From: Shigella phage A2
Strand: one strand, 5' to 3'
Sequence record: OP197928
Length of the DNA stretch: 64,000 nucleotides
Shown: piece by piece, positions 1 to 64,000 of the stretch
Layout: the number at the start of each line of letters is the position of its first letter
Numbering within the stretch: the first letter of the stretch is position 1
Translations under genes and position numbers: made by a program
Notes under the pieces: model-generated
What the model was told of the DNA's origin: nothing
Databases searched by the model: none
Seen by the model: only the letters and a program-made list of their open reading frames with translations

Positions 1-929
1 AGAAACAAATGGAAGCTGGCGTACTGGTAGAAATCGCTGAAGGTATGGCTACTTCTATCGCTGAACTCCAGGAAGGTTTCAACGGTTCTACCGATAACCC
101 ATGGAATGAAATGGGCTTCCGTATCGATAAACAAGTTATCGAAGCTAAATCTCGTCAGCTGAAAGCTGCTTACTCTATCGAATTAGCACAAGACCTCCGC
201 GCTGTTCACGGTATGGATGCTGATGCTGAACTGTCTGGTATTCTGGCTACCGAAATCATGCTGGAAATCAACCGCGAAGTTGTTGATTGGATTAACTACT
301 CAGCTCAGGTTGGTAAATCTGGTATGACCCTGACTCCGGGTTCTAAAGCTGGCGTATTTGACTTCCAGGATCCGATTGATATTCGTGGTGCTCGCTGGGC
401 GGGTGAATCCTTTAAAGCTCTGTTGTTCCAGATTGACAAAGAAGCAGTTGAAATTGCTCGTCAGACCGGTCGCGGTGAAGGTAACTTCATTATCGCTTCC
501 CGTAACGTAGTTAACGTTCTGGCTTCAGTTGATACTGGCATTTCTTATGCTGCACAGGGTCTGGCTACCGGCTTTAACACTGATACTACCAAGTCAGTAT
601 TTGCTGGTGTTCTGGGTGGTAAATACCGTGTATATATCGACCAGTATGCTAAACAGGATTATTTCACTGTAGGTTATAAAGGTCCGAACGAAATGGATGC
701 TGGTATTTACTACGCTCCATATGTAGCTCTGACTCCGCTGCGTGGTTCCGATCCGAAGAACTTCCAACCAGTAATGGGATTCAAAACTCGTTACGGTATC
801 GGTATCAACCCATTTGCAGAATCCGCTGCTCAGGCTCCGGCTTCTCGCATCCAGAGCGGTATGCCTTCTATTCTGAACAGCCTTGGTAAGAACGCTTACT
901 TCCGCCGTGTATATGTTAAAGGTATCTAA
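1..929 (+). CDS. 23: Major capsid protein gp23, C-terminal part (5' end lies outside the window)
   Basis: ORF open to window edge (frame of 9..929); sequence recognised as T4-type gp23 C-terminus; followed by hairpin terminator and late promoter of gene 24. Confidence 0.92.
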   Translation, partial: KQMEAGVLVEIAEGMATSIAELQEGFNGSTDNPWNEMGFRIDKQVIEAKSRQLKAAYSIELAQDLRAVHGMDADAELSGILATEIMLEINREVVDWINYSAQVGKSGMTLTPGSKAGVFDFQDPIDIRGARWAGESFKALLFQIDKEAVEIARQTGRGEGNFIIASRNVVNVLASVDTGISYAAQGLATGFNTDTTKSVFAGVLGGKYRVYIDQYAKQDYFTVGYKGPNEMDAGIYYAPYVALTPLRGSDPKNFQPVMGFKTRYGIGINPFAESAAQAPASRIQSGMPSILNSLGKNAYFRRVYVKGI

Positions 930-944
930 TCTTTGACGATTTAA

Positions 945-973
945 GGGACCTTCGGGTCCCTTTAGTTGTTTTT
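945..973 (+). terminator. Rho-independent terminator after gene 23
   Basis: GGGACC-TTCG-GGTCCC hairpin followed by T-rich run. Confidence 0.8.
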
Positions 974-977
974 ATGG

Positions 978-985
978 TATAAATA
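978..985 (+). promoter_or_regulatory. T4-type late promoter (TATAAATA) for gene 24
   Basis: Exact TATAAATA about 28 nt upstream of ATG at 1013, with AGGAAAG Shine-Dalgarno. Confidence 0.7.
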
Positions 986-1012
986 AATCATATAAACTGA
1001 AAGGAAAGCGCA

Positions 1013-2296
1013 ATGGCTAAAATCAACGAACTTCTGCGCGAATCAACCACAACGAATAGCAACTCAATCGGTCGCCCAAATCTCGTTGCTTTGACTCGCG
1101 CTACCACTAAATTAATATATTCTGACATTGTAGCAACGCAAAGAACTAATCAACCTGTTGCTGCTTTTTATGGTATCAAATACCTTAACCCAGACAATGA
1201 ATTTACATTTAAAACTGGTGCTACTTATGCTGGCGAAGCTGGATATGTAGACCGAGAACAAATCACAGAATTAACAGAAGAGTCTAAATTAACTCTCAAT
1301 AAAGGCGATTTATTCAAATATAATAATATCGTTTATAAAGTATTAGAAGATACACCATTTGCTGATATTGAAGAAAGTGATTTAGAATTAGCTCTTCAGA
1401 TTGCAATTGTTCTTTTAAAGGTTCGTCTATTTTCTGACGCAGCGTCAACAAGCAAATTTGAAAGCTCTGATAGCGAAATTGCAGATGCTAGATTCCAGAT
1501 TAATAAATGGCAAACCGCCGTTAAATCTCGTAAACTTAAAACTGGTATCACAGTTGAATTAGCACAAGATTTAGAAGCAAATGGATTCGATGCTCCTAAT
1601 TTCTTGGAAGATTTGCTTGCAACTGAAATGGCAGATGAAATCAATAAAGATATTCTGCAGTCTTTGATTACAGTATCAAAACGTTATAAAGTTACAGGAA
1701 TTACTGATACTGGATTCATTGATTTGAGTTATGCATCTGCACCTGAAGCTGGTCGTTCATTATACCGAATGGTATGTGAAATGGTTTCGCATATCCAAAA
1801 AGAATCAACTTATACAGCAACGTTTTGTGTTGCTTCAGCTCGTGCCGCTGCGATTCTTGCTGCATCAGGTTGGTTAAAACATAAACCAGAAGATGATAAA
1901 TATCTTTCACAAAATGCCTATGGGTTTTTAGCTAATGGTTTACCACTTTATTGCGATACTAACAGCCCATTAGATTATGTAATCGTTGGCGTAGTAGAAA
2001 ATATCGGTGAAAAAGAAATTGTTGGATCAATTTTCTATGCTCCGTATACAGAAGGTCTCGACTTAGATGACCCTGAACATGTAGGTGCATTTAAAGTTGT
2101 TGTTGATCCAGAAAGCTTGCAACCGTCTATCGGTTTATTAGTTAGATATGCTTTATCTGCAAATCCTTACACCGTAGCAAAAGATGAAAAAGAAGCAAGA
2201 GTAATTGATGGTGGAGACATGGATAAAATGGCGGGTCGTTCAGATTTGTCTGTTTTATTAGGTGTTAAGCTACCAAAAATTATCATTGATGAATAA
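1013..2296 (+). CDS. 24: Capsid vertex protein gp24
   Basis: 427 aa; gp23 paralogue immediately downstream of gene 23; sequence recognised. Confidence 0.92.
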   Translation: MAKINELLRESTTTNSNSIGRPNLVALTRATTKLIYSDIVATQRTNQPVAAFYGIKYLNPDNEFTFKTGATYAGEAGYVDREQITELTEESKLTLNKGDLFKYNNIVYKVLEDTPFADIEESDLELALQIAIVLLKVRLFSDAASTSKFESSDSEIADARFQINKWQTAVKSRKLKTGITVELAQDLEANGFDAPNFLEDLLATEMADEINKDILQSLITVSKRYKVTGITDTGFIDLSYASAPEAGRSLYRMVCEMVSHIQKESTYTATFCVASARAAAILAASGWLKHKPEDDKYLSQNAYGFLANGLPLYCDTNSPLDYVIVGVVENIGEKEIVGSIFYAPYTEGLDLDDPEHVGAFKVVVDPESLQPSIGLLVRYALSANPYTVAKDEKEARVIDGGDMDKMAGRSDLSVLLGVKLPKIIIDE

Positions 2297-2302
2297 AACA
2301 AA

Positions 2303-2324
2303 GGGACCTTTCGGTCCCTTTTTA
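2303..2324. terminator. Bidirectional hairpin terminator between gene 24 (+) and rnlB (-)
   Basis: GGGACC-TTTC-GGTCCC hairpin flanked by A-run upstream and T-run downstream. Confidence 0.7.
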
Positions 2325-2325
2325 T

Positions 2326-3330
2326 TTAACTTACCAATTCAATCCAAGCCGGACGAAGTACATCTTGTACCATTTTAACTAATTCCTTTTTAATCAAAGA
2401 AGGATTATCCGCTTGAGTTAGAGTAATACCTTCACGAGAAGTTTCTTCCAAAATATCTTGAACAGTTAGTCCCATCACCTTTCCAAAATCTTTTGGACCA
2501 ATTTCGCCAATTTTAGAAATAACGTTATTTACTCGGTTTAGTGTAACGTAACAAGCTAAAATCCCCACCAATTTGTTATCAGCTTCTGATAGTTCAACTT
2601 TAGCTTTAATAGGCTTATCAGACTTTTTCTTTTCACTAAATTTAGAATTCTTGCATTTGATGGCTACACGATTGCGATTAGGCAGCCAAGAAGGATAACA
2701 AGGTTTCAATACATATCCTTCAGCGGTAAATACTTCGCCTTTGGCTTCAGCTTTCCAAACACATTTATTAGCGTCAATTAAACCTGCATTATCTACGGTA
2801 AAATTATAAGACGGAACAACAGAATCCAAATCATTTGGAAGTTTAATAAGATCTTCAAATTTACCACGACCCAAAAGTGGAGCGATTTTAAACCCAAATG
2901 AATTACAAAACGATTCCATCATGTAATCATCGACATAAGTCACATCGCCACTTTCTGTAGTGACAATAATGTCAAATACATAAAAATCTTTATCGCCATA
3001 ATCAACATTCTTCTGAATGCCAGGTCCAGCGAATTCGCCAAAGACTTGATAAGATACAACCGCTGAAGTTTCCATAATATCTTGGACAGCTTTAATAGAA
3101 TCTTCGTAATTCTTTAGAATAATTTCATACCCAAAGAAATCTTCAGCAGGAAGAATCGGTCCAGTACGTTTAGCGCAAGTTACTTTATCACGCTCAATAA
3201 TCAAAGAAAAGTTTGTTCCATGAATTTTTTCACGAGCTACCCATTCGCCGCCAGTCAATCCCAAGCTATAAAGTTTTTCAATAAATTTAGAGTTGTAATG
3301 ATTTTCAAGACTGCTATACTTTTTAAACAT
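2326..3330 (-). CDS. rnlB: RNA ligase 2 (Rnl2)
   Basis: 334 aa; nucleotidyltransferase lysine motif (EKIHGTN); position between 24 and hoc. Confidence 0.88.
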
Positions 3331-3339
3331 AATTAATCC

Positions 3340-3618
3340 TCAAAATGTAATTTCTAACCAATCACCATCACGCTGATCACTATTGACTTTAAAGCTGAAT
3401 CCTTCTTTTCTCAGCCAATCACCAATTTCTTCAGTAATCAATTTATCGCGAGCAGTACAATAATAACTAAAATATGTTTTACCTTGTTCAGCTGCTTTAT
3501 TAGCAAGTTCTGAAAAATCTTTAATAAAACACTCTAGCTTAAACTGTTTACTTTTTAATGCTTTTTCACGTAATTGATTAGCAAAAGATTCATTTTCATA
3601 AAGATCATACTGTTCCAT
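3340..3618 (-). CDS. Hypothetical protein (24.2 position)
   Basis: 92 aa ORF in minus-strand operon, tightly packed. Confidence 0.6.
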   Translation of the reverse strand: MEQYDLYENESFANQLREKALKSKQFKLECFIKDFSELANKAAEQGKTYFSYYCTARDKLITEEIGDWLRKEGFSFKVNSDQRDGDWLEITF

Positions 3619-3820
3619 TTTTCACCTTTTTATTAATATGTCTTTTTCTATAGACAACTTTTTCTCGAGTTTCAAATTTATTCTTAGCAGTCATAGCTCG
3701 AGCCCATAATACAGCCACTTCTTTCGCCTGTAAGTTTAATTCACGAGCAATTTCAATGAATGACTTTCCAGACTCATGAAGAGTAAACACCACAACCTCA
3801 GTTCTCATAATCAATCTCAT
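3605..3820 (-). CDS. Hypothetical protein with possible helix-turn-helix (24.3 position)
   Basis: 71 aa ORF; segment SGKSFIEIARELNLQAKEVAVLWARA looks HTH-like. Confidence 0.55.
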   Translation of the reverse strand: MRLIMRTEVVVFTLHESGKSFIEIARELNLQAKEVAVLWARAMTAKNKFETREKVVYRKRHINKKVKNGTV

Positions 3821-3875
3821 GTTATCGAGTTGGTGCCATTATATACATCATTTTCTGATTGTGTTTTGTGTGCTT

Positions 3876-3904
3876 TCAAAATGAAGAAAGGGGCCGAAGC
3901 CCCT
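3876..3904 (-). terminator. Hairpin terminator downstream of hoc
   Basis: GGGGC-CGAA-GCCCC hairpin followed on the minus strand by T-rich run. Confidence 0.6.
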
Positions 3905-3909
3905 TATGA

Positions 3910-5331
3910 TTATGGATAGGTATAGATGATACCAGTTTCTAAAGCAGTTTTATGAATGATGTATCCATTACGTGATTCTTGAACATCAACTTCTGGATAG
4001 TCTTTCATCATCTTCTGAAGCGTATAACGATGCAAGTAGTATTTACTATCTGGATCGTCAGTTTTCCAATCTTTACCTTCTTCGGTCATTTTTTGGATTT
4101 CATCCATAACCCACCAACCACACCAGATGTAAGCTGAAGTACGATGTGGAAGAGGATGAACATAAGGTAATTCACCTTCTGGCTCTGGAGCAACTTTATC
4201 AGTTACCTGAACTTGACCTTCCGCCGTAATAGTTTTGCTATCATAATCAGCAGCAGCAGTAACAGTTGCAGTAACTTCAATAGTTTGACTTCCAATAGAT
4301 GAGGTATCAACGGTATATACATTAGTTGACCCTTCTACAGGAGAAGAATCTTTCTTCCATGAATACGCAATTTGCGCTTCTTCTGGAGCATCAGTGACAT
4401 TAGCAGTAAATGTAGCCGAAGCATCTTGTTGAACGTTAATAGAAGGAGGAGTCAATGTAACCTGTGGATTCATTGTCTTCTTATTAACTGTTAATGATAC
4501 TTCATTCGAAGTAACTTCCTTTTCATTGTAATTTTCAGCAGTTACTTGGGCTACGCATTTAATTCTTTTTACTCCACTTGTAGTTGGAGTATAGCTAAAT
4601 GTAGAGTTAGTTTCTCCACCAACTTGTGAATCATCTACATACCACTGATACGTAGCAGATGCTCCATCAGGTTGAGAAGCTAAGGCAGCAGTAAATTGAA
4701 CTGGTGTTCCAATTACTCCAGCTGAAGGACTATCGGGAGTTACTGCCAAAGTAGTTGTCTGTGTCTTTTTATTAACAGTCAATGACACTTCATTAGAAGT
4801 AACTTCTTTTGCATCATAATCTGTCGCGGTTACTTGAGCCACACACTTGATTGTTTTAACTCCGCTTGTGTCAGGAGTGTAATTGAATGTAGCGCTAGTC
4901 GCTTCGCTCACAGGAGAACCGTCAACGTACCATTGATACGTAGCAGATGCGCCTGATGGCTGCGAAGCCAAAGCAGCGGTAAATTCAACAGCTGTTCCGA
5001 TTACTCCTTCCGGAGGACTATTAGGAGTTACGGCTAAGGTAGTCGTCTGTGTCTTATTTTGAACTGTGATAGTTGTACTAATTTCAGCTGTTTCGGGACT
5101 ACTATCGGCAACTTGATTTGTTGCAACTACTTTAATAGTCTTTTGACCGGCAGGTCCTTTTAATACATAACTAAAAGTTGCTTCAGCTCCATCTTGTGGA
5201 ACATCATCAACAGTCCAAGCATATGTAATAGGTCCATCTCCAGTTTGACCACTGGGCGTAGCAGTAAACTGCTGAGTCTGATCTATAACTCCAGTAGGTG
5301 TTTTAGGAGTTATATCAACTGTAAAAGCCAT
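3910..5331 (-). CDS. hoc: Hoc, highly immunogenic outer capsid protein, with an extra Ig-like domain
   Basis: 473 aa; repeated Ig-like modules (YxWxVD, IKCVAQVTA motifs) and C-terminal capsid-binding region; position between rnlB and inh. Confidence 0.85.
   Translation of the reverse strand: MAFTVDITPKTPTGVIDQTQQFTATPSGQTGDGPITYAWTVDDVPQDGAEATFSYVLKGPAGQKTIKVVATNQVADSSPETAEISTTITVQNKTQTTTLAVTPNSPPEGVIGTAVEFTAALASQPSGASATYQWYVDGSPVSEATSATFNYTPDTSGVKTIKCVAQVTATDYDAKEVTSNEVSLTVNKKTQTTTLAVTPDSPSAGVIGTPVQFTAALASQPDGASATYQWYVDDSQVGGETNSTFSYTPTTSGVKRIKCVAQVTAENYNEKEVTSNEVSLTVNKKTMNPQVTLTPPSINVQQDASATFTANVTDAPEEAQIAYSWKKDSSPVEGSTNVYTVDTSSIGSQTIEVTATVTAAADYDSKTITAEGQVQVTDKVAPEPEGELPYVHPLPHRTSAYIWCGWWVMDEIQKMTEEGKDWKTDDPDSKYYLHRYTLQKMMKDYPEVDVQESRNGYIIHKTALETGIIYTYP
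4480..5055 (-). repeat. Tandem duplication of a 288 bp (96 aa) Ig-like domain unit inside hoc
   Basis: aa 93-188 and 189-284 of Hoc are near-identical (KTQTTTLAVTP...EVSLTVNK twice); visible as two divergent direct DNA copies. Confidence 0.85.
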
Positions 5332-5340
5332 AAGTTATCC

Positions 5341-6021
5341 TTATTTTAATGTTACGAAAGAAGAATTGCGTGTTTCACGAATTAAAACTGATCCGTCACG
5401 GTTAATGTAATAAATTAAGCTAAATAATGTTTGGTGTGCAGAAGCATGCTCAAAACTAGTTGGGTGAGATTTCCAATCCGGAGTTTCAGCGATCCATTGA
5501 TAAATCCACCAAGGAACAGTACAGAATCCTGGATTTTTTCCAATCAACTGAAGATTCGGGCTAAAGTTTTCCGGAAGAGTAAATACAGACGGCTTTTCAG
5601 ATTCAATAATCTCAGCTACAGCCTGTTCGAATTTTTCTTCAACAAAAGGAGTATCTTCAATCAAAACATCGGTATTTTCAGGAATTTTATCCGTTTCTAC
5701 TACTTCAATTTTAATGTCAGATTTAACTGGAGAATCAATCAAAAGTGCTGCTTCTGGATTGACTTCTTCATCGTCATATTTTAATCCCTCTGCAGCATCA
5801 GCAGCATCAATTAAGTCTTTAATAGATAACCCATCAGTCTCTGGCATAGGTTCACTAGCGAGCTTCTGGAGGGCTTCTTCAATATCAACAACGATATTAT
5901 CAAAAGATTTATTCTTTTTGACCTTTATACCAAACTGTTCAGCATATTCAGCTAATTTAGCTTTAGCTTCTTTATTATCATCAAGAGCCTTCAGCTCTGC
6001 AATATAATCTTTATCTATCAT
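5341..6021 (-). CDS. inh: Inh, inhibitor of prohead protease gp21
   Basis: 226 aa; position between hoc and uvsW as in T4. Confidence 0.7.
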   Translation of the reverse strand: MIDKDYIAELKALDDNKEAKAKLAEYAEQFGIKVKKNKSFDNIVVDIEEALQKLASEPMPETDGLSIKDLIDAADAAEGLKYDDEEVNPEAALLIDSPVKSDIKIEVVETDKIPENTDVLIEDTPFVEEKFEQAVAEIIESEKPSVFTLPENFSPNLQLIGKNPGFCTVPWWIYQWIAETPDWKSHPTSFEHASAHQTLFSLIYYINRDGSVLIRETRNSSFVTLK

Positions 6022-6034
6022 AATATTTCCTCAG

Positions 6035-6042
6035 TATAAATA
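6035..6042 (+). promoter_or_regulatory. Late promoter (TATAAATA) upstream of uvsW
   Basis: Exact TATAAATA 30 nt upstream of uvsW ATG. Confidence 0.6.
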
Positions 6043-6071
6043 TAGATATATTTATTACATGGTATTTAGAC

Positions 6072-7583
6072 ATGACTGACATTAAAGTACATTTTTATGA
6101 TTTTAGTCACGTGAGAATTGATTGTGAAGAAAGTACATTTCATGAACTCCGTGATTTCTTTAGCTTTGAAGCTGATGGGTATCGTTTTAATCCGAAATAC
6201 AAATATGGCCACTGGGATGGACGAATCCGTCTTTTAGATTATAATCGTCTTCTTCCATTCGGCTTAGTCGGGCAAATTAAAAAGTTCTGTGATAACTTTG
6301 GCTATAAAGCCTGGATTGACCCACAAATTAACGAAAAAGAAGAATTATCAAGAAAAGATTTTGATGAATGGCTTTCTAAATTAGAAATCTATTCAGGAAA
6401 TAAAAGAATTGAACCACACTGGTATCAAAAAGATGCAGTGTTCGAAGGATTAGTCAATCGTCGTAGAATTCTTAATCTTCCAACATCCGCTGGTAAATCG
6501 TTAATTCAAGCTTTGCTTGCGCGATATTATTTGGAAAATTATGAAGGTAAAATTCTTATCATTGTTCCAACAACTGCTCTAACAACTCAGATGGCTGATG
6601 ACTTCGTTGACTATCGTTTATTCAGTCATGCAATGATAAAGAAAATTGGTGGCGGAGCATCAAAAGATGATAAATATAAAAATGATGCACCAGTCGTTGT
6701 TGGTACATGGCAAACTGTAGTAAAACAACCGAAAGAATGGTTCTCACAGTTTGGAATGATGATGAATGATGAATGCCATCTTGCTACAGGAAAAAGTATT
6801 TCATCTATCATATCAGGTTTAAATAACTGTATGTTTAAATTTGGTTTGTCTGGTTCATTACGTGATGGCAAAGCTAATATCATGCAGTATGTTGGAATGT
6901 TTGGTGAAATATTTAAGCCAGTAACGACCTCTAAATTAATGGAAGATGGACAAGTAACTGAGTTAAAAATTAATAGTATTTTTCTTCGCTATCCCGATGA
7001 GTTCACTACTAAATTAAAGGGAAAAACTTACCAAGAAGAAATAAAAATTATTACGGGGCTTAGTAAAAGAAATAAATGGATCGCTAAATTAGCTATTAAG
7101 CTTGCGCAAAAAGATGAAAACGCTTTTGTCATGTTTAAGCATGTATCACATGGTAAAGCTATTTTCGATTTAATTAAAAATGAATACGATAAAGTTTATT
7201 ACGTATCAGGGGAAGTTGATACCGAAACCCGCAATATAATGAAAACCTTAGCTGAAAACGGTAAAGGAATAATTATAGTAGCTAGTTATGGTGTATTTTC
7301 TACTGGTATTTCAGTTAAAAATCTGCATCACGTTGTTTTAGCACACGGTGTTAAATCTAAAATTATTGTATTGCAAACAATAGGTCGCGTATTACGTAAG
7401 CATGGTTCTAAAACAATCGCAACAGTCTGGGACCTCATCGATGATTGTGGTGTTAAGCCAAAATCTGCTAATACGAAAAAGAAATATGTTCATTTGAACT
7501 ATCTTTTAAAACACGGCATTGATCGTATTCAGCGCTACGCAGATGAAAAATTTAATTACGTAATGAAAACAGTTAATTTATAA
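6072..7583 (+). CDS. uvsW: UvsW, SF2 DNA helicase of recombination/repair
   Basis: 503 aa; Walker A (PTSAGKS) and DECH box (NDECHLAT). Confidence 0.9.
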   Translation: MTDIKVHFYDFSHVRIDCEESTFHELRDFFSFEADGYRFNPKYKYGHWDGRIRLLDYNRLLPFGLVGQIKKFCDNFGYKAWIDPQINEKEELSRKDFDEWLSKLEIYSGNKRIEPHWYQKDAVFEGLVNRRRILNLPTSAGKSLIQALLARYYLENYEGKILIIVPTTALTTQMADDFVDYRLFSHAMIKKIGGGASKDDKYKNDAPVVVGTWQTVVKQPKEWFSQFGMMMNDECHLATGKSISSIISGLNNCMFKFGLSGSLRDGKANIMQYVGMFGEIFKPVTTSKLMEDGQVTELKINSIFLRYPDEFTTKLKGKTYQEEIKIITGLSKRNKWIAKLAIKLAQKDENAFVMFKHVSHGKAIFDLIKNEYDKVYYVSGEVDTETRNIMKTLAENGKGIIIVASYGVFSTGISVKNLHHVVLAHGVKSKIIVLQTIGRVLRKHGSKTIATVWDLIDDCGVKPKSANTKKKYVHLNYLLKHGIDRIQRYADEKFNYVMKTVNL

Positions 7584-7596
7584 GGGCTTCGGCCCT

Positions 7597-7839
7597 TTGG
7601 AGAAAAAGATGTTACTAGAATTTAAACAATTTCTTTATGAAGCTTCTATTGATGAATTTATGGGTAAAATTGCCTCTTGTCAAACGATAGAAGGTCTAGA
7701 AGAACTTGAAGCTTATTATAAGAAAAGAGTTAAAGAAACTGAATTAAAAGATACTGATGACATCTCAGTCAGAGATGCTTTGGCAGGAAAAAGAGCTGAA
7801 TTAGAAGATTCAGACGATGAAGTAGAAGAAAGTTTTTAA
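7597..7839 (+). CDS. uvsW.1: UvsW.1 small acidic protein
   Basis: 80 aa ORF directly downstream of uvsW with SD. Confidence 0.7.
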   Translation: MEKKMLLEFKQFLYEASIDEFMGKIASCQTIEGLEELEAYYKKRVKETELKDTDDISVRDALAGKRAELEDSDDEVEESF

Positions 7840-7894
7840 ATTAAAAAAGGCCCAACCAAAAAGGAAGGGCCAAAACTATAGACTAAAGGTCACA

Positions 7895-8062
7895 CTATAG
7901 CAAAAGTTGTGTTTCATTTAATTGTTCTTCCGAACTTTCTGAAACTGGTAGTTCTTTAATGTAATTATAACAAGGCCCAGGATGTACAGGACCTTTGTCT
8001 GTTTCAACAACCAATGCAGAATCGATTGGAGTTTTACAGACAACGCAAATCTTATCTGACAT
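7895..8062 (-). CDS. Small Cys-rich protein (CxxC zinc-ribbon-like), uvsY.-2 position
   Basis: About 55 aa ORF not in the supplied track (below 60 aa); MSDKICVVCKTP...HPGPCYNY; GAGGAG SD and late promoter upstream. Confidence 0.5.
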   Translation of the reverse strand: MSDKICVVCKTPIDSALVVETDKGPVHPGPCYNYIKELPVSESSEEQLNETQLLL

Positions 8063-8085
8063 GATTGTCTCCTCTGAATTATATA

Positions 8086-8093
8086 TCTATTTA
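8086..8093 (-). promoter_or_regulatory. Late promoter (TATAAATA on minus strand) for the small Cys-rich ORF
   Basis: Plus-strand TATTTATA = minus-strand TATAAATA, about 25 nt upstream of ATG at 8062. Confidence 0.55.
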
Positions 8094-8185
8094 TAACCCC
8101 ATCTTAAAGCGCATTTCTTGTACACGCTTTAAACATGCTTCCATTTCTGCTAAAAGTCTAAATACTTCTTTATAATTTGTCATAT

Positions 8186-8413
8186 TTACCCCATATCTCT
8201 CATATGCATATCAATGCCCATATCTTTAGAATAAAAATATTCATCAAGATATCCGGCAAATTTTCCTTTAATATAAAGGACATCTTCACCACACGGGTGG
8301 TCGGCCAGAATACGAATATCCTGACGCTTAAGATTATGCTTTTTCATTAAGAATTGAATCTCAGTTTCAAATTCTTCTTCATAATTAAAAGCATCATCAA
8401 TGCTATATCTCAT
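8186..8413 (-). CDS. Hypothetical protein (uvsY.-1 position)
   Basis: 75 aa ORF immediately downstream of uvsY. Confidence 0.65.
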   Translation of the reverse strand: MRYSIDDAFNYEEEFETEIQFLMKKHNLKRQDIRILADHPCGEDVLYIKGKFAGYLDEYFYSKDMGIDMHMRDMG

Positions 8414-8826
8414 TATTTTCCAGCCTCAAATGCTCGCATGTCTTGAATATGCTTAATAGCAAATCCGCGTGATTTGATAGCATCAAGAGCTCCGCTACAG
8501 AAATCCAATAAAATTCCCCAATATTGCAATGAAGTATCAACTTTTAAAACATCCTTATCAGCTGATAGAACTGTCTTCATTTCTGATTTCTCATAACGGT
8601 CCATACTAAATTCATCACCATCTCCTCGTCCCGAGTAGTAGTCTAATTTAGCTTTAAGAGCAACTTTTTTCTGTGCATCAATTCTAAGCATTTCCTTTTT
8701 AATACTTGAATGCTTATTGAGCCATTTACTATATAACATCACATTATTAGCTGCTTCATACTGTAATTTAGTCGAATCTATAAACACATCTTTCTTCAAT
8801 TCTTCTTGAAGATCTTCTAATTTCAT
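8413..8826 (-). CDS. uvsY: UvsY recombination mediator protein
   Basis: 137 aa; sequence recognised; position next to gene 25. Confidence 0.88.
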   Translation of the reverse strand: MKLEDLQEELKKDVFIDSTKLQYEAANNVMLYSKWLNKHSSIKKEMLRIDAQKKVALKAKLDYYSGRGDGDEFSMDRYEKSEMKTVLSADKDVLKVDTSLQYWGILLDFCSGALDAIKSRGFAIKHIQDMRAFEAGK

Positions 8827-8866
8827 ATTGTTCTCTATTCAATTGTTATTGGATGGACTTAGATTC

Positions 8867-8893
8867 ATTATACCACGTTTATACGTGAAGCAT
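8867..8893 (-). promoter_or_regulatory. Middle-mode promoter for uvsY (MotA box ATGCTTCA plus TATAAT -10)
   Basis: Minus strand reads ATGCTTCA, 13 nt spacer, TGGTATAAT; matches T4 middle promoter architecture. Confidence 0.6.
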
Positions 8894-9291
8894 TATACTC
8901 TGTTACTGGAAGCCAGTTGTAGTTTTATCTGCTCGATATCATCAGGGTTATCGATGACTGAAAAGCGTATTTCTACTATCAGAGTATAATCATCATAAAC
9001 CGGTATTACATTAACTGCTAATTTATCAATACGTGGCTCGTAGTTTCTTACTGCGCTTTCAATGTTACGCTCAACAGTATCAGCAGTAAGAGGAGTCATA
9101 TTCTCAAAAAGCTGATCAGATAAATCGCATCCAAATTCTGGGTCAAATGGCCTTGACCCTTTCCTGGTTGTAATAATTCCCAAAAGGCTATTTTTAATTG
9201 ACCTTAATCCAAGAGATCTGGAAACGTCTTTGTCCCAATCCATTTTCATTTCTGGGTCAATGTCAGAATAAAGCTTATTAATATTTGCCAT
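8893..9291 (-). CDS. 25: Baseplate wedge protein gp25
   Basis: 132 aa; position and size as T4 gp25. Confidence 0.85.
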   Translation of the reverse strand: MANINKLYSDIDPEMKMDWDKDVSRSLGLRSIKNSLLGIITTRKGSRPFDPEFGCDLSDQLFENMTPLTADTVERNIESAVRNYEPRIDKLAVNVIPVYDDYTLIVEIRFSVIDNPDDIEQIKLQLASSNRV

Positions 9292-9917
9292 TACAATAGC
9301 TCAAAGAATTCTTTGAGTCCTCTTATTACATGAGCGTGAGTTTTTCCACACTCTGGACACTTAATTGGAACAGCCAAATAAACAGTAGGCTTTAAAAGCA
9401 TATCTTTTATAGCTACAATATCTGACTCTGTGATGATAGAATATAAATCTTCCAACTCTTTTTCATTTAAGTCTTCAATTGGAATGCTTTCACCGTTAGC
9501 ATGAATCGTTTCTATACATGATACTATCATGTGGGCTATATTTTTATCATCAAAAATTTTAGGGTAATGGAACTTAATTTTAATGTCACCCAGTGTATAC
9601 CAGAGGTCTTCTGGTGCATCTATTTGTGTATGTAATAGATTTATATGGGTTGGTATTTCAGTTCCGCAGGTGCACTTCCAGGAGTTTTCGTGATTAACTT
9701 CTCCAAGAGAATGTGCCCATAAATGAATCAATAGTAGTTCTGATTCTTGGCGGTTTAAATCTTTTGCATTTGTGCATTCTTTAATTAGCTTTTTAACGAT
9801 CTCTTCTACTGAACCGTTCTTTTTAGCAGTAATAAGTTCTAGATATTCTTTAAGAGTAAATGCGCGACAGTTGATTATTTTAGAACCAACTCTCACATCA
9901 AATTTGTATTCATACAT
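9291..9917 (-). CDS. 26: Baseplate hub protein gp26
   Basis: 208 aa; overlaps gene 25 start; position as in T4. Confidence 0.8.
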
Positions 9918-9938
9918 ATTTAGCTCCTTTATTTATCA

Positions 9939-9950
9939 TATTTATAAATA
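9939..9950. promoter_or_regulatory. Overlapping divergent late promoters for gene 26 (-) and gene 51 (+)
   Basis: TATTTATAAATA contains TATAAATA on both strands between divergent starts at 9917 and 9968. Confidence 0.65.
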
Positions 9951-9967
9951 GAATAAAAGGAGCATCT

Positions 9968-10717
9968 ATGGCAAACATTATTCGTTGTAAATTACCAGAT
10001 GGTGTTCATCGTTTTAAACCATTTACGGTAGAAGATTATCGAGATTTTTTGTTAGTTCGAAACGATATAGAACATCGGTCACCACAAGAACAAAAAGAAA
10101 TAATTACTGATTTAATTGATGATTATTTTGGAGACTATCCGAAGACTTGGCAACCATTTATATTTTTGCAGGTATTTGTAGGTTCAATAGGTAAAACTAA
10201 AGTACCGGTCACATTTGTATGTCCAAAATGTAAAAAAGAAAAGACAGTTCCATTTGAAATATATCAAAAAGAATTAAAGGAACCTGTTTTTGATGTAGCT
10301 AATGTTAAAATTAAATTAAAGTTTCCTTCTGAGTTTTATGAAAATAAAGCAAAGATGATTACTGAAAATATTCATTCTGTTCAAGTAGATGAAATGTGGT
10401 ATGATTGGAATGAAATTAGCGAATCAAGTCAAATAGAACTTGTTGATGCCATCGAGATAGAAACATTAGAAAAAATTCTCGATGCAATGAATCCTATTAA
10501 TTTAACATTGCATATGTCATGCTGTAATAAGTACATTAAAAAATACACTGATATAGTAGATGTGTTTAAGCTATTAGTTAACCCAGATGAAATATTTACT
10601 TTTTATCAAATTAATCACACACTCGTAAAAAGTAATTATAGCTTAAATTCAATAATGAAAATGATTCCTGCTGAGCGCGGATTCGTATTAAAACTGATTG
10701 AGAAGGATAAACAATAA
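9968..10717 (+). CDS. 51: Baseplate hub assembly protein gp51
   Basis: 249 aa; first gene of 51-27-28-29-48-54 operon. Confidence 0.8.
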
Positions 10718-11892
10718 TGAGTATGTTGCAACGCCCCGGATATCCAAATCTCAGCGTTAAATTATTTGATAGCTACGACGCTTGGAGTAATAATAGATTT
10801 GTTGAATTAGCTGCTACTATTACTACATTAACTATGCGGGATTCTCTTTATGGCCGAAATGAAGGAATGCTGCAGTTTTATGATTCTAAAAACATCCATA
10901 CAAAAATGGATGGAAATGAAATAATTCAGATTTCTGTAGCTAATGCAAACGATATTAATAATGTTAAAACACGAATTTATGGATGCAAGCATTTTTCCGT
11001 GTCAGTAGATTCAAAAGGCGATAACATCATTGCTATTGAATTGGGAACTATTCATTCTATAGAAAATCTTAAATTTGGTAGACCATTTTTCCCTGATGCA
11101 GGTGAATCTATAAAAGAAATGCTTGGTGTCATTTATCAAGATCGCACATTATTAACTCCAGCAATAAATGCTATAAATGCTTATGTTCCTGATATTCCAT
11201 GGACTAGCACATTTGAAAACTATTTGTCATATGTAAGAGAAGTTGCTCTAGCTGTAGGAAGCGACAAATTTGTATTTGTATGGCAAGACATCATGGGAGT
11301 TAACATGATGGACTATGATATGATGATAAATCAAGAACCATATCCAATGATTGTCGGTGAGCCATCTTTAATAGGTCAATTTGTCCAAGAATTAAAATAT
11401 CCATTAGCATATGATTTCGTTTGGTTGACTAAATCGAATCCTCACAAACGTGACCCAATGAAAAATGCTACTATCTATGCTCATTCATTTTTAGATTCTT
11501 CATTGCCAATGATTACTACGGGAAAGGGCGAAAACTCTATTGTAGTGTCAAGGTCAGGTGCTTATTCTGAAATGACTTATAGGAATGGATATGAAGAAGC
11601 TATTCGTCTTCAAACTATGGCACAATATGACGGCTATGCTAAATGTTCTACTGTCGGTAATTTTAACTTGACTCCTGGTGTTAAAATTATTTTTAATGAT
11701 AGTAAAAACCAATTTAAAACAGAATTTTACGTTGATGAAGTTATCCACGAATTATCTAATAATAATTCAGTAACTCATCTATATATGTTCACTAATGCAA
11801 CGAAACTGGAAACAATAGACCCAGTTAAGGTTAAAAATGAATTTAAATCTGATACTACCACTGAAGAAAGTAGTTCTTCCAATAAGCAATAA
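10717..11892 (+). CDS. 27: Baseplate hub protein gp27
   Basis: 391 aa; gene order and size. Confidence 0.85.
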
Positions 11893-12370
11893 AGAAGTTT
11901 CTATTCCTAAAATGGGTCTTAAACATTATAACATTTTAAAAGATGTTAAAGGTCCTGACGAAAATTTAAAACTTCTTATTGATTCTATTTGTCCGAATTT
12001 ATCACCAGCAGAAGTTGATTTCGTTTCTATTCATTTATTGGAATTTAATGGAAAGATTAAATCTCGTAAAGAAATAGATGGTTATACTTATGACATTAAT
12101 GATGTTTATGTATGCCAAAGATTGGAATTTCAATACCAAGGAAATACATTTTATTTTAGACCTCCTGGAAAATTTGAACAATTTTTAACGGTGAGCGATA
12201 TGTTATCCAAATGCTTGCTTAAGGTCAATGATGAAGTTAAAGAAATTAATTTTCTTGAGATGCCAGCATTCGTTTTAAAATGGGCAAATGATATTTTTAC
12301 AACTTTAGCAATTCCTGGCCCTAATGGTCCAATAACCGGAATTGGCAATATTATTGGATTATTTGAATGA
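11837..12370 (+). CDS. 28: Baseplate hub distal subunit gp28
   Basis: 177 aa; overlaps end of 27. Confidence 0.8.
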
Positions 12371-14139
12371 AAAAGCCACAAGAAATGCAAACGATGCGTA
12401 GAAAAGTTATTTCAGATAATAAACCAACACAGGAAGCGGCTAAATCCGCTTCTAACACTTTATCTGGACTTAACGATATATCTACGAAATTGGATGATGC
12501 TCAAGCTGCTTCTGAATTAATTGCTCAAACTGTCGAAGAAAAATCGAATGAAATAATTGGAGCAATTGACAATGTAGAAAGCGCAGTGAGTGATACTACT
12601 GCTGGTTCTGAGTTAATTGCTGAAACTGTCGAAATTGGCAATAATATTAATAAAGAAATCGGTGAATCGCTCGGGAGCAAATTAGATAAATTAACAAGTT
12701 TACTAGAGCAAAAAATTCAGACAGCTGGAATTCAACAAACAGGAACTAGTTTAGCTACGGTTGAAAGCGCTATTCCTGTTAAAGTTGTTGAGGACGATAC
12801 AGCTGAATCTGTGGGTCCTTTATTACCGGCTCCTGAAGCAGTTAATAATGATCCTGATGCTGATTTTTTCCCTACCCCTCAGCCAGTTGAACCTAAACAA
12901 GAATCGCCAGAAGAAAAACAGAAAAAAGACGCATTTAACTTAAAATTATCTCAAGCTTTAGATAAATTAACAAAGACTGTTGATTTCGGATTTAAGAAAT
13001 CTATTTCAATTACTGATAAAATATCAAGCATGCTATTTAAGTATACCGTCAGTGCTGCTATTGAAGCTGCTAAAATGACTGCAATGATATTGGCTGTTGT
13101 TGTTGGAATAGACCTGTTGATGGTTCATTTCAAATATTGGTCAGATAAATTTTCACAGGCATGGGATTTATTTAGTACAGACTTTACTAAATTCTCTAGC
13201 GAAACCGGAACATGGGGTCCTTTATTACAGAGCATCTTTAGTTCTATTGATGAAATTAAAAAATTCTGGGAAGAGGGAGATTGGGGCGGTTTGACGGTAG
13301 CTATTGTAGAAGGGCTTGGAAAGGTTCTTTATAATTTAGGAGAACTTATTCAGCTTGGAATGGCTAAATTATCTGCTGCAATTCTTCGAGTCATTCCTGG
13401 CATGAAGGATACCGCTGATGAAGTAGAAGGAAGAGCACTAGAAAATTTCCAAAATTCTACTGGAGCATCTCTCAATAAAGAAGACCAGGAAAAAGTTGCA
13501 AATTATCAAGATAAACGAATGAACGGAGACCTTGGTCCGATAGCAAAAGGATTAGATAAAATTGCTAATTGGAAAACTCGTGCATCTAACTGGATTCGTG
13601 GCGTTGATAATAAAGAAGCACTAACTACCGACGAAGAACGCGCAGCAGAAGAAGAAAAATTAAAGCAACTTTCACCAGAAGAAAGAAAAAATGCTTTAAT
13701 GAAGGCTAATGAAGCTCGGGCCGCGATGATTCGTTTTGAAAAATATGCTGATTCAGCTGATATGAGTAAAGACTCAACGGTTAAATCAGTTGAAGCTGCC
13801 TATGAAGACCTTAAAAAACGGATGGATGACCCGGATTTAAATAATTCACCGGCAGTTAAAAAAGAACTTGCTGCTAGATTTTCTAAAATTGATGCTACTT
13901 ATCAAGAGCTCAAGAAAAATCAGCCTAATGCCAAACCTGAAACTTCTGCTAAATCGCCAGAAGCAAAACAAGTCCAGGTAATAGAAAAGAACAAAGCACA
14001 GCAAGCTCCTGTTCAACAAGCATCTCCTTCGATCAATAATACTAATAATGTTGTTAAGAAAAATACTGTCGTTCATAATATGACACCCGTAACGAGCACG
14101 ACTGCTCCTGGTGTATTTGACGCGACTGGAGTTAATTAA
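12367..14139 (+). CDS. 29: Tail-length tape measure / baseplate hub protein gp29
   Basis: 590 aa; low-complexity coiled regions; gene order. Confidence 0.85.
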   Translation: MKKPQEMQTMRRKVISDNKPTQEAAKSASNTLSGLNDISTKLDDAQAASELIAQTVEEKSNEIIGAIDNVESAVSDTTAGSELIAETVEIGNNINKEIGESLGSKLDKLTSLLEQKIQTAGIQQTGTSLATVESAIPVKVVEDDTAESVGPLLPAPEAVNNDPDADFFPTPQPVEPKQESPEEKQKKDAFNLKLSQALDKLTKTVDFGFKKSISITDKISSMLFKYTVSAAIEAAKMTAMILAVVVGIDLLMVHFKYWSDKFSQAWDLFSTDFTKFSSETGTWGPLLQSIFSSIDEIKKFWEEGDWGGLTVAIVEGLGKVLYNLGELIQLGMAKLSAAILRVIPGMKDTADEVEGRALENFQNSTGASLNKEDQEKVANYQDKRMNGDLGPIAKGLDKIANWKTRASNWIRGVDNKEALTTDEERAAEEEKLKQLSPEERKNALMKANEARAAMIRFEKYADSADMSKDSTVKSVEAAYEDLKKRMDDPDLNNSPAVKKELAARFSKIDATYQELKKNQPNAKPETSAKSPEAKQVQVIEKNKAQQAPVQQASPSINNTNNVVKKNTVVHNMTPVTSTTAPGVFDATGVN

Positions 14140-14147
14140 GGAATAAT

Positions 14148-15242
14148 ATGGCAATTGTTAAAGAAATAACTGCTGATTTAATTAAAAAGTCCGGTGAGAA
14201 AATTTCAGCCGGACAGAGTACTAAATCAGAAGTAGCAACTAAAACATACACTGCCCAGTTTCCAACTGGGCGTGCTAGTGGTAATGACACTACAGGGGAC
14301 TTCCAGGTAACAGATCTATATAAGAATGGATTATTATTTACTGCATACAATATGTCATCTAGGGATTCTGGAAGTCTTAGATCGATGAGATCTAACTACT
14401 CTTCTTCATCTTCGAGTATTTTAAGTACAGCTAGAAACACTATTAGTAGTACAGTATCAAAACTATCAAATGGATTAATATCAAACAATAATTCAGGAAC
14501 AATAAGTAAAGCTCCTGTCGCAAACATTCTTTTACCGAGATCTAAATCTGACGTTGATACATCATCACATAGATTTAACGATGTCCAAGAAAGCCTTATC
14601 AGCAGAGGCGGAGGTACTGCTACTGGTGTGTTAAGTAATATTGCTTCAACTGCAGTATTTGGGGCACTGGAAAGTATAACGCAAGGTATAATGGCTGATA
14701 ATAATGAACAGATTTATACGACAGCCAGAAGTATGTATGGCGGTGCTGAGAATAGAACTAAAGTGTTTACATGGGATTTGACACCACGTTCAACAGAAGA
14801 TTTGATGGCTATTATTAATATCTATCAGTATTTTAACTATTTTTCTTATGGTGAAACGGGCAAATCTCAATATGCTGCTGAAATAAAGGGGTATTTAGAT
14901 GATTGGTATCGTTCTACATTAATTGAACCTTTATCTCCGGAAGACGCAGCTAAAAATAAAACACTATTTGAGAAAATGACATCGAGTTTAACTAACGTTC
15001 TAGTAGTTTCAAACCCGACAATTTGGATGGTGAAAAACTTTGGTGCAACATCTAAGTTTGATGGAAAAACGGAAATATTTGGCCCATGTCAAATACAGAG
15101 CATCAGATTTGATAAAACACCTAATGGTAACTTTAATGGATTAGCTATTGCTCCAAACCTCCCTAGTACATTTACTCTTGAGATTACTATGAGAGAAATT
15201 ATCACGTTAAACCGTGCTTCTTTATATGCGGGGACTTTTTAA
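14148..15242 (+). CDS. 48: Baseplate tail-tube junction protein gp48
   Basis: 364 aa; gene order. Confidence 0.85.
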   Translation: MAIVKEITADLIKKSGEKISAGQSTKSEVATKTYTAQFPTGRASGNDTTGDFQVTDLYKNGLLFTAYNMSSRDSGSLRSMRSNYSSSSSSILSTARNTISSTVSKLSNGLISNNNSGTISKAPVANILLPRSKSDVDTSSHRFNDVQESLISRGGGTATGVLSNIASTAVFGALESITQGIMADNNEQIYTTARSMYGGAENRTKVFTWDLTPRSTEDLMAIINIYQYFNYFSYGETGKSQYAAEIKGYLDDWYRSTLIEPLSPEDAAKNKTLFEKMTSSLTNVLVVSNPTIWMVKNFGATSKFDGKTEIFGPCQIQSIRFDKTPNGNFNGLAIAPNLPSTFTLEITMREIITLNRASLYAGTF

Positions 15243-16207
15243 TGTATTCTTTAGAGGAATTTAATAATCAAGCAATAAACGCAGATTTCCAACGTAATAA
15301 TATGTTTAGCTGCGTTTTTGCGACAACTCCATCAACTAAAAGCTCTTCGTTGATAAGTTCAATTAGCAACTTTTCTTATAATAACTTGGGTCTAAATTCA
15401 GATTGGTTAGGATTGACTCAAGGCGATATTAATCAGGGAATTACCACGCTAATTACCGCTGGCACACAAAAACTGATAAGAAAATCAGGGGTTAGTAAAT
15501 ATCTTATTGGTGCCATGAGTCAACGTACAGTTCAAAGTTTATTGGGCTCATTTACAGTTGGTACATATTTAATTGACTTCTTTAACATGGCATATAACTC
15601 ATCTGGATTGATGATATATTCTGTAAAAATGCCAGAGAATAGATTATCCTATGAAACTGACTGGAACTATAATTCTCCTAATATTCGTATAACTGGGAGA
15701 GAATTAGACCCTTTGGTTATTTCATTTAGAATGGATTCAGAAGCATGTAACTATCGTGCAATGCAAGACTGGGTTAACGCTGTTCAAGACCCAGTAACTG
15801 GATTGCGTGCTTTGCCACAAGATGTCGAGGCAGATATTCAGGTTAATCTTCATGCTCGTAATGGATTACCTCATACTGCGGTGATGTTCACTGGATGCAT
15901 TCCAGTGTCAGTGAGTGCTCCTGAGTTATCATATGATGGAGATAACCAAATAACTACATTTGATGTTACTTTTGCGTATAGAGTCATGCAGGCTGGGTCG
16001 GTTGATAGACAAGCTGCGCTTGAGTGGCTTGAATCTGCTGCTATAAATGGCATTCAAAGCGTTCTCGGAAATAGTGGAGGTGTTACTGGATTATCTAATT
16101 CGCTTTCACGACTTAGTAGATTAGGAGGAACTGCTGGAAGCATTTCAAACATTAATACTATGACGGGAATTGTCAACTCGCAAAGTAAAATATTAGGAGC
16201 AATATAA
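15242..16207 (+). CDS. 54: Baseplate tail-tube initiator gp54
   Basis: 321 aa; gene order. Confidence 0.85.
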   Translation: MYSLEEFNNQAINADFQRNNMFSCVFATTPSTKSSSLISSISNFSYNNLGLNSDWLGLTQGDINQGITTLITAGTQKLIRKSGVSKYLIGAMSQRTVQSLLGSFTVGTYLIDFFNMAYNSSGLMIYSVKMPENRLSYETDWNYNSPNIRITGRELDPLVISFRMDSEACNYRAMQDWVNAVQDPVTGLRALPQDVEADIQVNLHARNGLPHTAVMFTGCIPVSVSAPELSYDGDNQITTFDVTFAYRVMQAGSVDRQAALEWLESAAINGIQSVLGNSGGVTGLSNSLSRLSRLGGTAGSISNINTMTGIVNSQSKILGAI

Positions 16208-16211
16208 CAAT

Positions 16212-16237
16212 GGGGACCGAAAGGTCCCCATATTTTT
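16212..16237. terminator. Hairpin terminator after gene 54 (convergent with minus-strand genes)
   Basis: GGGGACC-GAAA-GGTCCCC followed by ATATTTTTATTT. Confidence 0.75.
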
Positions 16238-16526
16238 ATTTACGGAATGAAATAAAAGCAGCAACTGAAGCAACTAAACTGTCTTCAATATAAACTTCAA
16301 TTTTTACCGGAGCTTCTGACTCAAATTTACCTGTTACTACACCTTGGAAAATGCTTTCAGTCTGCTCTGGCTTTGAAAAATTTTCAGAAGGAAAAATTCC
16401 GAACTTTTTATCTGTTCCAAAAATTTTGATAAATTCATCATAAACTGCTTCATTAAAAGCATTATCAGCAGGAATAACGCCTTCAACTACAAGTTCTTGA
16501 CCTAAAAAGCGCAAAGAAGATTTCAT
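16236..16526 (-). CDS. Hypothetical protein (alt.-3 position)
   Basis: 96 aa ORF with SD GAGGA; early promoter block upstream. Confidence 0.65.
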   Translation of the reverse strand: MKSSLRFLGQELVVEGVIPADNAFNEAVYDEFIKIFGTDKKFGIFPSENFSKPEQTESIFQGVVTGKFESEAPVKIEVYIEDSLVASVAAFISFRK

Positions 16527-16557
16527 TTTGTGTTCCTCATGTTATGTCAGTAAAATT

Positions 16558-16587
16558 ACTATAACACAACACGAGGGACTTGTAAAC
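16558..16587 (-). promoter_or_regulatory. T4-type early promoter (GTTTACA -35, 17 bp, TATAGT -10)
   Basis: Read on minus strand; 53 bp block near-identical to 32170..32222. Confidence 0.55.
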
Positions 16588-18644
16588 TACATCTTGAACT
16601 TTTTAGACATTCCGTTGATGTTAACCAAAGAAGCCAAGATTTGAGAAACTTCGTTTTTCTCTTCTTTTGATTCTTCTACAAGGAATTGATTAAACCCAGC
16701 CATTGGACGAACTTCACCAGTTTCCATCAGATGATCGCCATCATATACCGATTCTTCTAATTGTTCAGAAGGAGGAACGATTGTGCCTTCGATTAGATAC
16801 TTGTTATAAGCAGTTTCTTTCATCATGTACGTGCTTACTTTATTAATCTTCAACAAAATTCCACGCGGTAAAATAACTTCAGCTTCTGATGGAAATCCTG
16901 ATAAATGACCTGGAACGATAACTTTAATTCGCTCAGCTCCTTTTATTACCATACCTACGCTAGTTTCAGCATCTTCATTAGCATATGCAGAATGACTGCC
17001 CATATGCATTAAATCTTCAGCATCAACAGAACCTTCTCCTTCACCAGAAAATACTGCGCCGGAATCATCTAGAGCCATATAGTTTTTACCATGCTCACCG
17101 AAGATATTTGGTTTAAGCGATGTTGATACGAAGTTCTTGAAATAAAACATTTTATTTTCAATATTATGACGTAAAGTTTTAAAGGTAACTTCTTGTCCAC
17201 GATAAAGCGTAGTTCCTGGAGGAAGAACTGAACCTTTGGCAAAGGCAGAATCCATTGTCTCGATGTGTTTAATAGCTCGTTCCATGTATTCTTCACGGGT
17301 AGAATCTGGTTTACCCAAGAGGAACGAGTTCATTTCAACATATGAATCTGCACAATAATCTTCAATTACATCAGACTCAGCCTGAGTCAGTCCTTTTGGA
17401 GTTACTTCGGTGCTTGCGTATTCATATGCCTGAGCAGCAGATTCATTAATCAATTTATAAATGCCATTCATGACAAATTGAATAATAGCTACCTTTTCGT
17501 CTGGCGTGGCTTTAGAACCTTTAACTAAATCATTGATAATTTTCTTAATAACATCAAAGCTATTAGAAATATTAATGTCAGCGAGATCGCTCAAAATTTT
17601 ATCGGTTTTATAATCAAAGAATTCTTTATTCTTTAAATATTCTTGAGAACCTTGATATGTTATATCGCTCTGCAGCTTGATAGATGGATCACGTAAACGT
17701 GCATGGGCCAATGCAATATGATTTCGGAAGCTTTCTAGTTCATAATCATTAGATTTAAAACGAGAAGCACTCCTCATACCACCGATAGCTCCTTTGCCGA
17801 AGTTTGAACCAATCTGAATAACGCCAGAGTTCATTGGTCCTTCTGCTTTATATACCGGAACTTTAGATTCAAACTCTTGATATTTCTTAGCGGCGAAGCT
17901 ATCACCCTGAAGTGAAGCATCGACAGTAGAATATTGAGCTTGTGCTGCTAATCGACGACTAATTTTAGTTTTCTGAATAACAGCTTGATCCGTGCGCTTA
18001 TCATTTTCTAGAGCAATAGAAGCGGCAACAGCAACAGCTTTAGGAACAGCATTACCTGTTTTAACGTCTACATAAACATCACCAACCTTTGATTCAACTT
18101 TTGTGAATAACTCAGTTGAAATAGGAGGTACACCTGGAATGTCTTCTAAATTAGCAGTTTTACGATAAACCATAATATATGCATACTTTTTATCATAGTC
18201 CCAGATTTCCTTTAAAAGAACATATCGACCTGCTCCTTTAGTACGTACTAAACGGTCAGCAATAACTTGCATTTGACGAGCAGCGCCATTTGTTTTACTT
18301 TTTAGTACGCGGAATAGGCATGCGTCAATTTTATACTGTTTCATTGTTTGAAGAGCAGTATCAAAAACCGCATTAATGACACCAATTGGATTTCCACCCA
18401 AGTTTTTAAGTTTAACTAATGATAGTTTCTCATTAACACCTATCATTACGATATGCATCATTTTATCGCCTGGCTTAACGTTTTTATTTGTATCACCGCC
18501 AGAGGTGTATGTACAAAATCTAAATCCAGGAAGCACACTTTCTTCACCGGCTTGAATAGCAAAAATTTGAGGTATTTTATGCTTAGGATTTAAGTTAACA
18601 ACCGGCGCCGAAGCGCCGTCAAATAATTCTGTAATAAGTTCCAT
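16587..18644 (-). CDS. Alt-family mono-ADP-ribosyltransferase, paralogue A (head-packaged)
   Basis: 685 aa; N-terminal MELITELFD capsid-targeting/gp21 cleavage motif; ART triad R (YRGQ), S (STS), ExE (EAEVILPRG). Confidence 0.85.
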   Translation of the reverse strand: MELITELFDGASAPVVNLNPKHKIPQIFAIQAGEESVLPGFRFCTYTSGGDTNKNVKPGDKMMHIVMIGVNEKLSLVKLKNLGGNPIGVINAVFDTALQTMKQYKIDACLFRVLKSKTNGAARQMQVIADRLVRTKGAGRYVLLKEIWDYDKKYAYIMVYRKTANLEDIPGVPPISTELFTKVESKVGDVYVDVKTGNAVPKAVAVAASIALENDKRTDQAVIQKTKISRRLAAQAQYSTVDASLQGDSFAAKKYQEFESKVPVYKAEGPMNSGVIQIGSNFGKGAIGGMRSASRFKSNDYELESFRNHIALAHARLRDPSIKLQSDITYQGSQEYLKNKEFFDYKTDKILSDLADINISNSFDVIKKIINDLVKGSKATPDEKVAIIQFVMNGIYKLINESAAQAYEYASTEVTPKGLTQAESDVIEDYCADSYVEMNSFLLGKPDSTREEYMERAIKHIETMDSAFAKGSVLPPGTTLYRGQEVTFKTLRHNIENKMFYFKNFVSTSLKPNIFGEHGKNYMALDDSGAVFSGEGEGSVDAEDLMHMGSHSAYANEDAETSVGMVIKGAERIKVIVPGHLSGFPSEAEVILPRGILLKINKVSTYMMKETAYNKYLIEGTIVPPSEQLEESVYDGDHLMETGEVRPMAGFNQFLVEESKEEKNEVSQILASLVNINGMSKKFKM

Positions 18645-18647
18645 GAT

Positions 18648-20741
18648 TTATCCTTGAACGAACTTGTAAGGCATGTTTGCAATATCTATGCAAGACGCAA
18701 TAATTCCAAGAGATGATTCTACTTTTTGTTTAACATTTGATGAAACAAATGATGCAAAGTCAACTCTGTCTTCTATTTCAATATCACCTGTCATTGTAAC
18801 TACTTCACCAGTTTCCATTAGACGGTCACCGTCATAAATTACTGATTCGGTGAGTTCTTCCGTAGTCATAACTTCAGCTTGAATGAGTTTTGTATTATTA
18901 GATGTTGTTCCGTCATTATTAGAAGCATCAGTTATTTTATTAACTTTGACCATCAATCCTCGTGGTAGAATAACTTCAGCTTCTGTTGCTATTCCGAGAC
19001 TTCCTGGATATACAACATTAACTTTATGAGCTCCATCAATTGCCCATCCTATTTGAACTTTAACGTATTCTGGATTTTCTTTATACGCTCTTATTTCGTT
19101 TGGATTAATAGTTATTCCTTCTTCATTTTTATCAACTGTTAATTCATTACGAGCTTCTGGTTCTAAAAGACCAATGCCAGCATGTGTAATTCCAAAACGT
19201 CCAAAAATGATAGGAGTTAAAGAAGTAGATACAAAATTTCTGAAATAGAACACTTTATTTTTAACTAGTGCTTCGTATATAGGAGCAGTCATACTTTGAG
19301 CACGATAAACTGTAATGCCTTCTGGTATACGGTCACCATTTTCAAAAGCTGAATCTAAGTTATTTATAGCAGATTCAATTTCTTTTTCACTCATTACATC
19401 ATATCGTTCTGGATTGTAGCGTCCTAAAAGAAGATTATTGATGTCAGTATATCCTGAACCGCAATACTCTCTAATGCCGCGCTTTTGTGATGGAGTATAT
19501 TTAGAACCATCACGGGCAATAGTAATATCAATCATTGGACCTGCACCAATTCCAGAAAAACTATAAATCATTCGTTTGAGGAATTTAGTTTTTGCTGCGT
19601 TCCAGGAATTTTTAGTTATTTCTTCCCAGACTTCATCTGGCTGCCCTTTACGAGTTTTATTATGTTTATCAAGCCAAGTATCTTTATATTCTTCAAAGAA
19701 TTTATTAATAGCTGCTGCATACTTCTCTAAACATTTTATTGAAGTAGTCGGTTCATTTTTAATCGCATTAAGAATTACATCTTTAATTTTTTCAGAAACT
19801 TCATTAACCTCACTTTTTGAAAAGAATTTATAGTCATAATGAAGTTCATCTGCGGTTCCTTCGGCAATAATTTTTGCTGCCTTAGTTTTAGAAGCTAATG
19901 AATTAATTCCAAGTTTCATTTCTTCTGCTTCGGGAATTAAAGGAGCGGTAGCAGGTTTATTGAAATTAGCTGCGGTAGATTCATATTTCTGGAATAATTC
20001 ACTTTCAAATCTAGAAGATTCCAATGACTGACTTTGTGCAATTGCTCTACGGGAAATTTTAACTTTAACGATTACAGCTTGGTCAGAACGTTTATCATTT
20101 TCTTGTGCAATAGATGCTGCAATTGCCTCATTTTTAGTTACTTGAGCTCCAGTATCTTTATTGATATAAACATCGCCGACTTTCGATTCAACTTTAGTAA
20201 AGAGCTCGGTGCTAATTTCCGGAACTCCTGGAATGTCTTCTAGTGATACATTTTTGCGATGTATAAGAATATATGCATACTTTTTATCATAATCCCAGAG
20301 TTCCTTAAGAAGGACGTATCTGCCACCTGAACGACTGCGGATAAGTCTATCAGCAATAACTTGAATTTGTCGAGCTTGACCAGCAGTTTTAGACTTAAGA
20401 ATACGAAGCATACAGGCATCAATTTTATACTGACGCATCGTCTGCATCGCAACAGTAAAAACTGAATTGATGTAATTAATTGGGCTTGGACCGAGACCTT
20501 TTAATTTAGCAATTGAACCTTTAGCAGTTAATGTAAAAGGAACAATATGCATCATTTTATCGCCCATCTTTAAATCGCGATTAGTATCACCTCCAGATGT
20601 ATAGGTACATAAACGAAAGCCTGGTTGTTCAATTGCGTCATCAACATGAACTGAAAAAATTTGTGGTATTTTCTTCTTTGGATTTAAGTTTGTAATCGGA
20701 AGAGTAGTATCTTCGTCAAATAATTCTGTAATGAGTTCCAT
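18648..20741 (-). CDS. Alt-family mono-ADP-ribosyltransferase, paralogue B (head-packaged)
   Basis: 697 aa from second Met; same MELITELFD N-terminus and R (YRAQ), S (STS), ExE (EAEVILPRG) motifs; which copy is the canonical alt orthologue cannot be decided without alignment. Confidence 0.85.
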   Translation of the reverse strand: MELITELFDEDTTLPITNLNPKKKIPQIFSVHVDDAIEQPGFRLCTYTSGGDTNRDLKMGDKMMHIVPFTLTAKGSIAKLKGLGPSPINYINSVFTVAMQTMRQYKIDACMLRILKSKTAGQARQIQVIADRLIRSRSGGRYVLLKELWDYDKKYAYILIHRKNVSLEDIPGVPEISTELFTKVESKVGDVYINKDTGAQVTKNEAIAASIAQENDKRSDQAVIVKVKISRRAIAQSQSLESSRFESELFQKYESTAANFNKPATAPLIPEAEEMKLGINSLASKTKAAKIIAEGTADELHYDYKFFSKSEVNEVSEKIKDVILNAIKNEPTTSIKCLEKYAAAINKFFEEYKDTWLDKHNKTRKGQPDEVWEEITKNSWNAAKTKFLKRMIYSFSGIGAGPMIDITIARDGSKYTPSQKRGIREYCGSGYTDINNLLLGRYNPERYDVMSEKEIESAINNLDSAFENGDRIPEGITVYRAQSMTAPIYEALVKNKVFYFRNFVSTSLTPIIFGRFGITHAGIGLLEPEARNELTVDKNEEGITINPNEIRAYKENPEYVKVQIGWAIDGAHKVNVVYPGSLGIATEAEVILPRGLMVKVNKITDASNNDGTTSNNTKLIQAEVMTTEELTESVIYDGDRLMETGEVVTMTGDIEIEDRVDFASFVSSNVKQKVESSLGIIASCIDIANMPYKFVQG

Positions 20742-20769
20742 CATATCCTCTCTAGTGTTTATTCTATTT

Positions 20770-20792
20770 ATAAAATTAAAGGCCCGAAGGCC
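20770..20792 (-). terminator. Hairpin terminator downstream of the 62 aa ORF
   Basis: GGCC-TTCG-GGCC hairpin plus T-rich tail on minus strand. Confidence 0.5.
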
Positions 20793-20793
20793 T

Positions 20794-20982
20794 TTAATAA
20801 TCTATTGGTAAGAGAGTACGATATATTTCAAACTTTGGACCTTTTTCATAGGCATCAAATGTTTCTGTGAATTTATTATAAGCATATGCATCTATAAATT
20901 CAATCATAATTTGTGATACAGAAGTAGAAACATCTCCACCTTCTTTTTGAGCAACGACAATTGTTTCTAAGTAAGCTTTCAT
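20794..20982 (-). CDS. Hypothetical protein
   Basis: 62 aa ORF overlapping stop of gene 30 (ATGA-type coupling). Confidence 0.6.
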   Translation of the reverse strand: MKAYLETIVVAQKEGGDVSTSVSQIMIEFIDAYAYNKFTETFDAYEKGPKFEIYRTLLPIDY

Positions 20983-22442
20983 AGACCAGTTACCTCATGA
21001 AAATCACCAAATACATCCTCGAATGTATTAGCTTTAGTTTTATCTTCACGTAAACGAATCGCAATTGGAAGAAATAATTTTACGTAATCAGTGCGGCCAT
21101 CAGATTTTAACCAACCATTGCATTCGCACTCTAGAATTTTTCCAATATAATAATTTTGGTTTTCCATAATGCGAGTACGGTCAAGTTCATGTGATTTTAC
21201 GCCGGCTTTATCTTTTAAGCCTGAACCAGCATTTACTTTAATTTTTCCACACTCTGATTCAAGAATAAATCCACCTGCTTTAGTAGGGTCTTTACGGTGA
21301 GGATAAATTCCTACAATTTTTAAATCAACATCAATTACTTCTTTAAATTTATAGAGATTTTTTGAACGAGCATTTTCCCACAATCCATCGGTATTTTTGA
21401 GAATAATACCTTCAAGACCTTGGTCAATATACTTTTTATAAATTACCTTAGCTTCATCTAGGTTATTTACTACCTGGTTTTCAATTAAAATTACTTTATC
21501 ATATCCTGATGTCATTTGTTCTAGTTTAGAAAAACGTACATCATATTTTAAACGAAACGCCGGAAGACCGTATATTTCTACCAACGGGACATAATCCCAG
21601 ACCTGAAACTTCATGCATTCGGCTTCTTTTTCGGAAATGGTTCCTTTTAAGGATTTATTGGCGATTCCATTAGAAGCAGTACGAGATTCCGCTACTTCGG
21701 CGAATTCTTTAGCTTTACTAATTTCAGGATAAGCATCAAAAAGAAAATCTAGGCCTTCTGGTTCCTTTTTAACTTGCTCATGGTATACCAATTCGCCATC
21801 AATTAACACACCTTCTGGATGAATCTGGCGGGCTTCAGCAGTCATTTTGATTAATTCTTCCTTAAGAAGATCTAATCCTAGATATTCATTACCAGCTCGT
21901 GATAAAAGACGAACATCATCTAATTCATCGCCTCGGACTTCAGCAAAACACCGAGCTCCATCTGCTTTTAACTGTGCAAAGGCTGGAAATTTGATATTCT
22001 TATTAATGCCTTTTTCATCATAAGAACTTGCCAGCATTTGAGGTTGTTCAGGAATTAAACCTGGCCAAACTTTGTTTGCAATAGATACTGAAGCACCGCA
22101 TTCAAGGTCTCGCATCATCACTCGACGCAAAACTTCAACATCATCCTTTTTACCATCGGTGATATATCCAGTCAATTCCTCAATTGCAGCATTTCCGGTC
22201 AATTTCCGAGTAGCTAACGTGAATTCAATGAAGTCAAGCATATCGGTAATGGTCAGCATTCCAAAACTCTGGGTAGCAATACCAGGTTTAGGCCATTTCT
22301 TGATATAATACTGTAACCCACGAGAATAAGTCAGACGATATACCCGTTTAAGCAATTCATTATCTTTATTCTTTTCAAGAATTGCTTGCTTCTGCTTAGT
22401 TGATCCAATAGATGCTATTTCATTCAGAATTTTAAGAATCAT
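20979..22442 (-). CDS. 30: ATP-dependent DNA ligase gp30
   Basis: 487 aa; adenylation motif KADGAR; sequence recognised. Confidence 0.95.
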   Translation of the reverse strand: MILKILNEIASIGSTKQKQAILEKNKDNELLKRVYRLTYSRGLQYYIKKWPKPGIATQSFGMLTITDMLDFIEFTLATRKLTGNAAIEELTGYITDGKKDDVEVLRRVMMRDLECGASVSIANKVWPGLIPEQPQMLASSYDEKGINKNIKFPAFAQLKADGARCFAEVRGDELDDVRLLSRAGNEYLGLDLLKEELIKMTAEARQIHPEGVLIDGELVYHEQVKKEPEGLDFLFDAYPEISKAKEFAEVAESRTASNGIANKSLKGTISEKEAECMKFQVWDYVPLVEIYGLPAFRLKYDVRFSKLEQMTSGYDKVILIENQVVNNLDEAKVIYKKYIDQGLEGIILKNTDGLWENARSKNLYKFKEVIDVDLKIVGIYPHRKDPTKAGGFILESECGKIKVNAGSGLKDKAGVKSHELDRTRIMENQNYYIGKILECECNGWLKSDGRTDYVKLFLPIAIRLREDKTKANTFEDVFGDFHEVTGL

Positions 22443-22708
22443 TGCTCATCCTTCAAAGTTTGGTTTACAGCTCTATTATAAATCAATTCATCATTAAGCT
22501 CAGGCAAAGACTTATGATATGTAGTTCTAACTTTATTTCCTTGCATCCAGTGCTTGATATAAATGAAACCTTGCTCTACACATTTTTTAAAAATTCGTTC
22601 GTCTTTTTGAGCTCGGAATTCTGGATTGCATCTAAAAAATTGATTTACGTGACCGTAATCACGTGTAGTATTACCTTCATTTTCATAAATAGTGTGAACG
22701 ACAAACAT
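22439..22708 (-). CDS. Hypothetical protein (30.1 position)
   Basis: 89 aa ORF translationally coupled to neighbours. Confidence 0.65.
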   Translation of the reverse strand: MFVVHTIYENEGNTTRDYGHVNQFFRCNPEFRAQKDERIFKKCVEQGFIYIKHWMQGNKVRTTYHKSLPELNDELIYNRAVNQTLKDEQ

Positions 22709-23571
22709 TAGAATGCTCCTTGGAAAATATTATCACCACTAGTAAATCTATTAAAATACCCTGCATCACCAGGCTTAGTATAACTCCACGTATGGAATGG
22801 ATTCATATGATACGGGTGTGTATAATATGGATTATATGGATGTGTATAATATGGATTATACGGATTAAATCCAGGAGTTCTCCAGGTAGTGTTCCAACGA
22901 AAAGAATCGTTTTTAACCATCTTCTCAATTACATCTTTTATAGCTTTTTCACTATCAAAACTTTCTTTATTTTCCTTCGGTGAAAAAAGCTTATTTTCTA
23001 CATCATTCCATGTATAAACTCGCTGAGCGGTTTTTGGAATATTGTCACGCTCTCCTCGCGCCATCCAATAAACAGGAACATTTAATATTTCACTCGCATG
23101 ATCGCAGTGGTGAGCAAGATCGTCAATATAACAAATTACGTTATATTTCTCTTTTGCCTTTTTGAATAACTCTTCTTTTGAAGAATCATGACCACACATC
23201 ATTACTTCTGAGAAGGCACCAGGAAAAAGAGCATTCAAATTAAATTGACGATTCAACAGAGCGTCAATAGAATCACCCAACGCTGTAACAGCTACAAAAT
23301 TATAATCTTCTTTTAATTTGTTAATTACGCACAGGGCGTCTTTATATGGAGACAAATAACGAATAAAATCTGAACGATTGTATTTTTCAATTAACTTGAC
23401 GCCAAGTTCTTCATCACAATTAAAGAGTTTACCCGGAGAAATAAATTTCTCATCTTGGATCATTTTTAAAATATGTTCTAACGGAAGATTATATTTCTGA
23501 GCAAAATAAGGAAGGCCTGATTGCCAGCTTAAACATACTCCATCAATATCAGTTAAAATAGTAGGCTTCAT
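22708..23571 (-). CDS. HAD-like hydrolase domain protein with C-terminal Tyr/Pro-rich tandem repeat (30.2 position)
   Basis: 287 aa; N-terminal LTDIDGV (HAD motif I-like); C-terminal NPYNPYYTHPYNPYYTHPY. Confidence 0.7.
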   Translation of the reverse strand: MKPTILTDIDGVCLSWQSGLPYFAQKYNLPLEHILKMIQDEKFISPGKLFNCDEELGVKLIEKYNRSDFIRYLSPYKDALCVINKLKEDYNFVAVTALGDSIDALLNRQFNLNALFPGAFSEVMMCGHDSSKEELFKKAKEKYNVICYIDDLAHHCDHASEILNVPVYWMARGERDNIPKTAQRVYTWNDVENKLFSPKENKESFDSEKAIKDVIEKMVKNDSFRWNTTWRTPGFNPYNPYYTHPYNPYYTHPYHMNPFHTWSYTKPGDAGYFNRFTSGDNIFQGAF

Positions 23572-24032
23572 AGAGAGTCTCTTAATAGATTTAACACATC
23601 AATAAATTCAGCTTCGGTTAGTATTGTATCATCTTTTGTTAGACCACTAGCCATGCTGTGCTTCAAAACTTTTCCTTTCGAGGCTTGTAATGCATCGCGA
23701 AAGCCCTTGTTTTGGAACGCTGCTTCAAAATATGCATTTGTGTATAATTCTTTCCATGCTTCGGAATATCTTGAAAACGGAGTTCCAAGCCAGAACAACG
23801 TGCCACGGTCCTGAGCTCTAGCATAAGCTCGTCCAGCTTGTTGGGCGGCAAGCCCGGATAACCCAAATATACGACGCTGTTGTTCAACATTTTTCACCTT
23901 GCATCCTTGGAGGAATCCTTCGAGACCTCCAAATTGGATACCGTCCATAACAAAAGGCCATTGGGCGAAATTACTTAATGCACATGATGGCCATCTAAAA
24001 TTGCTTCTAATCTCTAGCTCAGACATTTTCAA
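23568..24032 (-). CDS. NADAR-like (YbiA/DUF1768-type) protein (30.3 position)
   Basis: 154 aa; remembered YbiA signature SNFA-WP-x4-DG-x7-E-x-F-Q-x2-K matched by LSNFAQWPFVMDGIQFGGLEGFLQGCK. Confidence 0.65.
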   Translation of the reverse strand: MKMSELEIRSNFRWPSCALSNFAQWPFVMDGIQFGGLEGFLQGCKVKNVEQQRRIFGLSGLAAQQAGRAYARAQDRGTLFWLGTPFSRYSEAWKELYTNAYFEAAFQNKGFRDALQASKGKVLKHSMASGLTKDDTILTEAEFIDVLNLLRDSL

Positions 24033-24234
24033 TACTTATAATTTCAACATCAGCCCAATGACCATAACTTGGTAAACGGTCTTCAATAGATAATCCGCCA
24101 TCATATTTAAGCATTTTAATTGTCATAATATATGGCTCTAAATGGTCTTCAGTGAGCGGAGAGACATCAGTCACACGATAAGTAACTTCGACCATTTCCG
24201 TGCCCAGTAATTTCTGGATTAATTTCTTAAACAT
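24019..24234 (-). CDS. Hypothetical protein
   Basis: 71 aa ORF in operon context. Confidence 0.6.
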   Translation of the reverse strand: MFKKLIQKLLGTEMVEVTYRVTDVSPLTEDHLEPYIMTIKMLKYDGGLSIEDRLPSYGHWADVEIISIENV

Positions 24235-24238
24235 TTTA

Positions 24239-24526
24239 TTAAAATCTCATCTGAAAACCGTGTGATTTAACATTACCGCCGCCGATATCAGAAATGTTAA
24301 TTTCACGCGCAATTGAAGGGTCAATGTCAATTTCACGATTAAGTTTAGTGATAGCTAAAGTATCGCGGCCATTTACAGTACGGAACTCTAAAGGGCAGAC
24401 TACATTAACGTAGTTTTTAATTGATTCACTGGTAGGTTGCAAATGAGCAGGAAGGTCTTTAGGTGCCTTAGAGAAAACCACTTCACAGAAATTTTTGCGG
24501 GTATCAAAATAAGTAGTCATAAACAT
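24239..24526 (-). CDS. Hypothetical protein
   Basis: 95 aa ORF in operon context. Confidence 0.6.
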   Translation of the reverse strand: MFMTTYFDTRKNFCEVVFSKAPKDLPAHLQPTSESIKNYVNVVCPLEFRTVNGRDTLAITKLNREIDIDPSIAREINISDIGGGNVKSHGFQMRF

Positions 24527-24567
24527 AGTATTTTCCTCAGTAAGGGGCCGAAGCCCCTCATTTTATT

Positions 24568-24933
24568 TTAAATATCAAATTCGTTAAGAACTACATCAAA
24601 GATTGCTTCAAGATGCTCAGGTTTAGCTCTGTTACTCAAAATATGACGAATCCAAGTTTTAACCAGAAGCTTGCGATTAACGCCATTCCAGCAAGGATGA
24701 GTCCCTAAATCGCGTTGACGAAAATCATCATCCAAAGCGATTTTAAAAGAAGAACCTTCTTTCGTGATTGAAACCGTGATGCCATTTTCAAATCGCATAT
24801 AAACGTAGTTAGGAGTCATATACTGTTCAATTTCGCATACTGATCCATTTTGATGTTTCCAAAGGCAGATAGTATCAATAGAACCTGCAATACCGTTAGA
24901 AACATATTTACGTTCAAAGTTGATGTAGTTCAT
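24568..24933 (-). CDS. Hypothetical protein
   Basis: 121 aa ORF; early promoter and SD upstream. Confidence 0.65.
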   Translation of the reverse strand: MNYINFERKYVSNGIAGSIDTICLWKHQNGSVCEIEQYMTPNYVYMRFENGITVSITKEGSSFKIALDDDFRQRDLGTHPCWNGVNRKLLVKTWIRHILSNRAKPEHLEAIFDVVLNEFDI

Positions 24934-24970
24934 TTTTATTCTCCGAGATGTTTAATTGCGGTACAGGTAT

Positions 24971-24999
24971 ATAATATCATATCCTGTACCAAAGTAAAC
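24971..24999 (-). promoter_or_regulatory. Early promoter (GTTTAC -35, TATTAT -10)
   Basis: Minus-strand GTTTAC, 17 bp spacer, TATTAT, then GGAGAA SD and ATG at 24933. Confidence 0.5.
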
Positions 25000-25003
25000 T
25001 ATT

Positions 25004-25372
25004 TTATGCAACTTTAATCCAATTATCTAAATTTAATTCACCTTTGGCTTTCATTTTTTCAATCAAAAGATCAGCGGTAATACGACCATTTTGATACCAT
25101 GTAACATCTTCAGAGTAACCAGTTTCTTTATCTTCATAAGTCTCACAACGAATTTTACCAATAATCAAAGTTTTCAATTCGTATGTATCTCCAGTAAAAA
25201 AGTTAGTTAACATTATTTTCCAAGAGAAATCATCAGAAGGACCTTCAGGAGTCATGCAACCTACAAATTCAAATTGTTCTTTGTATAAGTGCCACTGAAG
25301 TTCTTTAGTTTCGATAGCTTTATAGCCGTCGTGGTCTTTACCTTTGATGTATGAGTTAAGATTGATTTTCAT
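25004..25372 (-). CDS. Hypothetical protein
   Basis: 122 aa ORF; early promoter upstream. Confidence 0.65.
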   Translation of the reverse strand: MKINLNSYIKGKDHDGYKAIETKELQWHLYKEQFEFVGCMTPEGPSDDFSWKIMLTNFFTGDTYELKTLIIGKIRCETYEDKETGYSEDVTWYQNGRITADLLIEKMKAKGELNLDNWIKVA

Positions 25373-25399
25373 TTTATTCTCCTTTGTTTGTGTAAGATA

Positions 25400-25429
25400 A
25401 TACTATCACAAAGGAACCATACTGTAAAC
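25400..25429 (-). promoter_or_regulatory. Early promoter (GTTTACA -35, TAGTAT -10)
   Basis: Minus strand GTTTACA, 17 bp, TAGTAT, then AAGGAG SD and ATG at 25372. Confidence 0.5.
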
Positions 25430-25482
25430 AACTTTGTGCAATCTTTGGAAAATAAAAAAGGACTCCCGAAGGAGTCCTCAAC

Positions 25483-25659
25483 TTATGCTTTCTGCTTACC
25501 AAAACGAGAAGCATCATCTCGAAGAACCGCACGTGCTCGGCGCATGATCTTCTCAACAGTTTGATTGATACGAGAGTTCGACCCACGCTTGTAACCAGCG
25601 CGTTTAGAATCACCAACTTTCTTTTCAACTGCTTTCTTTGCTTTAGCTTGTTTTGCCAT
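25483..25659 (-). CDS. Small highly basic (Lys/Arg-rich) protein
   Basis: Track ORF 25483..25701; likely start MAKQAKAKKAVEKK (58 aa). Confidence 0.5.
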   Translation of the reverse strand: MAKQAKAKKAVEKKVGDSKRAGYKRGSNSRINQTVEKIMRRARAVLRDDASRFGKQKA

Positions 25660-25853
25660 TATAAATTCTCTTTTAAATGAAAATGCAGGACTTATTGGCA
25701 TTGCCTGCGAAAGCCCTCAAGGGGTACTTAGGTTTTGAATATTTACCGACAGGATAACCATAAACCTCGTCAACATTCAAGAGGTACACCGTAAAACAAA
25801 GTTCGACGGCTCCTCGTTTTAACTTCACACTAAGGCAGTGACTCTCCAATAAA

Positions 25854-26102
25854 TTACTTCAGTGTTACCACAAAGTGACGAACTGCTTTTCGTGCAGCAG
25901 AAGCCAGAGGCTTAGCATATTTAAGTTCATCTTTTTCCTGAAGCTCAGCAGCTAATGCAGTTTGAGCAGGATTCAGATGTTTGAAATAACGCAGGATTTC
26001 AAGAGCTTCGGCTTCAACATCAATAGATGCGCCATAGTTTTCGTGACCATTATTCCATGCGTTTCGTTGCAGTTCAAGAGCGTGTTGTAATTGTTTAATC
26101 AT
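25854..26102 (-). CDS. rIII: rIII lysis-inhibition accessory protein
   Basis: 82 aa; position adjacent to gene 31. Confidence 0.75.
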   Translation of the reverse strand: MIKQLQHALELQRNAWNNGHENYGASIDVEAEALEILRYFKHLNPAQTALAAELQEKDELKYAKPLASAARKAVRHFVVTLK

Positions 26103-26228
26103 TTAAAAATTCTCGTTAGAGATTAAAACTCGGTAGTCACGTTCTTCTGAATTTCATCTTCTTTCGACAGATCTCTCAGTTGTAGACTACCACATAGAAT
26201 TGAAACTCAATTCATATTATTATTTATA

Positions 26229-26564
26229 TCACTTATAAAGACACGGAATAGCTTTATAGTGACAGGTAACGAATTTTTGCTTAATTTCTTTTGGCTGCTT
26301 AAGACCCAGAGCTACAAAAGGATGAGGAACGTTTCGAATTTGACCAACTGGAAGAGAAGTCAAATCACCAACTTCGCAGAAACCTTCAGGAACATCAGGA
26401 CCAACAGAATGAACTACACACAGTTCAGGAACTTCACCTTGAACACGTTTACCGATAATAAGTCCTGATTCTGTAACTTCTTCATCACCGGCTTGCGCAG
26501 GTTCAGAAACTAAAATAACATATTCACCGACAGCACGAATTGGTAGCTGTTGTACTTCAGACAT
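26229..26564 (-). CDS. 31: Co-chaperonin gp31 (GroES analogue)
   Basis: 111 aa; sequence recognised; position. Confidence 0.88.
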
Positions 26565-26620
26565 CGTTTTTCCTTTTTGTTAACAGATGAATTAATAATA
26601 ACAAATAATTCTTAAAGCAT

Positions 26621-26929
26621 TTATTTACCAATAAATTGAAGCAAATGCTCAACTTTCATGCCATTAACGGAAATCAATTTGTCAATAGAAAAACCTCGCC
26701 ATGCACCGAGCTCAACATCAAATACCGGAATCATATCAGTAGATTCTTTCCGAGTAGATTCAGTCAATTTACCAGTTTGCATGGTTGGCATAAAGTCTGC
26801 ATCACGAGTGCCTTTCATGGTACGAATAGTACCATCAGACTTTTCAAAAACCACGTTTGAAATACCCATGGACAATTTAGTTTTCAAAATTTCACGAATT
26901 GCTACTTTCTGTTCAGTTGTCAATTTCAT
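26621..26929 (-). CDS. Hypothetical protein (31.1 position)
   Basis: 102 aa ORF. Confidence 0.65.
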   Translation of the reverse strand: MKLTTEQKVAIREILKTKLSMGISNVVFEKSDGTIRTMKGTRDADFMPTMQTGKLTESTRKESTDMIPVFDVELGAWRGFSIDKLISVNGMKVEHLLQFIGK

Positions 26930-27166
26930 TTATTTACCTATTACAGTTTTAATATGGGTTGTTCCACGTTCTTTAAGAGTGGAAAGCAACTTTTGGCATT
27001 TTTCTAAATCAGATTTCCAACTATACGGCCTATCAATACAAACCCATTCTGACTTATAATACTGTTTCCATTTAGAGAAAAAATACTTCTTATACTCTAC
27101 AGCAAATGAAATGTTCTCGTTAGAATAAGAACTAATTGCTGTGAGCTGTACCAAACGAAATTTCAT
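26930..27166 (-). CDS. Hypothetical protein (31.2 position)
   Basis: 78 aa ORF, abutting cd. Confidence 0.6.
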   Translation of the reverse strand: MKFRLVQLTAISSYSNENISFAVEYKKYFFSKWKQYYKSEWVCIDRPYSWKSDLEKCQKLLSTLKERGTTHIKTVIGK

Positions 27167-27747
27167 TATTCACCACAGAATTCGTTGATATTTTCCCAAT
27201 TTAACTTATTCAAGTTTTTCTTAGGAACATTAAACACTTCAATACCTGCATTTCGCAGAATATCATCCCAGCCAGGTTTATTTTTATCGTATGTTTCGCA
27301 ATAAACCAGCTTTTTAATTCCAGATTGAGCTATCGCTTTTGCACAATCTGGGCAAGGAGAAAGTGTTACATACATAGTAGCACCTTCAATTGAAGAACCA
27401 TTTCGCGCAGCAAACAAAATCGCATTTAGTTCAGCATGAATTTCATTTTTAGACGACCACTCAGAGTGAGCACTACGATGTTCTTTCGCCAAGACAAAAC
27501 GATCAGTTGAACCAAATGATACACATTCAGGCTTATGACCTTGAATGATAGTATGTTTAGGCTTATTCAGCAACCAACCTTGCTCAGCAGCATAATCGCA
27601 GCAATTCACACCCCCGGCAGGTGAACCATTATATCCGGTAGAAATAATACGTCCATTCTTTTCAATTACCGCTCCTACCTTCCAGGAGCAACATTTTGAT
27701 TCTTGTGATACTAAATATGCAATTTGAAGTACTGTACTCGCTTTCAT
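27166..27747 (-). CDS. cd: dCMP deaminase
   Basis: 193 aa; zinc-binding deaminase motifs HAELNAI and PCPDCAKAI. Confidence 0.95.
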   Translation of the reverse strand: MKASTVLQIAYLVSQESKCCSWKVGAVIEKNGRIISTGYNGSPAGGVNCCDYAAEQGWLLNKPKHTIIQGHKPECVSFGSTDRFVLAKEHRSAHSEWSSKNEIHAELNAILFAARNGSSIEGATMYVTLSPCPDCAKAIAQSGIKKLVYCETYDKNKPGWDDILRNAGIEVFNVPKKNLNKLNWENINEFCGE

Positions 27748-28082
27748 TTCATAATCACCAGATAAGCAGATTTAGCAGTTTCAACACGATAAATTTCGTG
27801 ACGAAGTTTAGTTATACTTTTAATAACAGAACTAATTATATTCTGCCCATCTTTAAAGCGGTTTTTCTTATCAATAAAAATTGCACCAACCATCTTTTTG
27901 TGAAGCTCAACCGGATACTTCGTCACAATAATAGCATCATACACAGAAGGATGAATACTATTCACTAGAGTATCATTCATTAAAGTTATTCTAATGAACT
28001 GTGCTGTTTCAGAGTCAAGCGCTCTATGATCGCCAGTATCATTTTCAAGACAATTATCAATTATATCAGTTAAATTCATCAT
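27744..28082 (-). CDS. Hypothetical protein (cd.x cluster)
   Basis: 112 aa ORF overlapping cd start. Confidence 0.65.
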   Translation of the reverse strand: MMNLTDIIDNCLENDTGDHRALDSETAQFIRITLMNDTLVNSIHPSVYDAIIVTKYPVELHKKMVGAIFIDKKNRFKDGQNIISSVIKSITKLRHEIYRVETAKSAYLVIMK

Positions 28083-28315
28083 AGTACGCCATACACCCTT
28101 TGTGCTTCAACTAATCCATCAAAATCCAGTTTAAGATGCGATATTTGATCGCCATCACCTGGATTCACAATTACTAATACTGAACGAGGAGTTTCGGTAA
28201 TAACACGAACCGATGTTTCAGGAAATCGTTCAGAAACCTTATTTACTAATTCCTGTGCAAATAGTTTAACTTTTTCTTGGAATTCTTTAACAGTAATTGG
28301 TTTTTCACTTAGCAT
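28079..28315 (-). CDS. Hypothetical protein (cd.x cluster)
   Basis: 78 aa ORF. Confidence 0.6.
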   Translation of the reverse strand: MLSEKPITVKEFQEKVKLFAQELVNKVSERFPETSVRVITETPRSVLVIVNPGDGDQISHLKLDFDGLVEAQRVYGVL

Positions 28316-28836
28316 GTTGATCCCAGCTCCTTACTTTCAACGTTTTTAACTAATTTGACAGAAACTAATTCAGCATCTTGAGTAATCATTACCGGGCCTT
28401 CTTCATACTCTTCAAGATATTCTAGAGCTTTCTTTTTAGCTTCTTCCTTCGTATCAGTTTGAGCATAGATATAAAACATACAACCAGTAATACCTACTAC
28501 TTTCCACTTAATTTCTTTATCAGTTTTAATTTCAAATTTACTGACAGAATCATCTTTTTGAACTTCTTCGAAAAAAGAATATTCTAACATATAAGCAATT
28601 GAAAATAACGGGCTAACTTTATAAGATTCGCCCATTACATCAACAGCTTTATACCAACAATCATCAATTTCGCGTTTAATGCTAATAACATTTTTCGCAG
28701 GATCTATTTTTACTTTAAATGAATTTTCCCCAATAAACTGGGCAATTCGTTTATTAGCCCCGCAAGTTTCATTAAAAATATCTTTATATCCAGCTTTAAA
28801 GCGATAAACCTTATCTTCTTCAAACCATTCGCTCAT
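28309..28836 (-). CDS. Hypothetical protein (cd.x cluster)
   Basis: 175 aa ORF; early promoter upstream. Confidence 0.65.
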   Translation of the reverse strand: MSEWFEEDKVYRFKAGYKDIFNETCGANKRIAQFIGENSFKVKIDPAKNVISIKREIDDCWYKAVDVMGESYKVSPLFSIAYMLEYSFFEEVQKDDSVSKFEIKTDKEIKWKVVGITGCMFYIYAQTDTKEEAKKKALEYLEEYEEGPVMITQDAELVSVKLVKNVESKELGSTC

Positions 28837-28867
28837 TTCAATTTCCTCATTTGTTTTTGGTAGAGCT

Positions 28868-28897
28868 ATAATATCACAACTCTACCGTAAAGTAAAC
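28868..28897 (-). promoter_or_regulatory. Early promoter (GTTTAC -35, TATTAT -10)
   Basis: Minus strand AGTTTAC, 18 bp, TATTAT, then GAGGAAA SD and ATG at 28836. Confidence 0.5.
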
Positions 28898-28899
28898 TA

Positions 28900-29175
28900 T
28901 TAAATTGCTTTGAATTCTGATGTCTGCGATTCAAAACGAATATCGCCTTTGATGACTAGCTCAGCATCAAGACCGAATACAACAATGATATGCGCGGAAC
29001 CTGGATACAACGTGATGGCAACAGAATCCACCTGGTCTGGAAGCAAAGTGTTCAACACATGAGTCACTTGAGCATGAATTCGAAGCTCAGCTGCGTTATC
29101 AAGTTTTTCAAACATATTATTAGCGATAATTTGGCTAAACACTACTTCTACGATTTTAGAATAAGTCGGAAACAT
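28900..29175 (-). CDS. Hypothetical protein (cd.x cluster)
   Basis: 91 aa ORF. Confidence 0.6.
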   Translation of the reverse strand: MFPTYSKIVEVVFSQIIANNMFEKLDNAAELRIHAQVTHVLNTLLPDQVDSVAITLYPGSAHIIVVFGLDAELVIKGDIRFESQTSEFKAI

Positions 29176-29177
29176 AT

Positions 29178-29370
29178 TTACCTCACATAATTTTCTTCAA
29201 GCCAATCAATAACATCCAACGCATTATCAAAAGTTGAACCATCTACTTTATCTTCTGTTTCATAATCAAGAACATCTAAGCCTACTCTTCCATCAACAAT
29301 AGGCCATAAACAAAATAGATATTTCTTTTCTTTTTCAATTTTATCACAAAGTCGATAAATCTTTTCTATG

Positions 29371-29378
<8 letters not shown>
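29178..29378 (-). CDS. Hypothetical protein (cd.x cluster)
   Basis: 66 aa ORF. Confidence 0.6.
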
Positions 29379-30793
<1,415 letters not shown>

Positions 30794-30796
30794 TTA

Positions 30797-31027
30797 TTAT
30801 TTCTCAACCAATGATTGAATATAATCATGCAAGTCTTTAGATGCTTTACCCCACTTATTTTGGTATTCATTTTTAAGATTAGCCCGAGATTGAGCTAATA
30901 AAACATCATTAGTTGGAGGTAAAGATTCTAATCGTTGAATCTGGCGTCCATAAATCATTGCAGCCATCTCGGATTCATAAATCAATCCTTTGAGATGTTC
31001 AAATTGATGCCATGAAATCATTTGCAT
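30797..31027 (-). CDS. Hypothetical protein (pseT.x cluster)
   Basis: 76 aa ORF. Confidence 0.6.
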   Translation of the reverse strand: MQMISWHQFEHLKGLIYESEMAAMIYGRQIQRLESLPPTNDVLLAQSRANLKNEYQNKWGKASKDLHDYIQSLVEK

Positions 31028-31317
31028 TTATCCTCTTTTAGCTCTTGACGATAATAACATATCATAGTTTTTTGGTCATGTACATATCGTTTTACATCAT
31101 TAAGCCAAATACGAAATTCCTGGGAATCTTCAAATGGCATACCGACCCAAGCTTTACCATCAATAACTTTAACTTGCCAAGATAGTTTAGCTTCATCATA
31201 TGACTTTATTTGTACAGGCCAATTAGGATGAACTGTTTCTTTCTTTACTTCTAGAGGCTTTGTCGAACAACCAACTAGAAGACCAATAGATAATATTACT
31301 GCTGATAGTTTAATCAT
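31018..31317 (-). CDS. Outer-membrane spanin (o-spanin lipoprotein, Rz1 equivalent)
   Basis: 99 aa; signal peptide with lipobox LLVGC (MIKLSAVILSIGLLVGCS); adjacent to i-spanin-like gene. Confidence 0.7.
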   Translation of the reverse strand: MIKLSAVILSIGLLVGCSTKPLEVKKETVHPNWPVQIKSYDEAKLSWQVKVIDGKAWVGMPFEDSQEFRIWLNDVKRYVHDQKTMICYYRQELKEDKCK

Positions 31318-31667
31318 TTAGAAAGGTCCTGGATGTCTTCTGCGAACTTGTTGAAGGAGTTGTTGATTTGTTTTTCAACCAATCCTGGCTTATGAGCCAC
31401 CACATCCGCCTTCTTTGCGTCTTTGCGCAGTTTTTCATTTTCACGCTCAATAGCAGCAATTGCCTCACGATTTTTATTATTCATCGCATCAATATAATTA
31501 TACTGAATTCGCAAATTATTTAATGCTAAAGCGTTTTCATTGGCCGTTTTTGTAATTTCTACGACAGACGTTTCTAATCTTTCAATTTTATTTTTTAAAA
31601 TTAAAGAAGTTCCGCCCAATGCAATTACAATTAATAGCAAGCCTGCTGTCGTATTACTTAATTGCAT
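31314..31667 (-). CDS. Inner-membrane spanin (i-spanin, Rz equivalent)
   Basis: 117 aa; N-terminal TM helix then charged coiled-coil-like region; overlaps o-spanin start. Confidence 0.7.
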   Translation of the reverse strand: MQLSNTTAGLLLIVIALGGTSLILKNKIERLETSVVEITKTANENALALNNLRIQYNYIDAMNNKNREAIAAIERENEKLRKDAKKADVVAHKPGLVEKQINNSFNKFAEDIQDLSK

Positions 31668-32164
31668 AAAGTTTTAATAACCTCTATAATATCGTCTTGA
31701 GAAAGACCGTTAATTAAAATATGATGTTCAGCCGGAGATTTAGAAATTTTAAAGCATGCCTCAACATCTTCTGCCATATCCGATGCGCTACGATTTGGAT
31801 TACTAATTCCAAGACGATGTTTTCCCGTTAAAGGATTAACGATGATATAGCATTTACAGTTGTTAATATGAACATTAGGTTGAGTCTGATTAATGAACAC
31901 ATCGCAATCATATTTCGCAAGCTGATTTTCTAAAAAGACTTTCATCTCCTCAACCGCATCAGGAAGCATATCACGGGCTTGCTCAAGACGACGATTTCGA
32001 TATTCTTTAATGGTCGTTTTCCGCTTGACTTGTTTAGCTAAATCTTTCTTAAGATCGGTGATATATCCAACTCGACGATTTCCTTTAAATACAGAAATCC
32101 CATCTGTAGTATCACCGTATGCTTCAACGACCATTTCAGTAGTAATAAGCTGTAAATCCATCAT
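31658..32164 (-). CDS. alc: Alc, host transcription elongation inhibitor
   Basis: 168 aa (167 from second Met); position between spanins and rnlA. Confidence 0.7.
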   Translation of the reverse strand: MMDLQLITTEMVVEAYGDTTDGISVFKGNRRVGYITDLKKDLAKQVKRKTTIKEYRNRRLEQARDMLPDAVEEMKVFLENQLAKYDCDVFINQTQPNVHINNCKCYIIVNPLTGKHRLGISNPNRSASDMAEDVEACFKISKSPAEHHILINGLSQDDIIEVIKTLCN

Positions 32165-32191
32165 AAAGTCCTCATGTTATGTCAGTAAGAC

Positions 32192-32221
32192 TACTGTAAC
32201 ACAACACGAGGGACTTGTAAA
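32192..32221 (-). promoter_or_regulatory. Early promoter block upstream of alc
   Basis: Minus strand GTTTACA, 17 bp, TACAGT; 53 bp near-identical to 16535..16587. Confidence 0.5.
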
Positions 32222-32225
32222 CAGC

Positions 32226-33813
<1,588 letters not shown>

Positions 33814-33815
33814 AA

Positions 33816-33835
33816 TAAAATGGGCCTTGCGGCCC
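33816..33835 (-). terminator. Hairpin between nrdB and denA
   Basis: GGGCC-TTGC-GGCCC hairpin followed on minus strand by ATTTTATT just before denA ATG. Confidence 0.45.
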
Positions 33836-33840
33836 ACTCC

Positions 33841-35019
33841 TTAAAAATATTTTTTAAAACTCATCATAACTTTATCATCAACATCATTATCAATCTGTGC
33901 AACAAGGTAAGATGACAGTTCTACTTCTTGCGGTGCAGATTGAACATTATCAGAATTAAGATATTCACGAATCCAAGGATATGGATGTTTAACCGGAGCA
34001 TCGGTAATTGGGCATGGAAGACCGCACTGTTTCATACGAGATACAGTTAAGTAATCAATAAAGCTCCACATGCTATTTGTATTTAATCCAGGAACATCGC
34101 CATCTTTAAATAAATGAACTGCCCAATCTTTTTCTTGGCGGTTAACTTCCATGAAAATATCAACTGCTTCTTGTTCACACTCTTTGGCAATTTTAACCCA
34201 TTCATCGCCATCAGTACCAGATTGAAGTTGACGAATAATATATTGTGTACCTTTAAGATGAAGCTGCTCATCACGTGCAATAAATTTCATAATCTTCGCA
34301 TTACCTTCCATGATTTCCATGTTCTTATGGAAGTTGAAAGTACATGCAAAGGATACATAAAAACGAATAGCTTCCAATGCGTTGATTACATGCAGACAAA
34401 GGTAAAGAGAACGCATTAGTTCGTATTTGCATTCTTCTACATGCATAAGGCTATTTGAATATGCGTCCAAATCATATTCATTCTCTGAAAAACACCTAAA
34501 AATTTCTTTTGCGTTTTCCCATTCACGAGTTTTCTCAATAACATCATCATAATAACGACCAATAGATTCAGCACGTTTCATGATAGCTTTATCTAATACA
34601 ATCTCATCAAATACCTTTGACGGATCAGTATAAAGATTTCGCATGATATGAGTATATGAACGACTGTGAATAGTTTCACTAAAAGTCCACGTAGCAACCC
34701 ATGTATCAAGGCTTGGGTCTGAAATTAATGACATAAGTACAGCAGACGGCGCACGACCCTGAATGCTATCCAAAAGTGATTGATACTTCAGATTATTAGT
34801 AAAAATATTTTGCTGATACTGAGGAAGCTTATTAAACTGTGCAGCATCCATCATCAAGTTTACTTCTTCAGGACGCCAGAAAAATGACAATTGCTTTTCG
34901 GTTAAATCTTCAAAAACTTTATGGCGTTGAATATCATAACGCGCAATACCAAGACCTGAACCGAAGAACATAGGTTCTTTTAAAACATCAACTGGATTTG
35001 TATTAAAAACTGTGCTCAT
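33841..35019 (-). CDS. nrdB: Ribonucleotide reductase small subunit, uninterrupted
   Basis: 392 aa single ORF; diiron RNR small subunit fold; no intron. Confidence 0.93.
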   Translation of the reverse strand: MSTVFNTNPVDVLKEPMFFGSGLGIARYDIQRHKVFEDLTEKQLSFFWRPEEVNLMMDAAQFNKLPQYQQNIFTNNLKYQSLLDSIQGRAPSAVLMSLISDPSLDTWVATWTFSETIHSRSYTHIMRNLYTDPSKVFDEIVLDKAIMKRAESIGRYYDDVIEKTREWENAKEIFRCFSENEYDLDAYSNSLMHVEECKYELMRSLYLCLHVINALEAIRFYVSFACTFNFHKNMEIMEGNAKIMKFIARDEQLHLKGTQYIIRQLQSGTDGDEWVKIAKECEQEAVDIFMEVNRQEKDWAVHLFKDGDVPGLNTNSMWSFIDYLTVSRMKQCGLPCPITDAPVKHPYPWIREYLNSDNVQSAPQEVELSSYLVAQIDNDVDDKVMMSFKKYF

Positions 35020-35070
35020 AAATTTTCCGCTTAGTTAATAGATAGTGACTCGTCCATGAGTCAAATTATA

Positions 35071-37335
35071 TCATAATTTACAGGATGAACAATCTTCAGC
35101 TTTTGGAGTTTCTATTTCATAATCATCAGTACCAGAACCGTCACGTGTATTATGATAATAGAAATTTTTTCCGCCAAAATACCAAAAATACAAAAGGTCA
35201 TCAATCATTATTGACATTGGAACCTTTCCTTTTGGAAAAATCTGCGGGTCATAGTATGTATTCGCCGAAGCTGATTGACATACCCATTTAAGCATAATAG
35301 CTACTTGCGTAAGATAAGGTTTATTACCTTTCTTAGCTAATTTCCACGTATAATCATAGAGGTCTATGTTATGCTCAATATTGGGCACGACTTGATTAAA
35401 GGAACCCTCTTTTGATTCTTTAACAGAGACTGGTCCACGTGGAGGCTCGATACCGTTTGTACTGTTAGAAACTTGGGAAGATGACTCACATGGCATAAGT
35501 GCTGATAATGTGCTATTACGGATGCCAAAGAGCTTAAGGTCTTCCCGCAGCGACGACCAGTCACAAACGTATTTTGGAGCTGCGATTTGGTCAATCTTTT
35601 TATTGTACCAGTCGATAGGTAATTCGCCTCGAGACCAACGAGTGTCTGAATAATATTCGCAAGGTCCTTTTTCTTTGGCGAGCTTAATGGATGCTTTAAT
35701 GAGTCCATACTGTAATCTCTCAAATAGTTCATGTGTTAAATCGTTAGCATCTTCATAAGAAGCAAAGTTACTTGCCAGCCAAGCTGCATAGTTGGTAACA
35801 CCTACGCCAAGATTTCGACGCTTTTTAGCTTTTTCTGCTTCAGGAACCGGATATCCTTGGTAATCCAAAAGATTATCAAGAGCACGAACCTGGACTTCTG
35901 CCAATTCATTAATTTTATCTTGGTCTTGCCAGTCAAAATTATCCAGTACGAATGCAGAGAGAGTACACAATCCAATTTCAGCATCAGGACTATTCACATC
36001 ATTTGTTGGAATAGCAATTTCACAGCACAAGTTACTCTGACGAATAGGTGCCTTTTCACGAATAAACGGAGTATAGTTATTCGTATTATCAATGAACTGT
36101 ACATAAATCCTTGCTGTTCCTGAGCGTTCAGTCATGAGCAATTCAAATAGTTCACGAGCTTTAATACGCTTTTTACGAATATTAGGGTCTTTTTCTGCGG
36201 CTTCATACAATTCACGGAAACGGTCTTGGTCTTTAAAATAAGAATAATAAAGCTCTCCGCCCATTTCATGGGGACTGAACAAAGTAATGTAATCGTTCTT
36301 TCCAAAACGTTCCATCATCAAATCATTCAGTTGAACACCATAATCCATATGACGAATGCGGTTTTCTTCTACGCCTTTGTTATTTTTCAAAACAAGAAGA
36401 TTTTCAACTTCCAAATGCCAAATAGGATAATAAGCAGTAGCAGCGCCGCCACGAATTCCACCCTGTGAGCATGATTTAACAGCAGTCTGAAAATGTTTCC
36501 AAAAAGGAATAACACCAGTATGGCGTACTTCACCCATGCCAATCTTAGAACCTTCAGCACGAATCATACCAACGTTAATACCAATTCCAGCGCGTTTAGA
36601 GATATATTCAACAATTGAAGCGGAAGCCTTATTGATAGACTTTAATGAATCACCTGCCTCAATAACAACGCATGAACTAAACTGCCGGGTTGGAGTACGG
36701 CAACCAGCCATAATAGGAGTTGGCAATGAAATCTGTCGAGTAGATACTGCTTCATAAAAACGGATAACGTGTTTTAATCTATCAACAGGTTCATCTTGAT
36801 GCAATGCCATTCCAATAGTCATAAATGCAAACTGTGGAGTTTCATAAATTTGACCAGTGGTTTTATCTTTAACTAGATATTTTTCTTTTAATTGCATCGC
36901 CCCGGAATAAGTAAATTCCATATCCCGCTCGTGCTTAATTTTTGATTCTAAAAATGTAATTTCTTCTGCAGAATATTTTGACAACAATTCAGGGTCGTAT
37001 TTACCTTCATTTACACAGTAAGAAATATGGTCAATAAATGAACGTGGTTCATACTGCCCATAAACATGCTTACGAAGAGCGAACATTAAACAGCGTGCAG
37101 CTACATATTGATAATCAGGCTCTTCAACTGAAATAGAATTCGCAGCAGCCTTAATTACAATGGTTTGAATGTCATCAGTTGTCATTCCATCACGGAGATA
37201 TGATTTAATATTTTCATATAATTCATAAGGATCTACAGATGTTCCTTCAGCTGCCCAAGATAAAACTTTAATAATTTTTTGCGGGTCAAAGCTCTGAGAA
37301 ACACCACTACTTTTGATAACATTAATTAATTGCAT
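35071..37335 (-). CDS. nrdA: Ribonucleotide reductase large subunit
   Basis: 754 aa; active-site NLCCEIA and C-terminal CSSCKL redox cysteines. Confidence 0.95.
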   Translation of the reverse strand: MQLINVIKSSGVSQSFDPQKIIKVLSWAAEGTSVDPYELYENIKSYLRDGMTTDDIQTIVIKAAANSISVEEPDYQYVAARCLMFALRKHVYGQYEPRSFIDHISYCVNEGKYDPELLSKYSAEEITFLESKIKHERDMEFTYSGAMQLKEKYLVKDKTTGQIYETPQFAFMTIGMALHQDEPVDRLKHVIRFYEAVSTRQISLPTPIMAGCRTPTRQFSSCVVIEAGDSLKSINKASASIVEYISKRAGIGINVGMIRAEGSKIGMGEVRHTGVIPFWKHFQTAVKSCSQGGIRGGAATAYYPIWHLEVENLLVLKNNKGVEENRIRHMDYGVQLNDLMMERFGKNDYITLFSPHEMGGELYYSYFKDQDRFRELYEAAEKDPNIRKKRIKARELFELLMTERSGTARIYVQFIDNTNNYTPFIREKAPIRQSNLCCEIAIPTNDVNSPDAEIGLCTLSAFVLDNFDWQDQDKINELAEVQVRALDNLLDYQGYPVPEAEKAKKRRNLGVGVTNYAAWLASNFASYEDANDLTHELFERLQYGLIKASIKLAKEKGPCEYYSDTRWSRGELPIDWYNKKIDQIAAPKYVCDWSSLREDLKLFGIRNSTLSALMPCESSSQVSNSTNGIEPPRGPVSVKESKEGSFNQVVPNIEHNIDLYDYTWKLAKKGNKPYLTQVAIMLKWVCQSASANTYYDPQIFPKGKVPMSIMIDDLLYFWYFGGKNFYYHNTRDGSGTDDYEIETPKAEDCSSCKL

Positions 37336-37652
37336 AAGTCCTCAACTTGAAAATCGTCTTTAAACAATCGGTTAACTATATGAGCTATTATATCACCATG
37401 ACACGGCTTTGGTTTACATGTGCATCCTAGCCTCATTCCACGTAAAGGCTCTAAATGTGCTTTAGTTATTTCTCCGGATTTAATTCGACGTATAAAATCT
37501 TTTTTGAATAATTCAATGGCAGCCTCCCGGCTGCCAGCATCTTTACCGACGTAATTTCCCCAAAATGTACCACGGTGAATATTAACATCAAAGTCGGATT
37601 TATATTTATTCACTACTCGGCATATACGGCCTGCGCGGTTGTAAGTGTTCAT
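37326..37652 (-). CDS. Hypothetical protein (nrdA.1 position), Cys/His cluster
   Basis: 108 aa ORF; [11 protein letters not shown] motif. Confidence 0.65.
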
Positions 37653-37881
37653 ATTGTTCTTCCGTTAAAACAGTAATATCGTAGTAACAGTCAGAAGAAG
37701 TTTTAACTGTGGAAATTTTATTATCAAAATACTCACGAGTCATTTTATGAGTATAATATTTTTTGCCATAAATGATAATAGGCTGTTCTGGTCCTGGAAC
37801 TTCTAACTCGCTTGGATTAGGAAGTGTAAAAAGAACGACACCAGAAGTATCCTTAAATCGTAAAATCATATATCCTCTCAA
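37606..37881 (-). CDS. Hypothetical protein (nrdA.2 position)
   Basis: 91 aa ORF. Confidence 0.6.
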
Positions 37882-37892
37882 TTAAATTAAAA

Positions 37893-38753
37893 TTACACCG
37901 CCATCTTTCCTTTCAATACACCGTGGGACTGATAATCTTTGAGAACGAAATCTTTAGGCCTGAGTTTAAGAACATATTCCAATTGTTCTTTAGTAGAAAG
38001 ATAACGGAATTTATAAGGCAATCCGCCTATTACCAGTTCACAAAGCTCTTTAGGTTCACGACGCAAAATTTCTTTGCATTGTTCTACATGATTCATATAG
38101 ATATGAGTATTACCACCAGAAAATATCAAATCTCCTGGAGTAAGATTACACATCTTAGCTACAATATGAACTAACGCAGCATATGATGCAATATTAAATG
38201 GAAGGCCGAGAAAAACATCTACTGATCGTTGATACCACTGCAAATCCAAATAGCCATTACGCACATTAAACTGATAGAACATATGACAAGGCGGTAATGC
38301 CATCTGCTTGATTTCAGCTGGATTCCATGCTGAAACGATTTGACGTCGATCAGTTGGTAATTTTTTAATACGATCAATAGTTTCAACTAATTGATCCACA
38401 CCACCGAAATCACGCCATTGTTTACCATATATAGGACCAAGTTCACCACTATGATATCCTAGGTCTTTAGCCTGGTTTTCATAGTTATCGTCCCAAATAG
38501 TTTTACCTTGAATAAGACTACCATGAGTGCGAAGACGTAAATCATTAACATTGGTAGAACCGGAAATAAACCATAAAAGCTCAGCAATGCATGCATTCCA
38601 GGCGAGCTTCTTAGTTGTTACTGCAGGAAAACCTTTGGTTAAATCCCATCGTAATTTAGTACCGAACAAAGCAATTGTTCCTGTGCCCGTTCGGTCATCG
38701 GTTTCATAGCCATTTTCAAAAATGTCTTTAATTAAATCTTGGTATTGTTTCAT
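37893..38753 (-). CDS. td: Thymidylate synthase, uninterrupted
   Basis: 286 aa single ORF; catalytic PPCH motif (ALPPCHMFYQF). Confidence 0.95.
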   Translation of the reverse strand: MKQYQDLIKDIFENGYETDDRTGTGTIALFGTKLRWDLTKGFPAVTTKKLAWNACIAELLWFISGSTNVNDLRLRTHGSLIQGKTIWDDNYENQAKDLGYHSGELGPIYGKQWRDFGGVDQLVETIDRIKKLPTDRRQIVSAWNPAEIKQMALPPCHMFYQFNVRNGYLDLQWYQRSVDVFLGLPFNIASYAALVHIVAKMCNLTPGDLIFSGGNTHIYMNHVEQCKEILRREPKELCELVIGGLPYKFRYLSTKEQLEYVLKLRPKDFVLKDYQSHGVLKGKMAV

Positions 38754-38798
38754 TTAGTACCTTATATAAATTATAATACATTTTATGAAGCTAAATAA

Positions 38799-39158
38799 TC
38801 AATACGGTTTAGCATCAAATTTTCTCTCAATTTCAGGCGTGAAATATAATTCTTTACCGCGTTTGGAAAAGCGACCAATAATATGATAATTATTCTCATC
38901 AAACGTGATATTACCAATATCCATAGCTTTCAACCAAATATCGATATTTCTATCCAGCTTTATATCAAAATTCCAATACGGAGAACTATTACCGAAAATA
39001 ATGCAAGCGGATTCAGTGAAACAACTGCTATAAATCTTGTCTTTAGGAACTACTAATTGATAGACACCTTTAATAAACTGAGGACCCTGCCACTTTGGCT
39101 GTTTCGTGTCTTTTTCTAATAGAATAGGGTAATAATTAAAATTCATATTTTCCGCCAC
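38799..39158 (-). CDS. Hypothetical protein located between td and frd
   Basis: 119 aa ORF occupying a 413 bp spacer between frd stop and td start. Confidence 0.6.
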   Translation of the reverse strand: MAENMNFNYYPILLEKDTKQPKWQGPQFIKGVYQLVVPKDKIYSSCFTESACIIFGNSSPYWNFDIKLDRNIDIWLKAMDIGNITFDENNYHIIGRFSKRGKELYFTPEIERKFDAKPY

Positions 39159-39166
39159 GTGTTATT

Positions 39167-39996
<830 letters not shown>

Positions 39997-40007
39997 ATTA
40001 TCTCCTA

Positions 40008-40340
40008 TTAAAAAGGATCAGGAACATATCCACTAGCTTTAATCATTTTAATTAACGTTAACATTCCTTTGTTAACTGCTTGTGAGATTTCATCAAAAAC
40101 TTCATCATTAAAAAGTTCTAGCACACCCTTCTGAACTTTTAATTTACAGCCAACAATTTCGTCATCGCCTATAGTAAATTCATTACCGCCAATTCCACCG
40201 AAAAACTTAATTACCCCAGTTAACTGTCTTCCACGAGAATATGGGTCATGTGATAAAGTAATATGAGTCACCCCAGGTACAGTTTTAAATTGACAGCGAA
40301 TGTTTACTTGAGAAATTCCAGTTACATGAATGTCAGACAT
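40008..40340 (-). CDS. Hypothetical protein (frd.x cluster)
   Basis: 110 aa ORF. Confidence 0.6.
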   Translation of the reverse strand: MSDIHVTGISQVNIRCQFKTVPGVTHITLSHDPYSRGRQLTGVIKFFGGIGGNEFTIGDDEIVGCKLKVQKGVLELFNDEVFDEISQAVNKGMLTLIKMIKASGYVPDPF

Positions 40341-40350
40341 AATATTTTCC

Positions 40351-40593
40351 TCAAACAGACTTTTTCACAATTTTCCAATCAGCTTTAAACTGATCAACAT
40401 CAGAATGGTAAATCCAGAATCCTGCGCTTTCTCCATCTTCATAAAGAGGACATCCATCGCATTCATCTTCCCATCCCATATCACGCAAAAGACGTTCAGC
40501 TTTTTCAACAAGTTCAGAATCTTTACCGATGATATTAAAATACCATTTACCTTTAACTTCTGAATCTTTAATGCTCTGACGTTGTAATCTCAT
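40351..40593 (-). CDS. Hypothetical protein (frd.x cluster)
   Basis: 80 aa ORF; early promoter and AAGGAG SD upstream. Confidence 0.65.
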   Translation of the reverse strand: MRLQRQSIKDSEVKGKWYFNIIGKDSELVEKAERLLRDMGWEDECDGCPLYEDGESAGFWIYHSDVDQFKADWKIVKKSV

Positions 40594-40618
40594 TTTATTC
40601 TCCTTAGTTGATAGGGTA

Positions 40619-40648
40619 ATAGTATCACACTACTACCCTACTGTAAAC
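40619..40648 (-). promoter_or_regulatory. Early promoter (GTTTACA -35, 17 bp, TACTAT -10)
   Basis: Conserved block GTAGTTGATAGGGTAATAGTA shared with 61635 and 62141 copies. Confidence 0.55.
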
Positions 40649-41010
40649 TACTTTTTGAAAGTTTTTCGCAAAAGTTCAATGATTTCATCTACATTGTTTT
40701 CGTCAACAATGCAGTGAATTTTTGTTACGCCAGAAACCTTGTCTTCGACTTCATCTTCAGAAGTCGGTTCTTTATACTCACGAAAACAATGAAATTCATC
40801 TTCGCAGACGTTGAAGTAAAAATGCTTTCCATTGGCGCATTCTACGTGTTTTACTACTTTAAATCCATCAGCAAAGAAAACTTCTTTAACTTCAAACCAT
40901 CCGCCATTTTCTTGAATAGCTTTAACTATTAATGAATTAGAACGCGGGCGATAATTAATAAATGTATCAATAAGTCTTGGAACAAGTTCGTACTTTTTAT
41001 CAATATACAT
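40648..41010 (-). CDS. Hypothetical protein (frd.x cluster)
   Basis: 120 aa ORF. Confidence 0.6.
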   Translation of the reverse strand: MYIDKKYELVPRLIDTFINYRPRSNSLIVKAIQENGGWFEVKEVFFADGFKVVKHVECANGKHFYFNVCEDEFHCFREYKEPTSEDEVEDKVSGVTKIHCIVDENNVDEIIELLRKTFKK

Positions 41011-41055
41011 TATGTTTTCCTCATTTTAATAGGGGGCTTGATAGCCCCTCGATAA

Positions 41056-41286
41056 TTACTGTTCAATCAATCCCATGTAAAATTCTGCATCTTCAGCATC
41101 CATACCATCACAGTATTCATTAGCCATAAATCGTTCAAGAACTTCTAAAGGACCTTCAATAACAATAGAAAAATTGCAATAATTGGGATCATCATGAATA
41201 CTTGTGATACTAAGTTCAGGATAACGATTACGAATAATTTCTTCAATATATTCAAAATCAACGATGTCAATATCAACTTTAGCCAT
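41056..41286 (-). CDS. Hypothetical protein (frd.x cluster)
   Basis: Likely start MAKVDIDIV with AGAGGA SD (76 aa); track ORF extends to 41307. Confidence 0.6.
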
Positions 41287-41329
41287 ATTATTTTCCTCTT
41301 TAATCATCAGCAGTATTGCCGATAGTTGT

Positions 41330-41359
41330 ATAGTACCATAAAGCTTTATGCTTGTAAAC
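41330..41359 (-). promoter_or_regulatory. Early promoter (GTTTACA -35, 17 bp, TACTAT -10)
   Basis: Minus-strand read; A/T-rich upstream element; follows gene 32 terminator. Confidence 0.55.
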
Positions 41360-41380
41360 CGTTTTGTGAAAAAATTTTTG

Positions 41381-41409
41381 AAATAAAAAAGGGGACCTCT
41401 AGGGTCCCC
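41381..41409 (-). terminator. Rho-independent terminator downstream of gene 32
   Basis: GGGGACC-loop-GGTCCCC hairpin followed by TTTTTTATTT on minus strand. Confidence 0.75.
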
Positions 41410-41431
41410 AATTAATTAGTAATATAATCTA

Positions 41432-42340
41432 TTAAAGGTCATTCAAAAGGTCATCCAGGTCCGTGTCATCAGCACTAGATGAACTGCCAGAGCTTGAGCT
41501 CATAAAATCATCTTCAGTTTTTGTTTTGAAGTCATCAACATTAAATGCATCCAAATCATCAGCAACTTTATCGGCTTTCTTAGCAGCAGTTGCTGCGGCA
41601 CCACCCATAGCAGCAGTTCCCATAACTTGACTGAACTTAGTGCTCAGTTCTTCAAACGATTTGAATTTATCTTTAGAAGTCATTTCAGAAAGGTCAACCA
41701 TTTGTTCGAACAGTTCTTTCTGGAAAGATTCATCATCAATGTTTGGAATCGCAGATTGATTCAGGAATTTAGATTCGTCGTAGTTACTAAAACCAGAAAC
41801 TTGTTTAACTTTCAGTACAAAGTTAGCACCTTCCCACGGACAAGTTACATCAACCGGAGTTTCACCCATTTCAACATCAACTGCAATCATTGCGTTGATT
41901 TTATCCCAGATTTTCTTACCGAAACGGTATTTAAATACTTTACCTTCATTTTCTGGAGCAGCTGGGTCTTTTACTACAAGAATGTTAGCCCAGTAAGAAG
42001 TTTTACGTTTAACAAGACCGTACTCTTTATTGTCAGTGTTGTACAAATCATTTTTACTGATATACTGACATACTGGGCAAGAATCGTAATCACCGTGGGT
42101 AGATGAACAGTTTTCAATATACCATTTACCATTTTTCTTGAAACCGTGATTTACAAGAATTGCGAATGGTGCTTGTTCATCATTTTTAGACGGAAGAAAA
42201 CGAATTACTGCTTGACCGTTACCCGCATTATCGAGTTTCAGTTTCCACTCGCCTTTATCTTCAGAAGAAAAACCACCTTTGTTTCCAGCCAGTTTAGCCA
42301 TTTGTGCAGCGAGTTCAGCAGTAGATTTACGTTTAAACAT
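41432..42340 (-). CDS. 32: Single-stranded DNA-binding protein gp32
   Basis: 302 aa; acidic Ser/Asp-rich C-terminal tail; sequence recognised. Confidence 0.95.
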
Positions 42341-42439
42341 TTTTATTTCCTTTTTAATTTAATTAACAGTTGGTGCTATGACGATGTATGACCTCATAGC
42401 TGGTCAGTGAGATAATTATAATCTATTTATAATAAGCAA

Positions 42440-43093
42440 TTAATACTTGCAAGATTTCACAGTTTCAATGAAAACTTTTTTAGCTTCCTGTGAATCGATA
42501 TTTAAAATTTTTCTATAAGCCTTTAACTTTATAGAATAATTATTCCAGACTAAATTATCAGTCTGTTCATCATGTTTATCGATTATATTTAAAAACGAAT
42601 CAAGCAAGATAAACGTCTCAAACGAAATTATATTCGATTGCAGAAGTTTAAAAATATAACTTGATTGAACTTTTGGATTATACTCAAAGATTTCTTTAAA
42701 AGCAGAAACTTCAACTTTTTTACTAAAATAATAAATGTTGCGAATATCTTCTTCAAACTTAAATTTAATTTGCTTTAAGCGTCCGATATATTCACGATAA
42801 AACACAAGTGCATCAGCGTCAGAGATGTCACCAATCCAAGCATCTTGGTTAGCAACAAGATTGCTTATAAAGATTAAAGCAAGTTCCTTTAATTTATATT
42901 TTTCTGATAACTTCTGGAAAAAATACTTATCCCTTCGCTTTTGATAAGCGGCATCAGACACCCGCATGCACCAATTATACTTAATTACATCATACTTTCC
43001 ATTCATATGTTGTTTTATCATTAAGTATAATTTATAAACTGATTTACCATCAATATATCTTTCACCACCAGCAGGCATGCGGAGTTTAATCAT
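42440..43093 (-). CDS. 59: Helicase loader gp59
   Basis: 217 aa; position next to 32. Confidence 0.88.
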   Translation of the reverse strand: MIKLRMPAGGERYIDGKSVYKLYLMIKQHMNGKYDVIKYNWCMRVSDAAYQKRRDKYFFQKLSEKYKLKELALIFISNLVANQDAWIGDISDADALVFYREYIGRLKQIKFKFEEDIRNIYYFSKKVEVSAFKEIFEYNPKVQSSYIFKLLQSNIISFETFILLDSFLNIIDKHDEQTDNLVWNNYSIKLKAYRKILNIDSQEAKKVFIETVKSCKY

Positions 43094-43428
43094 AGTAGAA
43101 AATCTAATGTATTAGTTTTTTCACAACGAACAACAGAAGGACGTAAAAGATTTTCGTCAATAGCTTCTGACTGAATTTTTTCAATTATACCCGAAGGAAT
43201 AAATTTAGCAAATTGAGTTTCAGGAATAGAATTTTCTTCCAAGAATGCTGTTGTAGCTTCAAGATAACTCATTCCAAACTCTTCTACCATTTTTTCAATA
43301 ATAAATCCATTTTCTTGGCGGTCAAGAAGCTTTGCAATTTCATCCTTTTCTTTCTTAATTGAAAGTTCTTTTTCTGAAAGCCCGGCCTCATCGACCGGGC
43401 GAATATCATTTAGAGAAAACTGTGTCAT
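43090..43428 (-). CDS. 33: Late transcription co-activator gp33
   Basis: Likely start MTQFSLNDI (112 aa). Confidence 0.85.
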   Translation of the reverse strand: MTQFSLNDIRPVDEAGLSEKELSIKKEKDEIAKLLDRQENGFIIEKMVEEFGMSYLEATTAFLEENSIPETQFAKFIPSGIIEKIQSEAIDENLLRPSVVRCEKTNTLDFLL

Positions 43429-43675
43429 AAAGTTCAACTACCTCTTCAGTTTCAGCTTCAAACACATCACGGTTATCTTTATGATACAAAGCTAATAGAC
43501 GATTAAACATCTTGCCATCAACACCAAGTTCATCTTTGGCACGAATTCGAATATCTTTAATCAATTCATTATAACCAGAAATTTTCAGTTTATGATCAGA
43601 TGCTTCTTTAATAAATTTAGCCAAGTCTTCGCCATGGATAGCTTCATCAAATTCAACCATTTCTTTTTTAGCCAT
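43406..43675 (-). CDS. dsbA: DsbA, dsDNA-binding late transcription enhancer
   Basis: 89 aa; position between 33 and rnh. Confidence 0.8.
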   Translation of the reverse strand: MAKKEMVEFDEAIHGEDLAKFIKEASDHKLKISGYNELIKDIRIRAKDELGVDGKMFNRLLALYHKDNRDVFEAETEEVVELYDTVFSK

Positions 43676-43683
43676 TATTCACC

Positions 43684-44601
43684 TCAAAATTCATTAATGC
43701 TATTAGTTAATTTAGAAAGACCCGCTTTTACAAAATATGAATAAATTTTGCCGCGCGGTGGTAATTTATATGAATTATAGTAATTCACAATGTTTGAAGC
43801 AATATTATCAGGAATATAATCAAAATCAATTAGAACTAAATTTTCTTTATAACGATTATATTCAGATTCTGTGAGAAGCACCTTAGCTTGCTCACGATCA
43901 TTAGCAATAGCTTCAACAATAGAGGTTTTCATTGAAGGAGTTCGTTCACCTTCAACTTTGGTAAACCAAAAGTCAGATCGTACTTTAACTGAAGCAACGT
44001 TATCCTTTTTGTCGCCTTTAAGGATTTTAGTCATACAGTCAATTTCAGCAGAACCGCTTTTAATTTTAACCCATTTCTTATGCATCGGCGACCATTGCTT
44101 AACATTTGGGTATTTATGAAGCTGTGTAAAGTCACCATCCGATGAAATGATTAAAATCTTGTGTCCTTCTAAAGAGAACTTTTTAACAAGAACAGCAATG
44201 TGGTCATCTGCTTCATACTTATCAATATCCATAACAATGTATGGCATATAAGCTTTCAATTCATCTATAACTTTATGGCTGGATTCAAAATAACCTTCCC
44301 AGTCCCAAGTAGATTCTTCTCGTGCTTTTCCACGGTTTTTCTTATAATAATACGCGAAATCACGACGCCAGTATCCAGATTTCGCGTTATCAATACACAA
44401 TACAATTTTAGTGTATCCAAGAGTTTTTGCTTTTTTGACATTAAACTTAATTGAGTTCAATATCAAATGACGAACCATTGATAAATTAATTTTTTCTTTA
44501 TCTGGGAAGTTTACTAAAGCAGTTGAAAGCGCAATTTGACTAAAGTCAATAAAGCAAATTCCTTCTTTATAATCTTCATCCAACATCATTTCTAAATCCA
44601 T
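43684..44601 (-). CDS. rnh: RNase H / FEN-type 5'-3' exonuclease
   Basis: Likely start MDLEMMLDEDY (305 aa); flap endonuclease acidic motifs. Confidence 0.9.
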   Translation of the reverse strand: MDLEMMLDEDYKEGICFIDFSQIALSTALVNFPDKEKINLSMVRHLILNSIKFNVKKAKTLGYTKIVLCIDNAKSGYWRRDFAYYYKKNRGKAREESTWDWEGYFESSHKVIDELKAYMPYIVMDIDKYEADDHIAVLVKKFSLEGHKILIISSDGDFTQLHKYPNVKQWSPMHKKWVKIKSGSAEIDCMTKILKGDKKDNVASVKVRSDFWFTKVEGERTPSMKTSIVEAIANDREQAKVLLTESEYNRYKENLVLIDFDYIPDNIASNIVNYYNSYKLPPRGKIYSYFVKAGLSKLTNSINEF

Positions 44602-44663
44602 ATGAACCTCGTTCAATTAGTGAGATTTCTATTATATACCATCCAAATCTTAAAGTAAACAAG

Positions 44664-44671
44664 TATAAATA
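44664..44671 (+). promoter_or_regulatory. Late promoter (TATAAATA) for gene 34
   Basis: Exact TATAAATA 35 nt upstream of ATG 44706; AGGAG SD. Confidence 0.7.
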
Positions 44672-44705
44672 CTTATTATTGAAAACACAATAGGAGCCCG
44701 GGAGA

Positions 44706-47700
44706 ATGGCCGAGATTAAAAGAAAGTTCAGAGCAGAAGATGGTCTGGACGCAGGTGGTGATAAAATAATCAACGTAGCTTTAGCTGATCGTGCCGTAGG
44801 AACTGACGGTGTTAACGTTGATTACTTAATTCAAGAAAACACAGTTCAACAATATGATCCAACTCGTGGATATTTAAAAGATTTTGTAATCATTTATGAT
44901 AACCGCTTTTGGGCTGCTATAAATGATATTCCAAAACCGGCAGGAGCTTTTAATAGCGGACGCTGGAGAGCATTACGTACCGATGCTAACTGGATTACAG
45001 TCTCATCTGGTTCATATCAATTAAAATCTGGTGAAGCTATTTCGGTTAACACTGCAGCTGGTAATGATATTACATTTACTTTACCATCTACCCCAATTGA
45101 CGGTGATACTATCGTTCTCCAAGACATTGGAGGAAAACCTGGAGTTAACCAAGTTTTAATTGTAGCTCCAGTGCAAAGTATTGTAAACTTCAGAGGCGAG
45201 CAAGTACGTTCAGTACTAATGACTCATCCAAAGTCACAGTTAGTTTTAATTTTTAGTAATCGTCTGTGGCAAATGTATGTTGCCGATTATAGTAGAGAAG
45301 CTGTCGTTGTAACACCAGCAAGTCTCTATCAGGCGCAATCTAATGATTTTATCGTACGTAGATTTACTTCTGCTGCACCAATTAATGTTAAACTTCCAAG
45401 ATTTGCTAATCATGGCGATATTATTAATTTCGTTGATTTAGATAAACTGAATCCACTTTATCATACAATTGTTACTACATACGATGAAACGACTTCAGTA
45501 CAAGAAGTTGGAACTCATTCCATTGAAGGCCGTACATCAATTGACGGTTTCTTGATGTTTGATGATAATGAGAAATTGTGGAGATTGTTTGACGGGGATA
45601 GTAAAGCACGTTTACGAATTATAACGACTAATTCTAATATTCGTCCAAACGAAGAAGTCATGGTATTTGGTGCGAATAACGGAACAACTCAAACAATTGA
45701 GCTTCAGCTTCCAACTAATATTTCTGTTGGTGATACTGTTAAAATTTCCATGAATTACATGAGAAAAGGACAAACAGTTAAAATCAAAGCTGCCGGTGAA
45801 GATAAAATTGCTTCTTCAGTTCAATTGCTGCAATTCCCAAAACGTTCAGAATATCCGCCTGAAACTAAATGGGTAACTGTTCAAGAATTAGTTTTTAACG
45901 GTGAAACTAATTATGTTCCAGTTTTACAACTTGCTTATATAGAAGATTCTGATGGAAAATACTGGGTTGTACAACAAAACGTTCCAACCGTAGAAAGAGT
46001 TGATTCTTTGAATGATTCTACTAGAGCAAGATTAGGCGTAATTGCTTTAGCTACACAGGCTCAAGCTAACGTCGATTTAGAAAATTCTCCACAAAAAGAA
46101 TTAGCAATTACTCCAGAAACATTAGCTAACCGTACTGCTACAGAAACTCGTAGAGGTATCGCAAGAATAGCAACTACTGCTCAAGTGAATCAGAACACCA
46201 CATTCTCTTTTGCTGATGATATTATCATCACTCCTAAAAAGCTGAATGAAAGAACTGCTACAGAAACTCGCAGAGGTGTTGCAGAAATTGCTACTCAGCA
46301 AGAAACAAACGCAGGAACAGATGATACAACCATCATTACTCCTAAAAAGCTTCAAGCTCGTCAAGGTTCTGAATCATTATCTGGTATTGTAACCTTTGTA
46401 TCTACCGCAGGAGCTACTCCAGCTTCTAGTCGTGAATTAAATGGTACAAACGTTTATAATAAAAACACTAATAATTTAGTTGTTTCGCCTAAAGCTCTGG
46501 ATCAGTATAAAGCTACTCCAACACAACAAGGTGCAGTAATTTTAGCAGTTGAAAGCGAAGTAATTGCTGGACAAAGCCAAGAAGGATGGGCAAATGCGGT
46601 TGTAACGCCAGAAACGTTACATAAAAAGACATCAACTGATGGAAGAATTGGTTTAATTGAAATTGCTACGCAAAGTGAAGTTAATACAGGAACTGATTAT
46701 ACTCGTGCAGTCACTCCTAAAACTTTAAATGACCGTAGAGCAACTGAAAGTTTAAGTGGTATAGCTGAAATTGCTACACAAGTTGAATTCGACGCAGGCG
46801 TCGACGATACTCGTATCTCTACACCATTAAAAATTAAAACTAGATTTAATAGTACTGATCGTACTTCTGTTGTTGCTCTATCTGGATTAGTTGAATCAGG
46901 AACTCTCTGGGACCATTATACCCTTAATATTCTTGAAGCAAATGAGACACAGCGTGGTACACTTCGTGTAGCTACACAAGTTGAAGCTGCTGCAGGAACA
47001 TTAGATAATGTTTTAATAACTCCTAAAAAGCTTTTAGGTACTAAATCTACCGAATCGCAAGAAGGTGTTATTAAAGTTGCAACTCAAGCTGAAACCGTAG
47101 CTGGAACGTCAGCAAATACTGCTGTATCTCCAAAAAATTTAAAATGGATTGTGCAGAGTGAACCTACCTGGGCAGCTACTACTGCGATAAGAGGTTTTGT
47201 TAAAACTTCATCTGGTTCAATTACATTCGTTGGTAATGATACAGTCGGTTCTACCCAAGATTTAGAACTATATGAGAAAAATAGCTATGCAGTATCACCA
47301 TATGAATTAAACCGTGTATTAGCAAATTATTTGCCGTTAAAAGCAAAAGCTGCTGATACAAATTTATTGGATGGTCTAGATTCATCTCAGTTCATTCGTA
47401 GGGATATTGCACAGACGGTTAATGGTTCACTAACCTTAACCCAGCAAACGAATCTGAGTGCCCCTCTTGTATCATCTAGTACTGCTACGTTTGGTGGATC
47501 AGTTTCGGCAAATAGTACATTAACTATTTCTAATACTGGAACGGCAACTCGTCTGATTTTTGAGAAAGGACCTCAAACTGGAACTAACCCAGCACAGACG
47601 ATGACTATCAGAGTTTGGGGAAATCAGTTTGGCGGCGGTTCAGATACAACACGTTCTACTGTATTTGAAGTTGGTGATGAAACGTCTAATCACTTTTATT

Positions 47701-48575
47701 CTCAACGCAATAAAGCTGGTAATATTACGTTTAGCATTAATGGTACTGTAATGCCAATAAATGTTAACGCTTCCGGTTCATTGAATGCGAATGGCGTAGC
47801 AACATTTGGTAGTTCAGTTACAGCCAATGGTGAATTCATTAGCAAGTCTGCAAATGCTTTCAGAGCAATAAATGGCGACTATGGATTCTTTATTCGCAAT
47901 GATGCTGCTAACACCTATTTTATGCTTACTGCATCGGGTGATCAGACTGGCGGATTTAATGGATTACGTCCTTTAGCTATTAATAATGCATCTGGTCAAG
48001 TAACTATTGGTGAAAGCTTAATCATTGCCAAAGGTGCTACTATAAATTCAGGTGGTTTAACTGTTAACTCGAGAATTCGTTCTCAAGGTTCTAAAACTGC
48101 TGATTTATATACTCGTGCTCCTACCGCTGATACAGTCGGATTCTGGTCAATTGACATTGATGATTCAGCTACATATAACCAATTCCCTGGTTATTTTAAA
48201 ATGGTTGAAAAAACTAATGAAGTGACTGGGCTTCCATACTTAGAACGTGGTGAAGAAGTTAAATCTCCTGGTACACTGACACAGTTTGGTAACACACTTG
48301 ATTCGCTTTACCAAGATTGGATTACTTATCCAACGACACCAGAAGCGCGTACCACTCGCTGGACACGTACATGGCAGAAAACCAAAAACTCTTGGTCAAG
48401 TTTTGTTCAGGTATTTGACGGAGGTAACCCTCCACAACCGTCTGATATCGGTGCTTTACCATCTGATAATGCTACAATGGGGAATCTTACTATTCGTGAT
48501 TTCTTACGAATTGGTAATGTTCGCATTATTCCTGACCCAGTGAATAAAACGGTTAAATTTGAATGGGTTGAATAA
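44706..48575 (+). CDS. 34: Long tail fibre proximal subunit gp34
   Basis: 1289 aa; internal repeats; first gene of 34-38 tail-fibre block. Confidence 0.93.
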   Translation: MAEIKRKFRAEDGLDAGGDKIINVALADRAVGTDGVNVDYLIQENTVQQYDPTRGYLKDFVIIYDNRFWAAINDIPKPAGAFNSGRWRALRTDANWITVSSGSYQLKSGEAISVNTAAGNDITFTLPSTPIDGDTIVLQDIGGKPGVNQVLIVAPVQSIVNFRGEQVRSVLMTHPKSQLVLIFSNRLWQMYVADYSREAVVVTPASLYQAQSNDFIVRRFTSAAPINVKLPRFANHGDIINFVDLDKLNPLYHTIVTTYDETTSVQEVGTHSIEGRTSIDGFLMFDDNEKLWRLFDGDSKARLRIITTNSNIRPNEEVMVFGANNGTTQTIELQLPTNISVGDTVKISMNYMRKGQTVKIKAAGEDKIASSVQLLQFPKRSEYPPETKWVTVQELVFNGETNYVPVLQLAYIEDSDGKYWVVQQNVPTVERVDSLNDSTRARLGVIALATQAQANVDLENSPQKELAITPETLANRTATETRRGIARIATTAQVNQNTTFSFADDIIITPKKLNERTATETRRGVAEIATQQETNAGTDDTTIITPKKLQARQGSESLSGIVTFVSTAGATPASSRELNGTNVYNKNTNNLVVSPKALDQYKATPTQQGAVILAVESEVIAGQSQEGWANAVVTPETLHKKTSTDGRIGLIEIATQSEVNTGTDYTRAVTPKTLNDRRATESLSGIAEIATQVEFDAGVDDTRISTPLKIKTRFNSTDRTSVVALSGLVESGTLWDHYTLNILEANETQRGTLRVATQVEAAAGTLDNVLITPKKLLGTKSTESQEGVIKVATQAETVAGTSANTAVSPKNLKWIVQSEPTWAATTAIRGFVKTSSGSITFVGNDTVGSTQDLELYEKNSYAVSPYELNRVLANYLPLKAKAADTNLLDGLDSSQFIRRDIAQTVNGSLTLTQQTNLSAPLVSSSTATFGGSVSANSTLTISNTGTATRLIFEKGPQTGTNPAQTMTIRVWGNQFGGGSDTTRSTVFEVGDETSNHFYSQRNKAGNITFSINGTVMPINVNASGSLNANGVATFGSSVTANGEFISKSANAFRAINGDYGFFIRNDAANTYFMLTASGDQTGGFNGLRPLAINNASGQVTIGESLIIAKGATINSGGLTVNSRIRSQGSKTADLYTRAPTADTVGFWSIDIDDSATYNQFPGYFKMVEKTNEVTGLPYLERGEEVKSPGTLTQFGNTLDSLYQDWITYPTTPEARTTRWTRTWQKTKNSWSSFVQVFDGGNPPQPSDIGALPSDNATMGNLTIRDFLRIGNVRIIPDPVNKTVKFEWVE

Positions 48576-48583
48576 GAGGTATT

Positions 48584-49699
48584 ATGGAAAAATTTATGGC
48601 AGAGTTTGGACAAGGATATGTCCAAACGCCATTTTTATCGGAAAGTAATTCAGTAAGATATAAAATAAGTATAGCGGGTTCTTGCCCGCTTTCTACGGCA
48701 GGACCATACGTTAAATTTCAGGATAATCCTGTTGGAAGTCAAACATTTAGCGCAGGACTTCATTTAAGAGTTTTTGATCCTTCCACCGGAGCATTAGTTG
48801 ATAGTAAGTCATATGCCTTTTCGACTTCAAACGATACTACATCAGCTGCTTTTGTTAGTTTCATGAATTCTTTGGCGAATAACAGACTTGTTGCTATATT
48901 AACTAACGGAAAGGTTAATTTTCCTCCTGAAGTAGTATCTTGGTTAAGAACAGCAGGAACGTCTGCTTTTCCATCTGACTCTGTATTGTCAAGATTCGAC
49001 GTATCATATGCTGCTTTTTATACTTCTTCTAAAAGAGCTATTGCATTAGAGCATGTTAAACTGAGTAATAGAAAAAGCACAGATGATTATCAAACTATTT
49101 TAGATGTTGTATTTGACAGTTTAGAAGACGTCGGAGCTACCGGGTTTCCAAGAAGAACGTATGAAAGCGTTGAGCAATTTATGTCAGCGGTTGGTGGAAC
49201 TAATAACGAAATTGCAAGATTACCAACTTCAGCTGCTATAAGTAAACTATCTGACTACAATTTAATTCCTGGCGATGTTCTTTATCTTAAAGCACAGTTA
49301 TATGCTGATGCCGATTTACTTGCGCTTGGAACAACAAATATATCTATCCGTTTTTATAACGCATCTAATGGATATATTTCCTCGACACAAGCTGAGTTTA
49401 CTGGACAAGCTGGATCTTGGGAATTAAAAGAAGATTATGTGGTTGTTCCAGAAAACGCTGTCGGATTTACGATATATGCACAGAGAACTGCGCAAGCTGG
49501 TCAAGGTGGCATGAGAAATTTAAGCTTTTCTGAAGTGTCAAGAAATGGAGGTATTTCGAAACCTGCTGAATTTGGCGTCAATGGCATTCGTGTTAATTAT
49601 ATCTGTGAATCTGCTTCACCTCCGGATATAATGGTACTTCCTACGCAAGCATCGTCTAAAACTGGTAAAGTGTTTGGGCAAGAATTTAGAGAAGTTTAA
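48584..49699 (+). CDS. 35: Long tail fibre hinge protein gp35
   Basis: 371 aa; gene order. Confidence 0.88.
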   Translation: MEKFMAEFGQGYVQTPFLSESNSVRYKISIAGSCPLSTAGPYVKFQDNPVGSQTFSAGLHLRVFDPSTGALVDSKSYAFSTSNDTTSAAFVSFMNSLANNRLVAILTNGKVNFPPEVVSWLRTAGTSAFPSDSVLSRFDVSYAAFYTSSKRAIALEHVKLSNRKSTDDYQTILDVVFDSLEDVGATGFPRRTYESVEQFMSAVGGTNNEIARLPTSAAISKLSDYNLIPGDVLYLKAQLYADADLLALGTTNISIRFYNASNGYISSTQAEFTGQAGSWELKEDYVVVPENAVGFTIYAQRTAQAGQGGMRNLSFSEVSRNGGISKPAEFGVNGIRVNYICESASPPDIMVLPTQASSKTGKVFGQEFREV

Positions 49700-49704
49700 A
49701 TTGA

Positions 49705-49730
49705 GGGAGCCTTCGGGTTCCCTTTTTCTT
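49705..49730 (+). terminator. Hairpin terminator after gene 35
   Basis: GGGAGCC-TTCG-GGTTCCC followed by TTTTTCTTT. Confidence 0.6.
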
Positions 49731-49738
49731 TATAAATA
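49731..49738 (+). promoter_or_regulatory. Late promoter (TATAAATA) for gene 36
   Basis: Exact TATAAATA 24 nt upstream of ATG 49762. Confidence 0.7.
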
Positions 49739-49761
49739 CTATTAAAATAAAGGGGCATACA

Positions 49762-50427
49762 ATGGCTGATTTAAAAGTAGGTTCAACAACTGGAGGCTCT
49801 GTCATTTGGCATCAAGGAAATTTTCCATTGAATCCAGCCGGTGACGATGTACTCTATAAATCATTTAAAATATATTCAGAATACAATAAACCACAAGCTG
49901 TTGATAACGATTTCGTTTCTAAAGCTAATGGTGGTACTTATGCATCAAAGGTAACATTTAATGCTGGTGTTCAAGTACCATATGCTGTAAACAATACAAA
50001 CCCGTGCGGTATTTATCCAGGTAACGGTGATAATGCTACTTTTGCTGTAGCAAATATCGATATTGTTTCGTGGAATGGTATTGGTTTTAAATCATCACAG
50101 GGTTCAGCAGCCCGAACTGTTGTAATTAATGCACGTAATGGTGATATTAGTACAAAAGGCGTTGTGTCGGCAGCAGGTCAAGTAAGAAGTGATGCGGCTG
50201 CTCCTATAGCAGCGAATGACCTTACTAGAAAGGACTATGTTGATGGAGCAATAAATACTGTTACAGCAAATGCGAACTCTAGAGTGTTACGATCTGGTGA
50301 TACTATGACTGGAAACTTAACCGCACCAAACTTTTTCTCACAGAATCCTGCATCTCAACCTTCACATGTTCCACGATTTGACCAAATCGTAATTAAGGAT
50401 TCTGTTCAAGATTTCGGCTATTATTAA
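49762..50427 (+). CDS. 36: Long tail fibre distal connector gp36
   Basis: 221 aa; gene order. Confidence 0.88.
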   Translation: MADLKVGSTTGGSVIWHQGNFPLNPAGDDVLYKSFKIYSEYNKPQAVDNDFVSKANGGTYASKVTFNAGVQVPYAVNNTNPCGIYPGNGDNATFAVANIDIVSWNGIGFKSSQGSAARTVVINARNGDISTKGVVSAAGQVRSDAAAPIAANDLTRKDYVDGAINTVTANANSRVLRSGDTMTGNLTAPNFFSQNPASQPSHVPRFDQIVIKDSVQDFGYY

Positions 50428-50435
50428 GAGGACTT

Positions 50436-53400
50436 ATGGCTACTTTAAAACAAATACAATTTAAAAGAAGCAAAACTGCAGGTCAACGTCCTGCTGCTTC
50501 AGTATTAGCCGAAGGTGAATTGGCTATAAACTTAAAAGACCGTACTCTTTTTACTAAAGATGACTCGGGAAATATTATTGATTTAAGCATTACCGCTGGC
50601 GGTAATATTAGTGGAAATATCACTCAAACTGGCGATTATACACAGACTGGAAAATTTAATTTAATTGGTCCGCAAATTGTAGCAAGCGGTGGATATATTG
50701 AGTTTAATTATCGTACTACTGGAAGTGGGGCTTGGTCCGGTCAACACACTGCAAAAGCTCCAATTTTTGTAGATTTAAGCTCAGCTACTTCCACATCTGA
50801 ATATAATCCTATAATTAAACAGCGCTTTAAAGATGGAACTTTTTCATTAGGTACTTTAGTTTCTGAAGGTTCGTTGAAGATTCATTATATTGATGAAACT
50901 GGTCAATCTAAATATTGGACATTTGCGCGCTCAGGTAATTTTCAAGTTGATTCTGGTAATTTATTAGTATCTGGTGGGTATTTAGTCGCTCAGAGTAATA
51001 TTGAAACAAGAACAGGTTCTTTGATTGGTCCATCTGTTGTAACTAAAAATATTTCATTTGATACGAAAGCGTTTGGACAATACGATTCGCAGTCATTAGT
51101 TCAATATGTTTATCCTGGAACTGGTGAAACAAACGGAATTAATTACCTTCGTAAATTCCGTGCAAAATCTGGTGGTACGATTTATCATGAATTAGCTTCT
51201 GCACAAACCGGAAAAAGTGATGAACTGTCTTGGTGGACCGGTAATACAGCCGTTAATAAACAAATGGGCCTTCGCAATGATGGGTCTTTAGTGTTGCGAC
51301 GCTCACTCGCAATTGGTACAATTACAACAGATGAAAACATTAATAATTACGGCTCCACTGGAGCAATGGGTGAATGCTATATAGTCATTGGAGATGCCGC
51401 AACTGGTGTATCATATAAAAGATCTGGTGTATATGATTTAGTTGCTAATGGTCTTTCTATCGCGTCTATTACTCCTGATAGTTTCCGTAGTACTCGTAAA
51501 GCGTTATTTGGACGTTCAGAAGACCAAGGCGGAACCTGGACAATGCCTGGAACGAATGCTGCATTTTTATCAGTTCAAACACAGGCTGATGAAAACAGTG
51601 CTGGAGACGGTCAGACACATATTGGCTATAATTCAGGCGGAAAAATGAACCACTATTTCCGCGGCAAAGGCAAAACTAATATTAATACTCAAGAAGGCAT
51701 GGAAGTTAACCCGGGTATTCTTAAAATAGTAACCGGTGCAAATAATGTAATGTTTTATGCTGATGGCGGTATTACATCCACTAAGCAGCTTTCAATATAT
51801 AATGGTGTATATTTAGCAGCTAATAATTCTACTGCTGGGCTAACATTCGCTCCAACTACTACAATTGATGGCACTAAGCAAATTTTGTGGGAAGGTGGTA
51901 AGCGCGCTGGACAGAATAAAAGCTATGTAACTGTTAAAGCGTGGGGTAATTCATTTAACGCATCTGGCGATCGTAATCGTGAAACAGTTTTTGAAGTAGC
52001 TGACGGACAAGGTTATTATTTTTATTCCCAGCGTGTAGCCCCAAGCGGCTCAGAAACTACTGGTCCTGTTGTAACTCAGTTTGCTGGAGCTGTTAATGCT
52101 AGAGGAAGTATTATTACTGACGGAAGTTTTAAAGTTAATGGATTGAGCACTTTAGTCGGTAATGTTACCATGTCTAATGGTTTGTTTGTCCAAGGTGGTT
52201 CTTCTGTTACTGGACAAGTTAAAATCGGCGGAACTGCTGATGCATTAAGAATTTGGAATGCCGAATATGGTGCTATTTTCCGTCGCTCAGAAAGTAATCT
52301 TTATATTATCCCGACTCCTAAAGATGCTGGAGAATCTGGTGGTATAAGTAATCTTAGACCATTGATAATAGAACTGAACACTGGCACAGTTAAAATGTCG
52401 CATGATGTTCATTTAGGAGATTCTGGATCTGGTACAGGATTATTACAAGTAAGTAATAGTCTTAAAACTATTAAAATGATATGTCCAGTAACTATTAATG
52501 AACGCAATGCAGCGCTTACTCTAGATTCTCCTTCATCTTCTTCTGCTAATTATTTGCAGGGTTCTAAAGCTGGAACTAGATCGTGGTATGTTGGTCTTGG
52601 TGGTGCTGGAAATGATTTATCACTTTATAGCCAATCTTATGGGCATGGTCTTGTTATAAGTGATAATTTCGTGTCAATCACTAAACCCTTTAAAGTCGGA
52701 AATGCCCAACTAGGAACTGACGGTAATATTACCAACGGTTCAGGAAACTTTGCTAACTTAAATACCACGTTAAATCGTAAAGTTAATTCTGGATTTATTA
52801 CTTATGGAGCAACTGCTGGATGGTATAAGTTTGCAACAGTAACAATGCCACAATCCACTTCGACAGTCTTCTTTAAAATAGCCGGTGGTTCTGGATTTAA
52901 TAGCGGATTATTCACACAATGTAATATTGCTGAAATTGTTTTACGTACTAGCAATGAAAGACCTGCTGACTTAAATGCTGTATTATACACAAGAACAATT
53001 GGATCTGCATTTAAAGATATTGCAGTTAATAACGTCTCTGGAGATACATATGACATTTATGTTTCTGCCGGAACATATTGCAATCAATTAACTTGTGAAT
53101 GGACATGTACTGAAAACGCTACGGTTAGTGTTATTGGTATTAACTCATCTACACAATCGCCTGTAGATGCTCTTCCAGACACAGCAGTTAACGGTCAAGT
53201 TGCTAATGTTCTTAATAACTTGGTTGATCGCGGTAAAGTTAAACGTTACGAAGCTGATTCTGAAATAGCTATTAATAACCAAACCGGCATTCGTATTAGA
53301 AGCAACGGCGATAAAACTGGTTCTATTGCTACAATGCTACGAAATGATGGCGGTAGTTTTTATATTCTGTTTACAGATAAAAATGCCACCGATGGCGCAG

Positions 53401-54218
53401 CAACTGTTAACGGCGATTGGAATAGTAAGCGTCCTTTCGCAATTAACTTAACAACCGGTGAAGTGCTAATGAATAACGGTATAGCTGTTCGCAGCGCTGC
53501 TTTATTCTATAATAGCATAAACGTCAAAGATAATGGTTCTATTAACTTTGATAAATCAGGCGCTAACCCTAGAAATATGAGAATATTTCATGCTGGCGAT
53601 GCTTCTCGCGGTAACCGTATTGAAATTGCCGATGAAACTAACTATATTGCTTACTTTGAAAAAGCTCCAGGTGGAGCTAACCGCTTTGTAGTAAATAATG
53701 CTACTGTGGCTGGTGTTAATCAAATGAATTCATTTGGTATTAACATCAATAACGCACTTGGTGGAAACAGTATAGCATTTGGTGATAATGACACGGGTAT
53801 TAAGCAAAACGGCGATGGATTATTAGACATTTATGCGAATGGTGTGCAAACGTTCCGTTTCCAAAACGGTGATTTGTACTCATATAAAAATATAAATGCC
53901 CCAAACGTTTATATTCGTTCTGATATTCGCTTAAAATCTAATTTCAAACCTATCGAAAATGCACTTGATAAAGTTGAAAAACTCAATGGTGTCATTTATG
54001 ATAAAGCTGAATACATCGGTGGAGAGGCAATTGAAACTGAAGCGGGTATTGTGGCTCAAACGTTACAAGACGTTTTACCAGAAGCTGTCCGTGAAACAGA
54101 AGACAGCAAGGGTAATAAAATACTCACTGTTTCTTCTCAAGCCCAGATTGCTCTTCTGGTTGAAGCTGTGAAAACACTTTCTTCTCGTGTAAAAGAACTT
54201 GAATCTAAACTTATGTAA
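50436..54218 (+). CDS. 37: Long tail fibre distal subunit gp37 with C-terminal intramolecular-chaperone-like domain
   Basis: 1260 aa; module shared with gp34; C-terminal SDIRLKSNF...KELESKLM resembles auto-cleaving chaperone domains. Confidence 0.9.
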   Translation: MATLKQIQFKRSKTAGQRPAASVLAEGELAINLKDRTLFTKDDSGNIIDLSITAGGNISGNITQTGDYTQTGKFNLIGPQIVASGGYIEFNYRTTGSGAWSGQHTAKAPIFVDLSSATSTSEYNPIIKQRFKDGTFSLGTLVSEGSLKIHYIDETGQSKYWTFARSGNFQVDSGNLLVSGGYLVAQSNIETRTGSLIGPSVVTKNISFDTKAFGQYDSQSLVQYVYPGTGETNGINYLRKFRAKSGGTIYHELASAQTGKSDELSWWTGNTAVNKQMGLRNDGSLVLRRSLAIGTITTDENINNYGSTGAMGECYIVIGDAATGVSYKRSGVYDLVANGLSIASITPDSFRSTRKALFGRSEDQGGTWTMPGTNAAFLSVQTQADENSAGDGQTHIGYNSGGKMNHYFRGKGKTNINTQEGMEVNPGILKIVTGANNVMFYADGGITSTKQLSIYNGVYLAANNSTAGLTFAPTTTIDGTKQILWEGGKRAGQNKSYVTVKAWGNSFNASGDRNRETVFEVADGQGYYFYSQRVAPSGSETTGPVVTQFAGAVNARGSIITDGSFKVNGLSTLVGNVTMSNGLFVQGGSSVTGQVKIGGTADALRIWNAEYGAIFRRSESNLYIIPTPKDAGESGGISNLRPLIIELNTGTVKMSHDVHLGDSGSGTGLLQVSNSLKTIKMICPVTINERNAALTLDSPSSSSANYLQGSKAGTRSWYVGLGGAGNDLSLYSQSYGHGLVISDNFVSITKPFKVGNAQLGTDGNITNGSGNFANLNTTLNRKVNSGFITYGATAGWYKFATVTMPQSTSTVFFKIAGGSGFNSGLFTQCNIAEIVLRTSNERPADLNAVLYTRTIGSAFKDIAVNNVSGDTYDIYVSAGTYCNQLTCEWTCTENATVSVIGINSSTQSPVDALPDTAVNGQVANVLNNLVDRGKVKRYEADSEIAINNQTGIRIRSNGDKTGSIATMLRNDGGSFYILFTDKNATDGAATVNGDWNSKRPFAINLTTGEVLMNNGIAVRSAALFYNSINVKDNGSINFDKSGANPRNMRIFHAGDASRGNRIEIADETNYIAYFEKAPGGANRFVVNNATVAGVNQMNSFGININNALGGNSIAFGDNDTGIKQNGDGLLDIYANGVQTFRFQNGDLYSYKNINAPNVYIRSDIRLKSNFKPIENALDKVEKLNGVIYDKAEYIGGEAIETEAGIVAQTLQDVLPEAVRETEDSKGNKILTVSSQAQIALLVEAVKTLSSRVKELESKLM

Positions 54219-54248
54219 AAGAGGGCTTCGGCCCTCTAAGGATTTTTA

Positions 54249-55034
54249 ATGGCAATTGTAGGTGTTCCTGGCTGGATTGGTGAATCTGCCGTGAATGAAA
54301 CTGGACAACGTTGGATGGATGCTGCAATGAGAGCAGTCCGTGTTTCAGTTCCCGGTTGGATGAGCTCAATGGCCGGACAATCTAAAGAAGTATATTATAG
54401 CATTGGTGCTAGTAATTCTTATAATAAAGATACATTAATAAACTGGATAAAAGCACAAGGGTCCACGCCTGTTGTTATTACTATTACAGGAAATATTGTT
54501 TCTCAATCTACTGGTGTTCCATGCTTAGATTTTCCTAGCTCATTAACTAATGCATACGTGACACTTAATATCAATTCAGGCGTGCATGTTTGGGGCCGTG
54601 GTGGGAATGGCGGAAATAACTCTGCCGGTAGAGCAGGAGGAACTGCAATAAATAATGGAATTGGAACTAGATTGCGTATTAACAACAATGGTGTTATCGC
54701 AGGAGGCGGTGGCGGCGGTGGAGGCGGATATTATTCTCCTTTTTCACAAATGAAATTGACTTTTGGCGGTGGCGGCGGTCGTCCATTTGGTGCTGCTGGC
54801 GGGTCTGCTAATATGGAACAGGGCGCTACTGCTGGTACTATTTCTGCACCTGGTAAAGGGTCTGTCAATGGTATCTATAATGGCGGGAATGGCGGTGATG
54901 CTGGTGCCGCAGGTGGTAAATGTAATATTCGTGGGCAAGGATCAGAATATAACGGCGGCGCGGCTGGTAAAGCTGTTACTGGTAATGCTCCAACTTGGAC
55001 TAAGGTTGGTACAATATATGGTTCAAGAGTATAA
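54249..55034 (+). CDS. 38: T2-type tail fibre tip adhesin gp38 (glycine-rich motifs)
   Basis: 261 aa; conserved N-terminus MAIVGVPGWIGESAV; poly-Gly blocks (GGGGGGGGGY, GGGGGRP) between variable segments. Confidence 0.88.
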   Translation: MAIVGVPGWIGESAVNETGQRWMDAAMRAVRVSVPGWMSSMAGQSKEVYYSIGASNSYNKDTLINWIKAQGSTPVVITITGNIVSQSTGVPCLDFPSSLTNAYVTLNINSGVHVWGRGGNGGNNSAGRAGGTAINNGIGTRLRINNNGVIAGGGGGGGGGYYSPFSQMKLTFGGGGGRPFGAAGGSANMEQGATAGTISAPGKGSVNGIYNGGNGGDAGAAGGKCNIRGQGSEYNGGAAGKAVTGNAPTWTKVGTIYGSRV

Positions 55035-55066
55035 TTTTTGAATAAATATCCTTAAAAGGAGGGTCT

Positions 55067-55723
55067 ATGGCAGCACCTAGAATATCATTTTCGCCCTCTG
55101 ATATTCTATTTGGTGTTCTAGATCGCTTGTTCAAAGATAACGCTACCGGGAAAGTTCTTGCTTCCCGGGTAGCTGTCGTAATTCTTTTATTTATGATGGC
55201 GATTGTTTGGTATAGGGGAGATAGTTTCTTTGAGTACTATAAGCAATCAAAGTATGAAACATACAGTGAAATTATTGAAAAGGAAAGAAATGCACGCTTT
55301 GAATCTGTCGCCCTGGAACAACTCCAGATAGTTCATATATCATCTGAGGCAGACTTTAGTGCGGTGTATTCTTTCCGCCCTAAAAACTTAAACTATTTTG
55401 TTGATATTATAGCATATGAAGGAAAATTACCTTCAACAATAAGTGAAAAATCACTTGGAGGATATCCTGTTGATAAAACTATGGATGAATATGCAGTTCA
55501 TTTAAATGGACGTCATTATTATTCCAACTCAAAATTTGCTTTTTTACCAACTAAAAAGCCTACTCCCGAAATAAACTACATGTACAGTTGTCCATATTTT
55601 AATTTGGATAATATCTATGCTGGAACGATAACCATGTACTGGTATAGAAATGATCATATAAGTAATGACCGCCTTGAATCAATATGTGCTCAGGCGGCCA
55701 GAATATTAGGAAGGGCTAAATAA
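55067..55723 (+). CDS. t: Holin T
   Basis: 218 aa; single N-terminal TM segment and large periplasmic domain; position after gene 38. Confidence 0.9.
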   Translation: MAAPRISFSPSDILFGVLDRLFKDNATGKVLASRVAVVILLFMMAIVWYRGDSFFEYYKQSKYETYSEIIEKERNARFESVALEQLQIVHISSEADFSAVYSFRPKNLNYFVDIIAYEGKLPSTISEKSLGGYPVDKTMDEYAVHLNGRHYYSNSKFAFLPTKKPTPEINYMYSCPYFNLDNIYAGTITMYWYRNDHISNDRLESICAQAARILGRAK

Positions 55724-55996
55724 TTATTTGTTCGTATACATCTCTAGATATCGATATACACCCTCAAAACCCTCGTTGAATTCGTCGATGAGGGTTTTCT
55801 TATCTTCTTGAGTTAATTCAGAAACAATTTTACGGAATGAATTCTGATTTAATTTTCTACCTTCATGCGTTACTCCAATCTCATTCAGAAATGCAATAAA
55901 ATTAGCACGATTTTCAACAATATCTTCTCTGGAAAATTTAATCAAAATAGACGCAACAGTAATAATTTCACGCACAACTTCAACAGCGTTATTCAT
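55724..55996 (-). CDS. asiA: Anti-sigma-70 factor AsiA
   Basis: Likely start at second Met (90 aa); conserved EIITVASILIKFSREDIVENRANFIAFLNE. Confidence 0.85.
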   Translation of the reverse strand: MNNAVEVVREIITVASILIKFSREDIVENRANFIAFLNEIGVTHEGRKLNQNSFRKIVSELTQEDKKTLIDEFNEGFEGVYRYLEMYTNK

Positions 55997-56176
55997 AATA
56001 TTCCAACTCAATAAGATTAGTCATTTATTCAATAAGTTTATTATAACAAACCTATTCTTCTTGTAAACTACTTTGTACAACTTTTTCTGGATTTGTATAA
56101 CCTTGTCCCAAGAATTCCGCAACTGTCTGGGCTTCTCTAAGACGTTCTGACTCAACTACTTGCTCAAGATTATGAC

Positions 56177-56491
56177 TCATAGGAGTTCCTCTATACAACT
56201 ATCATTATCCTTATAGCTATCAATATAGTCCTGTAGGTCAAAGAACGCAATTTCATATTCTAGAGCTTTAAGAGCTCGTTCTTCGGTGTAGTCAGAACCG
56301 AAGACAATAATGATTTCACCAGGCCAGTTGCGGTCGAAGTCGACACTAAAAGGAATACGAGAACATACTTCGTCTGCCATATCTGCGATAACATTGCGAT
56401 ACACATTCTTGTTAACACGATAGAGCTCTGCGAGTTCTTCACAGCGAATAACCAGTTCAGTGGCAGGAGTTTCTTTTATTTTAGTAAGCAT
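56177..56491 (-). CDS. Acidic protein, possibly Arn-like DNA-mimic anti-restriction factor
   Basis: 104 aa, strongly acidic; position upstream of asiA where T4 has arn; identity not certain. Confidence 0.5.
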   Translation of the reverse strand: MLTKIKETPATELVIRCEELAELYRVNKNVYRNVIADMADEVCSRIPFSVDFDRNWPGEIIIVFGSDYTEERALKALEYEIAFFDLQDYIDSYKDNDSCIEELL

Positions 56492-56592
56492 AATCTTTAC
56501 CCTTATGTTTCTGTTTGCGTTTAGATTGAAGTTCTACTTTCTTCTTGTCTTTATGGACAGAAGCCTTATTAAAATCATGCTTTGCTACGAGA

Positions 56593-56868
56593 TTATTCAT
56601 CTTCCAGTTTCCTTAATTGATATTGCAAAGAGCTAATAATTTCTTCGTTCATTTTAATATACATATCACGTAAGAAAGGTTTTAGTCCGTGGCTCATAAT
56701 AGCTAATGTATCACCTTTACCCAAATTAACCAAATAAGGGTGATCTAAAGCATCCCAACCAGGTTGATTAGCATACATCCCGTAATCCTTTTCCATCATA
56801 TGGTTAAGACGTTTAATTTCTTGAATACGATTTTCAATAGCGTCTTTCTGGAGTTGTTTATTATTCAT
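56593..56868 (-). CDS. Hypothetical protein (arn-motA cluster)
   Basis: 91 aa ORF. Confidence 0.6.
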   Translation of the reverse strand: MNNKQLQKDAIENRIQEIKRLNHMMEKDYGMYANQPGWDALDHPYLVNLGKGDTLAIMSHGLKPFLRDMYIKMNEEIISSLQYQLRKLEDE

Positions 56869-57329
56869 TAGTAAAGGTCCTCAGAGTAAAGTTCTTTTTC
56901 ACTACCACCACGTTCAATACGTACTTGTCCAGCGTAAGTTGCAATAATCATTGCTTCTTCGCGAGTCCAATAATTACTATATTGGTCAATAAACCCTTGG
57001 TCATCATCACAAACTTGTTGAGTAACTAATTGAGGTTTAACTACATCTAAAACTTCTGCCATATCTTTAGAATAATGACGAGCACCTGGAATAATAAGAG
57101 TTCGTCCATCTTTTAATTTAAAACGGTTGGCTGCACAGACAATTCGTCGTTGATACTTTTGGTTTTCATCCCAATATGCAGTCTGCCAACAGATTTCAGG
57201 AACTTCATCTAAAACATTTTGTTCTGTATATTCACCACCATAAGAAGCTAATTTAGCAGCCAGACTTTCCGGAGTCTCACGAGATAAAGCTTTATCTAAC
57301 AGAGCTAAACGTTCTTTAAAAGTTTTCAT
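56868..57329 (-). CDS. Hypothetical protein (arn-motA cluster)
   Basis: 153 aa ORF. Confidence 0.65.
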
Positions 57330-57655
57330 TTAAACCATCCTTTAATACGCTGCCACAAAGTTTTCTGTTGAGCTTTGTTAACACCAATTGAACGAATAAC
57401 CGGTTGAGATTCCTGGAATTCTTTATAATCGGCAAGGTAAATTTCGTAAGCTGCATCTGTAAAGGAACTTATCGCTGCCATAAAATTATTGCGAATACCT
57501 ACTGGAGCATCTTTACTTTCACGAATAATCATGTATTTACCAGTCTTAATCTTTACAATAGTTCCAAGATAAGCTCCATGGTACCAAATATCCCAACCCT
57601 CTTGAGTAGGTTCTGCACAACGACGAAGTTCATTGACAATTTCTAACTTGTTCAT
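57326..57655 (-). CDS. Hypothetical protein (arn-motA cluster)
   Basis: 109 aa ORF. Confidence 0.65.
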
Positions 57656-57665
57656 TATTTATTCC

Positions 57666-58301
57666 TCACAGTTCAGATGCTACAGTGATTACAGCTTCAA
57701 TGTTTTCTGCCGAGCGTTTAATGTCAAGATACACATTACCGTTTTTAGCGATTTTACAAGACATTCCGATATCAGTAAATTTCTGAATATGATGTTCCAT
57801 CATTTTGTATCCAAAAATTCGCATGTTTCCATTGTTGTTAATTTCAAAATTGCGAATTCCGTGAGTGCGTTTTTCTAAAATAGCAAGATAATTACTACGA
57901 TAAGTTTCAACCTTTTTAAGAACAAATCCATTTTCATCTAAAAGTTTTAACATGAGATCTTTATCTTCTTCCATATCGGAAGTAATCTCGCGAGCTTTAC
58001 GAGTAGCACGTTTTTTCAGAAGTTCTGGAGCATTTTCCTGCGCATATAAAGTTGCTGCGTTTGAAATAATATCTTGCGCTTCGCCTGTGATGATTAATCC
58101 ATCACCTGATTTCTCTACCAGGCCTTTTTTAATCAATACCCCAATATTACTATTAACTACTGCGTTACCTAAATCTGGATGCACCTCACGAACTTCTGCA
58201 GCTGTAATGAAATCTTTCTTAGCAATGGTAATTAAAATCGCAGCAGTTTTTTCATTCAGAACATCGTTAGAAGCTTTGATGATGTAAGTTACTTTAGACA
58301 T
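57666..58301 (-). CDS. motA: MotA, middle-promoter transcription activator
   Basis: 211 aa; sequence recognised; early promoter upstream. Confidence 0.88.
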   Translation of the reverse strand: MSKVTYIIKASNDVLNEKTAAILITIAKKDFITAAEVREVHPDLGNAVVNSNIGVLIKKGLVEKSGDGLIITGEAQDIISNAATLYAQENAPELLKKRATRKAREITSDMEEDKDLMLKLLDENGFVLKKVETYRSNYLAILEKRTHGIRNFEINNNGNMRIFGYKMMEHHIQKFTDIGMSCKIAKNGNVYLDIKRSAENIEAVITVASEL

Positions 58302-58342
58302 TTTCTAATCTCCGTAATTCTGTATCAGTAGTTGATAGTTGT

Positions 58343-58372
58343 ATAGTACCACAGTATGCTTTGGTTGTAAAC
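58343..58372 (-). promoter_or_regulatory. Early promoter for motA (GTTTACA -35, 17 bp, TACTAT -10)
   Basis: Minus-strand read; A/T-rich UP region; SD GGAG before ATG 58301. Confidence 0.6.
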
Positions 58373-58393
58373 CGTTTTGTGAAAAAAATTTTT

Positions 58394-58424
58394 GAAATAA
58401 AAAAGGGAGAGCCGAGGCTCTCCC
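58394..58424 (-). terminator. Rho-independent terminator upstream of motA promoter
   Basis: GGGAGAGCC-GAG-GCTCTCCC hairpin followed on minus strand by TTTTTTATTT. Confidence 0.75.
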
Positions 58425-58429
58425 TAAAA

Positions 58430-58579
58430 TTACTGCATGACTGTGATAACTGTCATGATAACACGTTGAATTCCGAACGCAAGAAGACCTCCTGCTACGG
58501 CTGGAACAACACCTAAACCCGCCAGTAAAATGCTACCGGATACTAATGCAGCGCTTGTAATACCTATAAATGGACTCAT
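58430..58579 (-). CDS. Small hydrophobic membrane protein
   Basis: 49 aa ORF not in the supplied track (MSPFIGITSAALVSGSILLAGLGVVPAVAGG...); start overlaps gene 52 stop. Confidence 0.5.
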   Translation of the reverse strand: MSPFIGITSAALVSGSILLAGLGVVPAVAGGLLAFGIQRVIMTVITVMQ

Positions 58580-59904
58580 TTGATTTCCTCTAAATCTTTA
58601 GTGTATTCGGTAACTACATCAGTAGTTTTCCAATATTCGTTTTCTTCTTTCTTAGCTTTAGCTTCTTCAGCAAGTTTCTTTGCTTCGTCGGAAGTCATAT
58701 GAAAAATATTCATACCAACTAGTTTATCAACATAAGAAGAATACATATCAATTTTAGAAAGTTCTTCTGTCAGTTCTTTACGAGTTTTACCTTGTACAAC
58801 AATTTCACCTGAAATTACTTTCTTAATGAAATGTGCCTTGGCAAAGGCTAAACGAAATGCTGATTCAGTTTCTTTGATTTTGTTATCAATTCGTTTCTGG
58901 ACATAAGTTTTACGAACTTCAACGAAGTCTTTGATTAAATCAACTACGTTATCGTAAACTTGCAGCTTTCCTTTCTCATTAATAACGGTAATATTCTGGG
59001 AACGACGCTCAATCAACCCGAAGTCTTTCATAATTTTCGCGTGACGTTCTTCTTCGTTATCGCTCAAAGAATATTCTTTACGGAATTTAACTTTGAAGCC
59101 AAAACCATGCTCACCGCAAGCATCATCCCACGTAATGAATCCTTTATCTTCAAGCGGGTCTAAGATTTTACTCACATAAGTTTCACGATCATACTTATAC
59201 GGAATCTCAGTGATATTCATTTGAGTTCGTGAAGTAAACTTGTACGTTCCACGAATTTCATATTGACCGTCAATTTCAACGACTTCACCGCGAAATTCTG
59301 GGAATTCTACCTTAGGTTTAGTTACTTTCTTTCCTTGAAGAGCTTGCAGTACAGCTTTCTTGACAGAAGAAACGCTATGAGGAAGAATGTAAGTTGCATA
59401 ACCAGTTGCAATACCGGAAACACCATTAAGAAGAACAGTAGGAATAATAGGCAAATAGAAAGCAGGCGGAATGTGTTCTTTATCTTGATGTACCGGAGCA
59501 TATTCAGTATCTTTATATACGTTATAGAAATTTTTACTTACACGAGCAAAAATATAACGACTTGCCGCTGCTTTTTGGACAGTACGAGAACCAAAGTTTC
59601 CTTGACCATCTAACAAAGGAAAGTTATTATTCCAAGTGTTAGCCATCAAAGCACCTGCGTCTTGTGCAGAGTTTTCACCATGATGATATCCAAGGTCTGC
59701 TACACCACCTGCAATAGAAGCGAGTTTGTGAAACTTATCTTTATTTCCTCGTGCCAAATCAAGAGCTCGAGCAATAACAAATCGTTGAACTGGCTTAAAT
59801 CCATCAATCATATTTGGAATGGCACGATTTTCAACCGTGTACATAGCATAAGCCAATGCTTCATTATCAATGATACTTTTTAAATCGCGATTATTCAGTT
59901 GCAT
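58576..59904 (-). CDS. 52: DNA topoisomerase II medium subunit gp52
   Basis: 442 aa; GyrA/ParC-like breakage-reunion domain; sequence recognised. Confidence 0.92.
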   Translation of the reverse strand: MQLNNRDLKSIIDNEALAYAMYTVENRAIPNMIDGFKPVQRFVIARALDLARGNKDKFHKLASIAGGVADLGYHHGENSAQDAGALMANTWNNNFPLLDGQGNFGSRTVQKAAASRYIFARVSKNFYNVYKDTEYAPVHQDKEHIPPAFYLPIIPTVLLNGVSGIATGYATYILPHSVSSVKKAVLQALQGKKVTKPKVEFPEFRGEVVEIDGQYEIRGTYKFTSRTQMNITEIPYKYDRETYVSKILDPLEDKGFITWDDACGEHGFGFKVKFRKEYSLSDNEEERHAKIMKDFGLIERRSQNITVINEKGKLQVYDNVVDLIKDFVEVRKTYVQKRIDNKIKETESAFRLAFAKAHFIKKVISGEIVVQGKTRKELTEELSKIDMYSSYVDKLVGMNIFHMTSDEAKKLAEEAKAKKEENEYWKTTDVVTEYTKDLEEIK

Positions 59905-59908
59905 AAAT

Positions 59909-60049
59909 TTACCATACTAGTGAATGTAGTGCCATAATAACATCAGAAATGAAAAGCACGACTTGAATTAATCCGAACATTACTCCATAATATAGTGCTA
60001 CCAATAAAGTAGCAAGGGCTAGTGAATAGCCCAAGATTTTCTTAATCAT
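59909..60049 (-). CDS. Small hydrophobic membrane protein (ac/stp region)
   Basis: About 46 aa ORF not in the supplied track (MIKKILGYSLALATLLVALYYGVMFGLIQVVLF...). Confidence 0.45.
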   Translation of the reverse strand: MIKKILGYSLALATLLVALYYGVMFGLIQVVLFISDVIMALHSLVW

Positions 60050-60200
60050 TAGTAGATAACAACACAAATGTTAAATATGCACACATACCCTGGGCTAAAG
60101 CTTGTGAAAACACACTGCTAGCATCGATACAGATAGTTAAAACACATGCTACTATCCAACAAATAAATGAAATAACTCCTAATAATTTTGCGATATTCAT
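60042..60200 (-). CDS. Small hydrophobic membrane protein (ac/stp region)
   Basis: Likely start MNIAKLLGV (52 aa) within track ORF 60042..60230; single TM segment. Confidence 0.5.
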   Translation of the reverse strand: MNIAKLLGVISFICWIVACVLTICIDASSVFSQALAQGMCAYLTFVLLSTND

Positions 60201-60230
60201 AATATTCTCCTCAACTATTTTTAGAACCAA

Positions 60231-60366
60231 TGTACGCGAATAATGATAAAATCGCTAATACGCCCTGAGCTGATGCTTGCAAAAATACTGAAGTTTCTCC
60301 AGTTATTACTGTTCCGATGCATAAAAAGAACCAACAGAAAAAGGCTATACCGTGAACAAATTTCAT
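60231..60366 (-). CDS. Small hydrophobic membrane protein, paralogue of the preceding ORF
   Basis: About 44 aa ORF not in the supplied track (MKFVHGIAFFCWFFLCIGTVITGETSVFLQASAQGVLAI...); shares SVF-QA-AQG segment with neighbour. Confidence 0.45.
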
Positions 60367-60453
60367 ATTTTCCTCACTGGCGTCCGAAGACGCCTTTGGT
60401 TTTAAGATTGTTACGATAGAACTGCATCACGTGTTCGTTGTGGAAATTACTCA

Positions 60454-60912
60454 TTAATATGCCTGCAAAACGAATTTAAAGTTATCAGCCAACATACGGT
60501 TCATTTCTTCAAGTGTTTGATACTCAGAATGATGATTACGAGTAAACGCCAAAGCTAACTGACCTTTACCAAATCCTGTCGTCAGAGGTTTCATCTTAGA
60601 AGCAGGTAAATAAAATACTGTGTATGGAACATTGTTATTTGCAATAGTACGTGCAAGCTGAGACCGACGTTGACGAATATGACTTAGAACTGCACTGAAT
60701 CCTTGCTTAGAACGCTGATTACCTACATAAAATCGTGCTGACACACATGGATTACTAAATAGACGACCATCTAATTTACTTACTAAAAAGTAAAATCCAG
60801 GTTTAGATAAAATATCTTTATGCGGAGTTCCCAAAAACCATTCACCACCCTTGATTGTACCAATAACAGTAGCACCTGCATCATTCAGATCAGTAACAGT
60901 CATATATTTCAT
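60454..60912 (-). CDS. ndd: Ndd, nucleoid disruption protein
   Basis: Likely start [10 protein letters not shown] with GAGGAA SD (about 152 aa). Confidence 0.8.
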
Positions 60913-60970
60913 ATTAATTTCCTCTAAATTATTTTCTACTCCATGGCCGCATGAATACGCGGCCATTAAA

Positions 60971-61186
60971 TTAATCGTCGCAGTCGACGCTCAATTCCCA
61001 AAACTCTTCTACGGTATAAGTTTCAGTATCATTTTCAATACAGAAACGTTCATTACTGTTATTTGCTAAAGTAGCATTAACTGTCGGTTTCTCGCTAGTG
61101 CTCTTAAGAGGTGAAATACGAATTAACTGATCACCGTTATCTAAACAGAAAATTTCACCAACTTTTACATCTTTAAAACTTTTCAT
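60971..61186 (-). CDS. Hypothetical protein (ndd.x cluster)
   Basis: 71 aa ORF. Confidence 0.6.
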
Positions 61187-61301
61187 AATTCACCTCAAGG
61201 AGTATAAAATCCAAATGCAGTTGTTGACCATCCCATCCAATATGGGAAATTTGCGCCAATGTAAAACATAAGAATATAAAACCAAATGTTTAGTAAATTC
61301 A

Positions 61302-61520
61302 TCATTTTACACCATTCCAAATTGTTTCAACTACGGATTTTAAACCATTTTGATGAATATCCATTCCGACTACCGCCATCAAATAGATTCCAACTACAAC
61401 TGAACCTAAGGCAAAAATCAGCATGAAAATGAATAAAGCTGGAAAAATATTATCGAAAAACCATTCAATAAATGTAAAAGCACTACGTTTACGCTTCATA
61501 TTTTCCTCACATAAATCCAA
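61302..61520 (-). CDS. Small membrane protein (ndd.x cluster)
   Basis: 72 aa ORF with two hydrophobic segments. Confidence 0.55.
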   Translation of the reverse strand: MDLCEENMKRKRSAFTFIEWFFDNIFPALFIFMLIFALGSVVVGIYLMAVVGMDIHQNGLKSVVETIWNGVK

Positions 61521-61755
61521 AGTAAGCGTTTAATACATCAATCATTAAAACGATTGGGAATATACTCAAAACTATTAGTATTATAACTACATTCCATATA
61601 GCTTTAACAATCTTTTTCATTTTCTGTTCCTCCGTAGTTGATAGGGTAATAATACCACAGAGGAACAGTCTTGTAAACAACTTTTTTAAAAATATTCGTA
61701 ATAAATGTGAATACCAACTACTACTGCTGAAACTTGCGCAACCCACCATGCACAA
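61507..61755 (-). CDS. Small membrane protein (ndd.x cluster); true start probably at 61620
   Basis: Strong GGAGG SD precedes internal ATG at 61620 giving 37 aa MKKIVKAIWNVVIILIVLSIFPIVL...; track start 61755 is upstream of the promoter. Confidence 0.5.
   Translation of the reverse strand: MCMVGCASFSSSSWYSHLLRIFLKKLFTRLFLCGIITLSTTEEQKMKKIVKAIWNVVIILIVLSIFPIVLMIDVLNAYFGFM
61649..61678 (-). promoter_or_regulatory. Early promoter (GTTTACA -35, 17 bp, TATTAT -10)
   Basis: Conserved block CGTAGTTGATAGGGTAATAATACCAC. Confidence 0.55.
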
Positions 61756-61863
61756 GCAATAAGTACAGAATTCAAAATTTTCATAATAACCTCATCACAA
61801 AAGTAAATGTTAAACAAATTAATGGAATACTAATTAACCAAACGAAACACCACCATAGTGAAC

Positions 61864-62127
61864 TCATAACTCAATCTCAGCGATTTTCATTTCATTACTA
61901 TTAATAGCCGCTTTAAGACTATCTGAAAGAATTACATTCCAGTGGTCATTCATATGACCATTGACTAAGCGTGTAATTTCTTCGGGAGTTGAAAAATAAG
62001 GCGTATCAGACTCCCAATGCGATAGTCCCAAGCGAGTATAAATCATACCTTCATCATCGCTAGAATATTCAACTGACACAAACTCATCAGTTATTTTATG
62101 TTTAGCGTAATAAAATTTAAATTTCAT
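61864..62127 (-). CDS. Hypothetical protein (ndd.x cluster)
   Basis: 87 aa ORF with GGAGG SD and early promoter. Confidence 0.65.
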   Translation of the reverse strand: MKFKFYYAKHKITDEFVSVEYSSDDEGMIYTRLGLSHWESDTPYFSTPEEITRLVNGHMNDHWNVILSDSLKAAINSNEMKIAEIEL

Positions 62128-62155
62128 TTTCCGCTCCTCCGTAGTTGATAGGGTA

Positions 62156-62185
62156 ATAGTACCACGGTCCTTGTGGTATGTAAAC
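62156..62185 (-). promoter_or_regulatory. Early promoter (GTTTACA -35, 17 bp, TACTAT -10)
   Basis: Conserved block CGTAGTTGATAGGGTAATAGTACCAC; A/T-rich UP element. Confidence 0.55.
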
Positions 62186-62202
62186 CGTTTTGTGAAAAAT
62201 TT

Positions 62203-62760
62203 TTAAATGGAAAGATACCATCCGTTGTAGTTGCTTTTTCTTACAACCTTACGAAGGTCTTCTCTGTCACCGATGAACTTCGGAGTGTACTGGATGACAC
62301 CTGGATGAATTTCTTTAGTGTTGAATATAATTATACAGTCAGCGACTTGATGATTTAGAATGGGCCCTAAATTTATTCCAGAACCATATGGATACTCTCC
62401 GCTGCATCCCGTTGTTACCGAAATCCAACGCGAGTCAGTTTGATGTGTTTTGACTTCTACACGAAGCCCGCAATATTTTGGATGCGCTAAAACATCCCAT
62501 GCATACGTGTACGGATCATCGACATTTTCTTGGCCTTTATTGACATATCCGCTTAGCCAATCTGCCACAAAAAACTCTGCGTACACAGCGATACGGCATC
62601 TTTCGATAACTTCTGCCTTATCCTGATTCGGATTTTGTTTTAAAGAGTATCTTGCTGTATCAGCAATTTTGACCTTCATTTCACTAGTCAAGTCACTGTT
62701 CGATAGGGTAAATGTCGGAATCTGAAATAGTCTCTGTAAACCCGGATTCGTTTTCTGCAT
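62203..62760 (-). CDS. denB: Endonuclease IV
   Basis: 185 aa; position between ndd cluster and rIIB. Confidence 0.8.
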   Translation of the reverse strand: MQKTNPGLQRLFQIPTFTLSNSDLTSEMKVKIADTARYSLKQNPNQDKAEVIERCRIAVYAEFFVADWLSGYVNKGQENVDDPYTYAWDVLAHPKYCGLRVEVKTHQTDSRWISVTTGCSGEYPYGSGINLGPILNHQVADCIIIFNTKEIHPGVIQYTPKFIGDREDLRKVVRKSNYNGWYLSI

Positions 62761-62806
62761 TAAACTTTCCTTTTACGTCGGAATCATAATTTCTCTTAAA
62801 ACAAAA

Positions 62807-62818
62807 GGGCCGAAGCCC
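62807..62818 (-). terminator. Hairpin between the 64 aa ORF and denB
   Basis: GGGCC-GAA-GCCC hairpin flanked by T-runs on both strands. Confidence 0.45.
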
Positions 62819-62823
62819 TTATT

Positions 62824-63018
62824 TTATTTGAATTGTGCGATTCTTTTCTCTAGACACTCAGCATAAGATTTCATTGAGATGAACTGTGAAAGCAGCAGTT
62901 CTTGCTCAACTGCACTAACCGTTAGAAACTTTGTGCTTTCTAAAAATTTGCTCAGTGCATTAATTTTGAGCATTAATTGATCGTATTCTTCTTTTACTCG
63001 TGCTTGATAACCTAACAT
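62824..63018 (-). CDS. Hypothetical protein
   Basis: 64 aa ORF between rIIB and denB. Confidence 0.6.
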   Translation of the reverse strand: MLGYQARVKEEYDQLMLKINALSKFLESTKFLTVSAVEQELLLSQFISMKSYAECLEKRIAQFK

Positions 63019-63050
63019 AATTTTCCTTAATATGATAAGGGCCGAAGCCC

Positions 63051-63989
63051 TTATTTAAATTGTTCAGTAACGTCTTCAACTACTTCGTATTGGCAGGTAC
63101 GCATTTTAGCATCGTTGTAATCAATCGGAATTGATACTACATCACGTGGATGTACTTTAACTTTTACAACTCGGCTGGTTGAACTGCCAAAGTGACGAAT
63201 ATAAGATTTAGAACACACATGCAGACCACGAGAACAAGTTTGTGTATCATCGTCATTCACACGAGTACGCGGCATTTTAACTACTTTACCAGGACTGTTA
63301 TCAAAGGTGTTTGAGTGACAGTCAAAGTAGTTGTCACGAACTACTTTCCAAGCATAGAAGTAACCATCTTCTGTAATTTCAATATCGTTTGCTACCAAGA
63401 AATCAAAGAGTCGAGATACCGCTTTCTGGCTTGGGTTTTCCAGCAGATTTTCCAAGAACGGAAAATAAAATTCAAAGTTTTCACCTTTTTCCATCGAATC
63501 GAGAATACGATCAACTAAACCAGACCGTAATTCGATATTTTGATAGAACAAGCTTCCGCCTTCAATTCGAACATCGCCGGAAATATATTTTTCAACAGCG
63601 CGACGAACATTAATTTTTTGTGCCGCTTCTTCCAACTTATCTGCTACAAGCAGATTAAGAATTTCCTGGAAGTTTGAATGAGTATTAGGTGTTGCATTAT
63701 AAGTTACACCATCGACAGTAATCGAAATGAATTTTTTAGATGCATTCCAAATAATGTCAGATTTAGTAACTGGAGCAATAACTGCATCGCTATTAACTTT
63801 AACTGTAATATCACCGCTAATAGTAACTTTAGAGCGTTTAGCTTCTTCAGCATTTTTCAAAACACGACGGATTGTATCAACCGATACACCTTGCCAATCA
63901 GCCAATTCCTGCTGAGTATAATTACCGCTTGAATACAGTTTAACAATTTCAGCTTGTTCGTTTTTGGTCAGGCATTTAATATTGTACAT
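63051..63989 (-). CDS. rIIB: rIIB membrane-associated protein
   Basis: 312 aa; sequence recognised; last gene before window end. Confidence 0.88.
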   Translation of the reverse strand: MYNIKCLTKNEQAEIVKLYSSGNYTQQELADWQGVSVDTIRRVLKNAEEAKRSKVTISGDITVKVNSDAVIAPVTKSDIIWNASKKFISITVDGVTYNATPNTHSNFQEILNLLVADKLEEAAQKINVRRAVEKYISGDVRIEGGSLFYQNIELRSGLVDRILDSMEKGENFEFYFPFLENLLENPSQKAVSRLFDFLVANDIEITEDGYFYAWKVVRDNYFDCHSNTFDNSPGKVVKMPRTRVNDDDTQTCSRGLHVCSKSYIRHFGSSTSRVVKVKVHPRDVVSIPIDYNDAKMRTCQYEVVEDVTEQFK

Positions 63990-64000
63990 AATTTTCCTTA

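Follow-up and report, generated by a model that had tools for sequence, protein, structure and literature searches.

The extra Ig-like domain of Hoc in Shigella phage A2 belongs to a common, old domain copy-number variant that is probably shuffled by recombination

Hoc is carried by the T4 capsid in 155 copies, each bound in the middle of one gp23 hexamer; it serves in surface display and in vaccine platforms, and the "adherence to mucus" model is built on it. The hoc gene of Shigella phage A2, which lies in the window analysed here (the whole stretch of 64,000 nucleotides from record OP197928), contains two adjacent units of 288 nt, and a preliminary description of this DNA read them as near-identical copies of one Ig-like domain, left by a recent tandem duplication. 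The locus thus raises the question whether the second unit is a novelty of A2 or part of something older and more general among the close relatives of T4.

The gene had been named Hoc from the sequence alone, and this name was confirmed: a phmmer search returned T4 Hoc (5vf3_Z, 8t1x) as the sole related sequence in the PDB, with E = 9e-219, and the neighbours are inh (5341-6021) on one side and 24.3/24.2/rnlB on the other, in the same order as in T4. The position of hoc between inh (hoc.1) and 24.3/24.2/rnlB was found to be conserved when the A2 ORFs were compared with the T4 annotation and with 15 further loci. An exact look-up showed that the identical protein has already been deposited as UVD36865.1, under the name "capsid whisker protein" of Shigella phage A2, and the closest DNA matches to the gene are Tequatrovirus phages, of which AdolfPortmann is the first, with 98.6% identity. 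The features of the locus are collected in Table 1.

Table 1. Features of the hoc locus of Shigella phage A2 (positions in the window; residues of A2 Hoc)
Feature	Residues	Coordinates	Strand	Evidence
hoc coding sequence	473 plus stop	3910..5331	-	ORF list; phmmer to T4 Hoc 5vf3_Z, E = 9e-219; exact protein look-up
Ig-like domain 1, outermost of the fibre	1-92	5056..5331	-	weak unit-HMM match at residues 1-91; AlphaFold beta-sandwich, pLDDT ~90; dN/dS 0.41, highest of the protein
Repeat unit 1, type A, domain-2 paralogue	93-188	4768..5055	-	repeat searches; 99% nt identity to the single domain 2 of L036 and to AdolfPortmann unit 1
Repeat unit 2, type B, corresponds to most of T4 domain 2	189-284	4480..4767	-	nt identity 98% with the lone RB7 domain 2 and 91% with T4 domain 2
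Ig-like domain 3, includes the (GCT)3 run	285-379	4195..4479	-	Pfam Ig_3 at residues 289-353; AlphaFold strands
C-terminal capsid-binding domain and stop	380-473	3910..4194	-	nearly identical to T4 Hoc 283-376; dN/dS 0.02
Intrinsic-terminator-like hairpin AAGGGGCTTCGGCCCCTT, then T-rich tail		3888..3905	-	directly past the hoc stop codon
inh-uvsW intergenic region without segE		6022..6071		ORFs compared with T4; ~0.7 kb upstream of hoc

Tandem Repeats Finder detected at 4474-5055 an array with a period of 288 and 2.0 copies (77% matches, score 689), and a second repeat search of the A2 sequence gave two 288-nt copies with 76% identity. The best in-frame register sets residues 93-188 against residues 189-284, and these units lie exactly at the DNA and protein positions first proposed for the repeat. 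In what follows the unit 1 sequence of A2 defines type A and that of unit 2 type B. The two share 76 of 96 amino acids (79.2%) and 75.7% of nucleotides; the differences, 70 in 288 positions, fall on codon positions 1, 2 and 3 in the numbers 11, 12 and 47, and the longest identical run in register is 17 nt. Such similarity greatly exceeds chance; the units are homologous and in frame, but they are not the near-identical copies that had been described.

Domain prediction recovered both units as Ig/PKD-like domains. Pfam PKD matches them in two stretches (40.2 bits, cut-off 23.5), and Ig_3 matches the domain that follows them (residues 289-353; 30.1 bits, cut-off 30). An AlphaFold model, built from an alignment of 30 sequences, predicts four beta-sandwich domains with pLDDT ~90 at residues 1-91, 93-188, 189-284 and 285-379, the confidence being lower for the C-terminal domain, which is invariant in an alignment of 30 Hoc proteins and whose last 90 residues are almost identical to those of T4. 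The predicted strand pattern is the same in the two units, and 16 of the 20 residues that differ between A and B lie outside predicted strands. Foldseek retrieved as best PDB matches structures with four Ig or extender domains in a row, namely Dscam1 Ig1-4, ICAM-5 D1-D4 and the ice-adhesin extender 4p99. When aligned with T4 Hoc (376 aa; PDB 5vf3, 8t1x), A2 residues 185-473 lie on T4 residues 89-376, with 185-284 on 89-188, so that unit 2 is the one aligned to T4 domain 2. The two proteins share the gene position and nearly identical domains 1, 3 and capsid-binding, and they differ in that T4 has one domain-2 unit, which is a block-wise mix of the two A2 types. The T4 protein gives a single strong unit match, in agreement with the earlier proposal that A2 Hoc has one Ig-like domain more.

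The dN/dS ratio in seven four-Ig phages decreases steadily along the fibre, from 0.41 in domain 1 at the tip through 0.24 in unit 1, 0.18 in unit 2 and 0.12 in domain 3 to 0.02 in the C-terminal domain that anchors it. Between the two units of A2 itself dS is ~1.5, which is saturated, and dN is 0.12; the resulting dN/dS of 0.08 (Nei-Gojobori) shows that purifying selection acts on both copies. According to the predicted structure and the dN/dS ratio, both units encode intact and selectively constrained Ig/PKD-like beta-sandwiches, and for this reason the Hoc fibre of A2 should be one domain longer than that of T4.

We then evaluated how widespread this arrangement is. Matches to hoc were found in 684 phage records, from which 60 rows were taken in even steps down the ranking; four-Ig genes were scored by the span of the match in the record, since BLAST coverage is unusable here (joined pieces bring three-Ig matches to 100% too). 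Among the 49 full-length matches in this sample, 17 span ~1419 nt (four Ig) and 31 span ~1131 nt (three Ig), one being ambiguous. The four-Ig Hoc, at ~35% of Tequatrovirus records, is a common variant: the A2 form is longer than that of T4, as the preliminary description had supposed, but it is shared with about a third of the records. RB27, AR1, PST and slur02 are among the phages that possess it, and the Hoc of RB30 has 472 aa. The 472-aa proteins (RB30, RB27, slur02, AdolfPortmann and many other Tequatrovirus) have the same four-Ig layout, A followed by B, in genes that are 93-98.6% identical in nucleotides to A2 hoc, and A2 Hoc has one alanine more than they have.

Copy number was also counted on the best 120 cluster representatives together with A2 and T4 (n = 122, a part of all records). 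One strong domain-2 unit match is present in 82 proteins of ~376 aa, two in 31 proteins of ~472 aa and three in nine proteins of ~568 aa. The longest class, represented by the 568-570-aa Hoc of Escherichia phages UGKSEcP1 and UGKSEcP2, has the genus, the locus and the cassette logic of A2 but three domain-2 units instead of two, and it adds a third unit type, which is found elsewhere alone or as second unit. Copy number follows the tree of the remaining Hoc protein hardly at all, the 31 two-unit proteins being scattered over it. Its distribution requires 28 Fitch changes, where shuffled labels give 36 on average and 29 at the lowest; the count is only indicative because it comes from a neighbour-joining tree of a recombining gene. 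Outside domain 2, the nearest relatives of A2 Hoc are three-Ig proteins, with 99.3% identity.

The genes with a single copy carry type A, type B or block-wise mosaics of the two, and T4 itself is a mosaic. The single unit of P0093 (376-aa Hoc, locus L036) is 100% identical to type A in amino acids and 99% in nucleotides, and those of P0105 (L037) and RB7 are 97-98% identical to type B in nucleotides. The T4 gene (L001, 5188-6318), read at 70 diagnostic A/B sites, has in its domain 2 type A at nt 1-45, type B at 47-219, type A again at 228-261 and type B at 270-288; blocks were scored with the A2 units as references, a choice that favours A2 looking "pure". The block switches in T4 are 5 against 24.5 expected, and none of 10,000 shuffles was as low; the single units of G8 and ph0021 are likewise blocky, again with 0 of 10,000 shuffles as low. 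Simpler patterns exist as well, with one A-to-B switch near the 5' end in L003 and a switch to B at the last diagnostic sites, at the very 3' end, in L036. Unequal crossover within an A|B pair would be expected to produce one switch from A to B, and switches from B to A would need gene conversion or recombination between alleles.

From these data we consider it highly probable that A2 hoc is a common four-Ig allele (domain 1, A, B, domain 3, capsid-binding domain) of an old domain-copy-number polymorphism that is shuffled by recombination and probably sets fibre length. In the gene pool of Tequatrovirus the 96-aa domain-2 unit would behave as a cassette, present in one, two or three copies (Hoc of 376, 472 or 568 aa), and, as expected of a recombining cassette, one and the same unit type is present in genes that differ in copy number, and mosaics made of blocks occur as well. 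Three processes would move the cassettes and mix them, namely homologous recombination when phages infect the same cell, unequal crossover, and gene conversion between units, and this mixing would give single-unit genes of type A, of type B or of A/B blocks. The borders of the units are their best conserved part, with 83-85% identity against 67% in the core, and they could be the crossover sites. Homologous recombination, which is very active when T4-type phages infect together, would keep the polymorphism circulating; the tandem copies probably persist because, with 17 nt as the longest shared run, they are too diverged to be collapsed quickly by recombination of the T4 type.

A different origin of the pair has to be considered, namely that A and B diverged as single-domain-2 alleles in different lineages and that unequal recombination at the unit borders, in a mixed infection, later placed them head to tail, after which the four-Ig allele spread. 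The existence of single-unit genes that are nearly pure A (L036, IMGVR_d, HX01) or nearly pure B (RB7, L037) is in favour of this history, as are the conserved borders and the movement of hoc between genera, HX01 having a hoc like that of Tequatrovirus between flanks of no more than 70% identity. However, the single-unit genes are equally well explained as collapsed A|B pairs, and the switches in L036 and L003 fit unequal crossover within a pair. The use of other genera as outgroup does not separate the two scenarios either, since both A and B match out-of-genus domains at 32-42% identity only. We regard the joining of alleles as rather unlikely, though it keeps some weight. As far as the sequences go, an ancestor with one unit or with two, and a pair formed by in-place duplication or by joined alleles, would both fit, recombination having probably scrambled the signal.

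The age of the pair can be evaluated directly. Compared with the units at the same position in other four-Ig phages, unit 1 of A2 is 85-99% and unit 2 87-99% identical in nucleotides, whereas units 1 and 2 within one gene are 75-79% identical in every gene examined. In seven four-Ig genes paralogue dS averages 1.14, against 0.28-0.30 between counterpart units of different phages. The flanks (inh; 24.3-rnlB) are 94-99.9% identical across Tequatrovirus loci, with the one exception of the downstream flank of L036 (88%), the differences between flanking genes within the genus being put at 2-6%, and since they are far less diverged than A is from B, the pair must be much older than the divergence of the Tequatrovirus genomes. 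Phage A2 is not where the A/B pair arose, and the pair is old. The reading with which the locus was first presented, a recent in-place duplication of one domain-2 unit within the lineage of A2, agrees with two neighbouring in-frame units of exactly 288 nt, and with a copy number that changes often relative to the rest of Hoc. It is nevertheless very improbable, because dS is ~1.5 between the A2 copies against ~0.3 between counterparts in different phages, because each copy has a 97-99% identical counterpart elsewhere, single-unit genes included, and because about a third of the genus has the four-Ig arrangement, the Hoc of RB30, an old GenBank entry, also being 472 aa long. The A2 allele is ordinary, widespread and already deposited, and it records no fresh evolutionary event. 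That the second copy is a sequencing or assembly artefact, with one copy truly present, has nothing in its favour beyond the general risk posed by tandem repeats and is excluded for practical purposes, because the copies are too different for mis-collapse or mis-expansion (reads map uniquely to each of them, given the number of differing positions), the A2 ORF stays open, and matching two-unit genes occur in many independently sequenced genomes and in metagenome assemblies.

Concerning the consequences for the fibre, a length of 180 Å has been reported for T4 Hoc (PMC10385173), and by scaling from this value for four domains the four-Ig fibre would be ~45 Å longer than that of T4. The added domain could also offer one more variable surface, for binding of glycans or mucin or for antigenic variation. 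The functional idea of the preliminary description, that domain number could change reach or avidity, is plausible. Natural Hoc proteins with three, four and five Ig domains, made from interchangeable domain-2 units in close relatives of T4, constitute a ready-made isogenic series, with which the effects of fibre length and domain content on mucin binding, immunogenicity and display capacity could be tested.

A possible contributor to the exchange lies on the inh side of the gene. In A2 the spacer between inh and uvsW (6072-7583) is only 50 nt and segE is absent there; segE sits at this spot in T4, AdolfPortmann, slur02, PST, AR1, ELT1 and RB7. In phages without segE, such as RB30, the inh-uvsW region is the reported target of the SegE homing endonuclease, and homing at this spacer co-converts the flanking DNA (PMC2330249). 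The spacer beside A2 hoc is therefore a recombination hot spot, and because of the co-conversion of flanks the SegE site may add to the exchange of hoc. No link between the presence of segE and the number of units was found in 20 loci, as phages with segE and phages without it each include one-unit and two-unit genes.

Variation of the number of Ig domains among Hoc homologues is already published: in homologues a conserved C-terminal anchor carries between 1 and 10 Ig-like domains (Fokine et al. 2023, PMC10385173), and the Hoc of phage PNJ-9 is without one domain (PMC11853027). These comparisons concern distant phages, whereas the case of A2 lies within one genus. In the literature searched, whose scope did not extend to Sathaliyawala 2010 and Fokine 2011, we found no description of a domain-2 polymorphism of one, two and three copies within Tequatrovirus, or of a mosaic domain 2 in T4. 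The behaviour of domain 2 as a cassette at the population level is the only part of this work that may be new. In its widest form, this idea would make domain 2 of Tequatrovirus Hoc an undescribed cassette system with at least three diverged unit types in one to three tandem copies, continually reshuffled, possibly with the contribution of co-conversion at the segE site, and selected for varied fibre length and for an exposed antigenic or glycan-binding surface, T4 Hoc being a recombinant of two paralogue types; we propose it tentatively, as a possibility that falls a little short of an even chance.

Outside the genus, a scan of IMG/VR for hoc loci gave few Tequatrovirus loci and useful ones from other genera. 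Other Tevenvirinae contigs encode Hoc proteins of 179, 279-282, 367-377, 471-472 and 1107 aa. In two non-Tequatrovirus Tevenvirinae of IMG/VR (L006, L007) a Hoc of 471-472 aa has as extra domain a copy of domain 3, the copies of L007 being 78% identical in amino acids, and in a third (L012) a Hoc of 282 aa is without domain 2; gain and loss of whole Ig domains are therefore recurrent and independent. In HX01 (L034, classed as Mosigvirus), hoc is ~87% identical to that of A2, with 90% identity between its domain 2 and type A, whereas inh and the downstream genes reach only ~70%, which suggests a transfer of hoc between genera.

Some minor observations concern the gene itself. The ORF list contains no plus-strand ORF of at least 60 aa over 4480-5055, and no TATAAATA motif (internal late promoter) is present inside hoc, so that both ideas, of a plus-strand feature hidden in the repeat and of a late promoter within it, were rejected; the sole terminator-like match within the repeat is a weak one on the plus strand, at 5030-5046. 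The hairpin past the stop codon is strong and GC-rich, and phage G8 has an annotated terminator at the equivalent place. A codon comparison with AdolfPortmann showed that at 4249-4257 (minus strand, Ala359-361) A2 has (GCT)3 and the relatives with 472 aa have (GCT)2, and A2 Hoc has 473 aa because of this one-codon slip, which adds one Ala.

Finally, three records deserve attention. In T2 (L033, NC_054931) and in Yersinia phage PST (L026, KF208315), with hoc starting at 1801, the hoc frame is disrupted. The T2 annotation gives two fragments; that of PST uses an internal start, since the full frame ends after 16 codons. These broken frames may be real pseudogenes or sequencing errors. The record MG010123.1 ("Staphylococcus phage SAJK-IND", 32 kb) contains at 18685-20103 a T4-type four-Ig hoc that is 93.5% identical to that of A2, and it is probably mislabelled or contaminated.

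Follow-up and report, generated by a model that had tools for sequence, protein, structure and literature searches.

Two tandem Alt-family ADP-ribosyltransferase genes in a T4-like phage, one of them the full-length form of T4 alt.-1 and alt.-2

The window (the whole 64,000-nucleotide stretch of Shigella phage A2 that was analyzed, record OP197928) comes from a T4-like phage (Tequatrovirus) and carries two adjoining Alt-family genes on the minus strand (−), the strand on which every feature located below also lies. The upstream gene, ORF B (18648..20741, 697 aa), is the alt orthologue, and the downstream gene, ORF A (16587..18644, 685 aa), is a second Alt paralogue that is separated from B by 3 nt and represents, at full length, what T4 has as alt.-1 plus alt.-2. 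Reasoning by analogy, we consider it likely that the pair forms a two-gene late operon for two Alt-type ADP-ribosyltransferases (ARTs) that are packaged and injected; for A, we infer the packaging, the injection, the activity, and the distinct targets. The pair itself is not new. Hundreds of GenBank records annotate it, papers of 2006 and 2026 mention it, and many matching Tequatrovirus records already label two "Alt-like RNA polymerase ADP-ribosyltransferase" genes. Other T4-like phages with an alt pair include 44RR (ORF187c) and 6phi13/SHFML-11; duplicates of alt have been noted (PMC1524935), and an alt pair at 43% identity has been described (PMC13600099). A tandem alt pair is ordinary in T4-like phages, and gene annotation is unaffected by our findings.

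The first-pass annotation had reported two tandem Alt-family ORFs here, and BLASTP bears this out, aligning the two products over their full length at 41% identity (E = 2e-161). Its length of 685 aa for A stands, and its 698 aa for B, counted from the first ATG at 20744, gives way to 697 aa. The second ATG (20741) is most likely the start of B because the GAGG Shine-Dalgarno sequence is spaced 5 nt from it, against a mere 2 nt for the first ATG, and because the T4 alt annotation uses the corresponding ATG. Comparison with T4, T6, and JS98 shows the pair flanked by gene 30/alt.1 on one side and alt.-3/gene 54 on the other, with the baseplate genes on the other strand. Its conserved neighbors are an alt.1 homologue upstream (20794..20982, 62 aa, PHROG 1976) and an alt.-3 homologue downstream (16236..16526, 96 aa, PHROG 1739), both of unknown function. 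The locus matches Shigella phage KRT47 and hundreds of other Tequatrovirus records at 98.6% identity over 5.2 kb. The Dhakavirus JS98 likewise has two genes ("alta" and a second alt) between alt.1 and alt.-3, and its copies are only 42–61% identical to the A and B orthologues, depending on the region.

Several signals suggest that the two genes make up a late operon behind one late promoter. A T4-type late promoter, TATAAATA, is predicted 24 nt ahead of ORF B, at 20765..20772, and the same motif and spacing also precede alt in T4 and T6. Since TATAAATA occurs 11 times across the whole window against 9.3 expected, which is not above chance, the late-promoter call is based on position and conservation. 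A GC-rich hairpin, AAAGGCCTTCGGGCCTTT, followed by AATTTT (20778..20795), overlaps the alt.1 stop codon and is a probable terminator ahead of the alt operon; it was read from the sequence, is absent from the output of the terminator scan, and is identical in T4 and T6. No terminator was found between B and A, and ORF A is preceded by its own Shine-Dalgarno sequence, AAGGA. Directly after the ORF A stop codon, a predicted early-type sigma-70 promoter (TTTACA, 17 nt, TG, TATAGT; 16558..16586) reads into alt.-3 and marks where the late alt operon ends on its 3′ side.

Which copy is the canonical alt had been left open by the first-pass annotation, and alignment to T4 and T6 answers that it is the upstream gene. 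B is the alt orthologue in its T6-type allele, with 98.7% identity overall to T6 Alt. It is also the positional orthologue of T4 Alt (682 aa, NAD+--arginine ADP-ribosyltransferase, internal head protein): both genes lie between alt.1 and gene 54 with the same late promoter, and both proteins have the R/STS/ExE motifs plus the ITE-6 and LTE processing sites. B matches T4 Alt at 100% identity over residues 1–238 and at 83–100% over approximately its C-terminal 100 residues, whereas the central domain is only 13–40% identical and the ART region 57–83%, for an overall value of ~72%. Canonical alt has at least two alleles, and the N-domain is identical between them.

The downstream gene accounts for two small reading frames of T4. 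The DNA of T4 alt.-1 (61 aa) and alt.-2 (67 aa) is near-identical to A over codons 1–116, the last 7 codons, and the downstream flank. By DNA alignment, these frames are gene A with a 1-bp deletion in an A-run, which shifts the frame, and a 1,699-bp deletion between two copies of the 9-bp direct repeat CTAAAAAGT. The left copy (18297..18305) lies inside ORF A and the right copy (16598..16606) near its end; they are the two breakpoints of the T4 deletion, which removes the gene A center, the ART domain, and most of the C terminus. PHROG 23015 and 15247, which hold T4 alt.-1 and alt.-2, match A with E-values of 2e-40 and 3e-38 and B with 1e-21 and 2e-19. RefSeq describes alt.-1/alt.-2 as "an old duplication of the first part of gene alt"; contrary to this wording, the alignment shows the remnant of a full-length paralogue. 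A has the same four-module architecture as T4 Alt at 41–43% identity, is unlike it throughout the center and the STS–ExE loop, and ends in ...KKFKM rather than ...YKFVQG, with a C-terminal propeptide of 54 residues compared with 63–65.

Only this frameshifted, internally deleted remnant is held by T4 and 91 of 498 related records (about 18%), as would be seen if A were a decaying or catalytically dead duplicate. We find that reading scarcely credible and reject A as a pseudogene: ORF A is intact in the window, its catalytic columns are all invariant, and, in comparison with phage fD1, its dN/dS is 0.029 at a dS of 0.18 (71.5 synonymous and 8.5 non-synonymous differences). The corresponding dN/dS for B is 0.063. 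By this measure, A is under strong purifying selection; about 396 phage records have it at no less than 95% identity, and T6 carries it intact. T4 and about 18% of records are nonetheless without A, and T4 does not require alt itself, so what A does can be dispensed with, in laboratory hosts at any rate.

Both proteins consist of four modules. The first is a predicted 6-residue N-terminal propeptide (18627-18644 in A; residues 1–6, 20724-20741, in B), and the second an alpha/beta N-domain of about 230 residues that is common to both paralogues (residues 10–235 of A, 17940-18617). A helical center of about 180 residues, almost wholly different between A and B, is the third (residues 236–419 of A, 17388-17939), and a C3/VIP2-type ART domain (residues 420–622 of A, 16779-17387) the fourth, followed by an acidic C-terminal propeptide of 54–65 residues (16590-16751 in A; 18651-18845 in B). 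Between A and B, identity is 50–83% over residues 1–235 and 27–57% in the ART core. Pairwise alignment confirms the strong central divergence reported earlier, at 7–20% identity over about residues 240–420, and the loop between STS and ExE is 3–23% identical. In related toxins, this loop region bears substrate-recognition elements. Given the divergent center and loop, the substrate sets of A and B likely differ. The same two regions speak against the idea that A is a redundant second copy, which we regard as unlikely even with the catalytic triad, N-domain, propeptides, and operon that A and B have in common. Overlap does have a precedent in T4, where Alt ADP-ribosylates Arg265 of one RNA polymerase alpha subunit along with other host proteins and ModA also modifies Arg265 (PMC2988021).

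Assignment of both proteins to the R-S-E ARTs draws on motifs and predicted fold. Pfam PF03496 (ADPrib_exo_Tox) matches A (E = 2.8e-20) and B (E = 1.7e-37), PHROG 802 ("Alt-like RNA polymerase ADP-ribosyltransferase") matches both end to end (E = 7e-255 and 5e-272), and PF26846 (Tevenvirinae_ADPRT) together with PF03496 is precomputed for a 99%-identical database protein; NCBIfam gave no match for A, B, or the neighbor genes. The R-S-ExE triad that had been proposed for both ORFs is present in each, including an ExE in both copies. A has LYR482GQ (R482 within 17193-17207), S507-T-S509 (within 17115-17129), and E587-A-E589 (within 16860-16889); B, in 697-aa numbering, has VYR480AQ (R480 within 19296-19310), S505-T-S507 (within 19218-19232), and E587-A-E589 (within 18957-18986). 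The R, S-T-S, and E-x-E columns are invariant in an alignment of 24 sequences. An ExE in place of QxE goes with arginine specificity. We infer that A and B are arginine-specific mono-ADP-ribosyltransferases of the Alt family, including enzymatic activity for A.

Among PDB sequences, B has weak matches to CdtA and iota toxin Ia (E ~4e-4), and its catalytic Arg and ExE align with those of CdtA. Phmmer found no match for A among PDB sequences; what ties A to solved ART structures is its Pfam match, its alignment to B, and its predicted fold. Modeled with AlphaFold (pLDDT 74), A retrieves Vis, C3bot, CDTa, VIP2, and Certhrax from the PDB with Foldseek (probability 1.00, E = 7e-8 to 1e-5), with target-normalized TM scores to ART toxins of 0.55–0.69. 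C3 exoenzyme, VIP2, iota toxin Ia, CDTa, Vis, and Certhrax have the catalytic fold and motif order of the Alt pair; identity between bacterial R-S-E ART toxins and Alt proteins is about 15–20%, and, unlike these toxins, Alt proteins have phage-specific N-terminal, central, and propeptide modules. STS and ExE are about 80 residues apart in Alt proteins, a distance that is roughly halved in iota toxin Ia.

In the center, ART, and C-tail regions, the downstream JS98 copy pairs with A and the upstream JS98 copy with B, which places the duplication before the Tequatrovirus/Dhakavirus split. Synonymous divergence between A and B is saturated (dS about 1.4). Strong purifying selection still maintains both copies of this old duplication in about 80% of records, which would be unusual were A purely redundant. 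Redundancy would, however, fit the existence of phages with B only (T4-type) and of phages with only the catalytic half of A (PST, ECML-134), as if either enzyme suffices. In PST, ECML-134, and two metagenomic contigs, the sole alt gene is a hybrid with its N terminus from B and the rest from A, and an A-type enzyme can, to judge from these sequences, stand alone. Counting the hybrid, the locus has three forms: the intact pair, alt with the remnant, and the hybrid gene alone. In contrast to the other regions, the N-domains group by genome and not by orthologue in the comparison with JS98. Recent gene conversion was considered as the cause of the N-domain likeness within the genome analyzed here and rejected, as N-domain dS is saturated at 1.38, nucleotide identity is 66%, and the longest exact shared run is 24 nt.

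A and B both begin with MELITELFD, which the first-pass annotation took for the type of sequence cleaved by the prohead protease gp21. This proved apt, as MELITE is the hexapeptide cut from T4 Alt (PMC5694885; GenBank X15811 note). T4 Alt is cut at ITE-6 and LTE-619 to give 68.2 kDa (PMC5694885), the mass that we compute for a product cut at both sites; the second cut removes a 63-residue C-terminal propeptide. Both sites are kept in A and B: ITE-6, and an L-x-E about 55–65 residues from the C terminus (LEE-631 at 16749-16760 in A; LTE-632 at 18843-18854 in B), with E6 and the Glu of the C-terminal site invariant in the 24-sequence alignment. A and B both retain the C-propeptide site of T4 Alt together with the motifs that follow, which in A are Y-D-G-D, E-x-G-E, F..F, and K-F. 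The only long low-confidence segments of the A model, residues 1–10 and 630–653, hold both gp21 sites, which are thus predicted to lie in disordered segments. L/I-x-E is a short motif, and several more copies occur in each protein, presumably uncut. For the Alt N-terminal hexapeptide, even in T4, cleavage alone is documented, and a role as capsid-targeting signal is hypothetical; in IPIII, an N-terminal 10-residue capsid-targeting sequence has been experimentally defined and is sufficient for head targeting (PMC9026906).

[quoted passage not shown] There, gp21 would trim both after ITE-6 and L-x-E (E631 in A, E632 in B) to leave mature enzymes of about 69–70 kDa, which the head would carry until they are ejected together with the DNA, as are the about 40 copies of T4 Alt in the mature head. 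Drawing on host NAD+, they would then ADP-ribosylate proteins of the host ahead of all phage gene expression. A might instead be made late and left unpackaged, acting in the producing cell or as a degraded head-assembly factor, with only B injected. Several core proteins are completely degraded by gp21, and we found in the literature neither virion data for the second protein of any two-gene Tequatrovirus nor an experimental or functional study of A, only descriptive mentions. Phage fD1 has the same pair (g200/g201), which is absent from the main text of its particle proteome (PMC8309999); the many non-structural proteins listed there for the preparation would make it weak evidence for packaging anyway. 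We nevertheless consider an unpackaged A very improbable. A keeps the whole packaged-enzyme architecture, with both gp21 sites in predicted disordered segments and the C-propeptide motifs, its N-domain shows concerted evolution with the B N-domain in each genome, and the natural hybrids put an A body behind a B N terminus as the sole alt gene.

T4 ModA and ModB are likewise R-S-E ADP-ribosyltransferases acting on host proteins (PMC5512222; PMC2988021). The Mod enzymes are small, early, and unpackaged, whereas the Alt N-domain, both propeptides, and predicted late expression set A and B apart. It is about an even call, in our judgment, whether T-even phages have in A a fourth injected ART, in addition to Alt, ModA, and ModB, with host targets of its own such as defence or toxin proteins, that was missed in fifty years of T4 genetics only through the 1.7-kb deletion, and whether the head-packaging module is the shared N-domain plus the conserved C-propeptide, not the hexapeptide alone, kept uniform between both enzymes in each lineage. 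Nearly all knowledge of injected phage ARTs comes from T4, which is without the second enzyme. Because most sequenced relatives, including T6, encode A intact, the picture of three T4 ARTs likely understates what T-even phages typically deliver at infection. The three locus states and the alt alleles offer a natural experiment for mapping packaging determinants and target specificity.

The N-domain may have relatives beyond this family. In BFVD, it is moderately similar to large uncharacterized myovirus proteins (E = 1e-5 to 1e-7, query-normalized TM about 0.5), a lead toward the N-domain as a general carrier module. An exhaustive sequence search found the N-domain only at the N terminus of Alt-length proteins (68 clusters in 1.84 billion). 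Some of the N-domain-like myovirus proteins in BFVD bear zeta-toxin, deaminase, or ParB domains.

ORF A (16587–18644, minus strand, 685 aa) and ORF B (18648–20744, minus strand, 698 aa from its first ATG) are, as judged by protein comparison, clear paralogues (41% identity, E = 2e-161). Both match Pfam PF03496, and PHROG 802, "Alt-like RNA polymerase ADP-ribosyltransferase," covers each from end to end; the first-pass annotation of two adjacent Alt-family ORFs of 685 and 698 aa thus stands, with an amended start for B. PF26846 (Tevenvirinae_ADPRT) is precomputed for A/B-type proteins in a large protein collection and is absent from our own Pfam scan, and PF26911, which has a higher accession number, appears in one of the domain listings. 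AlphaFold models of whole A (pLDDT 74) and, separately, of its first 240 residues (pLDDT 85) comprise an α/β N-domain (residues ∼15–215), a helical centre (residues ∼230–415), and an ADP-ribosyltransferase (ART) domain (residues ∼420–622), with low-confidence segments at residues 1–10 and 630–653. A structure search with the predicted model finds Vis, C3, CDTa, VIP2, and Certhrax to resemble the ART domain. The ART triad previously proposed for both copies is borne out by alignment: the R, STS, and ExE columns are invariant, with Arg482, Ser507, Ser509, Glu587, and Glu589 (A numbering) present in 24/24 family members, and the catalytic residues of CdtA align with the YR and ExE of B. A check for a missing ExE found the motif intact in both A and B, which leaves the reading unrefuted. 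The N-domain sequence is restricted to the Alt family (68 clusters at 50% identity from a search of 1.84 billion proteins), where it is always N-terminal in proteins that are almost always 600–712 aa long.

Which copy corresponds to alt, the gene for the head-packaged ADP-ribosyltransferase of T4, had been left open from inspection and is settled by alignment of B (18648–20741) with T4 alt (5455–7503 of the T4 locus, numbered locally). On this comparison B is the alt orthologue, matching T4 Alt at every one of its first 238 residues. The last ∼100 residues are 83–100% identical, the ART region 57–83%, and the centre 13–40%. B is also 98.7% identical to T6 Alt. Because B is close to T6 Alt and divergent from T4 Alt in the middle, Tequatrovirus holds at least two alt alleles: a T6-type allele (≥90% identity to B) in ∼316 records and a T4-type allele (60–80% identity to B) in ∼212. 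The termini of the two are identical. Canonical alt is mosaic between phages, and the pattern indicates exchangeable T4-type and T6-type alleles framed by conserved ends.

ORF A appears in T4 in degraded form. The small T4 ORFs alt.-1 and alt.-2 (5066–5451 of the T4 locus) are, by DNA alignment, the remnant of a full-length gene A; the T4 RefSeq note instead describes them as "an old duplication of the first part of gene alt." The two DNAs match almost exactly across codons 1–116 of A, and the match resumes 7 codons before the stop and continues beyond it. Relative to A, T4 carries two deletions, one of 1 bp in an A-run and one of 1,699 bp whose endpoints are two copies of the 9-bp direct repeat CTAAAAAGT (18297–18305 and 16598–16606). 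Of 498 phage records, 91 contain the 1,699-bp deletion junction as contiguous sequence, and among these are the natural isolates ACG-C40, slur14, HY03, and Salmonella phage SG1. The deletion is therefore polymorphic in nature rather than an artefact of the laboratory. Gene A itself is found at 95% identity or higher in ∼396 records, and both genes are intact in T6 and Yersinia phage fD1, the fD1 products being Gp200 (A) and Gp201 (B).

Where it persists, A is under strong purifying selection. Between the window and fD1, A shows 71.5 synonymous and 8.5 non-synonymous differences (dN/dS 0.029); dN/dS for B is 0.063. The dS of ∼1.4 between A and B points to an ancient divergence. In region-wise trees and identity tables that include the pair of phage JS98 (1499–5713 of that locus), A groups with the downstream JS98 copy (centre 42%, ART 57%, C-tail 56% identity) and B with the upstream copy (centre 34%, ART 61%, C-tail 53%). 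Since each pairs with its own JS98 copy, the duplication is older than the Tequatrovirus/Dhakavirus split. The N-domains (17940–18617 in A and 20034–20714 in B, minus strand) cluster by genome, with identities of 66% for A–B, 65% for the JS98 pair, and 42–47% across genera. This clustering suggests that gene conversion acted long ago or that a lineage-specific partner, for example the prohead core, constrains both copies. Concerted evolution is limited to the N-domain, although the synonymous sites of the A and B N-domains are saturated within the window genome.

A hybrid single-gene state also exists. Some proteins ∼90–96% identical to A carry B-type N-termini, each with one clean crossover, and at least five distinct crossover points fall within the N-domain. 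Wherever the context is known, the hybrid is a lone gene between alt.1 and alt.-3, the neighbors that flank the A and B pair; such genes occur in two metagenomic contigs and in the cultured phages ECML-134 and Yersinia phage PST, in which they are annotated plainly as alt. The hybrid genes lie at 2501–4561 of both the ECML-134 and PST loci, at 5001–7055 of locus L003, and at 3501–5561 of locus L009. The multiple breakpoints and single-gene loci together argue that unequal recombination in the shared N-domain repeatedly collapses the pair. Viable phages thus exist whose only Alt has an A-type centre and catalytic domain.

The gene pair is known and widespread, and the first-pass annotation read the sequence correctly. 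Pairs of the A and B type are annotated as Alt-like ARTs in many GenBank/RefSeq records, alt.-1/alt.-2 are among the ORFs that Nolan et al. (2006) classed as paralogous duplicates of alt (PMC1524935), the JS98 annotation carries a gene named "alta," and two Alt-like paralogues that share 43% identity are described in a 2026 paper, whose authors suggest that the functions have diverged (PMC13600099). We found no experimental work on the second Alt enzyme in the literature searched. The present analysis adds the orthology assignments of B and A, the exact mechanism of the T4 deletion, the conservation of both mapped sites for the prohead protease gp21, the strong purifying selection on A, the age of the duplication, and the hybrid-gene state.

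The window is a segment of a Tequatrovirus genome: in a DNA database comparison, 16000–21200 shares 98.6% identity with Shigella phage KRT47 and matches 544 phage records, the majority from T4-like phages of Escherichia and Shigella. In minus-strand order, DNA ligase gene 30 (20979–22442) is followed by alt.1 (20794–20982), ORF B, ORF A, and alt.-3 (16236–16526), beyond which, by comparison of ORF order with the T4 annotation, lie the plus-strand baseplate genes 54, 48, and 29. The probable start of B is its second ATG (20741, 697 aa), which is 5 nt from a GAGG Shine-Dalgarno sequence, as against 2 nt for the first ATG, and which corresponds to the codon annotated as the start of T4 alt. A T4-type late promoter (20765–20772, minus strand) lies downstream of a hairpin at the end of alt.1, the gap between B and A is 3 nt, an AAGGA Shine-Dalgarno sequence precedes A, and a terminator scan of the window found none between the two. 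An early-type promoter for alt.-3 (TTTACA, 17 nt, TG, TATAGT; 16558–16586, minus strand) is directly 3′ of the A stop. On the strength of the late promoter before B, the short gap without a terminator, and the new promoter after A, the two genes are predicted to form a single late operon, as would be expected of genes for head proteins. The interior of B holds a second exact copy of the late promoter motif TATAAATA (19361–19368, minus strand), which could be an internal late promoter or, the window-wide count being at expectation, a chance occurrence. The frameshifted alt.-2 of T4 runs into the alt.-3 early-type promoter and ends at its −10 TAG. A strong bidirectional hairpin terminator (16210–16231) separates alt.-3 from gene 54. 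A 287-aa ORF (22708–23571, minus strand) that occupies the place of T4 gene 30.2 carries tandem repeats of the peptide PYNPYYTH at its C-terminus.

T4 Alt is present at ∼40 copies in the head and is injected with the DNA (PMC9958956), and it ADP-ribosylates Arg265 of one RNA polymerase α subunit as well as other host proteins (PMC2988021). By mass spectrometry, gp21 cuts it at ITE-6 and LTE-619 to give 68.2 kDa (PMC5694885); our computed mass for the doubly cut protein is likewise 68.2 kDa. The suggestion that the shared N-terminal motif is cleaved by gp21 agrees with this mapping, since ITE-6 is kept in both A and B. The C-terminal site is kept as LEE-631 in A and LTE-632 in B, the glutamate of both sites is an invariant column in the 24-sequence alignment, and both sites of A fall in its predicted disordered segments. 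Mature A is predicted to be 69.1 kDa and mature B 70.1 kDa. We infer that A is probably packaged and active and probably has distinct targets. Just past the C-terminal cut, Y-D-G-D, E-x-G-E, F..F, and a terminal K-F are invariant across the paralogues, which makes the C-propeptide at least as good a candidate as the N-terminal hexapeptide for a role in targeting or auto-inhibition.

Follow-up and report, generated by a model that had tools for sequence, protein, structure and literature searches.

The small minus-strand gene adfN of Shigella phage A2 (sequence record OP197928, of which the window analysed here is a stretch of 64,000 nucleotides) raises the question of what a putative NADAR enzyme would do in a phage that also encodes ADP-ribosyltransferases a few kilobases away. 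The initial annotation of the sequence had recognised a NADAR core (YbiA/DUF1768-type) in this open reading frame and had suggested two possible roles, self-immunity of the phage to its own ADP-ribosyltransferase activity, or an anti-defence role against DNA ADP-ribosylating systems such as DarT. Our analysis indicates with high confidence that this reading frame is orthologous to T4 gene 30.3 (adfN), and its product would be a guanine-ADP-ribose DNA glycohydrolase countering the DarTG1 system. The positions of the gene, its predicted functional elements and its relevant neighbours are collected in Table 1.

Table 1. Positions within the window of adfN, of its predicted functional elements and of its neighbouring genes (aa, amino acids).
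Feature	Position	Strand	Remark
Second Alt-type gene, 685 aa	16587..18644	-	42% identical to T4 Alt; PF03496 E=2.8e-20
Nearer Alt-type gene, 698 aa	18648..20744	-	70% identical to T4 Alt; PF03496 E=1.7e-37
Gene 30.2, 287 aa, predicted HAD-fold N-terminal domain and disordered tail	22708..23571	-	directly downstream of adfN, ATGA overlap
adfN (T4 gene 30.3 ortholog), 152 aa, putative phage-type NADAR ADP-ribosylglycohydrolase	23568..24026	-	stop codon included
C-terminal alpha-helix, residues 138-151	23574..23615	-	predicted model, high confidence; frame as in T4
H123 codon CAC	23658..23660	-	invariant in 55 homologues
K43 codon	23898..23900	-	at least 90% conserved in 55 homologues
E36 codon	23919..23921	-	invariant in 55 homologues
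Core NADAR motif, residues 17-43 (LSNFAQWPFVMDGIQFGGLEGFLQGCK)	23898..23978	-	contains E36 and K43
Upstream small gene, 71 aa, phrog_2042, 30.4 position	24019..24234	-	stop overlaps adfN start

The ORF of 154 aa at 23568..24032, which opens at TTG on the minus strand in the open reading frame listing, is real. Translation probably begins at the ATG at 24026, two codons inside the TTG at 24032, which gives a protein of 152 aa, and the T4 ortholog is annotated from the equivalent ATG at the same length. This start codon overlaps the stop codon of the upstream small gene (AATGTCTGA), and the stop codon of adfN overlaps the start codon of gene 30.2 as ATGA. Because the start and stop codons of the three genes overlap, the upstream small gene, adfN and gene 30.2 are tightly packed and are probably translationally coupled. 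The scan for promoters and terminators around adfN stayed at background, with 16 found as compared to 11.8 +/- 3.8 expected. Between 30.3 and 30.6 there is a single gene of 71 aa here versus two genes (30.4 and 30.5) in T4, and the stretch of about 24066..24233 is without DNA-level alignment to T4. The internal out-of-frame ORF 30.3', which has 75 aa in the T4 annotation, is also open in this phage (23663..23890, minus strand). Its identity to T4 is 83%, versus 97% for the overlapping adfN frame, and by this comparison the presence of 30.3' looks like passive retention and not like selection on 30.3'.

The adfN product and T4 gp30.3 (NP_049816) are of equal length and are identical at 147 of 152 positions (97%) in a gapless alignment, and none of the five substitutions relative to T4 (S67A, V82T, P89E, I104F and I125M) touches a conserved catalytic position. 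The Pfam family PF08010 (Phage_30_3) matched the product over the full length of the profile (positions 1-138 of 138) with E=1.5e-68 and a score of 229 bits (gathering cut-off, 36), and phrog_652 was matched as well. A homologue is present in 1510 phage records, nearly all of which label it 'hypothetical protein', and Escherichia virus KFS-EC3 encodes a protein that is 100% identical. Given the strength of the PF08010 match and the number of records with a homologue, the gene is therefore far beyond chance, and judged from its sequence it is the ortholog of T4 30.3. The gene order around adfN is as in T4, namely 30.4 position, 30.3, 30.2, 30.1, ligase and alt, and the alignment to the T4 genome (NC_000866) follows the order 54, alt, alt.1, 30 (ligase), 30.1, 30.2, 30.3 and, further on, rIII, 31, cd and pseT.

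At the nucleotide level, an 801-base piece around adfN matched 678 phage records, the top one being Shigella phage SH-2 with 98.8% identity, and a 16-kb piece aligned collinearly, at 97-98%, with phages such as SH-2 and ime09. These matches identify the region as part of a T4-like genome (Tequatrovirus), from a Tequatrovirus other than T4. As compared to T4, the nrdB group I intron with I-TevIII, the nrdB.1/mobE segment, the td group I intron with I-TevI and segG are absent; the sites of the absent T4 elements lie at about 34343..34346, 35019..35075, 38204..38212 and 42403..42439. The Rfam scan of the whole window gave no RNA family and ARAGORN gave no tRNA, which is consistent with the absence of the T4 introns. 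On the other side, the stretches at 28309..28836 (minus strand) and at about 30473..30787, 38756..39159 and 39767..40284 are without counterpart in the aligned T4 regions, and one of these T4-unmatched stretches carries an ORF of 175 aa, flanked by a cd.2-like and a cd.3-like gene.

The NADAR/YbiA-like family call, made originally from the letters of the sequence, proved correct, and it is borne out by family-level profiles and by the fold. The adfN product alone gave no PF08719 match in Pfam even at E<=10, no match in the PDB with phmmer and no match in NCBIfam, and PADLOC gave no match on the adfN locus. The proposed check against the PF08719 profile thus fails for the single sequence and succeeds at the level of the family, as 21 members of an alignment of 55 gp30.3 homologues (A1) matched PF08719 when they were scanned singly, the best with 1.5e-7. 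Of 107 homologues found in the databases, several bear the JGI name YbiA/DUF1768, and in one of them PF08010 and PF08719 occur together. When the A1 profile was compared with all PDB sequences, E. coli YbiA (2b3w) was the only meaningful match (E=0.0044), and this match spans the SNFA...DG...E.F.Q..KF core, the motif that the initial annotation had pointed out. Comparison of A1 with an alignment of 30 YbiA-family sequences (A2) by hhalign gave a probability of 97.3% and E=1.9e-11 over 121 columns. At the level of sequence, YbiA is the top PDB match, and it is also among the best fold matches, at about 20% identity; both a family-level profile match and a related fold are clearly present. The peptide LSNFAQWPFVMDGIQFGGLEGFLQGCK, which had been quoted as the core, is present exactly, and the later region described as KF-Q-LR-AL corresponds to AAFQNKGFRDALQAS, which hhalign pairs with AKFEQHAELRALLLAT of YbiA. 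According to the profile comparisons and the predicted model, the adfN product belongs to the gp30.3/AdfN(T4) family (PF08010) and to the NADAR superfamily, the NADAR relationship being visible only at the level of family and structure. A remote relationship that single-sequence Pfam and PDB searches miss was thus recognised from raw sequence, and the right biological role was named with it.

E36 and K43 lie within LEGFLQGCK, which fits the pattern E-x-[FY]-x-Q-x-x-K with its catalytic Glu and phosphate-binding Lys, and hhalign aligned them with E48 and K55 of YbiA. The same seven-residue spacing between Glu and Lys is found in Phytophthora PnNADAR (E43/K50) and in E. coli C7 DarG1 (E88/K95), in which these residues contact ADP-ribose and are required for activity (PMC11543638). 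The mutations E36A and K43A weaken T4 AdfN, which then gives only partial rescue (PMC11825919). A His in the last strand has been described as the signature of phage gp30.3-type NADARs, as compared to Glu in the YbiA family and Asp in the DarT1-associated/BC4488 family (PMC11543638, PMC11125620). E125 is invariant in the YbiA alignment A2, and all 55 members of A1 have His in the same strand; hhalign puts this residue (H123) one or two residues out of register with the YbiA Glu. It is the invariance of H123 and the literature, and not a superposition, that support its equivalence with the last-strand Glu of YbiA. The helix at the C-terminus is intact, and the 152 aa are free of any frameshift relative to T4. 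In RB69, a frameshift removes this helix, which renders the phage DarTG1-sensitive (PMC11825919). In the phage studied here the gene is intact and orthologous to T4 30.3, its product has the NADAR fold, and E36, K43, H123 and the C-terminal helix are all kept. In several sequenced T4-like phages, namely SV76, UGJNEcP4, vB_Eco_NR1 and vB_EcoM-RPN226 (clusters P0008, P0015, P0017 and P0055), the gp30.3 ORF is truncated or split, with lengths of 86-109 aa; these ORFs are reminiscent of the RB69 frameshift allele and may represent either loss of counter-defence or sequencing errors.

The anti-DarT defence role that had been proposed is the correct one, and it has been demonstrated experimentally for the T4 protein AdfN (PMC11825919, PMC11125620, HIDEN-SEQ preprint), so that the function of gp30.3/AdfN is already known from genetics, biochemistry and structure prediction. 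[quoted passage not shown] Johannesman et al. (Nat Commun 2025) traced the ability of T-even phages to resist DarTG1 back to gene 30.3, which was renamed adfN for anti-DarT factor NADAR (PMC11825919). In that work, T4 and T2 with an adfN deletion formed no plaques on DarTG1 hosts, RB69 was rescued by ectopic expression of adfN, and an AdfN variant cut like the RB69 allele had reduced activity. Purified T4 AdfN took ADP-ribose off DarT1-modified DNA, and DarTG2, which gives thymine-ADPr, was not countered by AdfN (PMC11825919). Independently, T4 gp30.3 was reported (Toxins 2024) to hydrolyse guanine-ADPr and not thymine-ADPr in vitro (PMC11125620). The HIDEN-SEQ transposon-sequencing preprint described that insertions in 30.3 were lost only with DarTG1 present. 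T4 AdfN fails to neutralise DarT1 in uninfected E. coli and rescues non-T-even phages only partly, i.e., the T4-type AdfN is efficient only in the context of T-even infection (PMC11825919, PMC11125620). The enzymatic activity, guanine specificity and anti-DarTG1 phenotype of the A2 protein would follow those published for the T4 protein, to which it is 97% identical. In the proposed mechanism, the DarT1 toxin of a DarTG1 host would ADP-ribosylate guanine in the phage DNA and thereby block replication, and AdfN, as a putative stand-alone N-glycosidase of the NADAR superfamily from a minus-strand block of non-structural genes, would cleave the N-glycosidic bond between guanine and ADP-ribose. 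ADP-ribose would be released and the base restored, the phage could then replicate, and AdfN would act as a phage-borne orphan antitoxin.

It is very unlikely that the main substrate is not modified DNA but a soluble derivative of ADP-ribose, for example an NAD-derived immune signal or an RNA-repair by-product. Such a role was proposed for phage NADARs from genomic context, before the experiments were done (PMC9503650), and some neighbours would suit it, since adfN shares its minus-strand block with pseT (polynucleotide kinase), about 6 kb upstream, and since Nudix and Thg1-like genes are found about 2.6 kb from the gp30.3-type NADAR of a metagenomic 308-kb jumbo-phage-like contig (L003, 9115..11294). 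However, both the DarTG1 phenotype and the direct removal of ADPr from DNA have been demonstrated for T4 AdfN (PMC11825919, PMC11125620, HIDEN-SEQ preprint), and no neighbour family is common to the 59 non-T4-like loci described below. Turnover of a soluble ADP-ribose derivative could be an additional activity of AdfN, next to the removal of ADP-ribose from guanine in DNA.

The neighbourhood of adfN had also suggested self-immunity or regulation, in which the NADAR would reverse the ADP-ribosylation of proteins or RNA by Alt (or by ModA/ModB). Two Alt-type ADP-ribosyltransferase genes are indeed located nearby on the same strand, 2.8 and 4.9 kb from adfN, and Iyer et al. (2022) placed T4-like NADARs in early regions alongside ARTs, and the same authors had already named DNA ADP-ribosylating TA systems as a possible NADAR target (PMC9503650). 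The closeness to alt, which had been taken as a functional hint, reflects T4-like synteny instead. We searched all ORFs within 6 kb at 85 gp30.3-type NADAR loci (80 from IMG/VR, 2 metagenomic and 3 from GenBank phages), and an Alt-like ORF was found at only 16 of the 85, a T4-type ligase at 25 and a gp30.2-type gene at 26, while 59 loci had none of the three within this distance. Since every one of the 16 loci with an Alt-like ORF also carries the ligase and the gp30.2-type gene, the Alt-like ORFs are parts of a single T4-like syntenic block, and the clustering of all ORFs within 3 kb at the 85 loci gave no shared family outside this block. The NADAR is present with no Alt nearby in Vibrio phage phi-pp2 and Cronobacter phage GAP161, and on the jumbo-phage-like contig L003 neither an ART nor a HAD gene was found near the gp30.3-type NADAR. 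Furthermore, the substrate described in the literature is DNA that carries guanine-ADPr, whereas Alt, by its annotation, is a mono-ADP-ribosyltransferase that modifies proteins of the host, and T4 lacking adfN, a gene non-essential on hosts without DarTG1, grows normally there, so that there is no self-toxicity to relieve (PMC11825919, HIDEN-SEQ preprint). The adjacency counts, the dispensability of adfN without DarTG1 and the DNA substrate together therefore make self-immunity highly improbable. As for the Alt genes themselves, two full-length copies stand in tandem here, as compared to T4, which has one alt and in which an old duplication has left the short remnants alt.-1 and alt.-2. The relatives that also have the second paralogue intact include ime09, teqdroes and PinkRuby. 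Residues 1-241 of the nearer Alt are almost identical to T4 Alt, and its middle and catalytic parts have diverged.

The chance that the adfN product is a YbiA-type housekeeping N-glycosidase of riboflavin-pathway intermediates is negligible, because although YbiA is the structure to which the gp30.3 family is best matched, its defining last-strand Glu is His in all 55 gp30.3 homologues, the adfN product shares only about 20% identity with it and has no NCBIfam match, and a riboflavin role lacks a rationale for a lytic phage.

A side finding concerns the gene directly downstream of adfN. The product of gene 30.2 had no Pfam or NCBIfam match, its function is unknown in PHROGs, and it is 'hypothetical' in T4. 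The HAD signature D8-x-D10, K132 and D150-D151 is invariant in 35 homologues of gp30.2, and the gp30.2 profile weakly matched the mouse 5'(3')-deoxyribonucleotidase 2jao (E=0.019). Residues 1-198 were confidently modelled, and pLDDT falls below 50 from residue 249. The Foldseek search of the PDB with this model gave 2jao as the best match (E=4e-8), and further deoxyribonucleotidases as well as HAD hydrolases followed with E of 1e-7 to 1e-6. By signature and predicted model, gp30.2 is a HAD-fold, deoxyribonucleotidase-like protein that was previously unannotated. The 3' part of the gene contains a 24-bp tandem repeat (22810..22865; 2.3 copies, 90% match), which encodes a repeated NPY(N)PYYTHPY peptide. 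The peptide lies in the disordered tail at the C-terminus, and it is in this tail that the members of the gp30.2 family, with lengths from about 196 to 347 aa, vary.

The order of NADAR followed by HAD gene is kept in Acinetobacter phage Minot and other T4-like loci. A HAD gene annotated as deoxyribonucleotidase also comes directly after the gp30.3 homologue of Vibrio phage phi-pp2, which is KVP40-like, in an unrelated neighbourhood (L010, 5007-5961), and this gene has only HAD motif I in common with gp30.2. A phmmer search with the deoxyribonucleotidase-like neighbour of phi-pp2 found it in the phi-pp2 locus only, and the two metagenomic jumbo-phage contexts had neither a gp30.2 homologue next to the NADAR nor a Pfam-recognisable neighbour. 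The linkage of NADAR and HAD genes is for the most part plain synteny, and it is absent from the jumbo-phage homologues. It is unlikely, although compatible with the gene order, that gp30.2 is the T-even factor required for full activity of AdfN(T4), or that it performs a second step of the pathway, for example on released ADP-ribose or modified nucleotides. As a candidate for the T-even factor that potentiates AdfN, gp30.2 is a cheap one to test. The labels of the adfN records noted above also show that annotation trails the literature, as nearly all of the 1510 still read 'hypothetical protein'.

Among the known systems, DarG1 of E. coli C7 and of Geobacter lovleyi (PDB 8BAT) is the DarT1-associated antitoxin. 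It has an N-terminal extension that is absent from the adfN product, in which the NADAR core begins at about residue 11 of 152, and its last strand carries Asp, whereas the adfN product has His at 123. DarG1 sits beside the DarT1 toxin gene, whereas the neighbours of adfN are the 30.4-position gene, 30.2, 30.1 and the ligase, and the ARTs near adfN are only of the Alt type (PF03496). T4 AdfN cannot replace DarG1 in uninfected cells (PMC11825919, PMC11125620). The identification of the adfN product as a DarG1 was rejected, as there is no toxin neighbour, no N-terminal extension, His in place of Asp and no PADLOC match. The action of the adfN product would be DarG1-like, with a published efficiency limited to T-even infection (PMC11825919, PMC11125620). 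E. coli YbiA (PDB 2B3W), the Phytophthora NADAR (PDB 8BAU) and the PF08719 family are about 20% identical and have Glu where the adfN product has His. The gene of YbiA is cellular and lies in an operon under LexA control, and YbiA has a role on riboflavin intermediates, whereas the adfN product belongs to a separate Pfam family, PF08010; an assignment to the YbiA-family enzymes was rejected because His replaces the defining last-strand Glu.

Other phages counter DarTG1 with orphan, guanine-specific NADARs as well. AdfN(Bas32) and AdfN(Bas60) of T5-like phages and Vequintavirinae resemble the T4 type in these respects (PMC11825919), but they belong to other NADAR clades, were independently acquired and, unlike the T4 type, neutralise DarT1 without phage context. 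AdfA (T4 61.2) and AdfM (T4 tk.4) are further anti-DarT factors of T-even phages and are different proteins (PMC11825919, HIDEN-SEQ preprint); AdfM is a macrodomain directed against DarTG2, and both genes lie outside the stretch examined here. T4 gp30.3/AdfN (NP_049816) has the same neighbours, the same E36/K43/H123 residues and the same C-terminal helix as the adfN product of Shigella phage A2.

Follow-up and report, generated by a model that had tools for sequence, protein, structure and literature searches.

Gene organization of the locus

Genes 37 and 38 of Shigella phage A2, a Tequatrovirus, raise the question of whether the product of gene 38 is a receptor-binding fibre tip or an assembly chaperone, and of which receptor the tail fibre recognises. 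In the 64-kb window (the whole stretch of DNA analysed) the open reading frames and their Pfam matches revealed the gene order g35-g36-g37-g38-t, with g35 and g36 upstream of the two genes and the t holin downstream. We put the probability at roughly 0.9 that gp37 and gp38 form a standard two-gene receptor-recognition module of the kind found in T2/T6-type T-even phages. The two genes are:

50436..54218, + strand: gene 37, distal long-tail-fibre subunit precursor, 1260 aa (ORF; Pfam gp37_trimer, Gp34_trimer, Peptidase_S74)
54249..55034, + strand: gene 38, predicted monomeric tail-fibre tip adhesin, 261 aa (ORF; Pfam GP38; PHROG 2056; PDB 6F45_D, 9V85)

The start codon of g38 follows the stop codon of g37 at a distance of 30 nt. 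The preliminary description had proposed a chaperone-like end of gp37 and a gp38 adhesin at this locus; both lie where it placed them, and the Pfam matches are far beyond chance. The same arrangement was present in all 33 related loci: a gp37 carrying the SDxRxK motif precedes a gene whose product has a gp38-type N-terminus, and the [VI]R/S^SDxRxK element is located 92-117 residues before the gp37 C-terminus (33/33). In sequence, gp37 is identical to UVD36933.1, a Shigella phage A2 protein deposited as 'hypothetical protein'. The phage itself was deposited as a Shigella phage. A literature search on 'Shigella phage A2' returned nothing, and the host receptor is unreported in the searched literature.

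Two further elements were located between the genes:

54220..54237, + strand: hairpin AGAGGGC-UUCG-GCCCUCU, after the g37 stop and before the g38 ribosome-binding site (predicted fold -13.4 kcal/mol)
54238-54242: g38 ribosome-binding site, AAGGA

The folding energy of the g37-g38 hairpin, taken alone, was statistically not unusual (z=-1.6). Hairpins of differing sequence occupy the same place in T2, T4, T6, Bas35, Bas43 and S16, and this conserved position with different sequences is better evidence for the hairpin than the folding energy. Scanning for T4 late promoters (TATAAATA) detected 11 sites in the window, with 9.3 expected; the site nearest to g38 is at 49731, upstream of g36. Between 49738 and g38 no TATAAATA site occurred, so the scan does not point to a promoter of g38's own.

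Family assignment of gp38

Pfam profiles matched gp38 over residues 1-42 (Gp38_N, PF21721; E=8.2e-18, 64.6 bits) and 47-261 (GP38, PF05268; E=4.1e-73, 246 bits), the cut-off being 25 bits for either family. The protein also matched PHROG 2056, annotated as 'tail fiber protein; host specificity' (E=7e-106). Residues 8-259 could be aligned with the crystallised S16 gp38 (6F45_D, E=4e-49) and residues 39-261 with the receptor-binding domain of PP01 gp38 (9V85, E=2e-33). From these gap-poor alignments we infer that gp38 adopts the polyglycine-II sandwich fold.

54249..54374, + strand: gp38 N-terminal attachment domain, residues 1-42, T2 subtype (Pfam Gp38_N)

The N-terminal region contains three tryptophans (W9, W22 and W37) that do not vary in alignment A1, S16 included. 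Attachment to the gp37 tip through three Trp residues was described from the S16 structure (PMC6851490). Glycine makes up 22.5% of gp38 and 34.6% of residues 110-245, with runs of nine (152-160) and five (173-177) and eight GG pairs; the local rise of GC content to 0.48, from about 0.36 in the flanks, is due to this glycine-rich composition. Alignment of 20 distinct full-length adhesins identified conserved blocks at residues 116-122, 130-131, 152-160, 173-181, 212-216 and 236-240. The features first noticed from the sequence alone, namely a conserved N-terminus and glycine blocks between variable segments, were all seen in this alignment.

We then weighed whether gp38 could be a T4-like assembly chaperone acting outside the virion, with gp37 itself binding the receptor. 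GenBank records of teqhal, teqsoen and T6 label a near-identical gene 'distal long tail fiber assembly catalyst', and A2 gene 38 shares with T4 gene 38 its name and its genomic position. The two gp38 sequences, however, are unrelated (BLASTP E=19), and T4 gp38, which is no component of the virion, does not belong to any Pfam family, whereas A2 gp38 can be aligned from end to end with crystallised adhesins. T4 gp37, which itself carries the receptor-binding tip, has Collar and Phage_fiber domains and lacks Peptidase_S74; comparison of the C-terminal 260 aa of A2 gp37 with T4 gp37 did not reveal significant similarity (E=0.2). The RefSeq note of T4 also states that the 'gp38' of the T2 subfamily is unrelated to T4 gp38 and is an adhesin. 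The T4-type reading, dropped on this direct comparison with T4 gp38 and gp37, is scarcely credible, and assignment of gp38 to the T2/T6-type tip adhesins, as originally proposed, is borne out by the alignments with 6F45_D and 9V85. The role of gp38 as virion fibre tip and receptor binder was shown in T2/K3/Ox2, S16 and PP01 (PMC3157838, PMC6851490, PMC12892980), and by homology gp38 is predicted to be present in the A2 virion.

The C-terminal chaperone and the tip of gp37

Three elements were distinguished at the distal end of gp37:

53745..53918, + strand: distal tip, residues 1104-1161, ending NVYIR; predicted gp38 docking platform (aligns with 6F45_A)
53916..53921, + strand: predicted autocleavage site R1161/S1162, NVYIR^SDIRLK (homology)
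53919..54215, + strand: C-terminal intramolecular chaperone, S1162-M1260, 99 aa, with S1162/K1167 (Pfam PF13884)

Peptidase_S74 (PF13884) matched residues 1162-1219 with 56.5 bits (cut-off 22 bits; E=3.5e-15), and all 58 positions of the profile were covered. The chaperone thus comprises the last 99 of the 1260 residues of a protein that also carries the gp37_trimer and Gp34_trimer domains. A profile of the gp37 C-terminus reached 6F45_A (S16 gp37), 8JOV, MYRF (7DC3, E=3e-8) and GA-1 (3GUD). The SDxRxK motif is invariant in the 33 related gp37 proteins (33/33), and its S, D, R and K are also invariant in alignment A2. In the phage A2 protein the motif S1162-D-I-R-L-K1167 aligns with the MYRF motif and with SDERHK at residue 1 of 3GUD_A, the GA-1 chaperone chain, which starts at the Ser aligned to S1162. 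The Ser and Lys of SDxxxK have a catalytic role in endosialidase-type chaperones. Endosialidase-type chaperones (K1F endoNF, T5 pb1, GA-1 gp12, MYRF) resemble the gp37 domain in that they belong to Peptidase_S74, have SDxxxK at the domain start and sit at the C-terminus of a trimeric fibre. Release of the chaperone would here also uncover the docking site of a separate adhesin, which is not known to happen in tailspikes such as endoNF.

The cleavage site of S16 gp37 has been published and an equivalent R^S site was proposed for T2-like gp37; the S16 site (DLNVS^SDRRIKK) and that of the fPS phage (DVYIR^SDGRLKI) align with NVYIR^SDIRLK of A2 (PMC7917993). The C-termini of T2 and T6 gp37 were reported to be cleaved, after which the fibre is capped by gp38 (PMC3157838). 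By homology, A2 gp37 would be cut between R1161 and S1162, freeing 99 residues. Peptidase_S74, the invariant SDxRxK and a chaperone region with a single difference from the reportedly cleaved T2 protein all support the suggestion of the preliminary description that gp37 ends in an intramolecular chaperone which cleaves itself off. The peptide that it quoted, SDIRLKSNF...KELESKLM, is present with S1162 (53919) as its first residue and is 99 rather than 100 residues long; the position 53916, at which the coordinates of that description begin, is the codon of R1161, one codon earlier.

The gp37 distal tip aligns with the S16 gp37 chain 6F45_A from residue 19 of the latter, and its putative role in docking gp38 is based on the S16 structure (PMC6851490, PMC7917993). 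The architecture predicted for A2 is that of the S16 gp37(3)-gp38 complex (6F45): the trimeric gp37 tip left by autocleavage of the chaperone carries a gp38 monomer, in which an attachment domain containing three Trp is combined with a beta-helix and a five-loop polyglycine-II sandwich. S16 differs from A2 in sequence (about 43-50% identity), in its loops, in its receptor (Salmonella OmpC) and in having an S^S instead of an R^S site. The gp38 N-terminus co-varied with gp37 (Spearman rho 0.58 for the tip and 0.63 for the chaperone); because shared phylogeny confounds this co-variation, it is just compatible with the published lock-and-key idea.

Variable loops and the predicted receptor

That the gp38 loops set the host range, as the preliminary description assumed, is the accepted model, based on chimeras and mutants of related phages (PMC3157838, PMC12892980, PMC12032242). 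The 20 aligned adhesins displayed five variable segments between the conserved glycine blocks, and these five entropy peaks, at residues 123-127, 161-171, 185-193, 204-211 and 223-235, coincide with the structural loops A-E of PP01:

54615..54635, + strand: loop A region, residues 123-129, NNSAGRA (entropy peak; PP01 loop-A W119-I124 plus 3 residues)
54729..54764, + strand: loop B, residues 161-172, YYSPFSQMKLTF (entropy peak; PP01 loop-B Q161-V170)
54801..54827, + strand: loop C, residues 185-193 (entropy peak; PP01 loop-C N184-W189)
54858..54881, + strand: loop D, residues 204-211, GSVNGIYN (entropy peak; PP01 loop-D N204-Y209)
54915..54953, + strand: loop E, residues 223-235, GKCNIRGQGSEYN (entropy peak; PP01 loop-E N225-S231)

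PP01 gp38 (9V85) belongs to the same fold family and has its loops at the alignment positions of the A2 variable segments, but its receptor is OmpC of O157, its loops are unrelated in sequence to those of A2 and loop A has two residues more.

The module had been called T2-type. This label fits the gp37 tip and the gp38 N-terminus: identity to T2 is 92.7% over gp37 residues 1096-1260, where the 99 residues of the chaperone region contain a single difference, and 98% over gp38 residues 1-46. The intercistronic hairpins of A2 and T2 are identical. The label does not fit the receptor loops, which are T6-type and point to Tsx. Identity to T6 was 10/12 in loop B, 6/9 in loop C, 8/8 in loop D and 11/13 in loop E, whereas the corresponding values for T2 were 0/12, 2/9, 2/8 and 1/13. 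Over all loop residues A2 matched Bas39 at 48/49 (98%), Bas35 at 40/49 (82%), T6 at 39/49 (80%) and T2 at 8/49 (16%) positions. The similarity to T6 extends over gp38 residues 115-261 (79% identity), but T6 has an N-terminal attachment domain belonging to another subtype (46% identity over gp38 residues 1-114, 65% over 1-46), a different and shorter gp37 tip, and a longer chaperone (113 aa). At the level of sequence, the A2 module is a mosaic, with a T2-type gp37 tip and gp38 N-terminus and T6-type loops.

A strictly T2-type module would recognise FadL/OmpF, the receptors of T2 (PMC3157838), rather than Tsx. The high identity to T2 in the segments listed above speaks for it, but the T2-like parts (gp37 tip and chaperone, gp38 residues 1-46) serve fibre assembly and attachment, not receptor binding, and the five loops resemble those of T6 and Bas39, not those of T2. 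Dropped on the loop-by-loop comparison, recognition of FadL/OmpF appears very unlikely.

The closest known system is Bas39 (Escherichia phage FriedrichMiescher), which has the same gene order, a gp38 identical in 260/261 residues and a gp37 with 97.9% identity (26 substitutions, of which three, N1118S, G1136S and T1139V, lie in the tip). Tsx dependence was established experimentally for Bas39, Bas43 and Bas35 (BASEL supplementary table and text), and Tsx is the receptor of T6 (PMC3157838). Alike gp38 sequences predict the same receptor (PMC12032242). A2 gp38 shares its loop set with the Tsx-dependent adhesins of Bas39, Bas35 and T6. Since the loops are T6-type and the protein is one residue off the Tsx-dependent Bas39 adhesin, the primary receptor of A2 is most probably Tsx and not the FadL/OmpF of T2. 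Loop sequence and receptor do not correspond one-to-one, because Bas43 is Tsx-dependent with loops only 37% identical to those of A2 gp38.

The G128R substitution

The one residue distinguishing A2 gp38 from that of Bas39 is R128 (codon AGA, 54630-54632), beside loop A; Bas39 has G128. G128R is the only peculiarity of the A2 module. One could suppose that this substitution shifted or broadened the specificity, for instance towards LPS, a different porin or some surface structure of Shigella, and that Tsx would thereby have lost its place as sole or primary receptor. In the 90% cluster, each of the 12 other full-length sequences read has G at this position, and none has R128; the residue is located three positions past the one aligned with the end of PP01 loop-A, and in the PST, SV76 and Ox2-type adhesins a few point changes in variable segments altered receptor use (PMC3157838, PMC12892980). 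On the other side, column 128 is naturally variable (G/S/N) among other functional adhesins, in PP01 it is loops E, D and B, not A, that chiefly determine specificity, and in a single deposited genome a selected change, a neutral polymorphism and a sequencing error at 128 look alike. We therefore consider a change of specificity through R128 unlikely, and it is similarly doubtful that G128R is a host-range mutation fitting a Tsx-type adhesin to Shigella or adding a second receptor. If it were, A2 and Bas39 would offer two natural adhesins, one residue apart, with which to work out what loop A contributes.

Proposed mechanism

With Tsx as the most probable receptor, the module may work as follows. 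In the 1260-aa gp37 precursor the last 99 residues (Peptidase_S74) would trimerise and nucleate folding of the fibre from its C-terminal end. The chaperone would then cut itself off between R1161 and S1162, using Ser1162 and Lys1167, and dissociate, exposing a flat trimeric tip that ends with NVYIR. A single gp38 is predicted to dock on this tip by its N-terminal attachment domain, with W9, W22 and W37, while the remainder of the protein would form a beta-helix and a polyglycine-II 'sandwich' made of the glycine blocks. Loops A-E would project from the distal face of gp38 and bind a beta-barrel protein of the outer membrane, most probably Tsx, by its extracellular loops.

Significance

The A2 module represents textbook, well-studied T-even biology: architecture, processing step, structure and receptor have been published for an essentially identical protein. 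What is gained is a corrected annotation, as gp37 is recorded as 'hypothetical protein' and some gp38 homologues as 'assembly catalyst', and a specific receptor prediction, Tsx, in place of the T2 receptors that the label 'T2-type' might suggest. Modules of this kind matter for the prediction and engineering of phage host range.

The long-tail-fibre operon

The interval 53916-55034 begins at the codon of gp37 residue R1161 and ends with the g38 stop codon. It falls within a + strand operon for the long tail fibre that is canonical for T-even phages.

Genes at the locus
48584-49699, + strand, g35 (ORF, Pfam)
49762-50427, + strand, g36 (ORF, Pfam)
50436-54218, + strand, g37 (1260 aa)
54249-55034, + strand, g38 (261 aa)
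55067-55723, + strand, holin gene t (ORF, Pfam)

At 98.8% DNA identity, the interval matches several Tequatrovirus genomes, among them teqhal, teqsoen, FriedrichMiescher and the slur phages. Both proteins have exact sequence matches in Shigella phage A2: gp38 is UVD36934.1, deposited as 'receptor recognizing protein', and gp37 is UVD36933.1, deposited as 'hypothetical protein'. The latter label, and 'assembly catalyst' for the adhesin gene in the records of several relatives, are annotation errors worth correcting.

In the hinge protein gp35 (48584-49699), residues 58-127 match Pfam ILEI (Interleukin-like EMT inducer / FAM3-type) above the curated cut-off (E=2e-8). Between the g37 stop codon and the g38 ribosome-binding site lies a C(UUCG)G-type hairpin (54220-54237, AGAGGGC-TTCG-GCCCTCT). 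A hairpin also occupies this position in T2, T4, T6, Bas35, Bas43 and S16, but its stem and loop differ in sequence, which points to a conserved intercistronic RNA element with a probable role in mRNA stability or processing.

Downstream, T2, T4, T6 and Bas39 carry arn (anti-restriction nuclease) and asiA.1 after asiA, whereas tblastn detected no homologue of either gene in the whole window. The corresponding region (56012-56600, - strand) contains a 104-aa ORF (56177-56491, phrog_8202) and a fragment similar to the C-terminal end of T6 'RB32ORF249c' (56484-56597).

The gp38 adhesin

The preliminary description had taken gp38 for a T2/T6-type adhesin rather than a T4-type assembly chaperone, and its full-length structural matches bear this out. 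Residues 8-259 align with the crystal structure of the Salmonella phage S16 adhesin (6F45_D, E=4e-49) and residues 39-261 with the receptor-binding domain of PP01 gp38 (9V85, E=2e-33), whereas the T4 gp38 chaperone, the negative control, showed no similarity (E=19). The protein also matches Pfam GP38 (E=4.1e-73), Gp38_N (E=8.2e-18) and PHROG 2056 ('tail fiber protein; host specificity', E=7e-106). S16 gp38 is anchored in the gp37 tip by three tryptophans (PMC6851490), which correspond to W9, W22 and W37 of gp38, invariant in our alignment. Glycine makes up 22.5% of the protein and 34.6% of residues 110-245, with one G9 and one G5 run; because of this composition GC rises locally to 0.48.

Alignment of 20 distinct full-length adhesins, obtained from 26 further IMG/VR loci and six reference phages, displayed the conserved N-terminus and the glycine blocks with variable segments between them that had been noted earlier. 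The conserved blocks occupy residues 116-122, 130-131, 152-160, 173-181, 212-216 and 236-240. In the register of the 9V85 alignment, the five entropy peaks (123-127, 161-171, 185-193, 204-211 and 223-235) coincide with receptor-recognition loops A-E of the PP01 crystal structure (W119-I124, Q161-V170, N184-W189, N204-Y209 and N225-S231; PMC12892980).

A single residue, G128R (codon AGA, 54630-54632), distinguishes gp38 from its Bas39 counterpart. Among the full-length sequences read from the 90% cluster, R128 is unique to the window: the other 12, Bas39 included, all have G128. A change of host range, neutral polymorphism and error are all possible explanations of the substitution. It lies three positions past the residue aligned with the end of PP01 loop A, and may be a host-range substitution in Shigella phage A2; the column is variable among adhesins (G/S/N), and a functional effect appears improbable.

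The gp37 chaperone and its predicted cleavage site

Residues 1162-1219 of gp37 match Pfam Peptidase_S74 ('chaperone of endosialidase', E=3.5e-15), a domain lacking in T4 gp37, which has Collar and Phage_fiber domains instead. The Ser and Lys of the chaperone motif form a catalytic pair in endosialidases, an assignment that reportedly goes back to Schulz and co-workers in 2010. The 33 gp37 sequences examined all carry S-D-x-R-x-K without variation, placed 92-117 residues before the C-terminus, and in each of the 33 loci the next gene encodes a gp38-type N-terminus. The features of gp38 and of the gp37 chaperone are beyond chance. A profile of gp37 C-termini matched four solved structures.

Structures matched by the gp37 C-terminus profile
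S16 gp37, 6F45_A, E=5e-47
MYRF autoprocessing domain, 7DC3, E=3e-8
Tail-fibre protein, 8JOV, E=2e-8
GA-1 neck-appendage chaperone, released form, 3GUD, E=0.017

Residue 1 of 3GUD is a serine aligned with the motif Ser of gp37. The published cleavage site of S16 gp37 is DLNVS^SDRRIKK, and DVYIR^SDGRLKI was proposed as its equivalent in T2-like fibres (PMC7917993); the predicted counterpart in the window is NVYIR(1161)^S(1162)DIRLK. In T2 and T6 the C-terminus of gp37 is reportedly cleaved, after which gp38 caps the fibre (PMC3157838). The domain and the motif uphold the proposal of an auto-cleaving chaperone-like C-terminus, with cleavage now predicted at R1161|S1162; the peptide SDIRLKSNF...KELESKLM, which starts at S1162 (53919), has 99 residues, not 100.

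In many larger T4-like phages (IMG/VR loci L018-L032) the gene that starts near 1501, after a gp37 bearing the intramolecular chaperone, encodes a short protein of 155-174 aa, which may be a different tip module using the same docking system.

T2/T6 mosaicism and the predicted receptor

Everything in the gp37-gp38 module is already known; judged by sequence, the module is a chimera that combines known subtypes. Its gp37 tip is of T2 type: residues 1096-1260 are 92.7% identical to T2, with a single difference in the chaperone region, whereas T6-type fibres lack the GDxDTGIKQNGDGLLD... segment of the T2-type tip and have a longer chaperone. Over gp38 residues 1-46 identity is 98% with T2 and 65% with T6; over residues 115-261, in contrast, it is 79% with T6 and 55% with T2. 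The T2-type N-terminus on a T2-type tip agrees with a published rule (PMC3157838), by which one C-terminal subtype of gp37 goes with each N-terminal subtype of gp38. The term 'T2-type' thus holds for the attachment scaffold (gp37 tip, gp38 N-terminus), but not for the receptor loops, which are T6/Tsx-type. Overall, the original observation was confirmed and its interpretation supported, with three small corrections: the length of the domain predicted to be released (99 aa), the predicted cleavage position and the type of the receptor loops.

Loop residues identical to the window
Bas39 (FriedrichMiescher), 48/49
Bas35 (WilhelmHis), 40/49
T6, 39/49
Bas43 (TadeuszReichstein), 18/49
T2, 8/49

The sequences directly show the domain identities, the motif, where the loops lie and a near-identity with proteins already characterised. 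By analogy with homologues, the chaperone would trimerise and nucleate gp37 folding, then cleave itself off at R1161|S1162; the freed tip would take up one gp38 through the three tryptophans, and the polyglycine-II sandwich would present loops A-E on its distal face, where they would bind the extracellular loops of Tsx.

Tsx is the primary receptor of Bas39, Bas43 and Bas35, as determined in the BASEL collection, and the receptor of T6 (PMC3157838). Lutz et al. 2025 (PMC12032242) showed that, leaving the N-terminus aside, phages with similar gp38 can be predicted to use the same receptor. Since the loops resemble those of Bas39, Bas35 and T6, the best prediction for the receptor of this gp38 is Tsx, rather than the FadL/OmpF of T2.
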